Source: Leptolyngbyaceae cyanobacterium (lineage in GTDB: Bacteria; Cyanobacteriota; Cyanobacteriia; Phormidesmidales; Phormidesmidaceae). Taken from it: 45,985 nt of DNA. Of this stretch, positions 1 to 45,985 are shown in pieces. Both the position numbers and the translations under genes were made by a program. The number at the start of each line of letters is the position of its first letter. Within the stretch, counting starts at the first letter, position 1. The stretch covers positions 1-45,985 of the forward strand of contig JBHJHA010000084.1 in the NCBI GenBank assembly GCA_050331235.1, given 5' to 3'. The notes beneath the pieces were generated by a model, which made no database searches, was not told the origin of the DNA, and was given only the letters and a program-made list of their open reading frames with translations.

Positions 1-260
1 CTTCGCCAAGCCCAAGCGGAACATGAAAAATAGGCTGATGCGGCTGACGGACAAGCTCTTGGCCCGAAAGCGCGCCATCATTGAAACCGTGATTGACCAA
101 CTGAAAAATATTTCGCAAATTGAGCATTCCCGGCACCGCAGTCCAACTAATTTCATGGTCAACCTCATCAGCGGCCTAATTGCCTACTGCCATCAGCCCA
201 AGAAACCAACCCGGCAACTCGAGTGGGCTTTGCCGGCTGCTGCTTAACCCGAACTGAGGT
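1..260 (+). mobile_element. IS982-family insertion sequence, right end (truncated by window start)
   Basis: The transposase C-terminus is followed directly by TAACCCGAACTGAGGT (245-260), resembling cyanobacterial IS982 right terminal repeats, then a T-rich flank. Confidence 0.8.
2..247 (+). CDS. IS982-family transposase, C-terminal fragment
   Basis: Frame open from position 2 ([13 protein letters not shown]...). Contains [26 protein letters not shown]...NLISGLIAY...PKKP, typical of IS982 DDE transposases. Confidence 0.88.
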
Positions 261-344
261 TTTTTTAGTTGGCCCCTAGGAACCCCTTTCATCCTTTCGC
301 TCAACCAGTGTTTAGGGAGGGATTGCTAGCTGTTGTCAGTCAGA

Positions 345-1418
345 TCATTGAGCTTCCTGTGACGCCTCGATCCAGTCATCAAACTGAGCCTGATTTTCTT
401 CTACCCAGGCTTCTGCGTGATTGCGGATTTGTTCCGGCGAATCTTCTCCCTCTCGAATGAGTTGATTTTGAGCGTTTACATCTGCGATCGACACCTTAAC
501 CAACTCGAAAAACTTAGCTGCTGCCGGATTTTGATCCACAAATGCTTGGTTTGCAACAATCATTTGGTCTTGCACGGCAAAGCCTAAATTTTCCCCGTCG
601 ACAGTGGTTTCTGATGCTGTGAGGTCATCTCCTTGTCCCTCAGGCAAAGACGTATAGGGGACCGATAGCCATTCAACCTCTTCGCCATCACTCAAAACAT
701 TTTGCAGCCAAAAGGGAGTGTAGGTGTAGTACAACACGGGTTGCCCCTGGTCATATCGAGCAGTAACATCTGCCAGTAACGTCACATACTTGCCCTGAAC
801 CTGCTGGACTGTGTCGCTCAATCCATATTCCTGAATATGGTGATCGATAATGGAAGCACAGAGCCAGCCGGCGTCACAGCCAATCAAGTTAGCTTTGCCG
901 TCACCATCGGTGTCAAATAACGCAGCTAACTCTGGATCTGACAACTGCTCAATTGAGGTGATGCCATACTCATCTGCGGTGGCTTTGTCAATCATATAGC
1001 CCTGCAGCGAGTCTTCGATGATGGAGCCAGAACGCTCTAAAGCTTCGTCACCCCCGCTATTTTCAAACAGCGCAGCTTGATTGACGCTCCAGTGAGCCGG
1101 CGTGAAGGTTATGTTTTCGTTCGACATGTCCAAAAAGAGCGCCGTATAATCAACCTCGCGTATGGACTCAATGTCGTAGCCAAGATTTTCTAAGCCAATG
1201 TTGACAATCTCAGTTTGAAAGCGCTCTTCTAAGGTGGCATAGGCCGGCACCACAGAGATCCCTTCACCCGGGAGTGCGGCACTATCAGTAGACGTTTCAG
1301 TGTCGTCAGACAAATTGGTGGAGCTATTGCAACCCACTGTGCTCAATGCAAGTAAAGATAGAAATGCTAGCAACTTAGGCAGCTTGCGCTGAGCGTAAAC
1401 GTTTGTTTTGGAGTTCAT
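345..1418 (-). CDS. proX: Glycine betaine/proline ABC transporter substrate-binding lipoprotein (ProX/OpuAC family)
   Basis: Lipobox LSTVGC; motifs QGYMIDKATADEYGI, FDTDGDGKANLIGCDAGWLC, YYTYTPFW and NPAAAKFFE. ATG at 1418 preferred over the TTG at 1481. Confidence 0.88.
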   Translation of the reverse strand: MNSKTNVYAQRKLPKLLAFLSLLALSTVGCNSSTNLSDDTETSTDSAALPGEGISVVPAYATLEERFQTEIVNIGLENLGYDIESIREVDYTALFLDMSNENITFTPAHWSVNQAALFENSGGDEALERSGSIIEDSLQGYMIDKATADEYGITSIEQLSDPELAALFDTDGDGKANLIGCDAGWLCASIIDHHIQEYGLSDTVQQVQGKYVTLLADVTARYDQGQPVLYYTYTPFWLQNVLSDGEEVEWLSVPYTSLPEGQGDDLTASETTVDGENLGFAVQDQMIVANQAFVDQNPAAAKFFELVKVSIADVNAQNQLIREGEDSPEQIRNHAEAWVEENQAQFDDWIEASQEAQ

Positions 1419-1652
1419 TCTAGAGGGCTTGGGGAAAATCAATATTGCCGAACGTCTGAACTTTGTGACCTTCGTCAGCAAAGTCGCGAAGGTCCGTAGG
1501 ACGCTCTTACGTTAGCTTGACAGAGAGACTAACAGATTGCAAATGGATTAAAAACACTTCGAATTTGCCATAGCTCGACAAAATGTATTCACTATTAGAA
1601 GCGAATTTTGGTTGGCGGTATTTCAATACTAGATAGTTGCGTTTGTTTGGGC

Positions 1653-1683
1653 TTGTTTGTCGACAAGAAGAGTCGACAAACAA
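1653..1683. repeat. Perfect 12-bp inverted repeat (hairpin or operator)
   Basis: TTGTTTGTCGAC-aagaaga-GTCGACAAACAA, between the psbJ terminator and proX. Confidence 0.6.
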
Positions 1684-1687
1684 CACT

Positions 1688-1716
1688 AAAAAGGCTGTCC
1701 ACTGAAGTGAACAGCC
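1688..1716 (-). terminator. Rho-independent terminator of psbEFLJ
   Basis: Minus strand reads GGCTGTTCAC-TTCA-GTGGACAGCC-TTTTT, about 36 nt after the psbJ stop. Confidence 0.75.
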
Positions 1717-1752
1717 CAAGATGACTTTACCCAAAATTGGCAAATCGATCAA

Positions 1753-1872
1753 CTAGACCGAAGAACCAACTCCCGCATAGGCACCATAAAAAAACAGACC
1801 AACAACAACGATTACGCCTGTTCCTGCTACGGTTGCCACAATCCAAAGGGGAATACGACCATTCTTAATCAC
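1753..1872 (-). CDS. psbJ: Photosystem II protein PsbJ
   Basis: Hand translation from [51 protein letters not shown] upstream. Confidence 0.96.
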
Positions 1873-1948
1873 AGCGATAACCTCCTACTCAAACTAATCA
1901 GCATAAAATCAATTAAGCTGCGCTCAGGCAGCGAATCGTTTTTTCAAC

Positions 1949-2068
1949 CTAGTTGAAAAAGTAACTGGAAAACAGCAGTCCAAGGACAAAAACCAGGAGT
2001 AACCCTAGATATAAAGATGTCCGGTTTAGTTCAACTGGCTGCTTATTGGGATTTTGATTCCGTTCCAC
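1949..2068 (-). CDS. psbL: Photosystem II protein PsbL
   Basis: Hand translation from [42 protein letters not shown]. Confidence 0.96.
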
Positions 2069-2077
2069 CGGGGTCTC

Positions 2078-2209
2078 CTATCGCTGAATAAACTGCATAG
2101 CGGCGATCGCTCCCAAGAAGAAGACGCTGGGAACTGCAAGGGTATGAACGGCTAACCACCGCACCGTAAAGATGGGATAAACCGTTGGTTCATTAGTGCT
2201 GTTTGTCAT
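2078..2209 (-). CDS. psbF: Cytochrome b559 beta subunit
   Basis: Hand translation: [43 protein letters not shown], with the heme-ligand His. Confidence 0.97.
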
Positions 2210-2248
2210 TCCTATTTCACCAATCTCATTAATTTTTCTAAGTAGGCA

Positions 2249-2497
2249 CTAGTTGCCTAAGAACTCTTTGATTTGTTGCTCTGCCTCATAGCGGTCAGAA
2301 ACAATCGGCAGCTCCATTTGGTTGCTTTGGTAGTACTCGTTAGGCCGAGGAGTACCAAAAGCATCATAGGCCAAGCCAGTGCTGACAAAGAGCCAGCCCG
2401 CAACGAACAATGCGGGAATGGTGATGCTATGGATTACCCAATAGCGGACGCTGGTAATAATGTCGCCAAATGGCCGTTCGCCGGTGTCACCTGCCAT
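2249..2497 (-). CDS. psbE: Cytochrome b559 alpha subunit
   Basis: [50 protein letters not shown]. Confidence 0.98.
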
Positions 2498-2603
2498 ATC
2501 AACCTCTCGTGTAACGTCTGTCGTGAATGCTATTTCTTCATGATACGGAACTCATGAATCCATCACAAGTATGATTCTGAGTCTATCGCTGGATGGCTGA
2601 ACT

Positions 2604-3611
2604 TCATGCAGGTTCGGACTCTACATAACGCAGCAAGTAGCCATTTTGACCCATGATAAATCCCTGCTCCGGCGTATTAAACACGATGCGGTATAGATTA
2701 CTGGGTACGTCATCTACCTCAGCGTCCTTAAACCAAGTAAGACCAGCATCGGGGCTGAAGTAAAGGGTGCCGCTGCCACCAGAGACCCAAAACTCTTCCG
2801 AAGTCCGGAAAGCCGCATCCAGGAAACCCCAGCTAGTCGCCAATTCTGGCGTGATGGGTTCCTGCCAGTCGTCCTCTTCACCCGTGAGAGAAAACTGAAC
2901 TTGGCCGCCGCGCTCTAGCAGCCAAAGGCCACCATCTTTGTCAAAACCGATGTTTTGTAAGCGTCGGGAGCTATCCCGATTAAACGGATGCCACTCTAGA
3001 TCACCAGGACTCCAAAGGGAGTAGAAATTCCCCCTAGACGACACTGCCGCGTAGCTGCCATCGGCGCTGCGGTTCATATTCCGAACTACACCGACAGCCC
3101 CGAGCACGAGTCCTTTCCAGTTTTTTCCTGCATCACGGGACCGATATATTGCCCCTACGTCGGTGGCCAGCTCAGCTTCTTGGGGTGATAGTGCGGTCAC
3201 AAGCATCGGTTTGCCAGGTAGCTTATCGCTTAGCGGTATCCGCTCCCAAGTTTCGCCACCGTTAGTGGTATGGAGCAAAATCTGAGGTTGGCCCGCGACC
3301 CAGCCTTCATCCCCAATAAAGCTAACGGAGGTAAAGGTGAAATTCTTGTCGCCCAACTCGAGCGATCGCTGAGCCCAGGTTTTGCCGCCATCCTGGGTTT
3401 CCATCAGAGTGCTACGACTGCCCACTAACCAGCCGTGGTTGGCATCATCGGTAAAAGCAATATCGGAAAAGGTTGCCTCGGTATCTAAATGGACGACCTC
3501 CCAAGGATTTTCTTCCATATCAGGCAGAAAGGCGCTGCTACACCCAAAGCACAGCAGGGCTATAGCAATGATTGCGCCAACTTTTCTCAACTGAATTAAC
3601 AAACCACCCAT
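2604..3611 (-). CDS. ycf48: Photosystem II assembly factor Ycf48/HCF136
   Basis: Lipobox LCFGC, BNR-like repeats (TQDGGKTW, TTNGGETW), VSSRGNFY and SSRRLQNIGF; canonical position upstream of psbE. Confidence 0.96.
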   Translation of the reverse strand: MGGLLIQLRKVGAIIAIALLCFGCSSAFLPDMEENPWEVVHLDTEATFSDIAFTDDANHGWLVGSRSTLMETQDGGKTWAQRSLELGDKNFTFTSVSFIGDEGWVAGQPQILLHTTNGGETWERIPLSDKLPGKPMLVTALSPQEAELATDVGAIYRSRDAGKNWKGLVLGAVGVVRNMNRSADGSYAAVSSRGNFYSLWSPGDLEWHPFNRDSSRRLQNIGFDKDGGLWLLERGGQVQFSLTGEEDDWQEPITPELATSWGFLDAAFRTSEEFWVSGGSGTLYFSPDAGLTWFKDAEVDDVPSNLYRIVFNTPEQGFIMGQNGYLLRYVESEPA

Positions 3612-3663
3612 GCCAACTTAAGGTCCTAAGCCACTACAAAATTCAACGAAATTTCAGCGATCG

Positions 3664-4116
3664 CTATCGCAATCCATAAAGACTGAGAAAGAAAAAAAAT
3701 CCTAATGCTAAAGCCCCAAAAATAAGCACACTCTTCTGGCCTGGCGTCAAGCGATTCACACCAAGACCATAGTTGAGATTTTCCTTAAATCCTGAGGGAG
3801 TACCTGCAGGGCCCACATTGGCAAAGCGCTTTTTCTGGGCTCCACACACTGGACAGCGCCAGTTCAACGGCACCTCTTCAAACGGCACACCAGCGGCAAT
3901 GTTGCTGCGATCGTCTCCTTTGGCAGGCTCGTAGGTGTAGCCGCAGGCCAAACATTCAAACCGATCCATTTCATAGGGCGTTTTGGGTGTCGCCTCTATC
4001 TCTGCTTCTGAAGGCGTCGCCACTCCATCTTTAATGGATGCTGCGGTTGTACTCGCAGTTGCCGGTTCTTCACGGCTAGCGTTGACCTCATCTTGTTGCG
4101 TGGGTTCGGTCGACAT
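3664..4116 (-). CDS. rubA: Membrane-anchored rubredoxin RubA
   Basis: CLACGYTYEP...WRCPVCGA iron site, C-terminal TM helix, synteny with ycf48-psbEFLJ. Confidence 0.95.
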   Translation of the reverse strand: MSTEPTQQDEVNASREEPATASTTAASIKDGVATPSEAEIEATPKTPYEMDRFECLACGYTYEPAKGDDRSNIAAGVPFEEVPLNWRCPVCGAQKKRFANVGPAGTPSGFKENLNYGLGVNRLTPGQKSVLIFGALALGFFFFLSLYGLR

Positions 4117-4463
4117 GGCGCGCTCCTATTGCCTCCATCAGTTCTTACCATTCGCCAGTGGCTATAGCGATATGACACCCTAGCCATATCCGAAAAATGA
4201 AATAATTGTTACTAATTATGACATAGAACGTTTCCCGGTCCTGACTTCTCAATATGCATCATGACCAGAGGCTAACCATGATTGCCAGCCCCCACCAACT
4301 GACATCAAACGCCTCAGTGGGGCTTTCTGTGACATTCTCAAACTTCAGCAATCCCGTAGCAAAGAGTCGCCTATCTACAGATGGCTGAAGTTGTACGGAA
4401 TGTAAACTAAGATAGAAGCGCATATCGCACAACACCCCATGCAACTGTGAGCGAGGATAGACA

Positions 4464-4826
4464 GTGTTTGTCTTAAACGGATACGAATATTTTTTGGTTT
4501 TTCTCCTCTTATGTGGCTCAGTGCCTATTTTGGCTTTGGGACTCGCCTATTTCCTTCGGCCTAAGCGACAGGGGCCAGGTCGCAGAACCACTTATGAGTC
4601 AGGCATGGAACCAATTGGTGGAGCATGGATTCAGTTCAATATTCGCTATTACATGTTTGCCTTGGTGTTCGTTATTTTTGATGTGGAAACCGTCTTTTTG
4701 TATCCCTGGGCAGTGGCTTTCAGCCAGTTAGGATTATTGGCTTTCATTGAGGCGCTGATCTTTATCGCAATTTTGGTGGTCGGTTTGGTATATGCGTGGC
4801 GCAAAGGAGCATTGGAATGGTCATGA
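4464..4826 (+). CDS. ndhC: NDH-1 subunit NdhC
   Basis: [40 protein letters not shown]...WRKGALEWS. Confidence 0.98.
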
Positions 4827-5554
4827 ATCCCGAAGGTAAGAGCTCAATGCTGGCTCCGAATGAGCGGCTAGCGAATCCTGTTGGGGCACCTACTGTTACC
4901 CAGGATTTATCTGAAAACGTCATTTTGACAACGGTGGACGATCTCTACAACTGGACTCGTTTGTCTAGTTTGTTTCCACTGCTATATGGGACAGCCTGTT
5001 GTTTTATCGAGTTTGCAGCCTTAATTGGCTCACGATTTGACTTTGACCGATTTGGCCTGCTACCCCGGGCTTCTCCCCGTCAGGCAGATCTCATCATCAC
5101 TGCTGGCACTGTCACCATGAAAATGGCACCGGCTTTGGTGCGCCTATATGAGCAAATGCCTGATCCTAAGTACGTTATTGCCATGGGTGCCTGCACGATT
5201 ACAGGTGGAATGTTTAGTGTTGACTCACCCACTGCCGTGCGTGGCGTTGACAAGCTCATCCCAGTAGACGTTTACATCCCTGGCTGCCCTCCGCGACCCG
5301 AAGCAATCTTTGACGCGATTATCAAGCTCCGCAAAAAAATTGCGACTGAGTCTTGGGCCGATCAGAGCAATATCGATCAAACCCATCGCTTTCATAGTGT
5401 GCAGCATCAACTGAAGCCCGTGTCACCGATTTTGACGGGGCAATATTTACGCAGCGAAGCTCGCGAGGCCCCACCCAAGGAGCTGATGGCGGCTATGGGG
5501 ATGCCTGCTGAGGTCATGTTGAAAGAAGTTAAGCAGGAGGAAACCGATGGCTGA
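4817..5554 (+). CDS. ndhK: NDH-1 subunit NdhK
   Basis: [29 protein letters not shown] and [11 protein letters not shown]. Start is ATG 4817 or 4823, overlapping the ndhC end. Confidence 0.97.
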
Positions 5555-6077
5555 AGAGGAAAAGAGTCAGGAAACTGCCGAAGAAGAAAGTCAGATTGTT
5601 GAAGCTGGCCCAGTTTCAAAGTGGTTAACTGAAAACGGCTTTGGACATGATCATCTCGCGCCTGATCACCTGGGTGTGGAACTTTTAACCGTTGAACCGC
5701 AGTTCTTAATTCCGGTTTCTACGGCTCTGTATGCTTATGGGTTCAACTATCTGCAATGTCAAGGTGCCTATGATGAGGGTCCTGGCAAGCATTTGGTAAG
5801 CTTCTATCATCTTGTGAAGCTAGACGACAATGCCACTGATCCACAGGAAGTCCGCTTAAAGGTCTTCTTGCCTCGGGAGAATCCTCAAGTTCCCTCGGTA
5901 TATTGGATTTGGAAAGCGGCTGATTGGCAGGAGCGAGAAAGCTATGACATGTATGGCATCGTTTACGAGGGGCATCCTAACCTCAAGCGACTGTTGATGC
6001 CAGAGGATTGGGTAGGCTGGCCTTTGCGTAAGGATTACATCTCACCCGATTTTTACGAACTGCAGGATGCCTACTAA
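5547..6077 (+). CDS. ndhJ: NDH-1 subunit NdhJ
   Basis: [43 protein letters not shown]. Confidence 0.98.
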
Positions 6078-6107
6078 GCATCAGGCCTGAATAATAAGCG
6101 GTAAAGC

Positions 6108-6143
6108 AAAGAGGGCGAGTCGATGGAACTGGTCCTCTTTTTT
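6108..6143 (+). terminator. Probable terminator of ndhCKJ
   Basis: AAAGAGGGC-GAGT...ACT-GGTCCTCTTT stem followed by a T-run, 30 nt after the ndhJ stop. Confidence 0.65.
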
Positions 6144-7026
6144 GCATTTGAGCGCAACCCATTTAGCGACCATAATATCGCGACACAACGCTACAGATTG
6201 CCGATTCTTGCTGCTGCCCCCGCTTGGCAAAAGGCGCTTTCAGCTTTTTTAAGTTGCTAGTGATTCTCAACAGGTTCTGGCGGCTAGATCGATGAATCGT
6301 CGATTTTCAAACAACGGATAGGCCGATCCGTCATCAGCACCATCAATCTAAGGGTTTGGAACTGTTGATTACGGATCGGCATCGACACATCGACAACTCG
6401 ACAATAGGCAGTTCTTAAAACTCGCTTCCAATTAATCGATGAACCCAATTGCCTTCGCGCTTAGCAGCTCAATCATTTGAAGCCGCCAACCTCTTTGCCG
6501 CATTAGTATGTGAGGCTAAAAGCCTGCCAGCCAAAAAAGCCGAGACGAAGAGTTCTATCAATAATCTCTATATTTGAGTTTCAGTATGCTCAATATATTT
6601 GCCAGCCCCTAAATACTCATTGGTTGTTCCAATTTCAGCCAAAATGGCTGATGCAAAGCAGCAATTTTTATTGATTAATCAACCTAGCAGCGATCGCATA
6701 ACTTGAAAAGATTAGGTTCTCTAGAAGTTTTTTGGAGAGTCGGGAGACTGCTGATATGCCGCATTTACGGCGACTCTGAGCACAAATCAGGACGGTTTTA
6801 GAAAATCTTTAAGAAGCCCAGAGTGTATTTACGTATATCTTTTGGTATAGACTGAATTTTCGAAAGCGTAGTTTTGCCCTCTAGTTATCTCTAGGTGAGA
6901 TGTCAGGGCGGCAATTATGGTCGCTTATCCATCGTGTGGTGTGTGAGCTACGAATTTGATTATCTGCAGAGAGGTCGAATCTTTGCAGGTGTGGCCTGAG
7001 GATGTGAACTTCGTCTCCTTAATAGA

Positions 7027-8037
7027 ATGTTGCGACTTGATTGGATATCATCCATTCCGAGTTTTGCATGCCGATTTACTATCGGATACATAGCTCGTTT
7101 ATATAAACGCCGGTATTTTTTATTGGCCGCGATCGCCTTCATTGCGGTTCAGTTTGTTCACAGCTGGGGAGATCTCCCCCAGCTTGGGACAGCACCAGCA
7201 GTGGCTCAAACCACGACCAATATTGTGAATCAGGCGGGGGGTGGCTACCTAGACGCCAATGGCAACCCGCAACGTGTGACCAGCAATCAGACGACACTAC
7301 AGGCCACAGAAACGCCTCCTCTGACCATTATCAAAACGGCTGATCGCGGAGCTGCTGAACCCGGTGATGTTGTCGTTTATCGACTCTTGGTGCGCAATCC
7401 CTCAGCTTTACCCGCTGGCCCGTTGACCATTACGGACGAGTTGCCGCTGGGGATGCAACTGATTGAAGATTCAATTCGTACATCACCGCTGCAGTTTACG
7501 TCGGTGACAACAAGCGATCGCAGCTTCACCTTGGACTTTGGCGGTGCATCTCTCGCACCTGGGCAAGAGCTTTCGGTGGTCTATGCAGCCTTAGTGACGC
7601 CGGATGCCGTTCGCGGTTCGGGGCGCAACGTGGCTCAGGCCAGCACCCCAACTAGCAGCAGCACCGCAACCAATGAGCTGGCAATTCGCCCGGGTATTTT
7701 GGCGGACTGCGGCACCTTAGTCGGGCGAGTCTTTGTGGATAAAAACTTTGATGGAGAGCAGCAGGCTGGAGAACCCGGAGTGCCTAATGCTGTTGTGTTC
7801 CTCGATGATGGCAACCGCATTTTGACTGACCCAGATGGTTTGTTCTCGCTGGCCAATGTAATTGCAGGGAACCGGGTCGGCACTTTGGATTTGACTAGTC
7901 TGCCGGGTTACACGCTGGCCCCTAACTTATATCGACTGGCTGATAATAGCCAATCGCGATTGGTGCGGTTAGAGCCCGGCGGCCTCGCTCGTATGAACTT
8001 TGGCGTCACACCTGCATTTGGGGAGGAGCAAGGGTGA
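7027..8037 (+). CDS. Secreted DUF11-domain protein with C-terminal SdrD-B-like domain (putative adaptor)
   Basis: Signal ending AVA/Q; DUF11 pattern LTIIKTAD...PGDVVVYRLLVRN...ITDELPLG...LAPGQ...GRNVA; then GTLVGRVFVDKNFDGEQQAGEPGVPNA...TDPDGLFS. The exact start is uncertain. Confidence 0.82.
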   Translation: MLRLDWISSIPSFACRFTIGYIARLYKRRYFLLAAIAFIAVQFVHSWGDLPQLGTAPAVAQTTTNIVNQAGGGYLDANGNPQRVTSNQTTLQATETPPLTIIKTADRGAAEPGDVVVYRLLVRNPSALPAGPLTITDELPLGMQLIEDSIRTSPLQFTSVTTSDRSFTLDFGGASLAPGQELSVVYAALVTPDAVRGSGRNVAQASTPTSSSTATNELAIRPGILADCGTLVGRVFVDKNFDGEQQAGEPGVPNAVVFLDDGNRILTDPDGLFSLANVIAGNRVGTLDLTSLPGYTLAPNLYRLADNSQSRLVRLEPGGLARMNFGVTPAFGEEQG

Positions 8038-11000
8038 TGAAAACACTTATTGCACTGATGGGCTGGTTGGCAGTTGGCGCACTAACTGCTGAGATCTCGG
8101 GAGTGGCGATTGCGCAATCGGTGGACGACGCGACTCCAATTGCCGCTGAGGCTCACAGTGGGCAATCACCAGATGATGTCATCGATATCGTTACGCTGGT
8201 TGAGCCAGCGGTTGCTGGTGACGCCGAAGCGGCTCAACCAGCAGCGGTCGCCACCGAGGCGTCGGCGCTGTCTGAGATTGAGGAAATGGGCGCCGATCAA
8301 TCTCTACCCGTAGTCATTGGCGATCGCGCTGCCGCTGAGGTGCCCGCGTCGGTAGGTGCCGATGCCATGGTGAGACCGCTGAGGCTGAACTCAGCCACTG
8401 ACGTTGATGGCCCGCCTGCTGCGACCACGGATGCAGATGATTCCAGGGAAACAATAGCGGGAACGGATACCGGCGTTGGGGAGTCCGACGCGATCGCCCA
8501 GTCTAACCCGCAGCCTTTGCCCGAGATTCCGGAAGATGCGGTGGAGCGCGAAGAGGAGACACCAGAGCTCAACATCAGTCTGACGCCGATTACGAGTCCC
8601 GTTGTTCCAGCCAACCGTCGTTCGACTATCGAATTTGAAGGTCGCATCACAGATGCTGCTGGCGAATTAATTCCCGAAGATGTCGTTGTCACTCTAACCA
8701 CCGCTGCCGGTGAGTTTCAGGGAGCGGACTACGACACCGATTTAGCCGGATTTCAGGTCTTAGCTCGGCAAGGGCAGTTTGGCGCAATTTTGCGTTCCTC
8801 TTTAGAAGCTCAGCCAGTTCGCATCAGAGCTGCGGCCTCGGCCTACGAGGCTCAGGGCATCGAAGAAACGGCAACTCTAGACCCTGTACCTGACTTGGAA
8901 ACCTTTGTCGAGGTTGAATTTGCCACCAACCTCCGGCCAACTTTGGTCTCTGGGGTCGTTGATCTACGGATCGGACCAGGTGGCACCAATTTTTGGGGCG
9001 GCTTCGCTGACTTCCTAGATCCCGACGACATTGGTGATACGGAGTTTGACCTGGGGGCCGCGCTGTTTGCTACCGGGAGCCTAGGCGACTGGCAGTTTAC
9101 CGGTGCGCTCAATACCCGTCGAGCCCTCAACGAAACCTGTGGTGACGGCAACCGTCTGTTTCGCAACGATCAGTTTTGCGACAATACCTATCCGGTCTAT
9201 GGCGACAGTTCCCAAACGGACTATCTGACGCCGTCTATCGATAGCTTTTTCGTGCGGTTTCAGCGCGACTCAGAGGTGGCGGGGGGTGAGCCTGACTACT
9301 TTATGTGGGGCGACTATGAAACCCGAGAGTTTTCTCGCTTTTCCCAAGAGTTTACGGCGATCACTCGACAACTCCATGGCTTTAAGGGCAACTACACCCT
9401 AGGTAATTTCCAAATTACCGCCATGTTTGCTAATAACCTCCGCCCCTTTCAGCGCGACACGATCGCTCCGGACGGTACAAGTGGTTTCTACTTTTTGTCT
9501 CGGCGTGTCATCCTTCCCGGCAGTGAAAACGTCTTCCTGGAAACTGAAGAGCTTAATCGTCCAGGCACCGTGATCGAACGCCGACAGCTAGCTCGGGTAA
9601 GCGATTACGAAATTGACTACGATCGCGGTACGTTGCTGTTCCGTCAACCGATTTATCGGACCCGCGTTGATCCCTTGGGCAAAACCCTGGTTAACCGTAT
9701 TGTGGTTACCTATCAGGTTGATCAAGACAATGATGGCAGTCTGTATGCGGGACGCTTGCAGTACAACTTTAAGGCCGGCCAACCCAATCTTGGTGGTTGG
9801 GCTGGGGTGACACTGCTCACCGAAGATCAAGGCGACCAAGACTTTACGCTATATGGCGCGGATGTGCAGGTGCCATTGGGCGAAACGGGCTCCCTCACGG
9901 GTGAATTTGCCCGCTCTTCATTTGATCGATTTGGTGAATCAGCCGACGGCAACGCCTATCGGTTAGAGGCCCAGGGTCCTCTTTTTACCCCAGCGGTGCA
10001 GGGTTTGGCCTATTTGCGCAGTGCCGAAAGTGGCTTCACTAATACGGCGACCACCAGCTTCCGACCGGGACAAACCCGCTGGGGGGCGGCGGTCAACGCC
10101 GCTGTGAGTCCAACGACACGGCTCAATGTCCAGTTTGACCAGGAAATCAACCGAGGGAAGGCTCCTGAGGTCCTCACGGATTCTGAGAGCCTATTTAACC
10201 CAGGACAATTTGCCGAGCCGGGCGAGCGGGTCGACAATACCCTAACGACCTATCGGGCCGGCGTCTGGCAAGAGTTTGGCTCGGTGGATGTGGGTCTGGA
10301 TTATGTCAACCGCGATCGCCGCGATCGTCGCGCCGACACGACAACTAACTCACAGCAATTTGTTCCTCAACTAGCCATTCCGCTTTCCTCAGACCTAAGT
10401 TTCCGGGCTCAGAGTGAGATTAATATTGGCGACGACGATGACATTGCTTACCCCGATCGCACGACCCTAGCCCTGGATTGGGCGGTGCAGCCCGGCGTCA
10501 CCATGCGCCTGTCCCAGCAGTTCATTAGCAGTAGTGGCGCTAATCCGCGCAATATCACTAGCCTCGACACCCTGGTGGATTACGAACTGGGCGACAACAC
10601 TTCGCTCCGCAGTCGATATTCACTCATTGGTGGTTATGGCGGCTTGATCGGGCAAGCGGCACTGGGACTCAACCACCGGATTGTCCTGGCTCCAGGCTTA
10701 CGAGCAACCCTGGGCATTGAGCACGTCATCGACGATGCCTTTAACAATACGGGGGCCGGTCAACAATTTGAGCAGCCCTATGCTGTCGGCCTCGGCGGCA
10801 CAGCCCTAGGCATTCTTGGCGGTACCGCCTACTCAGTTGGTTTGGAATACACTACCAACCCAGATTTCCAAGCTAGCGCCCGCGTTGAGCATCGGGATTC
10901 CTCCTCGGGAAGCAACACGGTGTTTACCGCAGCGGCGGCAGGCAAGATTACCAACGCGTTGACCAGTTTGTTCCGGTTTCAAACGGCGAACTTTGCCAAC

Positions 11001-11795
11001 CAAACGATTACTGGCAACTTGGGGAACTCCACCGATCTGAAACTGGGGATGGCCTATCGGAACCCCATCAGCGACGAGTGGAACGCGCTGATGAGTTATG
11101 AATATCGGCGTAATCCTTCGACGACGCCCGAGTCGCTCCTGATTGACAATGACATCGGGTCCTCAGATCACACGCTATCTTTGGAGGCGATTTACTCCCC
11201 CAATTGGCAGTGGGAGTTTTACGGCAAATATGCTTTCCGCATTAGCGATGCGACGCTGGCCGATGATTTTGGATTCTCCAACTCGATTCACCTGATGCAG
11301 TTCCGCACGGCTTATCAGTTTGCTTATCGGTGGGATGTCTTAGGAGAAGTGCGCTATATCACCCAGCCAGAGGCGAGCTTCAACGAGGTGGGCGCTTCGG
11401 TGGAGCTGGGGTATTACCTAACGCCGGATTTACGATTTGGCGTGGGTTACAGCTTTGGTAGTGCCGATAATGATGGCTTTGGTGGCGGCTACCGTTCGGC
11501 CAGTGGCCCCTACTTTGGGGTGCAGCTCAAGGTCAACGAACTGCTCAATGGCTTTGGCATTCAGCCTGAGGTGGGGCCGCCTCAACAGGAAGAATCTCTG
11601 GTGGATACCGCGGCAACCCCCGATGAGGCAGACACTAGTGAGGAGCTGCGCGAGAGCGACATTTCCTTTATTCATCCGGCCCCGACGGCTGAGGTGGTAA
11701 AAGCATTGGCCGCCGCCGCTAACGATTTGGTGAACTCGCCGCTGGCGATCGCCGCTGCGCTTCCTGAGTCATTCAGCGATAGAGGTATCCGATGA
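8034..11795 (+). CDS. Large outer-membrane beta-barrel protein with N-terminal acidic linker and Ig-like domain
   Basis: Signal peptide (AIA/Q), acidic Ala/Pro-rich linker, Ig-like segment, then a long region of alternating amphipathic strands rich in aromatics and Gly (e.g. ASVELGYYLTPDLRFGVGYSFG...YFGVQLK). GTGA overlap with the upstream stop. Confidence 0.78.
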   Translation: MMKTLIALMGWLAVGALTAEISGVAIAQSVDDATPIAAEAHSGQSPDDVIDIVTLVEPAVAGDAEAAQPAAVATEASALSEIEEMGADQSLPVVIGDRAAAEVPASVGADAMVRPLRLNSATDVDGPPAATTDADDSRETIAGTDTGVGESDAIAQSNPQPLPEIPEDAVEREEETPELNISLTPITSPVVPANRRSTIEFEGRITDAAGELIPEDVVVTLTTAAGEFQGADYDTDLAGFQVLARQGQFGAILRSSLEAQPVRIRAAASAYEAQGIEETATLDPVPDLETFVEVEFATNLRPTLVSGVVDLRIGPGGTNFWGGFADFLDPDDIGDTEFDLGAALFATGSLGDWQFTGALNTRRALNETCGDGNRLFRNDQFCDNTYPVYGDSSQTDYLTPSIDSFFVRFQRDSEVAGGEPDYFMWGDYETREFSRFSQEFTAITRQLHGFKGNYTLGNFQITAMFANNLRPFQRDTIAPDGTSGFYFLSRRVILPGSENVFLETEELNRPGTVIERRQLARVSDYEIDYDRGTLLFRQPIYRTRVDPLGKTLVNRIVVTYQVDQDNDGSLYAGRLQYNFKAGQPNLGGWAGVTLLTEDQGDQDFTLYGADVQVPLGETGSLTGEFARSSFDRFGESADGNAYRLEAQGPLFTPAVQGLAYLRSAESGFTNTATTSFRPGQTRWGAAVNAAVSPTTRLNVQFDQEINRGKAPEVLTDSESLFNPGQFAEPGERVDNTLTTYRAGVWQEFGSVDVGLDYVNRDRRDRRADTTTNSQQFVPQLAIPLSSDLSFRAQSEINIGDDDDIAYPDRTTLALDWAVQPGVTMRLSQQFISSSGANPRNITSLDTLVDYELGDNTSLRSRYSLIGGYGGLIGQAALGLNHRIVLAPGLRATLGIEHVIDDAFNNTGAGQQFEQPYAVGLGGTALGILGGTAYSVGLEYTTNPDFQASARVEHRDSSSGSNTVFTAAAAGKITNALTSLFRFQTANFANQTITGNLGNSTDLKLGMAYRNPISDEWNALMSYEYRRNPSTTPESLLIDNDIGSSDHTLSLEAIYSPNWQWEFYGKYAFRISDATLADDFGFSNSIHLMQFRTAYQFAYRWDVLGEVRYITQPEASFNEVGASVELGYYLTPDLRFGVGYSFGSADNDGFGGGYRSASGPYFGVQLKVNELLNGFGIQPEVGPPQQEESLVDTAATPDEADTSEELRESDISFIHPAPTAEVVKALAAAANDLVNSPLAIAAALPESFSDRGIR

Positions 11796-13843
11796 AAACA
11801 CTATCGACATTTTTGATCATTGGGACAGGATTGAGTTTTTGGGTGGCGGCGGCGATCGCGCAAGCACCCACGGGTTTTGACATTACAGTCAACAGCTCAA
11901 CGGATGGCAGCGTCACCCCCGATGACGATCTCACCCTGCGGGAGGCGATCCTTATTGCCAACGGCAGCTTGCCGCTGGAAGCACTTTCGCCTACTGAGCA
12001 AGCCCAGGTGACGCCAGCAGCCACGAGTCAATTCGGCTTTGACTTGCCCAGCGATGACACCACCATTGCGCTGAGCCGAGCGTTGCCGCCCCTAACAGCA
12101 ACCGGACTAGTCGTAGATGGGACAACGCAGCCAGGCTATGGCGAGGCGTTGCCCTACTTGCCCAACACCCCGACCCCAGTGGTGAGCCTGACCGCTGCCA
12201 GCGGTCGCGAGGTCTTGACAGGACTCACGGTGACGGGCTCTGACATTACCGTCCGGGGGTTGAACCTGTATGGATTTAAGTCCAACGCTCGCACTGCAAC
12301 TCTGACCACGCCTTCAGCTGACATCTTAGTGATCAACCGGCCGGTGCCGGCGGATCTACAGCTCGATGCCCCCCTCTTTGAGGGACTAGCTTTGGATGAC
12401 CCTACCGCCGCCGCCGAAAACGAGACGATTGAGCAAAACTGGCTCGGGGCCGAGCTCGATGAGTCGATGCCGGCCCGGCGATCATCCTTTGGTGTCGTGG
12501 TCTTTAATGCGGAGAATGTCCGCGTGGCCGACAACCTGATTCAGCATCACGATGCGAGTGGCGTTATCACGGGATACCGCGCCGATGGTTTGCAATTGGT
12601 GGGCAACGCTATTCTCGGTAACGGCTTAGCGGGAATGCCGGACGGCGTCAGACTCGAAGGCTCTTTGAATGGGGCTGCCGTTACCAATAACCTCATCTGT
12701 GCCAACGATGGGAGCGGCATTTTTATGTTTGAGCCAGAGGGCTCAGTTTTAATTGAAGCCAACAACATTCGCTTTAACGGCCGTCGATTTCGGCGTGCTG
12801 CCATATTTGTCATGGGCCAGGGCCATGAGATTGTCGGCAATGATATTGGCTATCAGCCGGGTCCGGGTGTAGCAGTGTCGGCCTATCCCCATAGCGATCG
12901 CAACCTGATCCTTAACAATCAATTTGCTCAGGTCGACGGCTTAAGCATCGACCTGCTAGCCCAGGGCAACAGCGATATTTTGCACTTTCAGCGGGGGGAT
13001 GGCCCTAACCCTCCCCGTGACCATCACCATCGTCGCGCCGCGACCGGGAATGGTGCCATCAACTCACCAGAGTTTAGCCAATATCAGTTTGAGCAGACGG
13101 GTAGCGGCCTGACTCTGAGCGGCAAGGCAGATCCCGGTAGCGAAGTTGAGCTTTATCGCGTTAAAGAAGATCGCGGCATCTACAGTCCGCTGAGCGAACC
13201 TTTGATGAGTACTACGGCCGACGCTGACGGTAACTTTGCCTTTGCCTGGGACAGTGCAGCGGGAGATTGGCTCAGCGCGATCGCGTCTGACCCAGCCTAT
13301 GGAACGTCGGAACCATCGCCAGTCATTGGCGTGGTCGGGGTGGACGGCACCCTGCCGGAGCGGCCAACCCCGATGCCCTTTGACGCTAGCTGCTATCCCC
13401 CGGTGATCACCCAAGCGCCGCCGCCGGAGCCGGAGCCACCAGCTCCCATCGTGCTACGGGTGCCCCGTAACATTCACTTTGCGCTTGATCAGTCCAATAT
13501 CAGTCCGGCCAGTGCGCAAATCTTGGATCAAATTGCGGCGGCTATGCGCACCTATCCCTCCTTAGTGGTCGAACTTCAGGGCCACACCGACCCGCGTGCG
13601 AGCGATGCTTACAACCAAGCCCTCAGCGAGCGGCGCTCCATCGCGGCTCGAGACTATTTACTGCGTCAGGGCATTGCGGCTGAACGGATGCGCATCGTGC
13701 CCTTTGGTGAAACCCGTCGTCTCACCGACGGCACCACTCGCCTAGACTACGCCCGCGATCGCCGGGTGGAGTTCATCTTTACCGACACCCAAGGCATTGA
13801 CATCATCTTTGAAGATGTCGAGTCCGACCTCCAGATCGAGTAA
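11792..13843 (+). CDS. Secreted CSLREA-like/right-handed beta-helix protein with C-terminal OmpA-like peptidoglycan-binding domain
   Basis: VNSSTDG...LTLREAILIAN; parallel beta-helix repeats (N-x-I-x-x-N); Pro-rich linker; FALDQSNI...LQGHTDPRASDAYNQALSERR...DRRVEF. ATGA overlap with the barrel gene. Confidence 0.85.
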   Translation: MKTLSTFLIIGTGLSFWVAAAIAQAPTGFDITVNSSTDGSVTPDDDLTLREAILIANGSLPLEALSPTEQAQVTPAATSQFGFDLPSDDTTIALSRALPPLTATGLVVDGTTQPGYGEALPYLPNTPTPVVSLTAASGREVLTGLTVTGSDITVRGLNLYGFKSNARTATLTTPSADILVINRPVPADLQLDAPLFEGLALDDPTAAAENETIEQNWLGAELDESMPARRSSFGVVVFNAENVRVADNLIQHHDASGVITGYRADGLQLVGNAILGNGLAGMPDGVRLEGSLNGAAVTNNLICANDGSGIFMFEPEGSVLIEANNIRFNGRRFRRAAIFVMGQGHEIVGNDIGYQPGPGVAVSAYPHSDRNLILNNQFAQVDGLSIDLLAQGNSDILHFQRGDGPNPPRDHHHRRAATGNGAINSPEFSQYQFEQTGSGLTLSGKADPGSEVELYRVKEDRGIYSPLSEPLMSTTADADGNFAFAWDSAAGDWLSAIASDPAYGTSEPSPVIGVVGVDGTLPERPTPMPFDASCYPPVITQAPPPEPEPPAPIVLRVPRNIHFALDQSNISPASAQILDQIAAAMRTYPSLVVELQGHTDPRASDAYNQALSERRSIAARDYLLRQGIAAERMRIVPFGETRRLTDGTTRLDYARDRRVEFIFTDTQGIDIIFEDVESDLQIE

Positions 13844-13900
13844 CGCTTTTTATTGTCTTTTCACTGTCTGTGCCCATCCAACTGAACTGCCAGTAGACCC

Positions 13901-16741
13901 ATGAACCACCGCGTGTCCTATCAACAACGAGCGATCGCCCTGTTCAATGCCTTCCTCAAGGTCTGCTTGGCCGTTCTCTTCTGCCTTAGCTCCTTTGCCA
14001 CCCCTGCCTGGGCCAACCAAGCCGTAACGGCTTATCAGGTTGTTGACATTCCGGCAGCAGGCAGCACAGTCCGTGTTCAACCGACCAACCCATGTAACGG
14101 TGGTGGTATCAATGTGGATTCCAGAGTTCCTAGCTGTAATGGAACTCCAGTAGCAGACGGGGCTCCGACTGGCGATGTGGATATGAACTTTGGCCAGGGG
14201 TTTAATCGGACTTTACAGGGGCTAGTGGTTGGCGGTAGAACCTTTGTACCTCAATCCCCCCAGGTGCCAGGGGGACTGCTAGATCGGGTGGTTTTTCAGC
14301 GAGGTGGTCTCAACGCCACATTACCTGCGCCACGTGTGCAGCTTTTCTATGAGCAAACTGCATTCAATGCTGGCGCTACTCCCCCTAGCATTGACCTTGG
14401 CCCTACTGCGGCAAGCTTGGCAGACGGCCTTAGAAGTCTCGTCATCAACCGAGGCGTAGACAATATTTTCAATAATGCCACCGAGTCAGCCAATGGCGCG
14501 GAGACACAGAACAATATCGAGAGAGTCGATTACATCAGCGATGGCGGAATTAATGTCCCAGTTGCTGAGCGGGATGATTTTGGCTTTTGGGTTGGGGATC
14601 GAGCGAACAATGGTGCAGATCCTTTTCGGGTTGCAGCCATTACTGGACTGGCGGGAGGCAACCCTAGTGCTTATGGGCCTTTGCGAGTTGCAGAAATTGA
14701 CAACACCAACCAAAACGCCCTGGGCGTGGCGACTTTTCCGACAGTTGTTACGCGCATAGACAACACTACAGATCCGACCACCGTTATCCAGCAGCCATCC
14801 CACAGAACCGGTTCAGCCCAGAATGTACGAGGTCGTTTTTTCTCCATCGCAGACTTGCTTGAGCCAGAGGATACTACGACGACCACCATTTTTGGCTATT
14901 CGGTTTTTCCTGGAGATGTCGATCCAGTTGGGGCAAACAACGCTGTACCATCAACCGATGTCAACACTTATCCAACTGATACTGACAGCAATAGTGCCGG
15001 TGCTGACGGAGGTATCGACTTAATTGCCGGCGGAGCCTTTTTTGCCGTTGAACCTGATCCTGAAATTGGTGTTGCAAAGACGGTGTCTGCTCCAAGAATT
15101 GTTGACCTTGCAACCGGTATTTATGACATTGATTTGACGATTCGTGTCACTAACACGGGCAACACGGCGCTCAACAATGTGCAGCTAACGGAAGATTTAC
15201 AGGATACGTTTATCACCAATGCCTCGGGTACTACTCCGGCTGCGGCCTTCAATCGAGCCGATTCTTTTGTGATTCAAGCAGGGCCGACGGTCGACACCTC
15301 TGGGGTTACAGGAACAGTACCAACCCTCAATGGCGGCTATAACGGAACTGGCACCAACACCCTGTTCAACGCAGGTAATGCATTTAATGTCAACGATACG
15401 GCAGTCGTCACCCTCACGGTACGAGTTACTCTAGGGGCACTTGGGGGAGCCGCGCCGAACACCGACGGAATTTTGGTAACCAACAACCAGGCAAATGCCT
15501 CTGGTACGTCCCCAGGAGGACAGACCGTTACAGACCTTTCAGACAATGGGTCCAATGTCGATCCAGATGGGGATGGGGATCCTACAAACGATAATGACCC
15601 TACCCCGATCCAAATTCCGTTTCCCAGTATTGGTGTGGCAAAGAGCGTTAGCGGGTTTACTCAGGTAGCCGTAACCACTCAGTACGACTTCGACTTCACC
15701 ATCATTGTTACTAACTCAGGCGCAACTAACTTGACTGACGTCACCTTGCAGGAGGACTTACAAGCGGCATTAATTACCAATGCGACCAATCGAGTTGATA
15801 GCTTTGTCATCCGGGCAACTCCGACGGTCACCACGACCGGATTCACGGCTGCTGGGGCTGTCGGACCGACTATCAACGGCGCTTACAACGGCGTCGGCAA
15901 CATTGAACTGTTCAGCGGTAGCAATTTATTTACCCCGGGCGATACCGCCACGGTCATTGTTCCAGTCCGAGCAGAGTTGGGCGCTGGAGGAGCCGGACCG
16001 CTTAACGACGGCATTGTAGTTGCTCAAAATACGGCGACGGCGTCGGGTCTACCGAGTGGTCCTGGTGTACCACCAGGGACGGGACGGATTACGGATGAGT
16101 CGCAATCGGGGGGCAATGTTGATCCCGATGGTGACGGCAATCCTGGAAATAACACCGATCCGACACCGATTGCATTTCCGGCGACTACAACTGACCTAGT
16201 CATCGTGAAGCGCATTACCAACATCTTTCGCCAGGGTGCAGCGTTGGCAGTCCCCGGCATTGCTAACTTCAACGACCAGCCGGGTGATACCAACGACAAT
16301 AATCTGAACGCGGCGCTCGGCGGCGGTAATCAGCTTGCGGGTATCTTTCAACTGCCGGCTGGGTTTGGGCTTGAGTCTAATGATGAGGTGGAATACACTA
16401 TCTACTTCTGGAACTCCAGCGCTGGACAAATTACCCAGTTGAATATCTGTGATGAGTTGCAAGCACCCTCCGTGCTGAATACCGGAGTTGCCTTTGAGTT
16501 AGCCGCCGTTGGGGCTTTAGGAACGCCTACCTTTGGTCCTGCTGGTAATACTGTTCAGGGGCGATCGCCAGGTGCTCCCTTAGAGGCATTTTGTCCTTCG
16601 GCACCCGGCAGCTTCCCCTTAGGTCCGCCTGGACCTACCGGTGGCCTAGGGGTTGGTGCGGGTGGAGGCGTCATCGCTGGCCCCTTTACCGTTCCGGCTA
16701 ATCAGTTTGGGGGCATTCGTTTCCGCGTACGAATTCCCTGA
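13901..16741 (+). CDS. Secreted adhesin-like protein: N-terminal head, two complete and one C-terminally incomplete DUF11-like domains
   Basis: Signal ending AWA/N; two repeats of IGVAK...Y-D-x-D-x-TI-x-VTN-x-G...EDLQ...N-x-A...NVDPDGDG-x-P...DPTPI; third domain LVIVKR...DEVEYTIYFWN...ICDEL...IRFRVRIP*. Confidence 0.82.
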   Translation: MNHRVSYQQRAIALFNAFLKVCLAVLFCLSSFATPAWANQAVTAYQVVDIPAAGSTVRVQPTNPCNGGGINVDSRVPSCNGTPVADGAPTGDVDMNFGQGFNRTLQGLVVGGRTFVPQSPQVPGGLLDRVVFQRGGLNATLPAPRVQLFYEQTAFNAGATPPSIDLGPTAASLADGLRSLVINRGVDNIFNNATESANGAETQNNIERVDYISDGGINVPVAERDDFGFWVGDRANNGADPFRVAAITGLAGGNPSAYGPLRVAEIDNTNQNALGVATFPTVVTRIDNTTDPTTVIQQPSHRTGSAQNVRGRFFSIADLLEPEDTTTTTIFGYSVFPGDVDPVGANNAVPSTDVNTYPTDTDSNSAGADGGIDLIAGGAFFAVEPDPEIGVAKTVSAPRIVDLATGIYDIDLTIRVTNTGNTALNNVQLTEDLQDTFITNASGTTPAAAFNRADSFVIQAGPTVDTSGVTGTVPTLNGGYNGTGTNTLFNAGNAFNVNDTAVVTLTVRVTLGALGGAAPNTDGILVTNNQANASGTSPGGQTVTDLSDNGSNVDPDGDGDPTNDNDPTPIQIPFPSIGVAKSVSGFTQVAVTTQYDFDFTIIVTNSGATNLTDVTLQEDLQAALITNATNRVDSFVIRATPTVTTTGFTAAGAVGPTINGAYNGVGNIELFSGSNLFTPGDTATVIVPVRAELGAGGAGPLNDGIVVAQNTATASGLPSGPGVPPGTGRITDESQSGGNVDPDGDGNPGNNTDPTPIAFPATTTDLVIVKRITNIFRQGAALAVPGIANFNDQPGDTNDNNLNAALGGGNQLAGIFQLPAGFGLESNDEVEYTIYFWNSSAGQITQLNICDELQAPSVLNTGVAFELAAVGALGTPTFGPAGNTVQGRSPGAPLEAFCPSAPGSFPLGPPGPTGGLGVGAGGGVIAGPFTVPANQFGGIRFRVRIP

Positions 16742-17109
16742 TCGCACCGGAGCTATGGCAGTCATTTGGCCACCATCTCTGCGCCGAACCATCTGACCTT
16801 GTGCAGGGCAAAAGCCCAACTCTTGGTTCCGCTAGCTAAAGAATCTTGTCACCTGAACGCCAACCGCGGCAGATGGCAAGGGACTAGGTTCAAGATTCAG
16901 GGAAGAATTTTGCTACAGGCGATCGGGCGATTGAAAGTGGTGAAACCTGACCGCAATTCGCCGATTTATTCAGGACTGAGCTAATCAGACGTAAGTTGGA
17001 GACCCAAAGTTTAAGCATTCCGATAGCCCTACAGAGCAATCAATCCTCTCTCTATCAGCACCCTTCAGGCGGGAAACCCTGACGGGTTTTGGCCCACCTT
17101 GAACCCGAC

Positions 17110-18120
17110 TCAATCAAATAGATTTTGCTGCTGGGCATACCGCCAACCGACCACGGCGATCAGTCCCATGACCAATAGCGTCATGGGGTAAGCCAAGCGC
17201 CAGTGTAGCTCTGGCATGTAGTCGAAGTTCATGCCGTAGAGCCCCGTGATGAACTGAATGGGCAGAAAAATAGCGGAAATTAGCGTCAGTCGATTGATAA
17301 CCCGCCCGACTTGGTCATTGATGTTGCTGCGCTGAATTTCCATCAGCTCTGTCATCCACGATCGCAGCGATTGATACTCTTGGGACAGCGCTTCGAGATG
17401 GGGAAACGACTCGTGGTTGAGCTTTTCTGCTGTGGTAGCACTAATCCAGCGAATGTTGTGATGGTGGGATTGTATGGCAACCGCTTTGACTGAGAGCAAA
17501 TTGCGACGTCCCAGCCGCACCGACTGTCGCATACGAGCAATTTTCCGGTAGGTAGATTTGTCGCTAATGCCATCTAAGATTAAATCTTCTAATTCTTCCA
17601 GCTGCCAGGATATCCGATCAAAAACGGTGTAGTAGTTGTCTATCAACTCTTCGTAAGCCAAATAGAGAAGATAGTCAGCCCGATGAGATTTGAGGTCAAT
17701 CAGCTGGTTTTGAAGATTGCTAAAGATGTTGTCAAAAAGCACAGTACCTTGGGTCTCAAAACTGATGAAGAAGTTTTCTCCCAAAATAAAACTCCCCCAA
17801 ATTTCCTTGATACCGAGCTCGGCCAAAGTCCTCGATAAAATCTGATAATTGGCAAATAAGCAATCATCCAGGTCTTGGTCATCAATGGCTAGAGGTTTAC
17901 CAGTTAAAATCCGACGAATGCGGTAATGACTGAGATGAAAATGATCGATGATTTTAGTCACTGTATGTTGACCCGGATGGACTCTACAGCGCAGCCAAAA
18001 TTGATGTTCTGAGTCAATCTTTCCTAGGGTTTCATCAATATCGGAACTAGCGAAATAATCAACGGTTGATGCCGAAAATTTAACCAGCAAAAAACCTAGA
18101 TGATCGAAAGAGTGCATCAT
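17110..18120 (-). CDS. CorA-family divalent cation (Mg2+) transporter
   Basis: C-terminal LTLISAIFLPIQFITGLYGMNFDYMPEL (GMN signature) with two TM helices. Confidence 0.9.
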   Translation of the reverse strand: MMHSFDHLGFLLVKFSASTVDYFASSDIDETLGKIDSEHQFWLRCRVHPGQHTVTKIIDHFHLSHYRIRRILTGKPLAIDDQDLDDCLFANYQILSRTLAELGIKEIWGSFILGENFFISFETQGTVLFDNIFSNLQNQLIDLKSHRADYLLYLAYEELIDNYYTVFDRISWQLEELEDLILDGISDKSTYRKIARMRQSVRLGRRNLLSVKAVAIQSHHHNIRWISATTAEKLNHESFPHLEALSQEYQSLRSWMTELMEIQRSNINDQVGRVINRLTLISAIFLPIQFITGLYGMNFDYMPELHWRLAYPMTLLVMGLIAVVGWRYAQQQNLFD

Positions 18121-18248
18121 GACTGACTTCCCTGAAGCCGGATCTCAAATGATGAAAGTACAGTTACTTTTTGAACGGAGCAACCGGCAACCCCTGCCTG
18201 AGCACCCAGCAATCACTGGAAAACCTGTTGATGCCCAAGCTGGAAGGA

Positions 18249-19568
18249 TTAAGGTGAAGGCGATCGCCGTACCAGAGTAGCCGGATCGACCTCCTCCGTT
18301 TCCTGCAAAGCGGCATCGATATCGTGCACGGCTTCCGGATTTTTGAGCAGGATACCCTTTAACACAAGCTGTGCGGTCATGGCCGCCGTCAATACGGGAA
18401 TAGCATTAACCACAGGGGTTGCGGTAATCAGCAATACAATGACCGCTAAGGTAGCGGGAAAGGGCACCAGGGCGCAGGGAACGGCGGCCATCATGCAGCC
18501 CACCGCCATCATGATAGGAATGCCTGGAAAAATTTTCCACAAAATGACGCCGACTGTGCCGCCCACGAAAAACAGCGGAAAGATAGGTCCCCCAATAAAC
18601 CCCGCGGACAGGACCACGGCGAGGGCGAAAATCTTGAGCCCCGCTGCAATGAGCAAAAAGCCAATGGTCAGTTCGGTGCGTCCTTCGACGACCTCTAGCA
18701 GACCTTCGCTGCCTAAGAACAGCGTGAGGGGCATCGCCATGCCGAGCAGGCCAATTAGGAGCCCAATGCCCGTGCAGCGAATGATGGGTTTGTCGTGAAA
18801 CGGGGCCATCATTTGATGTAGCGCCTTCGTCAAAAAAGCAAAGAGAAAGGCAAATATGACCGCCACGATGCCCAACAACACTGCCGCGAGAATATGCCAT
18901 TGCTCGAGCTGGTATGCAGGTAGCTCCAACAGTCGCAACACTGCCGAAAAGCGATCGCCTCCAACGGTATAAAACACCAAAAAGCCCAACAGCGACGAAA
19001 CCGCCACAATGGCCAGCGTGCCGTAATAGTAAGGCGATTGCTTATGCTTCAGCTCGAACCCCATCAAAATTACGCCAAAGGGAGCGGTAAACAGTCCCGA
19101 AAACGCGCCGGCTACACTGCTGAAGAGATTGGTGCGGAGGATTTCTCGGGGTAACCGGCGGTTTCTAGATATCCAAATGCCCAAACTGCCCGCGACAATA
19201 CCCGTAGGCGCTTCTGGCCCGAGTGGAAAGCCGCCGACCAAGGACGCAATGGACGCTAAAATTGCCCCGTTTGAATGGGTCAGGGGCATATCTCCTTTGG
19301 GAATCGCGCCAAAGACATCGACTTCTTCGGTGGGCAATAGCTTATGGATGAGACCCACGAGAAACCCCGCTATCGTCGTAATGATGACGATTTTGAAGGG
19401 GCCCGAAAAGGGGGTGATGGGCATGGTGTCGTGCCACAGCACATGTTCAATGCCATGGACAATGACAATGTAAATAAAGGCAGCGATCGCCCCCAGCAAC
19501 CCCATCAAAGAGCCCCAGCCAAAGCGATACCAATATTCCCGCGACCTCGCGTAACCAATTGGCTTCAT
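18249..19568 (-). CDS. CLC-family anion channel/transporter, short form without CBS domains (YfeO-like)
   Basis: GGFPLGPEAP, AGAFSGLFTAPFG...FE and GFIGGPIFP motifs; many TM helices. Confidence 0.85.
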   Translation of the reverse strand: MKPIGYARSREYWYRFGWGSLMGLLGAIAAFIYIVIVHGIEHVLWHDTMPITPFSGPFKIVIITTIAGFLVGLIHKLLPTEEVDVFGAIPKGDMPLTHSNGAILASIASLVGGFPLGPEAPTGIVAGSLGIWISRNRRLPREILRTNLFSSVAGAFSGLFTAPFGVILMGFELKHKQSPYYYGTLAIVAVSSLLGFLVFYTVGGDRFSAVLRLLELPAYQLEQWHILAAVLLGIVAVIFAFLFAFLTKALHQMMAPFHDKPIIRCTGIGLLIGLLGMAMPLTLFLGSEGLLEVVEGRTELTIGFLLIAAGLKIFALAVVLSAGFIGGPIFPLFFVGGTVGVILWKIFPGIPIMMAVGCMMAAVPCALVPFPATLAVIVLLITATPVVNAIPVLTAAMTAQLVLKGILLKNPEAVHDIDAALQETEEVDPATLVRRSPSP

Positions 19569-19695
19569 TCGTTATCCCCCGCAGATTAGAGTTGCTACCA
19601 GAGTCGTCGTAGCCGCATCGTCCAGGCTCTGACTCATCCGCCGACTGCATATCGTTTTGGCTGAGTCAGCAATCCTAGCAGCCATTTGGTTATCC

Positions 19696-20496
19696 TCAGA
19701 CGCCCGCCACTTCTTCCTTGGCCAGGGCCTCTTCAGCTAGTTGAATTTCTCGATCGGCTCGGTCTAACGCATCGGCGACGAGATCCGGTGACAGCAGCCC
19801 GGCTTCGACCAAGGCGAGAATCGCGACTTCGATTTCCGTGTCATCGATAACTCCGACCGCCATCAATGTGCGAATCGTCTCAGCGGCGACGGCGGAAGTG
19901 ACCAATTCATCTGCCATCAGCGCTTCGGCTTCCTCGGCCGCCTCGGTAAACGCCAGGGTATCGAGGACTGCGGCACCCTTGATTGCCTCGGTGGTGGCAA
20001 TTACCTGCTCAGCTTCGGCGATCGCCGCTAATTCGCTACCCACCATCAATACCGCATCGCGAGTGAGAATGCCCTGAGCCAGCAAGTGTCCCCCCGCATC
20101 TTGCACAGCTTGGGCCAAGCCACCAGCCCAACGATGCTCAAACAAAACGAGGGCCAAAGCGGAGTCCGGCTCCATACGTTCAATAACGGCGCGAATATCC
20201 GCTGCCGCAAGACCGCTGGGCGCATCAGAAGCGGAGACCTCCAGCTCATCGGTGGGGCTATCGGTAAGTCCGGCTAGGGTACTTAAGACCGAACCATACT
20301 CGGCCAGGTCAACCGCATCTAAGTCCGAGTCGGTCATAAGGGTGATGTCACCTGAATCCTCGCGATGAATAAACAACAGGTCAATCAGCCGAATCACGCC
20401 GCGACCACGGACAGCATCCAATTCTGCTAGGATTTCACCCTTGAAGGTGGGGTTGTCAAAGGCGATCGCGGCGAGTTGCAAGGGTCCAATTTTCAT
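19696..20496 (-). CDS. DUF1269/DUF6325-like protein with acidic helical C-terminal extension
   Basis: GPLQLAAIAF...GEILAEL...VIRLIDLLFI...PDSALALVLFEHRWA...GGHLLAQG pattern. Confidence 0.6.
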   Translation of the reverse strand: MKIGPLQLAAIAFDNPTFKGEILAELDAVRGRGVIRLIDLLFIHREDSGDITLMTDSDLDAVDLAEYGSVLSTLAGLTDSPTDELEVSASDAPSGLAAADIRAVIERMEPDSALALVLFEHRWAGGLAQAVQDAGGHLLAQGILTRDAVLMVGSELAAIAEAEQVIATTEAIKGAAVLDTLAFTEAAEEAEALMADELVTSAVAAETIRTLMAVGVIDDTEIEVAILALVEAGLLSPDLVADALDRADREIQLAEEALAKEEVAGV

Positions 20497-20596
20497 TGAT
20501 CAAATGTCCTTGAGGGGTTTCAGATGGCGATAAAACGGAGGCGTATAAACAACCAGTGGGCTGGTGGCGATGACAGCAGTTTCGCCACGCGAGTCC

Positions 20597-21265
20597 TCAC
20601 AAAATGTCGAGGCGGGAGCCCTTAGAGATGCCTCCCCGAGTTTTGTTGTTGGTGTTGTCGTGGGACATCATGTCAATCGTGACAGTAATCGCCAAAATCA
20701 ATGGAGCATCAAAGGCACTCTCCAACTCCACACCGTAGGTATCTCGCAGCCGAAACCACTTTTTGGAGATGACAGCCACCGGCAGCCGCTCTCCCCGCTT
20801 GGTAATGGTGTATTCGTGCTGCAGAATATTGCCCTTGGCAACCAAATTGTCGCCCCCAGGAATGTCAATCTTCCACTTATCGCGGATGGGAGAAATCAAG
20901 GCGTTGTGAACGACGGCAGCGCGATCGCCATTTGCCCGTTTGATGGTCATCGATTCGCGAATGTCGATAATTTTGGCTGCGATTTCATAAATTTCGCGGC
21001 CCTGCATGTCTTCAAATACCAGCTTTTGCCGCAGCCGCAGGAGTTTGCCGTCAACCTTGATCACTTTTTCGTTGCGCTCATTGGTAATGAAGAAGTCATC
21101 GCCAAAGGCAAACAAACGCTGCTTCATTTTGAAACGAGTGCCAATGCGCTGGTCGGCGCCTTCCCGCAGATTCCGCAGCGTGGCGCGGCGATCGCCACCG
21201 GCCAAGCCACTCGCAGATACGGCAGCTGCCGCACCGAGAGCACCCGCCCGCTGCATCCGCCCCAT
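20597..21265 (-). CDS. LURP-one-related/tubby C-terminal-like (scramblase-fold) protein
   Basis: MKQRLFAFGDDFFI...VDGK...GNILQHEYTI...ISKKWFRLRDTYGVE...LILAITVTIDMM. Start uncertain; ATG 21265 chosen over the track's 21421. Confidence 0.8.
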   Translation of the reverse strand: MGRMQRAGALGAAAAVSASGLAGGDRRATLRNLREGADQRIGTRFKMKQRLFAFGDDFFITNERNEKVIKVDGKLLRLRQKLVFEDMQGREIYEIAAKIIDIRESMTIKRANGDRAAVVHNALISPIRDKWKIDIPGGDNLVAKGNILQHEYTITKRGERLPVAVISKKWFRLRDTYGVELESAFDAPLILAITVTIDMMSHDNTNNKTRGGISKGSRLDIL

Positions 21266-21442
21266 AGCCGGAGCCGCATTGCCGCCGCGTAACAGACCGG
21301 CATTTTTCGCAGATTGTCTTTTTAACACAGGTAAACTCCAGAGGTAGTGCGGGCATTGAGTCCCGGAGCGACGGTCAAAAGCAAGGGTAGCCTCGGGACC
21401 GTTAACGTCGGGAGAGAGCAAACATCTCTTATCAGCGATCGC

Positions 21443-23819
21443 CTATTGCAGATCAATCGCGACTTCGTCGAGCTTGCCGGTAAAGGCAAAGGGCAGCTCG
21501 TAGCCCTCGGTCACTGGCGTTCCCGTATCAAACCCGACATCCAATGTCTCATCTAGGGTGACGCGATTGGGAATGCTCTTTTCGACTCGACCCTGGCCAA
21601 TTTTCCGATTGTTGGCATAGAGGGTAACGGTAGCTCCGGCATAGGGCTGATCAGCATCTGTTTTGTATGCCGCCTTGAGCGACACTTTCCCGGAGGGAAT
21701 GCGCTGATCTGACTCAATGTTGTACCGTTCCACGTTGGCCAGATTGTAGTGGTAAACAAGCTTGCCGTCCTTCACGAACAAGCCGTAACCGGAGAAGCGT
21801 CCCCCCAATGTGACCAGCATGCCCTCCGCCCCTTGGGAAGGCATCTCCACCTCAGCAGTAATAGTATGATCAACGTGCTTCAGGTCAGGAGACGAGCCTT
21901 CCGGCACGCGAATCCCCCGCGGATAGGCAAAGTGAGTCCGGCCGGCGGTGAGGCTGGGACGATTTTCGACATTGAGGCGGGCCGTCTTGCGACCATCCAA
22001 CGGCAACACGTTGTAACGGGCCGCTTCCGCATAGAACAAATCCTTCATCTCTTGCAGCTTTCTCGGCATCTCATCCGCCAGGTCAACAGCTTGGGTAAAG
22101 TCTTCGTTGATGTTGTACAGTTCCCAATCTAGATTTCAGGATGTCCTTATCACCGGCCGGTTCAGAAACCCAGGGGGGAGCCCACAGGGCGCTGGCCATC
22201 CAACCATCGCTGTAAATTCCTTGGTTGCCCAGCATTTCGAAATACTGGGTGGTGTGGCGGGTCGCCGCGTCTTCATCATCGAAGGTATAGACTAAGCTGG
22301 TTCCCTCGATGGGCTTTTGGGTGATGCCGTTGACCTCCACCGGTTGCTCAATCCCGATCGCCTCTAAAATTGTCGGGGCAATGTCGATCACGTGGCTGAA
22401 TTGGAAACGCTTGCTGCCGTTATCTTTGATGCGATCGGGCCAAGACATTGCCAGACCGTTTTGAGTACCGCCAAAATGAGAGGCAATTTGCTTAGTCCAT
22501 TGAAAGGGGCTATCCATGGCCCAGGCCCAAGCCGCGGGGAAATGGTTGTAATACATGGGACCGCCCAAATCAGCGATCGCCGCCACCTTGTCTTCAAGCT
22601 TTTCAGGCAACCCGTTGAAGAATGTCATCTCGTTCAACAGCCCGTTGAAGCCGCCTTCGGCACTGGACCCGTTATCCCCTGCCATATAGATCACTAGGGT
22701 GTTGTCGAGTTCACCCAGGGAGTCAATAGCATCCACTACGCGTCCCACTTCGTGATCGACATGGGCAGTAAATCCGGCAAACACTTCAGCCATGCGGGCA
22801 TAGACCCGTTGCTCATCCACCGATAGCGAATCCCAGGCGGCCAACGCCTCAGGTCGCGGTGTTAGCTGAGCATCAGCCGGAATTACCCCCATTTTCTTTT
22901 GCCGCTGGAAGGTTTCCTCGCGGTATTTGTCCCAGCCCATGTCAAATTTTCCAGCAAATTTCTCAACCCACTCACGGGGAGCTAGATGGGGGGAGTGGGT
23001 CGCTCCAGTCGAGAGATACACAAAGAATGGCTTATCGGGGGAAACCGCTTTTTCTTGGCGGATATAGTTAATCGCGTGGTCGGCCAAATCTGTGCTGAGG
23101 TGGTAAGGGGAGCCATCCCGGTTAGTCTTGGGCGCTTCGATGCGGGTGGTGTTTTCCACCAGGGCTGGGTTGAACTGGTCCGTATCGCCGCCAACGAACC
23201 CATAGAAGTAGTCGAATCCTAAGCCCCGGGGCCATCGATCAAAGGGGCCGGCCATGCTGCTTTCCCAATCGGGAACGTTGTGATTTTTGCCAAACCAGGC
23301 GGTTGCGTAGCCATAGGCCTGCAAAATCTGAGCAAAGGAAGCGGTGTTGTCGGGAATGATGCCGGTATAGCCAGGGAAACCAGTCCCCGCTTCGGTAATC
23401 ACGCCGTTGCCCACGGAGTGATGGTTACGTCCGGTGAGGAGCGCCGCCCGGGTGGGAGAGCAGAGGGCCGTGGTGTGGAACTGGGTATACTGCAGGCCAT
23501 TTTTTACGACGCGATCCATCGTTGGGGTAGGAATGCTGCCGCCAAAACTGCTGAATTGACCAAAACCTACATCGTCTATCAGCACCAGCATAATGTTAGG
23601 TGCATTTTCAATGCCAAACGTTTCTGTCAGATTGAGTTCTGATTTGACCGGTTCGGAGGTCTTGTAGGTGAGCCCAACTTTGCCAGAAAACGGCTTGGAA
23701 GGATGGGGCAAAATTTCTTGAGCCAGGGCCGGAGGCACTGCCGACTGTAGGGCAATCGCGACAATCACCATCCAGGCCAGGGTGAGTTTCCAGAGACGAG
23801 AGAGCATAGTGAGCCTCAT
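21443..23819 (-). pseudogene. Secreted Cys-type arylsulfatase-family enzyme interrupted by a 1-nt frameshift (real or sequencing error)
   Basis: LIDDVGFG, CSPTRAALLTGR and GKNH. At 22134-22136, CTG AAA TCT AGA TTG becomes CTG AAT CTA GAT TGG (LNLDWELYNINEDFTQAVDLA) on removing one A, joining the 578-aa and 208-aa ORFs colinearly with the paralog at 24767-27121. Confidence 0.85.
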
Positions 23820-23917
23820 GAATATGGCAGATATGGCGATCGCTGAAATCGGTCCTGGTTGGCTCGCAGGTAGAAAGGTGCTAAGGAAGTTGGCAGGCGA
23901 TCACAACACTTGTGGTC

Positions 23918-23950
23918 ACTATGCAAGCTATAGGTAAAGACCAGATAAAG
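23918..23950 (-). promoter_or_regulatory. Tandem 8-mer direct repeat (11-bp period) plus -10-like hexamer upstream of sulfatase 1
   Basis: Minus strand CTTTATCT-ggt-CTTTACCT-atagcttg-CATAGT. Confidence 0.6.
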
Positions 23951-24010
23951 AGCACCCCATCTAACGGCACTAACGTGAGGCGAATGTCCCGTAAAATGCG
24001 ATGACCGGAG

Positions 24011-24688
24011 CTAACTTAGCAGGGCAGCGATGCCCTTCCAAGTGAACAGCGTGCCAAACAGGAGTGAAACGGCAATGGTGATCGGGCGATTGTAAACAGT
24101 CAACCAATCAGAAGCTCGCTTCAAAAGCGTTTGCGATCGCTGCGGAGCCAGAATGCAGAGCAACAGGGGCAGCAGCAACAAAGATTCCGCCGCTAATACG
24201 TAAATCAAAAAGGCCACGATACTGGCGGCATTGCCCAATGCCGCATCTTTGATAGTGCCAATGGCCGATAGGGTAAACACCCACATCTTGGCGGCAACCA
24301 ACGTCAATACCACACCCAGCCCCCAAGTCTTGGTAGCGCTAGCACCATCCATCATTGTCATCCACTTGGGCGGGGGCGCATCAGGGTCAGGCTCGCTGCG
24401 ATAGGCCTTGAGAGCAGTGATGAGCAACAGGAGGCCCAACACCAATAACAAAGCGGCGATCGCCGGCGACGGTCCAGCACTCTCCTGCCCCGTAGCATCC
24501 GAAGCGCCAAAAAGATAGCCAAAGGCAAGGCCCTGAATCAACCGCACCAGTGTCGCCCCGGTCACAAAGGCGACTCCTTTGACCACTCCCCCCGGGCTGC
24601 GCAAAATGAGCAGCATCAGAATGATCAAGATGGGCACTAGGGCCGAGCCCAAGAGCATGGGTAGGAGCTGAATCAGGATGCTAGCCAT
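24011..24688 (-). CDS. GAP/Sap (sulfolipid-addressing, LysE-superfamily) membrane protein
   Basis: About 6 TM helices, LGSALVP..., PDAPPPKWM and LKRASDWLTVYNRPI. ATG at 24688. Confidence 0.75.
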   Translation of the reverse strand: MASILIQLLPMLLGSALVPILIILMLLILRSPGGVVKGVAFVTGATLVRLIQGLAFGYLFGASDATGQESAGPSPAIAALLLVLGLLLLITALKAYRSEPDPDAPPPKWMTMMDGASATKTWGLGVVLTLVAAKMWVFTLSAIGTIKDAALGNAASIVAFLIYVLAAESLLLLPLLLCILAPQRSQTLLKRASDWLTVYNRPITIAVSLLFGTLFTWKGIAALLS

Positions 24689-24727
24689 AGGATGTTGCCG
24701 GGGGAGTAAACGAGGGCTGGGCGATGG

Positions 24728-24760
24728 TGCCATCGGGCAAGCTATACCTACCCGATGGCA
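24728..24760 (-). other. Stem-loop immediately after the sulfatase 2 stop
   Basis: TGCCATCGGG-N13-CCCGATGGCA perfect 10-bp stem with no U-tract; probably a transcript-stabilising or attenuating hairpin. Confidence 0.5.
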
Positions 24761-24766
24761 GTCAGG

Positions 24767-27121
24767 TTACGACTTGATATCAAGCACCACTTTTTCCACC
24801 GTGCCGGTAAAGACAAACGGGGGCTTATAGGCGGTACTCACAGGCGCCTGCAGGTCTTTACCAAAGTCCAGCGACTCGGTGCCAAACCGACCGGGAACGG
24901 TTTTGGGAATGGTGCCTTCGCCTACCTTTCGGTTGTTGATATACAGCTTGCCGGTGCCGCCCTTACCGACGCCGCCATCATAGTCAAAGTCAAACCGCAC
25001 CTTGACGCTGCCGGTGGGCATGGGTTTGTCCGCGGCGATTGACGTCCGCTCTAGGTCAAACCAGTTGTAGTTGTAGGTCAAAGTATTGTCTTTAACGTAT
25101 GAGGTAAAGCCTCCGGTGGTGCCCCCTTCGGAGATGATGACGCCTTGAGCTCCCGACTTTGGCACTATGATGTCCGCCGTAATCGTGTGGGAGAGATTCT
25201 TGAGGCTCGGGGCGCTGCCTTCTGGAATTGAGGGCATGTTGCCCGCAAACTCAATGTGGTTACGTCCCGTGAAGAAACCTGGACGCAATGTCGGGTCAAG
25301 GCGCTCAGCAAAGCGATCGTCCAGGGGGAAGACGTTGTACTTTTTGCCCTCAGCGATAAAGCCCTCCTGCAGTTCGGCTAGCTTCTCCGGCTGCTCAGCG
25401 GACAGGTCAATGGCTTGGGTAAAGTCCTGGGTCAGGTCAAACAGTTCCCACGTATCTTCATCAAACGGGACAGTACCGGCGGTAATCCAGGGCATTCGGT
25501 TGTGGAAGGCCGCCGCCATCATGCCGTCTTTATAGAGAGCCCGGTGACCAAACATTTCGAAATACTGGGTTTCGTGACGGCCAGGGGTAGACTCAGCACC
25601 GCGATCGAAGGTGTAGACCAGGCTGGTGCCTTCGATCGACTTTTGTGGAATGCCGTTGTAGATGTCGGGCTCCGGAATACCGGCCGCCTCTAAATGGGTG
25701 GGGGCAATGTCAATCACGTGACTAAACTGGGGCCGCAGGCCGCCCTTTTCCTTGATCTTGGCCGGCCAGGAAATCACCATGCCGTTACGGGTGCCGCCAA
25801 AATAGGAGGCCACCTGCTTGGTCCAGCGAAAAGGACTATCCATGGCCCAAGCCCAACTCACGGCGTAGTGAGGTGAGGTTTCGGGACCGCCCCAAATGTC
25901 GTAGCAGCGACGATTGTCTTCTATGGTCAGGTTCAGACCATTCAAATTCAATAGCTCGTTGCAGGTGCCGATGAGACTCCCCTCAGCACTGGAGCCATTG
26001 TCACCGTAGATATAGATAATCAAGGTGTTGTCGAGTTCACCCAGATCTGCGATCGCATCCACCACGCGACCCACTTCGTAGTCAGTGTAGTCAAGGAAGC
26101 CAGCGTAGGTTTCCATTTGACGGGCCAGAATCTTTTGATCTGCGGGACTAAAGCTATCCCACGCGGGCATTTGCTCAGGGCGAGGGGTGAGTTTCGCATT
26201 GGCCGGAATCACGCCCAGTTTCTTCTGTCGCTCATAGGTTTCTTCCCGCAGCTTGTCCCAGCCCTGGTCAAACTGGCCTTTGTATTTGGCCACGTAGTCC
26301 AGCGGGGGTTGGTGGGGCGCGTGGACGGCCCCCGGCGCAAAGTAAGCGAAAAAGGGTCGGTCAGGCGCGGTGGTTTGCTCTTGCTTAATCCAGGCAATGG
26401 TTTTATCTGCAAGGTCGTGGGTGAGGTTGTAGCCGTCTTCAGGCAGGGGTAGTTCTTCGACCAGGTTCTGATTTTCATAAAGGCTGGGGTACCACTGATC
26501 GGTTTCGCCGCCAATGAACCCGTAGAAATAGTCGAAGCCTAACCCATTGGGCCAGCGATCGAACGGACCGACACTGGTGGTTTGGTTATCGGGGACGTTG
26601 TGGTTTTTGCCAAACCAGGCGGTGCTGTAGCCATTGCGTTGCAAGATCTGACCAATGGTGGCGGTGCTCGCAGGAATTAACCCTGTATAGCCTGGATAGG
26701 CAGTGGCGAGTTCTTGAATCGTGCCGGAACCGACGGAGTGGTGATTGCGCCCGGTGAGTAAGGCCGCGCGGGTGGGAGAGCACAGCGCCGTGGTGTGAAA
26801 GGTGTTGTACCGCAAACCGTTGGCTGCCAACCGATCAAACGTGGGGGTGGCGATCGGCCCGCCAAAGGTGCTCGCCGAGCCAAAGCCAGCATCATCAATC
26901 AGCACCAACAAAACGTTGGGGGCACCCTCAGGTGCTTCAACTGATTTCAGCAGGCTGGTATCAGTTTGAGACTCCTTATAGGTGATGCCAATTTTGCCAT
27001 TGAACTCCGGCTCCGGCCTGGGCAGCCTTTCTTGGGCCCAGGCCAGCGGCACGGCAGTCTGCAAGACCAGCGCCACAATTGCTACCCAAGTCAGGGTAAA
27101 TTTCCAAAGGCGATCGCACAT
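24767..27121 (-). CDS. Secreted Cys-type arylsulfatase-family enzyme with C-terminal beta-sandwich domain
   Basis: Sec signal ending AWA/Q; LIDDAGFG, CSPTRAALLTGR, GKNH, HAPH and GDNG. GAGG RBS upstream. Confidence 0.92.
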   Translation of the reverse strand: MCDRLWKFTLTWVAIVALVLQTAVPLAWAQERLPRPEPEFNGKIGITYKESQTDTSLLKSVEAPEGAPNVLLVLIDDAGFGSASTFGGPIATPTFDRLAANGLRYNTFHTTALCSPTRAALLTGRNHHSVGSGTIQELATAYPGYTGLIPASTATIGQILQRNGYSTAWFGKNHNVPDNQTTSVGPFDRWPNGLGFDYFYGFIGGETDQWYPSLYENQNLVEELPLPEDGYNLTHDLADKTIAWIKQEQTTAPDRPFFAYFAPGAVHAPHQPPLDYVAKYKGQFDQGWDKLREETYERQKKLGVIPANAKLTPRPEQMPAWDSFSPADQKILARQMETYAGFLDYTDYEVGRVVDAIADLGELDNTLIIYIYGDNGSSAEGSLIGTCNELLNLNGLNLTIEDNRRCYDIWGGPETSPHYAVSWAWAMDSPFRWTKQVASYFGGTRNGMVISWPAKIKEKGGLRPQFSHVIDIAPTHLEAAGIPEPDIYNGIPQKSIEGTSLVYTFDRGAESTPGRHETQYFEMFGHRALYKDGMMAAAFHNRMPWITAGTVPFDEDTWELFDLTQDFTQAIDLSAEQPEKLAELQEGFIAEGKKYNVFPLDDRFAERLDPTLRPGFFTGRNHIEFAGNMPSIPEGSAPSLKNLSHTITADIIVPKSGAQGVIISEGGTTGGFTSYVKDNTLTYNYNWFDLERTSIAADKPMPTGSVKVRFDFDYDGGVGKGGTGKLYINNRKVGEGTIPKTVPGRFGTESLDFGKDLQAPVSTAYKPPFVFTGTVEKVVLDIKS

Positions 27122-27228
27122 GTGAACCTCTTCAACACAAAAACTGAGGCGATCGCGCGGTCGAAAATTCTGGAGAACGTCAATACTGATGCATCGCTAG
27201 CCCCAGCGATCGCCCAATCTCAGTCCAC

Positions 27229-27261
27229 AGAATGAACGACCCAGGTAAACACGAGGTAAAA
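27229..27261 (-). promoter_or_regulatory. Tandem 8-mer direct repeat (11-bp period) plus -10-like hexamer upstream of sulfatase 2
   Basis: Minus strand CTTTACCT-cgt-GTTTACCT-gggtcgtt-CATTCT, the same architecture as at 23918-23950. Confidence 0.6.
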
Positions 27262-27329
27262 GATTTTCTCAAGGGCGTCACTGCGCTGACTGAACGGTGC
27301 AAGTTTGTCGTCTCAGACAAAAAGGACAA

Positions 27330-27971
27330 TCAAGCTGGGGTTTCAGAAGCCAGCACCTCGTACAGATGAAACTCATTTTCGGCTAGCCCGGTCCAGTAGC
27401 CGTCTTCTTTGCCAAAGCCCGGACGCTGGGTCAGCTTAAAAATGGCATCTTTGTCTGCCCACTGACCGTAGTTGATGACCCGTTCTCCATCGAGGGAGCG
27501 GTGAAAGTTTGCCGAGACCAAACCCGGCAATGACATGGCCAGGCCGACATGTTCCTTTGCGAGTTCCACCATGCGCGGTTGATTTTCGGGGGGCATGCGA
27601 AACTCCGCAAAATGCGCGAAATATTCTCCCGCAGTGATTTGAGGCGGGCCAACGTGGGACTCTGACGCCACAATTTCATACACGTGGGAATCTACCTCCT
27701 CGATTAGCTCCTGCAGCTCGGCCCACAGCGTTTGAGTATCCGGCAGGTTGCGAAATTGCTCTAGGGAGTCTAAGTTTTCCCACTGGGCATAGTTGGCGAC
27801 TTTGACGTCATCTAAGCTGCGATGCAGGTTGGCTGACACAAAACCCGGCTGGGCTTTGGCGATCGCAAACAGCCGTTTTACCTGGTCAATGACGGCGGGC
27901 TGCTGGCCGGCTTTGACTTTGAAGAGAATGATGACCGTCACAAGCTGATTGTCAGTGTCGAGGGCTGCCAT
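27330..27971 (-). CDS. Tandem antibiotic-biosynthesis-monooxygenase (ABM) domain protein
   Basis: Two repeats of PG(F/L)VSAN(L/F)HRSLD...(A/I)NY(A/G)QW. ATG 27971 preferred. Confidence 0.85.
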   Translation of the reverse strand: MAALDTDNQLVTVIILFKVKAGQQPAVIDQVKRLFAIAKAQPGFVSANLHRSLDDVKVANYAQWENLDSLEQFRNLPDTQTLWAELQELIEEVDSHVYEIVASESHVGPPQITAGEYFAHFAEFRMPPENQPRMVELAKEHVGLAMSLPGLVSANFHRSLDGERVINYGQWADKDAIFKLTQRPGFGKEDGYWTGLAENEFHLYEVLASETPA

Positions 27972-28140
27972 AGGAGAGGGCCTTAGCGAGGTTAGACAGT
28001 CAGATTGTAGAGGAGAGTTTGAGCCAGCATCACACCCTGCGTCGGCCAAACGGGTCCTGAGCCGGCTATTGGGGGACAGTTCTCCAAGTTTTAAGTTGTG
28101 TTACCGGTGGCGATCGCTCTTGGCTCCAGCCAGATTGGGG

Positions 28141-28785
28141 TTACTGATGGAGTTGGGTCAGGGCGTGGTGAGCGCGGGCACGAATCACGATTTCGGCATC
28201 TTGGTGTAGGGCTGTGGTCAGAGCCGCCGTGACTTGTTCATGCAGCTCCGTGTCCTGACTGCATGCCTGGGCAATGCCCGACAACCCGACGACGCTGGCG
28301 TAGCGCACCACCCATTCTGGATCGGCTAGTGCAGTTTGTAAGGCGCTGGCGGCAGCCAGTTGAGCCGGGCGGCGATCGCCGACTGGCAATTGCGACCAGA
28401 CAATAAACCCGAGGCCCTTCGCCGCGGCTCGGCGCACGCTGAGGGCAAAATCACCTTTAGCGGTTTCGAGCAAAACCTCCAGCGCCCGCGGATCGCCAAT
28501 CATTGCCAAAGCCCGAATTGCCCAGGCCCGTGCCCCATAGTTATAGCCATCCAACTGTGCCAGCAGAGACGGCACGGCTTCGGCACCGAGCGCCACCAAC
28601 CCATCCACAGCGGCCACGGCAGCCCCCGGATTGTTGAACCCCAACACTTGAATCAGGGTCGCAATGGCAGCGGGTGATTGGGCCGCTGACAGCGATCGCA
28701 CCGCCCCAATCAGCATTGGGGCCGAGTCAGCCTGGTCAACGGCGTGGATTAACGCTGGAATGTCAGAAGAGTCAGTCACAAACAT
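28141..28785 (-). CDS. cpcF: Phycocyanin alpha phycocyanobilin lyase CpcF
   Basis: HEAT repeats, LGFNNPGAAVAAVDGL, LDGYNYGARAWAIRALA and DFALSVRRAAAKGLG; lies after cpcE. Confidence 0.93.
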   Translation of the reverse strand: MFVTDSSDIPALIHAVDQADSAPMLIGAVRSLSAAQSPAAIATLIQVLGFNNPGAAVAAVDGLVALGAEAVPSLLAQLDGYNYGARAWAIRALAMIGDPRALEVLLETAKGDFALSVRRAAAKGLGFIVWSQLPVGDRRPAQLAAASALQTALADPEWVVRYASVVGLSGIAQACSQDTELHEQVTAALTTALHQDAEIVIRARAHHALTQLHQ

Positions 28786-28849
28786 CAAATAAAATCGCCA
28801 TGCAGAATTCAGCTTGAGCGAGTCAGCCAGGAACGGTCAACGCATTCCC

Positions 28850-29665
28850 TCACAGCAGGTCATCCATCAGCAGCAGCACTTCAACGGTGCGGGGAGTAAG
28901 CTCTGGCGGCTCCGCAGTGGGGTTTACATGGGTATCGATCAGCCCTTTTAGGGCGATCAGTTTAAGGCTGTTTTCGGTCAGCGCAGTGGCGATCGCTTCC
29001 GCCGCTGGCAAATAGCCAATAGCGCCCAAATCCATCAGGGCGGACCGGCGCAGTTGCAAACTATTCCCCTGGAGGGTACCGATCAGGCGATCGGCGTACT
29101 GAGTCTCGCCCGTGAGCTGATACAGGGCGCGGGCCGCTGCATTTTTAACCGTAGCAAACTCATGCGCTAAAAACGGCTGAATCAGCGGGATCGCTTCGGT
29201 TATCCCCAACATTCCCAGGGCTTCGATAATGGCAGTGTAGGGCTGAGTTAAATGGGGCTTGCCCGTCACCTTCACCGCAGCTTCGATGCCACCGGCCAAG
29301 AGCTGCAGGAGTGGCGCCGCACAGGTGTCGTCTCCCAACTCGGCCAGGGCTTGGGCGGCAGCTTCGCGCACATAGTAGTCTTCACACTCAAGACAGCCAA
29401 TCAATGCTGGCACAGCTGCCGATTCCCCCAGCTTTCCTAACGCCCGCGCGGCGTTGCGGCGGAGGGGATAGCCCCCATCAGGCGAGCGGCTCTGGGTGTC
29501 TGCGAGCGCCATCAGCAAGGCTTCAATCACCACCGGTTCATTTACCCGGAAACGCCCCAACCACCAAGCCGCATAATACTGCAGGCTCGGATCGGTCGTT
29601 TGCTGGAGGTTGGCGATCGCCTGCTCCTTAGTTAAAGACTCACTGGTAATGCCTGTATCCGTCAT
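28850..29665 (-). CDS. cpcE: Phycocyanin alpha phycocyanobilin lyase CpcE
   Basis: YYAAWWLG, GGYPLRRNAARALGKLG, CEDYYVREAAAQ and LRRSALMDLGAIGY. ATG 29665 preferred. Confidence 0.94.
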   Translation of the reverse strand: MTDTGITSESLTKEQAIANLQQTTDPSLQYYAAWWLGRFRVNEPVVIEALLMALADTQSRSPDGGYPLRRNAARALGKLGESAAVPALIGCLECEDYYVREAAAQALAELGDDTCAAPLLQLLAGGIEAAVKVTGKPHLTQPYTAIIEALGMLGITEAIPLIQPFLAHEFATVKNAAARALYQLTGETQYADRLIGTLQGNSLQLRRSALMDLGAIGYLPAAEAIATALTENSLKLIALKGLIDTHVNPTAEPPELTPRTVEVLLLMDDLL

Positions 29666-29842
29666 AGTCCATTCGTCATCATCCAAAAATAAAGAGACGC
29701 ACTGGTGAAACTCAAAGGATGGGGACGCGATCGCCACTACTTTCCCTTAAGTCCCATCATGGCGTCTCTACTCTAAAAGATTGAGAACCCAAAAACAGGG
29801 CTACCGCCTTCGACCGTGACCTCAGATCACGGACCGAATGGG

Positions 29843-30091
29843 CTACTCAGCCGCGCCGTCACTATTGAGCGGCTTGATGCTGACAATTTCTCCCCCAAGG
29901 CGAGTAATGCGCTGCATCTCTTGGTTCATGCGGCTATAAGGCACCTTGATAAAGGTTGTGCCGCTATTGCGAATGGGATAATCGTTTTTATCCGTTTCCC
30001 ACGTTTGACTCAGGCCACTAACTTCGTACAAAAACATCCGCCCTTTGGAAGGCGAAGCGGTGGAAGCTCCAAATGCGTTTTGGCCAATCAT
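29843..30091 (-). CDS. cpcD: Phycobilisome rod-capping linker CpcD
   Basis: RMFLYEVSGL...IRNSGTTFIKVPYSRMNQEMQRITRLGGEIVSIKP; AGGAGA RBS before ATG 30091. Confidence 0.95.
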   Translation of the reverse strand: MIGQNAFGASTASPSKGRMFLYEVSGLSQTWETDKNDYPIRNSGTTFIKVPYSRMNQEMQRITRLGGEIVSIKPLNSDGAAE

Positions 30092-30246
30092 GAAGATATC
30101 TCCTACACGAATCAATCCAGCATTTCTACTTTAATCGAGAAGACACCCAGAGACCGATACCCCGAGCCCCCAAAACCTACCCCCACCGGGAAGATTGGGC
30201 TAACTGGGAAACTGAGGGGACCAGCCTCTGAGATTGCCGACGTCTC

Positions 30247-31116
30247 TTAGTTGCTGGCCGGGGTCACGCTAGAAACCCGTCCACCCATACGGCTCACCTG
30301 CTGCAGTTTGCTAGACAGTTGCTCATAAGGGACTAAGAAAGCCGTATTGGTCCGTCGAATCCGGGGATACCCAGGACCTGCCATGCCGATGACCTCAACC
30401 CGATAGACACGGCCCGCCTGACCACCAAAGGGGGTCGAACCGCCAAGCGCTCGGTTAGGAGTCTCGTTGCCCTTGCGGCCAACGGTTGAGTTAGCTGTGG
30501 TCTGAGGCTTAATGGTCGAAGAGGTATTGCGACCGAGCTCACCCACCAAGCGAGAAACACCACCGCCGACGCGGGCGCGATCGTTAGAGGCGTAGCCACG
30601 ATAAAGCTGAAACATCCGGGTAAACCCAACACTCCGTTGGCCTGCCTGGTAGACAAAACTCCGGTAAAAGGGCACTACGGTGTCGCCAAAGTTCGCGCTA
30701 TACTCTTCGCTGTCAATGAAGGAATCGACATCGGCGTCGTAGCCTTCATGCTCATATCGATCTAAGTGCTCGATGACCTCAGACTCATCATAGGGTGCGC
30801 GCCCCAACAGATGCTTGCAGTGCAGCTCAATCACACGAGTTTGAAAGTTACCGTAAAAGAACTTTTGCTTGTAAAGTTCTGATTTGGCAACTGCGCGCAC
30901 AAAGTCCCGCACGGAAATATAGCCGTTACGCAATAGCGATTCGGCTGCGGTTATACGCTCAGACTTCATTAAATAGTCGTTGCCCAATACCTGACGATAA
31001 ACGGCTTGAAAAACCCGCTCCAGGTCTTTTTCGGTATAGTTAGGACGCAGTTCGACTCGACTCTCTTCATCAAAAGGCGCGGTTCCCAGTCGGGATGCTG
31101 CCGTTGTAATTGGCAC
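30247..31116 (-). CDS. cpcC: Phycocyanin rod linker polypeptide CpcC
   Basis: [31 protein letters not shown] and a C-terminal CpcD-like domain. GTG start with GGAGG RBS. Confidence 0.95.
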
Positions 31117-31159
31117 GTTTTTATCCTCCCTTGAAGTTTTAAAAAACGGTAAGAAAAAA

Positions 31160-31214
31160 TTGCCCAGACGACATCTGTCTCTCCTGACTAGAAGAGTCGT
31201 CTCCGCCGGGGCAA
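31160..31214 (-). other. Intercistronic stem-loop between the two rod-linker genes
   Basis: TTGCCC/GGGCAA and AGACGAC/GTCGTCT paired arms, followed by a T-run on the minus strand. Confidence 0.45.
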
Positions 31215-31234
31215 GGGGTTTGAAATAGGCAGGT

Positions 31235-32062
31235 CTAGGCTAGGGTAACGCTAGTGACCCGACCACCTGCGCGATTAATTTGCTGGAGCTTACGAGACAG
31301 CTGCTCGTAAGACACCAAATACTCAGTGTTGCTACGCCGGACCTGAGGCAAACGCCCCGGAGCTGACGCTTGGGTCACACGCACCCGATAGAGCTGTTCG
31401 CGCTTGCCGCCGTTAGTACCGGTAATCGCTGCCCCTGTATTAACGGAGTCAGACACGGGCGATACCGTATTCCGAGCCACTTCGCTGACTAGGCGAGACC
31501 GGACGCCGGTCGATTGAGTGCGATCGCTGCTAGCATAGCCTCGATATAGCTGAAAAAAGCGGGGAAACCCAGCTGTCTTCTGGCTAGTTTGAGTGAGATA
31601 TCCGCGATGGAAAGGAACAATATCCTCACCAAAATTTTCTGAATATTCAGCAGAATCAAGGTATGAATTGATCTCTGCATCGTATCCCTGGGTCTGGTAA
31701 AGTGCTGTATGAGCTTGAATTTCTTCCTGGCTGTAAGGCGCACGGCCAAGTAGATGTTTAAAATTCAGCTCAATAAAGCGGTTTTGCGGCCCCGTGAGAA
31801 AAAACTTTTCGCGATACAAATCAGATAGTGCTAGCGCGCGCACAAAATCGCGAACGAGAATATCGCCTTGACGCAACAGCGACTCCGCACTAGTCAGACG
31901 CTCGCTGTCCATGATGTATTGATTACCAAACACCTGGCGATAAGCAGCACGAATCACGAACTCAACGTCGGCCCCTTTCGACCAGTTTCGACGTAGCTCG
32001 ACTCGTTGCGATTCTTCAAAAGGAGACACTCCGAGGCGTCCCGCCGCAGTGGTGACTGCCAT
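31235..32062 (-). CDS. cpcC: Phycocyanin rod linker polypeptide (second CpcC paralog)
   Basis: [22 protein letters not shown] and [21 protein letters not shown] before ATG 32062. Confidence 0.94.
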
Positions 32063-32096
32063 ATGCTCCTCCTTGACAAGTTTTAGATAAAACAAA

Positions 32097-32153
32097 GCCC
32101 GGACAGGCACACAACTGCTAACAAATGGCTAACAACTGTCTGCCTCTCCGGGC
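32097..32153 (-). terminator. Stem-loop after cpcA (partial terminator or processing site)
   Basis: GCCCGGACAGGCA...TGCCTCTCCGGGC 13-bp arms with one mismatch, followed by TTTGTTTT on the minus strand. Confidence 0.65.
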
Positions 32154-32165
32154 ATTCAGAGCAAT

Positions 32166-32654
32166 CTAGCTGAGAGCGTTGATTGCATAGTCAAGGTAGG
32201 AGTTAGCGATCACAGCCGGATCACCACTCAAGCCGTGGCTAGCTTTAATGTTGCTCAAAGCTTCAACGTACCAGCTGGGGGACAGCTCAAACGTGCTGTT
32301 GATCTCATCCAAACCAGCAATGAGGTACTCGTCCATGGGGCCAGTGCCGCCAGCGATGCAGCAGTAGGTAACCATGCGCAGGTAGTAACCGATGTCACGA
32401 GCACACTTGTCCTTACCACGCTGATCAGCAGCGTAGTTGGGGCCCTGCATTTGGGTGGTGTAAGGGAACTTGTTGTAAACAGCTTGTGCTGCGCCTTGGA
32501 TCAAGGAGTCAGACTTCTGAGTCAACGCCTTAGCTGCTTCCAAACCAGCAGCGGCCTTGTCCAAACGGCCAAATGCAGCCTGCATCTCAGTGTTGCTGAG
32601 AAAACGACCTTGGGAATCAGCGATCGCAACTGCTTCAGTCAGAGGAGTTTTCAT
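32166..32654 (-). CDS. cpcA: C-phycocyanin alpha subunit
   Basis: [20 protein letters not shown]...[14 protein letters not shown]...[10 protein letters not shown]. Confidence 0.98.
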
Positions 32655-32735
32655 TGGAACTATCTCCAAATAGGTTTACAGATTGGTCTTGGTTAATCTA
32701 GAAAATTGTGCCCGAGGCACTGAAAACGCCTAAGA

Positions 32736-33254
32736 CTAGGCAACAGAAGAAGCAGCTAGGTCGAAGTAGCTACCGATTTCCGAAACAAGGCTGGAGCAGT
32801 CGCCCTGGGTGATGTTGTTAGGATCGTTGACGATGTTGATCGCTGCTTCCTTCATCTTCTGGACGCCATCTGCAGTGGAAGCACCAGGAACGCCAAGCGC
32901 ATTGTAGGTCTCACGAAGGCCGTTCAAGCAGCGATCGTTGAGTACGGAAGCATCACCGGTGAAGACCGCGTAAGTGATGTAGCGCAAGATGATTTCCATG
33001 TCGCGCAGGCAAGCAGCCATGCGGCGGTTGGTGTAAGCATTACCACCAGGAGCGATCAATTGAGGCTGCTCAGCAAACAAAGCACGAGCGGCGTCAGAAA
33101 CAATCTTGGAAGAGTTGCTAGTGATGCGGTTAACGGAATCTAGACGCTTGTTACCATCAGAAACCATTTTCTGAAGCGCGTCGATTTGATCCATCGATAG
33201 GAAGTCGCCGCGAGCGTCAGCCTGGGAAACAACCTTGGAATATGCGTCAAACAT
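32736..33254 (-). CDS. cpcB: C-phycocyanin beta subunit
   Basis: [16 protein letters not shown]...[17 protein letters not shown]...GDCSSL (both bilin Cys present). Confidence 0.98.
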
Positions 33255-33816
33255 TAGACTCAATCTCCGAAATAGGTGAGTTTGTTTTTTCTTGACTGGA
33301 ATCGCCAGTTAGCCAACCGAAGCTGCCTAAAAGCGTATATGAGAGGATCTTAAAAAGAGGACACAGTCGACTCTTATTTTGTTGACATTTCTTCAACTTC
33401 AGAAACAAGTCTTGTCCAATTAAGTCGAAGAAAATCGAATGTAATAAGAGAGACAGATCCCAGGGATTAAAAGCTTGCAAGGCTACAACAGAGATTTACA
33501 AGCCGCTTCAGCCCCTGAATTAAACCCTCCAGATTTTTATACACCGCTCTCGGACTCGCGCAATTTACAAGTTGTTAAGCCTGATACAGTTCGCAACAAA
33601 GCTGATCGCGCTTCACCCACAAGCATTCTGAGGTTTCATGAGAAATCTCAAAGGGTGTTTGCTTCATTTTTGTTACATAACTCAATGAAATTCACTCCAA
33701 AAAGCACGATTCAGACGGTTTGTGTCAAGAAAGCCTGACTTGCTTTGAGGCGTGACTGCAGCTACGAACGGGTAAGTCAGTGTGAATAGCTCGGTTATCG
33801 GTCAGGGCAACCATCG

Positions 33817-35379
33817 CTATGGGCTCGTCTCGTCTGGGCTACAGGTTTCACCATCGCTAGTAAACGCGAGGGGATAATCTGCCGCTAGGGGCGACTCCGC
33901 CAGGGGTTGAAAACCATAGCCTCGGATTAGGGTATATTCCTTAATCGGCACGCCCCATCGCTCAACGGGAATCGTGGTCGGTGGATCGGTGCGCTCAAAC
34001 ATTGCCAAATGGCTAGGGCAGATAGGATGCCAGCGATCGCCCAGCAATATCGCTTCACGCCCTGCCAAAGCAGCCGCATCGTACCAAAAGTCAAACTGGT
34101 CAATGCGGCCAGAAATCGCAAGCACCGAGCGATCGTTCAGCACATAGGCCAGTGCCGCCGCAGAACGGTAATCAGTCGTTAGGAGTCGCGATCGCTCAGC
34201 CAACGGGGCGGTCTCGCGTTTGACAACGGCGGCAACAGTCGGCCAGCCGTACAGCATGCGGGTGTCATCATCGCCGGTGGCACCCGCCATCGCCGATAAA
34301 GGCAGCACGGTGAAATGCACGGTCAGCAACCCCGCAGCGGCAATGCCGATGGCTGCGGTGACTTGCAATAATCGGCGATGGCGCACTTCAAACAGTCGGT
34401 GTAGGCTCAAAAAGTGTCCCGCCATCAGCGGCAACAGAAGCGGGTAGGCCAAGATATTCCAGTAGTAGAGCACGGGCGCTCGGAAAGACAACAGGGCGAG
34501 CAGCAGGGTCGATGTCGCAAACACGCAAATGGCAACTTGCTGGTAGGCTGTGCCAAATCGAGTGGTGAATCCTCGGCTACTCGTTTGAATGGTCAACCAA
34601 ACGTGCACAGGACCGAAAATGAGGCCATTCAACAGGAGGAAGCCCAATGGTCCCCACCAATTAGTGGTGGCAGCCTCTGACTGGACACTGCGACCTAAAT
34701 AAAACTGGAGCGAATACCATTCGTGTTGAGCATTCCACCAAAAGACTGGCGCGGTTATGGCGAGGGCTAGCAGCATCGCGCCGTAGAGGTGAGGGTTTGC
34801 AAACCAGGAGCGCCAGGAGGGTCGGGAGGCGATCGCGACCAAAAAGCCCACCCCCATCAATAGGGCCAGGTATTTTGCAAGTCCTGCTAAACCGATGCAG
34901 AGGCCCGCTCCATATAGCCATGGGTAAGCCGTTGGGCGATCGCCACTGAGACATTTCACCAAACAATAGCTAGCTGCTGTACCAAACACAATGAGCCAAT
35001 GGTCATGCCAGGCCATGGCTAAAAATAGGAAGAATAGTGGTGACGTGAAAAGGAGTAAAACCGTTAGCCAAAAGGCATTGCGCGTCTGCCGATCATAGAG
35101 TTGCCGGCAAATCAGTCCATACAGCCCGACCAAAAGTAAGTTCGATAGCAAATTGGGCAATCGCAACACCCAAAGCGATCGCCCCAACAGCGAGTCAAAG
35201 CCACCCTGTACCCAAGCATGCCAAGGCGGATGGTCAAAATACGACCAGGCTGGATGTTGTCCCCAAACCCAGTAATAGGCTTCATCGGGATTAGGGAACG
35301 CTCCTAACCAAAACATCAGCCTCAGCCCGATTAAAGCGGCTAGTGCCGGCCAATATCGACTCAAAACGTAAGCATTCAT
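33817..35379 (-). CDS. GT-C fold lipid-carrier-dependent glycosyltransferase (ArnT/PMT_2-like)
   Basis: PDEAYYWVWGQHPAWSYFDHPP, GLAGLAKY and PVFWWNAQH; multiple TM helices. Confidence 0.87.
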   Translation of the reverse strand: MNAYVLSRYWPALAALIGLRLMFWLGAFPNPDEAYYWVWGQHPAWSYFDHPPWHAWVQGGFDSLLGRSLWVLRLPNLLSNLLLVGLYGLICRQLYDRQTRNAFWLTVLLLFTSPLFFLFLAMAWHDHWLIVFGTAASYCLVKCLSGDRPTAYPWLYGAGLCIGLAGLAKYLALLMGVGFLVAIASRPSWRSWFANPHLYGAMLLALAITAPVFWWNAQHEWYSLQFYLGRSVQSEAATTNWWGPLGFLLLNGLIFGPVHVWLTIQTSSRGFTTRFGTAYQQVAICVFATSTLLLALLSFRAPVLYYWNILAYPLLLPLMAGHFLSLHRLFEVRHRRLLQVTAAIGIAAAGLLTVHFTVLPLSAMAGATGDDDTRMLYGWPTVAAVVKRETAPLAERSRLLTTDYRSAAALAYVLNDRSVLAISGRIDQFDFWYDAAALAGREAILLGDRWHPICPSHLAMFERTDPPTTIPVERWGVPIKEYTLIRGYGFQPLAESPLAADYPLAFTSDGETCSPDETSP

Positions 35380-35459
35380 GGCCCCATTATGGGGGCAGCG
35401 CTGGACGTGAGGTCAACGACAGCGACTAACAGCAGATGAACTGCATATCCACAGATGTC

Positions 35460-36119
35460 TCACTCGGAGGTCATTTCTGAGTTGCCGATATCGTCTAAGT
35501 CCGAAAAATCAAAGGCCTCAGCGGCCTCTACATCGAGTTCGTTGTCGTGCGGCTCGGCTCCCTCGACTACCGCAACCTCAGTGTCGGTCAGGTTGCTGTA
35601 GGTAATGGCTGGCAGTCCAGCCCCTTTGAGCCCCTTCGTAATCCGCTCCGGACTCTCGGGAAACACCACAAACAAAGGCCGGATCACTGTGGCCTCTTCG
35701 CTCAGCAAATGCTGATAGCGGGCGGGTAATAGCCATTCATATCCCCGATCAAGCAGGATTTGACTTTGCCGCCAGCGCATTAATAAATCCGAAAAGTCCT
35801 CGTTCGCTCGATGGATGAAAACTAAGATTTCCACCCCGGTTTTGATTTTCCATTCGGGGTCGCACATCAGCAACGCCACATCGCAGGGCAGCAACACTGA
35901 TTCCCCGGCACTCAGCTGCATCCCGGCATGGCCGGTGGGGGTGATGGGGGCCCGTACTTTGATGACGGGAAGCGGTAGGGTCACAACGCTTTCCCTGGGC
36001 CGCCGCATACTCGGAATCACTTCTAAATAGGGACGATGTTGTTTTAGCAGGGCGATCGCCCCTTCGTAGTCGCTACATGTTGCGAGAAGGTGCTCGTACT
36101 GAACCTGCCGAAGAACCAT
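35460..36119 (-). CDS. Hypothetical protein (cyanobacterial conserved type) with acidic tail
   Basis: 219-aa ORF with a globular-looking core (LMCDPEWKIKTGVEILVFIHR); no function recognised. Confidence 0.7.
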   Translation of the reverse strand: MVLRQVQYEHLLATCSDYEGAIALLKQHRPYLEVIPSMRRPRESVVTLPLPVIKVRAPITPTGHAGMQLSAGESVLLPCDVALLMCDPEWKIKTGVEILVFIHRANEDFSDLLMRWRQSQILLDRGYEWLLPARYQHLLSEEATVIRPLFVVFPESPERITKGLKGAGLPAITYSNLTDTEVAVVEGAEPHDNELDVEAAEAFDFSDLDDIGNSEMTSE

Positions 36120-36385
36120 GGAAACTGAGATGGACGAATCATCGCTGCCATCTTAGCCAACTCCTGGGGACTATCGCCAATCCGCCGATATCGATGTCAG
36201 TCAATCGGCGGCTAGACATTACCGGGCCGAACCTCAAAGCACTCATCCCAGAACCTAAACGCCATCTTTACCTTAGCCATTCAGTCTGGCTAGTTGGCAG
36301 CGTGGTCCCCATCCAGTCGGCAAGGGAGCGTTCCGGTACAGCCAAGCCCCCCTTGACGATTAGCGTTCATTGCTAAAATTCCGAC

Positions 36386-36811
36386 ATGGCTTCACCTCTG
36401 CCCCTGACCGAACTCATCCTGAATCATCCCCAGCGATCGCTGGGGATGATTCAGGATGACTGGATGCCTCAGCCCGGGATGCAGATGGTGTACCAGGGGC
36501 AGGCCTATACCGTGCTAGAGCGACGGCATCGGTATCAATTCATCGCCAATCGCTACGAACTCCACAAAATCCAGATTTACGTGCAGGCTAGCCCCTCCCC
36601 CACGGACAAAAGCTGGGTGGGCGATCGTTGGGTCATGGGCGATGCCACCTGTGCCTACAATGCCCAGTCCGAGATGATGCGCTGTGCAGTCAATCCAACG
36701 GGCCCCTGTGACGGCTGTCCCGACTACCATGCGCGCCACCAACCGATTTCACGGCCTTGGCTGAGTGGACAGCTACCAGGCAATTCGCCCACGCCGTACA
36801 ATACGGGCTGA
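36386..36811 (+). CDS. DUF6464-like protein with C-terminal Cys cluster
   Basis: VLERRHRYQ...GDATCAYNAQSEMMRCAVNPTGPCDGC. Confidence 0.72.
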   Translation: MASPLPLTELILNHPQRSLGMIQDDWMPQPGMQMVYQGQAYTVLERRHRYQFIANRYELHKIQIYVQASPSPTDKSWVGDRWVMGDATCAYNAQSEMMRCAVNPTGPCDGCPDYHARHQPISRPWLSGQLPGNSPTPYNTG

Positions 36812-36834
36812 GGTCGTGGGAGGCAATCTCGACT

Positions 36835-39399
36835 ATGGCCAAGGGGCCGGCAAACTGGGTAGAAGAGATGAGCCGCATCTTGATGATGTGGGCGATCTCC
36901 GTGGGCATCGGGGCACTTTGGCTCGTGATGGACCGTACTCCCCCCGCTTGGGACGAAGCGGAGCACCTGTCGCTATCAATGAATTACTGGTGGACCCTCA
37001 CCCATAGCAATTGGCTGACCGCCGAGGGCTGGCGTCATTTATGGATGCTGTCACCTAAATATCCGCCGGTGATGTATTTGGTGACGGCAGGGATCCACAC
37101 GCTCGTGGGACCGGGACCTGACCGCGCGATGCTAGCCAATGCAGTTTTTGCACTGGTTTTACTGCTATCCACCTATACCCTGGGCTGGCGGGTATTTAGC
37201 CCTGCCATCGGAGTCATGGCAGCCGGGTTGACGCTACTCATGCCAAGACTGATTGCTGTGGGGCTCGATTTTCAGCTGGACTATGCCGTGACTGCGCTCG
37301 TGATTTTGAGCTTTACCTGCCTTACCTGCTGGCGCGAGGCAGAAACCATTGGGCAACGATGGGGCTGGATCTCAGCTTTCGGCTTGAGCTATGGCTTGGC
37401 GCTGATGACTAAGCAGTCGGCCCTCTTGTTTTTGGTCGTACCACTGCTCTGGGTGGGGCTGGGGGCCGGGTGGCGACGCCAGTGGGGACGGCTGGGGCAG
37501 CTGTTGGTGAGCGGCATCATCACCCTGGCAGTGATGGTCCCTTGGCTATCGGTGAACTGGCTCTTTCAATTCAGCATTTTGGGCAACACCAACACGGCAT
37601 CGGCCCGGGCTGAGGGCGACCCAATGCTGAACACCCTGGCCGCCTGGACCTATTATTGGCAAGATTTGCCTGCAGCAGTGTCTTGGCCGCTATTGCTCGT
37701 CCCCCTAGTGGGCATTGGGTTGTGGAGTGTAAGGCTATTACCTGGACGCAAATCTTCACTCCTGCTTGATGGCACTGTCTCTGGGCGACTGTGGCTGTTC
37801 GCTTACATCATGGGTGGCTATGGGCTATGGTCGGCCATCGTGAACAAAGATTTGCGGTACATTGCCCCGGTGCTACCAGCGATCGCTGTGTTGCTGGCGT
37901 GGGGACTGGCCTGCTGGTGGCGCAAATGGCCATGGGTCACCAGTGCTACCTGTTTATTGGGGGTTTGCGGGGCCTTGCTGACCCTGTTTCCGACTGGGGT
38001 ACCTGTGTTGCAGACGCTAAAAGTCGCGTTGGCCCCTGGCGCTCCGGTCTATCCTTATCGGGGTGAGGTCTATCCCCATGCAACGGTGGTAAACCATGTG
38101 ACCCAGACCCAGCCCTATCAGCTAGCCACCCTGGGCGGACTACAATCAACGCCAGTCTTTAATCAGCACAACGTGAGCTATTACGGCAAACTGGCGGATT
38201 ATCAGGTCTACGGTCGGCAGGTGGGCAGTCGCCCCAGCAAACATGAGCAAGATTTGCGATCGCTGTCTTGGTTTTATGCCCAGGGGGCGATCGCCGCGCC
38301 GTGGCCACCAACGGCAGCCGATGAGCAATCCCAGATGGTGCAAAAACTCGAGGCCAATCCAGAGTTTGCCATTGACCGCACCTGGGATTTACCCAATGAC
38401 ACCCGTCTGTATCTATACCGCCGTCAGCAACTCCCCGTCACCGTCACCGGATTACCTGACAACGCCTGTGCCGCCGGGCCTCAACTCATACAGATTGCAG
38501 TGCCAGCGCAGGTTCCCCCTGGCCAGCCTATGCCCGTCACCTACACTTGGGTAGGGCCTTGGGAGGCGTTGCGACAGGGGCTAGCACTACTGACGTGGGA
38601 GCCGATTCAAACCGCTGCTGTTCCAGCGGCTCACCCCTGGATTCACGATCACGGTATTGGCCTGGGCACGCTACGGCCCCATCCGATTCAGGCGCAGCAA
38701 ACGACCTTGAGCCCCGCCGATATCAACCCGGACGGCTGCTTTCAAGTCACGGAGCGAATGGCAACGCTACCGCCGGCCTTGGCTTCACCAGGCACTTATC
38801 GCCTGCGAGGCCGCTATGTGGATACGGCCGCTCAGACCACTCAGACCCTAGCCCTGCCAACCACCACTGTGACCCTAGATGCCGCCGCCACTCCAGTGCC
38901 TGCGCCCGATCTAGATTGGGTAACTCAACTCCGGGAAGTGAGTCAGCTCTTGCCCCTAGGGCCTGATTATTTGGACGAAGTCTTTGACCCCATCGGTCGC
39001 CTCAATCTGTATGACCCGATTCAGAACTATTTGGTGCAGTCAGAGCAAAGTTTGCAGCGGCGCTGGGACAGCCCCGCCAATGCCACCAACTATGGCTATG
39101 GGTTGGTCCTCTCCCAGGTCTTGCAGTTCAAGGTGGATGCAGCGATCGCAGCGCTAGAAACCCTGGTACAGCAGGATGCCAAGAATCCTTACGTCCACGC
39201 TTATCTGGGGTTTGTCAATCTGTATGCTGGACGACCCCGCGCCGCCCAAGCTGCCCTCGCCCCTGCCTTGGCGCTTGCCCCTAACTCCCCCGAGATCCAG
39301 GGCTTGAGCGCCGTTGCAGCCCTATTTCAGGGCAATGTATGGGGCGCCTGGCAAACGGGACGAGTGGCGATCGCCCTGTTGACGTCTCCTGACGCCTGA
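36835..39399 (+). CDS. GT-C fold lipid-carrier-dependent glycosyltransferase with large periplasmic and TPR-like C-terminal region
   Basis: PPAWDEAEHL, SPKYPP, GLALMTKQ and NKDLRYIAP; C-terminal helical repeats. GGGAGG lies before ATG 36835; start uncertain. Confidence 0.85.
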   Translation: MAKGPANWVEEMSRILMMWAISVGIGALWLVMDRTPPAWDEAEHLSLSMNYWWTLTHSNWLTAEGWRHLWMLSPKYPPVMYLVTAGIHTLVGPGPDRAMLANAVFALVLLLSTYTLGWRVFSPAIGVMAAGLTLLMPRLIAVGLDFQLDYAVTALVILSFTCLTCWREAETIGQRWGWISAFGLSYGLALMTKQSALLFLVVPLLWVGLGAGWRRQWGRLGQLLVSGIITLAVMVPWLSVNWLFQFSILGNTNTASARAEGDPMLNTLAAWTYYWQDLPAAVSWPLLLVPLVGIGLWSVRLLPGRKSSLLLDGTVSGRLWLFAYIMGGYGLWSAIVNKDLRYIAPVLPAIAVLLAWGLACWWRKWPWVTSATCLLGVCGALLTLFPTGVPVLQTLKVALAPGAPVYPYRGEVYPHATVVNHVTQTQPYQLATLGGLQSTPVFNQHNVSYYGKLADYQVYGRQVGSRPSKHEQDLRSLSWFYAQGAIAAPWPPTAADEQSQMVQKLEANPEFAIDRTWDLPNDTRLYLYRRQQLPVTVTGLPDNACAAGPQLIQIAVPAQVPPGQPMPVTYTWVGPWEALRQGLALLTWEPIQTAAVPAAHPWIHDHGIGLGTLRPHPIQAQQTTLSPADINPDGCFQVTERMATLPPALASPGTYRLRGRYVDTAAQTTQTLALPTTTVTLDAAATPVPAPDLDWVTQLREVSQLLPLGPDYLDEVFDPIGRLNLYDPIQNYLVQSEQSLQRRWDSPANATNYGYGLVLSQVLQFKVDAAIAALETLVQQDAKNPYVHAYLGFVNLYAGRPRAAQAALAPALALAPNSPEIQGLSAVAALFQGNVWGAWQTGRVAIALLTSPDA

Positions 39400-39484
39400 G
39401 ACTCCCTGGCGTTCTGGGAGCTGGGTGGAGAGGCGCAACACAGAGTGAGAGCAATAGAACTGAACTGCCAAACCAGCATATGGA

Positions 39485-40231
39485 CTACGCCGTCATCACC
39501 GTGGGCACTTTACCAAAGCGGCGATCGCGCTGCTGATAAGCCAACAATGCCTGGTGAAACGCGGTACGGTCAAAGTCAGGCCAGAGGCGATCGGTAAAAT
39601 ACAGTTCGGTGTAGGCCAGCTGCCACAGCAGATAGTTGCTGAGCCGTTGTTCGCCACTGGTGCGAATCAGCAGGTCAGGATCGGGACTGTTGGGCGTGTA
39701 AAGCTGCTGGCCAATCAGCGTTTCGGTAATATCGGCGGGCTGTAGCTGTCCCCACTGCACTTGTTGAGCTAGCTGCTGGCAGGCCCGCGTAATTTCTAGC
39801 CGACTGCCATAGTTCACCGCCACATTAAAGGTTACGGCCCGGTTATGCGCCGTCATTTCTCTGGCTTGGTACATTTCGGCTTGCAGGGTATCAGGCAACT
39901 CCGACAAGTCACCCAAAAATTGGAGACGCACCCCCTCCCGATGCATCACCTGGAGCTCTCGGTGCAGCAGTCGCTCAAATAGCCGCATGAGAAACTCCAC
40001 TTCCTTGAGGGGCCGTTGCCAGTTCTCAGTGGAAAAAGCATAGACCGTCAGCGTGGGAATGCCCCAGTCTTTGCAGCAGTGCACCAGTTCTTTAACCACA
40101 TGTGCCCCTTGGCGGTGGCCGGCAATGCGAGGCAGTCCCTGGTTTTGAGCCCAGCGACCGTTGCCATCCATGATGAAAGCGACATGGCGCGGCAGGCGAT
40201 CGCGATGAATGTCGAGCGGCAAAGTTTTCAT
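39485..40231 (-). CDS. uppS: cis-Prenyltransferase (UppS family)
   Basis: HVAFIMDGNGRWA, YAFSTENWQRP, NYGSRLEI, DLLIRTSGEQRLSNYLLWQLAY and RDRRFG; GGAG RBS before ATG 40231. Confidence 0.92.
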   Translation of the reverse strand: MKTLPLDIHRDRLPRHVAFIMDGNGRWAQNQGLPRIAGHRQGAHVVKELVHCCKDWGIPTLTVYAFSTENWQRPLKEVEFLMRLFERLLHRELQVMHREGVRLQFLGDLSELPDTLQAEMYQAREMTAHNRAVTFNVAVNYGSRLEITRACQQLAQQVQWGQLQPADITETLIGQQLYTPNSPDPDLLIRTSGEQRLSNYLLWQLAYTELYFTDRLWPDFDRTAFHQALLAYQQRDRRFGKVPTVMTA

Positions 40232-40283
40232 ATCATTTCTCCATAAAACAAACGTGGTCAAGTGGGCGGCGGTTTCCCTTGCG

Positions 40284-41270
40284 TTAACAGTTACGGGCGG
40301 TTTCAGTTGAGTTGGGTCGCCCGAATAACTCATTCAAATAGGCTGGCGTCAGGCTCTGGTTCCACTGCCAGAGCGGTTTGATTACTTGGTCAAAGGTGTA
40401 AAGCAACATGAAGCGATTGATCGTCGACCACTGCTCCCAAGCCAGCTCCCGCATCATGCGTCGCAGGGTGTGCAGTAAGCTGCCCTGGGTGGTGCGATCG
40501 CGGGCTTTGCGCACCATGGCCCGCCCCAGGGTTTGGCCAATCTTGACCAGGGAAGAATCGGGATAAGCCCACATACCAAAGCCCCAAAACTTGGTCATAT
40601 GGTTGATTTCGTCAATCAGCAACTCAGCTAAAACGCGTTGCAAGGCCCCAGTCGAATGGGCCATCATCCACAGATATAGACAGGTAGCGCCATATTCGGT
40701 GGCAACTCGGTGCAGCCCATGTCGGTAAAGGTTTTCTCGTGGATCTGCAGCGGGTTGGTAGGGGCGAGCGGCGTGGGGCACGATGTCTGGCCGCTGACCG
40801 CTGAGCTGGGTATACAGTTTGGCCAGGGCCGGAGTATGGCGTTTTTCCTCCCGTTCCCAGAGACCGATTTCCATCAGTCTGCCGGAGGCGTCCACTTGAC
40901 CACCGACAAATCGAGCCATCGCCGGATACAGGGTGGCTAAGTACTGACGGCTGCTCTGGGTATAGCCCCGGATGGGGGCTTCGGTATTGATGGTGCCTAG
41001 CAGAGTGGCGCAAAAGGCCTCTCGTTCGATACCCACCAGTTGGTCAGCATGAACTTCGTGCCAAGGCAGCGTCCCCCAGGGCCGCACCGTCGGTTGGGCG
41101 AACTGGTGGGGTAGGTCTGCCAGGCGATCGCTCAATTGCTCCGGCGTGATATAGCGCTGTCTCAAGGTCCGAATCCGTTGCAGGATTTGCAACCAGCTCA
41201 GATCCGTATTACAAGCTCCGGCAAGATCAACAGTGTACGTGAGTGCAGGGCCGATATAGGTCATGGTCAT
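40284..41270 (-). CDS. Ferritin-like di-iron carboxylate protein (acyl-ACP desaturase-like spacing)
   Basis: Ligand pattern E (INTEAP), EEKRH, E (ATEYG), DEINH. Start uncertain (41315, 41270 or 41264). Confidence 0.78.
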   Translation of the reverse strand: MTMTYIGPALTYTVDLAGACNTDLSWLQILQRIRTLRQRYITPEQLSDRLADLPHQFAQPTVRPWGTLPWHEVHADQLVGIEREAFCATLLGTINTEAPIRGYTQSSRQYLATLYPAMARFVGGQVDASGRLMEIGLWEREEKRHTPALAKLYTQLSGQRPDIVPHAARPYQPAADPRENLYRHGLHRVATEYGATCLYLWMMAHSTGALQRVLAELLIDEINHMTKFWGFGMWAYPDSSLVKIGQTLGRAMVRKARDRTTQGSLLHTLRRMMRELAWEQWSTINRFMLLYTFDQVIKPLWQWNQSLTPAYLNELFGRPNSTETARNC

Positions 41271-41320
41271 CCCTATCGTGGTGGGTCTCCCCAACCATAT
41301 CGGCGCCCAATTCATTCGTC

Positions 41321-41380
41321 AGTCGGTCAACGTCAGCCCTGGTAAATTGACCGCAGCCAGAAATAGTCGGAAAACGTCTG
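41321..41380. promoter_or_regulatory. Two 16-bp direct repeats, 44-bp period (candidate operator)
   Basis: AGTCGGTCAACGTCAG (41321-41336) and AGTCGGAAAACGTCTG (41365-41380), 13/16 identical. Confidence 0.5.
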
Positions 41381-41607
41381 TTGTGCTGACTTAGACCTAG
41401 AGGCTTCAGTAATTCTCGCTATTCTCACTGAAGGGGAAGGTGTGATTGCGGGAAGTCACTTAGTTAGACCGGGGGCGATTGCCCGCGCCTTCCTTGACGG
41501 AGCCAACGCTGAACCAGTCCCTATGCAATCTTATTTTTCCTTTATTTGCAATGCCGACCTCCCTATATCAATCCGCTAAATTAGACCAAAGCTCAGGAAG
41601 TCAAACA

Positions 41608-44007
41608 ATGAGCGCTGACACCGCTTTAGACCTGGCCGATGCGCTGGTATTTCGAGTCACGGGGAAGCATCTCAGTGACCTTCAGCGCCAGATTTTGATC
41701 GATGTTTGGCAACGACAAACCTACAGTGAAATTGCCCAACAGCGGCGATATACCGAAGGGCATGTCAAAGATGTGGCCTCACAGATGTGGCAGGCCCTTT
41801 CCCAAGCTTTAGACGAGCGCGTCACCAAAAGCAACAGTTTGGCCGTGCTGGAGCGCGCGCTCAACCAGCCCGATCAGCCCGCCTTGGCACCATCTCCTTC
41901 CAACAGCCTAGACTCTGACTGGTTAGTCGGGCGCGCCACCGCGATCACTCAGCTTGATCGACTGCTAACCCAGGATTATCGCGCGATCGTCGTGCAAGGG
42001 GAGGGGGGCATCGGCAAAACTACTCTGGCCCAGCATTATTTAGAAACCAAGCCGTTTGACCGGGTCTTGGAGCTCTTGATGGCCAAGGAGACCGCGAACA
42101 TGACCCCCGCTGAGCAAGTCGTTGAGGAATGGTTGCGTCAAGATTTTCAGCTAGAACCCGGCCCCGATTTTGGCGTGACCCTCGATCGCCTTAAGCGACA
42201 GCTCCGATGCCAGCGCGTCGGCATCTTGATTGATAACCTAGAGCCGGCTTTGGATTCCCAGGGACGCTTTTGGCCACAACATTCTCGCTATGGCGATTTG
42301 ATGCGGGTGCTCTGTGACCCCAGAGGGCAGACTGTAACGCTGCTGACCAGTCGCGATCGCCTCTGTGAGCCGGGAGTTTCGGTCTATCACTATCGTTTGC
42401 CAGGGCTCAGTCGTGATGCTTGGGCGCTGTTTTTTGAGCGCGGCGCCATCGCCGTTAGCGCGGCAGTGTTGGCGGCGATGCACCGGGCCTATGGCGGTAA
42501 CGCCAAGGCGATGAACATTTTGCTCAGAGCGATCAAGGGTGATTTTGACGGCGATGGCGATGCCTATTGGCAAGAGGTCGGGACCGATCCCCTCACGGTA
42601 TTAGACCTGAAGAATTTGGTGGTGAGCCAGGTCAATCGACTACGGGCACTAGACGGAGATGCCTACCGCCTGTTTTGCCGGCTAGGGGCCTTTCGCTATC
42701 AAGATGTACCGCGATTGCCCACGTCAGCGCTCCTAGACATGATGTGGGACATTGACCCATCCCACCACCGCCAGGTGATCACCTCTTTGCGCAACCGCTC
42801 CTTGATCGAGCATCACAAAGGGGAGTACTGGTTGCATCCCGTCGTTCAGTCAGAAGCCCTTGAACGGCTGCGGCAGACACCTGACTGGCAGCTCACCCAT
42901 CGGCAAGCGGTGCAGTTTTGGACTGACCAGGTAGAGACGATCGCCTCCATCACCGACGCTACTTGGGCCTTTGAGGCTTACTACCACGCTCGGGCGATCG
43001 CCGATTATGAAACGGCCGCCACAATCTTGCTCAACAGTCGCCATAACCAATGGGAGCAGCACTTGACCTTGGGCAGTACGCTGTATCGTCTGGGACTATT
43101 GCAGCCGGTGTTGACAGCCATCCCCCCGCTGCTGCCTCATCTGCCCGACAACCAGCGCACCAGTGAGCTCCGCAATATCCTGGCGGACGTTTCCTGGATA
43201 GCGGGCAAAATTCACGCGGCGATCGCTCTGCAAAAACAGGCCCAAGCAATCGCCCATCAGGGACTCAAAACGGCCTACGAGGAGGCCGCAGACGCCCACG
43301 CAATCTACTGCTGGCGCATGTTAGAGGTAGATGCACTCCTGAGTTTGGGGCTTTATCACTTAGACTTGTGGGAACTGATAGCAGCAGCGGAGTTCTTTCA
43401 GTCGGTGATTGCCGCCGCCACTGGCACCCCCCAACAGAGTTGGGCTGACAAGGCCGCATTATGCTTAGCGCTAGTGGCCTCACATCACCAAATCGGCGCA
43501 GATATCACCCTGACGCAGTCCCCTGATCAGTCACTGTCGACCCTGGCAGAAACATTGGCCGAGCAGGCCTACCGGGGGATCGCCGACACCACCCGCCCCG
43601 AATACACTGGGCGATTTGCCTTTTTCATTCAGCTATTGGCCCAAACCTACACCAACTTGGGCAACACCCCCCGCGCCACAGAGCTTTACGAGCGGGCGAT
43701 CGCCTTTGCTGAAGAAAGTCACTACGTCCAGGTCAAAGCAAAAGCGCTACTCGGTTGGGGCGTCTTGCTCCGCGGCCAAGGCCAACCCGAATCGGCGATC
43801 TCTCACATGACGACTGCCCTCCAACTCTTTGAAGAGATGGGGGCCCAAAGCGACCTGGCGGAGGCCCATTATCAGCTAGGTCATACCTATCAGCAGCAAG
43901 CAGATATGTCGGCCGCCCAGCCCCATCTCGCCGCCGCTATCCAAATTTTTGAAGCCATTCAAGCACCGCGACAAGTTGCCAAAGTTCAGACGGTTCTACG
44001 CCCCTGA
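41608..44007 (+). CDS. HTH-STAND (NB-ARC-like) ATPase-TPR protein
   Basis: N-terminal HTH-like region (LSDLQRQIL...QTYSEIA...[12 protein letters not shown]), Walker A GEGGIGKT, Walker B ILIDNLE, LLTSR, winged-helix-like LRNRSLIE...LHPVV, then TPRs. ATG 41608 preferred. Confidence 0.85.
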
Positions 44008-44292
44008 GTCATCGAGAATTTTCGGCACCTTGATGAAATCTTCTTCGCGCTCGGGGGCGTTGCTCAGCAGACTATCGCGATCGCCAAACACCTCTAGCTG
44101 ATCAGGGCGATGGATGTTGCTCACTTCGATCGCGCGGGTGGTTGGCGGTATATCAGTGGTATCAAGCTCATTTAGCTGCTCAACGTAGTCCAAAATGCTG
44201 TTGAGCTGAGTGGTGAGCGCCTGCTCTTCACTCTCTTCCAGCTCTAGGCGAGCCAGATGGGCTACTTTACGCACCTGTTCGGCATCAATCAC
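43996..44292 (-). CDS. gatC: Asp/Glu-tRNA amidotransferase subunit C
   Basis: [12 protein letters not shown]...[13 protein letters not shown]...[16 protein letters not shown]. Confidence 0.96.
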
Positions 44293-44359
44293 AATGACGT
44301 CTTCTCTCTCAATCGTTGACCGTGAGTCCAGCTCACACTAGAAGTATCAGCCCAGCGGC

Positions 44360-44881
44360 TTAGAAAAATGTATCGACTTTCATCCGACCGGTATTTTTCA
44401 GCCAGTTTTGCGCCTCAATATAGTTGTTTGGTGCAATGCGAACGGCCTCTAACCAGTAGGCGGCCGCCTGATCAAATAGGTCGTTAGCGGCCTGCTCATC
44501 GCCCGCGGCCTCAGCCTGCTCGCCCTTGTAGTGATAAATCACCGCCATATTGTTCAAGGCTTGACAGAGCCGAGGGTTGAGCTCAAGGGCAGCTTCGTAG
44601 CGGGCCAGAGCTTTTGGGTGCTCGCCGTTACTCGCATGAATCAGCCCCATGTTGTAAAGCACGAAGCTCTTATCATAGGGATCTTCCTCTAGCTTCAGCG
44701 CTTCTTCGTAGTTTTCCATGGCTTCTGCATATTCGCCATCGGCCTGGGCCGACATGCCATCGCGATAGTAGGCAAAGGCTTCTTTGGCGCTTTGCTTGGT
44801 CGGCATCATCTTGAGGATCATGTCGGCCATGACAGTAAAGGTTTTGTCGATAAAATTGTCGTTTCGCTGAGTTCTAGGCAT
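44360..44881 (-). CDS. ycf3: Photosystem I assembly protein Ycf3
   Basis: [15 protein letters not shown]...[17 protein letters not shown]...[13 protein letters not shown]. Confidence 0.98.
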
Positions 44882-44945
44882 GGGAAACAGCAAATGTCAG
44901 TAAGCAAGTTCCTCACTACTTTAGCGCTCACGGTGGCGATCGCGA

Positions 44946-45386
44946 CTAGCTAGATGTCGTTGGGTCGCAAGAGATTATTCGTTCATTCAAGAAAAAGACC
45001 AACTCACCAATGGTTTCCAGCATTGATTCGTCAAATTCTTCGCTGATATCCACTTGAAATGTTTCGTAAAAATCGATGCATAGCTGGGTCGGCCAATCAA
45101 ACCAGCACACCAGCGGCAGTTGCAGATCTTCGATCAGGCGATCGCTGGGTCGCAGTTGACTTACTTTGAGTCCGGAGTAGGCTGGTAGCTTCTCGTATAT
45201 AAAAGCTAGCAGGGATTCCGCAGGGGGCTGCTCAGTTTCGCTCACAAATAGCTTTGACCACTCCTCTAGCGACAAAGAGGAACGGCCGTTCAGTTGCAGG
45301 TTGATACGGCGACGGATCTTCGTGTCTGGACCCAAATCGCGATAGGTCCGCAAGCTTTGAAGGTAGTTGAGCGCTGACTGCCACAT
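44946..45386 (-). CDS. Hypothetical protein with acyl-carrier-protein-like C-terminal half
   Basis: RPSDRLIEDLQL...FYETFQVDISEE...LETIGELVFFL follows the ACP helix pattern but has no DSL serine. Confidence 0.6.
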   Translation of the reverse strand: MWQSALNYLQSLRTYRDLGPDTKIRRRINLQLNGRSSLSLEEWSKLFVSETEQPPAESLLAFIYEKLPAYSGLKVSQLRPSDRLIEDLQLPLVCWFDWPTQLCIDFYETFQVDISEEFDESMLETIGELVFFLNERIISCDPTTSS

Positions 45387-45534
45387 GAAACCGTGATACC
45401 CGGTGGCTTATTTGCCTAAAGTGTTCCCAGGAAACATGTCCTGACGCTAATGCTCAGCGCAAATGACAATATTTATATCCGGCTCAAACCTTTGATGAGT
45501 TTTGGGTAGGCCAGCTCAGAGAGCCGCCAGGAAA

Positions 45535-45553
45535 GGGCGCCCAGCGCCCCTAC
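45535..45553 (-). repeat. GTAG-type REP-like palindrome
   Basis: Minus strand GTAG-GGGCGC-TGG-GCGCCC in an intergenic region. Confidence 0.55.
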
Positions 45554-45608
45554 AACTCCCTTGAACCAACCGCTCCGGTACTGGACCTTGAATCATCGAC
45601 TAAAATTG

Positions 45609-45971
45609 CTAATCGCCGAGCCCCAACTGCCGCTTCAACGCCTCCGGCACCCCAATCGCACTCTCTAACCCCTTCACACCTTGCCACTGTGTTTTGTCAT
45701 TCCAATGAATCTCTGGCAAATATTCATCCGATAGTCTTGCCTCGGTCAAGTCAGCGTTACGGAGGTCGGCGTTGCGGAGGTCGGCGTTGCGAAGGTCGGA
45801 GTTGCGGAGGTCGGCGTAGCAGAGGTAGGAGACGCAAAGGTAGGCGTTGCTAAGGTCGGCGTTGCTTAGGTCGGCGTTGCGAAGGTCGGAGAAGCGGAGG
45901 TTGGCGTAGCGGAGGGTGGAGAAGAGGAAGGAGGCGAACATGAGGGAGGAGACGAAAAGTAAGGCGAACAT
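45609..45971 (-). CDS. Pentapeptide-repeat protein, C-terminal part (5' portion degenerate or truncated)
   Basis: A(D/N)LxN repeats encoded by 15-bp tandem units (GGTCGGCGTTGCGGA on +); in-frame TGA at 45981-45983 just upstream. Confidence 0.75.
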   Translation of the reverse strand: MFALLFVSSLMFASFLFSTLRYANLRFSDLRNADLSNADLSNAYLCVSYLCYADLRNSDLRNADLRNADLRNADLTEARLSDEYLPEIHWNDKTQWQGVKGLESAIGVPEALKRQLGLGD

Positions 45972-45985
45972 GAGAAATACTCAGA

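Follow-up and report, generated by a model that had tools for sequence, protein, structure and literature searches.

A CLIPPER domain split between adhesin and adaptor genes as a candidate inter-chain isopeptide joint in a cyanobacterial operon

A four-gene operon in the window (the whole stretch of 45,985 nucleotides that was analysed, from a Leptolyngbyaceae cyanobacterium) appears to divide one CLIPPER domain between two proteins, with a putative adhesin ending in an acceptor that lacks the Asn hairpin and an adaptor carrying a candidate donor hairpin. We assign a probability of about 0.65 to the reading in which the hairpin would complete the acceptor and an isopeptide bond between K770 and N68, catalyzed by D851, would join the adhesin to an adaptor seated on a barrel. 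The split domain had been proposed in an earlier note on this DNA and is supported by our analysis; the covalent step is one that we infer. The joint that was noticed there belongs to a larger system, which includes a predicted outer-membrane barrel and an OmpA protein as well as a polymerizing pilin in sister operons.

The cyanobacterial operon consists of genes for the adaptor, the barrel, an OmpA-C protein and the adhesin, in this order and all on the + strand. The adaptor (336 aa, 7027..8037) has a predicted signal peptide, the donor hairpin, a complete CLIPPER/DUF11 domain and an SdrD_B-like C-terminal domain; Pfam matched DUF11 over residues 99-216 (E 5e-8) and SdrD_B over residues 234-282 under the cut-off. 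Its gene overlaps that of the barrel by 4 nt, and the adaptor is likely the base piece attached to the barrel. The barrel protein (1253 aa, 8034..11795) is a predicted outer-membrane beta-barrel for which searches of Pfam and NCBIfam gave no family above cut-off; its Atlas neighbour carries the name putative outer-membrane beta-barrel (score 0.98), and a crude scan returned 27 candidate amphipathic strands within residues 556-1169. Judged by gene linkage and fusion only, it is likely the export and anchoring platform. The third protein (683 aa, 11792..13843), which matches OmpA (E 1e-17), Beta_helix (1e-9) and Big_6 (1.5e-7), is likely a peptidoglycan tether; in some loci (e.g. L044, L047 and L052) the OmpA-C gene is missing or truncated, or the OmpA domain is joined to the barrel. 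Scanning the window for promoters and terminators gave fewer sites than shuffled sequence.

The putative adhesin (946 aa, 13901..16741) comprises a predicted signal peptide, a head, two complete CLIPPER_2-like repeats and the terminal acceptor, and matched TIGR01451 over three stretches (E 1.7e-8, above cut-off) and, just short of the cut-off of 27 bits, DUF7507 (26.8 bits). The head domain (residues 39-385, 14015..15055, + strand) matches no named family; since its 14 relatives, including DUF4347/RTX proteins (P0012 and P0013), belong to differing protein types, it seems to have been shuffled between them. Repeats 1 and 2 (15056..16183, + strand) hold the triads K393/E431/N529 and K581/E619/N710, each with Lys, acid and Asn in one chain, and all three positions are kept in 48 of 48 homologous repeats, the acid being Glu in 43 and Asp in 5. 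In both repeats the EDLQ Glu (E431, E619) is the catalytic acid and aligns with D851, with D137 of the adaptor and with D748 of 9IFR; for repeat 1, E431 was preferred to D432, which was rejected as the catalyst. The whole adhesin has only four Lys, of which the signal peptide holds one and the three repeats one each. No RNA holder is listed for its gene, which tells neither for nor against expression. The residues and motifs from which the earlier note had argued (K393, K581, K770, EDLQ near 431 and 618-619, N529, N710 and D851 in ICDEL in the adhesin; N68, K103, TDELP and the 7207-7299 peptide in the adaptor) all lie where it had placed them.

The terminal acceptor (residues 762-946, 16184..16741, + strand) contains K770 (16208-16210), C850 and D851 (16451-16453), lacks the Asn hairpin and ends in FRVRIP, followed by TGA at 16739-16741. 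Its profile matched the adaptor CLIPPER profile with a probability of 94.6% (profile-profile), the alignment being firm only across residues 823-868 and the last strand being assigned by pattern; on its own, the acceptor profile gave no match among PDB sequences at E up to 5. Among 68 acceptors, K, R, G, Y, C, D, G and F are invariant (68/68, including K770 and D851) and Asn occurs in no invariant or 90% column, which bears out the claim that repeat 3 is without an Asn strand. N774 (KRITN) was considered as an internal substitute and rejected, as it is not conserved in the aligned C-termini. Lys, acid and Asn in a single chain were thus found in the adaptor domain and in repeats 1 and 2, and not in the terminal domain.

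The conserved C-terminus refutes the reading that a premature stop has cut the adhesin short and that the adaptor resemblance is due to chance, to which the weak short-segment similarity of the window's own sequence lends some colour and which we now hold to have practically no probability. A continuation of homologues past FRVRIP, which the earlier note had named as telling against its proposal, was looked for, and the homologues stop at the same strand. The 36 aligned C-terminal domains all stop 4-5 residues past the same Phe; this alignment excludes ORFs that run off the region end (L036 and, in L057 and L058, the second adhesin) as well as the upstream parts of adhesin genes that are split (L043, 1354 aa; L063, 549 aa; L059). 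In 80 further loci, 41 of the 42 complete genes directly downstream of the barrel/OmpA genes stop at this strand, the single exception being an IS transposase; nine loci had no gene of at least 250 aa within 900 nt, seven of them ending within 252 nt and the two others, L123 and L139, having 6.7 and 3.5 kb remaining. Among the best 150 library matches, 21 span the whole acceptor profile, and all 21 end at most 3 residues from the C-terminus. The adhesin stop is not an artefact because homologues have the same C-terminal end, and the identical stop stands in a contig from X1, a run that probably represents the source sample. Four genomes gave no full acceptor match (G008, G013, G028 and G059); the contig ends inside the operon in G013 and G028, and the fetched region ended there in G059. 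G042 has acceptors and no adaptor, and in it a transposase interrupts the operon inside the barrel gene.

The acceptor is 185 aa in length and has long inserts, which could shield its open edge. Such inserts, an invariant Cys, a position that is always terminal and a final amphipathic strand would also suit a truncated domain that folds by itself, by means of inserts and a disulfide, and is recognized at the C-terminus by the barrel or by the OmpA protein as a signal for export or sorting, with another role for the adaptor N-terminus. We consider this improbable: the inserts are highly variable in both length and sequence among homologues, and an export signal leaves unexplained the invariant Lys and Asp without an Asn in the same chain, the orphan Asn hairpin encoded by the partner, and the two-half pilins and Gln-substituted small protein described below.

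The donor hairpin (adaptor residues 61-91, 7207..7299, + strand) carries N68 (7228-7230), the predicted isopeptide Asn, and N87 (7285-7287), likely a structural Asn, which are conserved in 75/75 and 74/75 adaptors. The segment that the acceptor is missing and the adaptor carries is a two-strand hairpin, made up of the N68 strand, a turn and the S86-N87 strand. The resemblance that had been claimed between the adaptor N-terminus and the missing strands holds across the family, in which 33 of 73 donors align with the Asn-bearing strand of complete repeats compared with 2-13 in 30 shuffles, but not for the window's own donor, which scored only 1.6 bits against the complete-repeat profile. Profile-profile probabilities for the hairpin are low (2-6%), N68 aligning to N529 of repeat 1 in a weak match (P 0.006, probability 6%). 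As donor-strand completion would predict, donor and acceptor cover complementary parts of the profile with matching polarity, at the sequence level only. The adaptor's complete CLIPPER domain (7315..7692, + strand) has K103, D137 and N201, all invariant (75/75), and because of this full triad its own fold does not need the hairpin. Its profile matched PDB 9IFR_A (E 4.7e-7), and its K, D and N align with K715, D748 and N806, the triad proven there by crystallography; this match, the PF01345 hit of the adaptor above cut-off and the three TIGR01451 stretches of the adhesin place both proteins in the CLIPPER family. The spacing from donor Asn to the next Lys is 29-42, compared with 34-64 in 17 natural tandem repeats.

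The window's genome (95.5% complete, 118 contigs) holds one donor and one acceptor, which are therefore likely a pair in the order adhesin-adaptor-barrel; by sequence, N68 and the acceptor residues K770 and D851 lie on separate chains. A survey of homologous operons, proposed in the earlier note, found that a truncated acceptor and an Asn segment at the N-terminus share one operon in cyanobacteria, Deinococcota and Alphaproteobacteria; the homologues are kin and mostly cyanobacterial, and their counts are not independent.

The adaptor was present in 40 of 61 sampled cyanobacterial genomes. Sister operons also encode a pilin, which unites donor and acceptor in one protein, and a small CLIPPER-like acceptor whose catalytic position is occupied by Gln. 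All 13 pilins keep the donor Asn and the acceptor Lys, and all 13 small acceptors have Gln in place of the catalytic acid. The donor profile scored at least 8 bits at the N-terminus of 12/13 pilins, compared with 0/73 adhesins, 0/36 barrels and 0/27 OmpA proteins; long adaptors have a donor of a different type, and only 1/17 reached at least 8 bits. The small acceptor, absent from the window operon, occurs in 18/18 long-adaptor genomes versus 0/22 genomes with the short operon only. Among the latter, a partial pilin turned up in G036 alone, where the only adaptor identified is a short one. The donor and acceptor might be real and yet pair with other partners, for example a shaft subunit that the assembly lacks, and both the completeness of 95.5% over 118 contigs and the partial pilin of G036 would allow this; it is nevertheless very unlikely, as 21 of the 22 short-only genomes have no pilin, including the near-closed G011, G016 and G060, and 80 short-adaptor loci, of which 55 have more than 4.5 kb upstream, contain neither pilin nor small acceptor. 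The window operon would be a shaft-less, one-joint form of a wider fibre system. The same gene grammar occurs on plasmids of Thermus, Deinococcus and the alphaproteobacterium Pacificitalea, and in Pacificitalea donor, adaptor domains and barrel are fused into a single chain.

The hairpin might also complete the acceptor without forming a bond, in the manner of chaperone-usher pili, with the triad residues retained for packing. Complete repeats that lack the Lys keep the same Asn in 51 of 70 cases (73%), compared with 1679 of 1727 (97%) Lys-bearing repeats, and keep the acid in 48 of 70, so invariance of the Asn is weak proof of a bond; covariation among 1883 repeats recovered mainly pairs within the fold, and Lys-Asn did not stand out. 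Some DUF11 domains are without the bond, according to Costa et al. (PMC12617251), and BsaA N35A oligomers are SDS-resistant without it (bioRxiv 10.1101/2024.11.04.621531). However, Lys, acid and Asn are invariant here though split over two genes, and the three triad Lys are the only Lys in the mature adhesin. Moreover, an invariant Gln replaces the acid in one acceptor class, suggesting that the chemistry of the acid matters in the other acceptors. We therefore regard a non-covalent joint as rather unlikely.

In the covalent mechanism that we favour, all four proteins, whose N-termini appear signal-like by eye, would be exported via Sec. The adhesin would pass through the barrel or alongside it, head leading, and be held by the SdrD_B-like end of the adaptor, hairpin 61-91 would insert into the acceptor to give one stalk of four CLIPPER domains from adhesin and adaptor, and the buried triad would react with loss of ammonia as in 9IFR. 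The OmpA protein would fasten the platform to the cell wall. In sister operons, the pilin with both halves would polymerize between tip and base, and the Gln small acceptor may reversibly cap donors; without polymerization no cap would be needed.

CLIPPER/DUF11 (PF01345) and CLIPPER_2/DUF7507 domains, represented by PDB 9IFR, are CnaA-like domains with a Lys/Asp(Glu)/Asn triad (Costa et al., PMC12617251) that is in register here too. In the accessible text of that study they form tandem stalk repeats of diderm fibrillar adhesins, as here, and the bond is given as intramolecular, whereas here one repeat is divided over two genes. BsaA of Clostridium perfringens, a member of the TasA family, likewise has a donor Asn at the N-terminus together with an acceptor Lys and a catalytic acid, and its exchange-then-lock chemistry is backed by alanine mutants (bioRxiv 10.1101/2024.11.04.621531). 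BsaA is, however, a SipW-processed homopolymer of TasA-like fold in a monoderm, whereas the present system has a CLIPPER fold, a predicted two-strand hairpin, a single joint of two different proteins and an outer-membrane barrel; neither a TasA-family subunit nor a SipW peptidase was found among the four operon genes (Pfam, NCBIfam). In chaperone-usher pili (Fim, Pap; PMC13721041), as proposed here, an incomplete Ig fold is filled by the N-terminal extension of a neighbour, the tip is acceptor-only, the base is donor-only and the operon encodes an outer-membrane barrel; these pili use a single non-covalent donor strand and require a PapD-type chaperone and a 24-strand usher, whereas the window form is without chaperone or shaft. 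Pfam revealed no PapD-type chaperone among the four genes, and the barrel was unmatched by the usher family in Pfam and NCBIfam at E up to 1. The archaeal thread Saci_0406 combines donor-strand complementation with an intermolecular isopeptide, as proposed here, but its bond runs from Asn57 to the N-terminal amine of subunit n+2 and involves no Lys-Asn triad (PMC9715654). No sortase is encoded among the four genes, and the FRVRIP terminus has no sorting signal (LPXTG/membrane anchor). SpyTag/SpyCatcher and SnoopTag/SnoopCatcher are engineered split isopeptide domains that re-form and ligate; compared with these, the window pair would be an evolved split of a CnaA-like fold. In the literature searched, most of it outside subscription journals, neither this operon nor a CLIPPER bond between chains is described.

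On balance, we favour the view that these operons represent a class of diderm fibres built from split CLIPPER domains, which would self-ligate between chains on a dedicated giant barrel. The window operon would be its minimal tag/catcher form, mounting interchangeable adhesins covalently at the outer membrane without sortase, chaperone or shaft, and the donor classes would encode the order of assembly, the type shared by pilins and short adaptors taking tips and the long-adaptor type taking only pilins. If true, this would be a new pilus class and an enzyme-free route of covalent surface display for outer-membrane bacteria. With two small fragments and one predicted bond, the short operon is the easiest place to test it. 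It would also provide a large natural tag/catcher library for protein engineering, possibly orthogonal and partly thermophilic, and it may bear on the surface attachment of mat and biofilm cyanobacteria.

Four co-oriented genes preceded by a 950-nt gap were found on the forward strand of contig C84, part of a genome of 95.5% completeness whose cyanobacterial content is evident here from ndhK/ndhJ-like genes and phycobilisome linkers. They encode the adaptor (7027-8037), a 1253-aa predicted barrel (8034-11795), a beta-helix/Big_6/OmpA protein (11792-13843) and a putative adhesin (13901-16741); the first three genes are joined by 4-nt overlaps, and all four N-termini look signal-peptide-like by eye. 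The 1253-aa protein matched no family above the cut-off; among its Atlas neighbours is a cluster annotated as putative outer-membrane beta-barrel (0.98), and between residues 556 and 1169 a crude scan picked out 27 candidate amphipathic strands. In Pacificitalea a single 2032-aa chain combines a donor with domains of the adaptor (E 3e-13) and segments of the barrel (E 1e-26), linking adaptor and barrel. The adhesin head (residues 39-385) bears no family name; it recurs in DUF4347/RTX proteins as well as in a 531-aa protein of different architecture (P0012, P0013 and P0014), and appears to be a mobile extracellular domain. Further along, a Sap/SfLAP gene is flanked by two sulfatase genes (21443-27121), and a 208-aa ORF lacking a Pfam match starts 13 nt after the 578-aa sulfatase gene, the two being possibly one split gene.

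The earlier note proposed that the adaptor N-terminus (donor, residues 61-91) completes the adhesin C-terminal domain (acceptor, residues 762-946), perhaps through a K770-N68 isopeptide bond, and every residue it quoted was found in place. The adhesin has only four lysines, K20 in the signal region and then K393, K581 and K770, one in each repeat. Across 48 homologues of the first two repeats, the Lys, the acid and the Asn are each present in 48/48; the acid, E431 in repeat 1 (43 Glu and 5 Asp), is in register with D851 in a profile alignment. The adaptor's own domain matched 9IFR, the crystal structure of a DUF11-type isopeptide (CLIPPER) domain (E 4.7e-7), for which excerpts of PMC12617251 describe a K715-N806 bond, the presumed catalyst D748 and one more strand beyond the Asn strand. 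This match, with one strand past the Asn strand, indicates that the adaptor domain is complete, as had been claimed (K103, D137 and N201 are present); by the same strand order, the last adhesin domain lacks both the Asn strand and the next. The Asn strands of repeats 1 and 2 are each followed by a DPDGDG(D/N)P loop (15545-15600 and 16115-16160), which we take to resemble a calcium-binding motif; the adaptor carries DKNFDGEQQAGE at residues 238-249.

The absence of the Asn strand from repeat 3 proved genuine and not the result of a premature stop, as homologues end at the same strand. The window acceptor and 35 adhesin C-termini all stop 4-5 residues past the same Phe, leaving aside region-end-open ORFs (locus L036 and the second adhesins of L057 and L058) and upstream pieces of split adhesin genes (L043, 1354 aa; L063, 549 aa; L059). 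This ending is shared by 41 of 42 complete genes directly 3′ of barrel/OmpA genes in 80 collection loci, which partly come from the same genomes as the fetched regions, most homologues being kin; the sole exception is an IS transposase. Among the best 150 matches from 1.84 billion representatives searched, 21/21 full-profile matches end at most 3 residues from the C-terminus, and the remainder are mostly giant tandem-repeat proteins with many partial matches each. The adhesin's C-terminal truncation is, to judge from these sequences, by design. K770, R771, C850 and D851 are invariant in an alignment of 68 adhesin acceptors, in which no Asn reaches at least 90% conservation. C850 (16448-16450) adjoins the catalytic Asp, and a second Cys is common further on (C898, 16592-16594); the two likely form a disulfide, which may keep the acceptor fold open until the donor comes.

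On the donor side, N68 is conserved in 75/75 and N87 in 74/75 adaptors aligned from full ORFs (75 of 80 loci passed the filter; the remaining five also show the Asn). When matched to a profile built from 30 complete internal repeats, acceptors fall mostly on columns 25-65, and donors occupy columns 105-125. The asserted resemblance of the adaptor segment to the missing strands holds for the family, with 33/73 donors covering the Asn strand at >3 bits versus 2-13 in 30 shuffles, but not for the window's donor alone (1.6 bits, not significant); profile-profile comparison aligned N68 with N529 at P 0.006 and a probability of 6%. The spacing from donor Asn to adaptor Lys (29-42) overlaps the 34-64 of 17 tandem repeats and, together with the complementary coverage, makes adhesin and adaptor read like one stalk cut within a repeat. 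Genome-wide, one donor and one acceptor were detected, both in this operon.

Most likely, the adhesin is exported and presents an open acceptor, into which the adaptor hairpin would insert; D851 would then catalyse K770-N68 ligation, and the adaptor would hold the adhesin on the barrel. Docking is very probable, bond formation once docked somewhat less so, and we put the covalent joint at about 0.65. Among complete repeats taken from 150 library proteins, 1679/1727 of those with the Lys retain the Asn, versus 51/70 of those without it, so the Asn is partly structural and its invariance alone is no proof of a bond. The better argument is that three residues spread over two genes are all invariant, and that sister operons supply a naturally occurring negative control in their small acceptor (Lys 12/13, Gln at the catalytic position 13/13). 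The split-domain observation is real and conserved, and its interpretation is supported by sequence.

SpyTag is the comparison for a split isopeptide domain that re-forms and ligates. The predicted tip-and-base working resembles that of chaperone-usher systems and the predicted lock is of BsaA type, but the operon belongs to neither chaperone-usher, TasA/BsaA nor sortase systems. The literature searched yielded no published description of either this operon or a CLIPPER bond formed between chains. Excerpts of related reports cover BsaA residues N35, K74 and E56 (bioRxiv 10.1101/2024.11.04.621531), donor-strand fibrils without isopeptide (PMC11494351), a DUF11 grappling hook described there with no donor or isopeptide (bioRxiv 10.1101/2025.08.19.671072), a DUF11 signal peptide only (PMC13297417), the archaeal thread Saci_0406 (PMC9715654) and chaperone-usher pili (PMC13721041); tables of bond-less DUF11 domains in PMC12617251 might bear on split forms.

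The adaptor occurs in 40/61 sampled genomes, in a short form (33 genomes) and a long form (18 genomes), 11 of these genomes having both. Long-form operons start with an 800-900-aa pilin, homologous to the adaptor N-terminal part (95.7%), with an N-terminal donor and a C-terminal acceptor (donor Asn and acceptor Lys each invariant, 13/13), followed by the small Gln acceptor. At E <1e-20 the genomes with the small protein are precisely the 18 long-form ones, and 0/22 short-only genomes have it; the pilin occurs in the same 18 and partially in G036, and the IS-broken G042 retains a remnant of it that bears a donor. Since these profiles were built from 13 of the loci, the absences are the informative half, and neither gene occurs in the 80 short-adaptor loci. 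In G042 (L153:1051-13262) a transposase interrupts the barrel gene and the adaptor is lost; an 823-aa protein there, perhaps a frameshifted piece, has a pilin-type donor and no terminal acceptor. An orphan pilin and small-protein pair (L154:3044-6241, contig C72 of G035), which lies in a 19-kb region containing neither an adaptor nor a barrel gene, may supply another operon in trans. The pilin acceptors that were aligned have no Cys at the C850 position.

The short-adaptor donor profile recognises 12/13 pilin N-termini, 1/17 long adaptors and 0/73 adhesins, which suggests that the short adaptor's donor is of the pilin type and that this adaptor receives the tip without an intermediate; the window operon represents the form that lacks both shaft and cap, a genome of this kind having a single donor and a single acceptor. 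Long adaptors (L051-L067) keep the first donor Asn but, in contrast to pilins and short adaptors, mostly lack the second-strand Ser-Asn, a possible specificity code for base versus tip. Adhesin heads and stalks vary freely between loci while the acceptor stays constant, and the operons with one adaptor and two or more acceptor-bearing adhesins (L033, L034, L040, L057, L058 and L061) suggest interchangeable tips on one base. The same gene set is carried on plasmids of Thermus brockianus, Deinococcus sp. QL22, Pacificitalea manganoxidans and Synechococcus NIES-970. The five-gene Thermus brockianus cluster (L069:11229-28200) comes immediately after carotenoid and photolyase genes, shares their orientation and may therefore be light- or stress-regulated; it provides a cultured, thermophilic test system.
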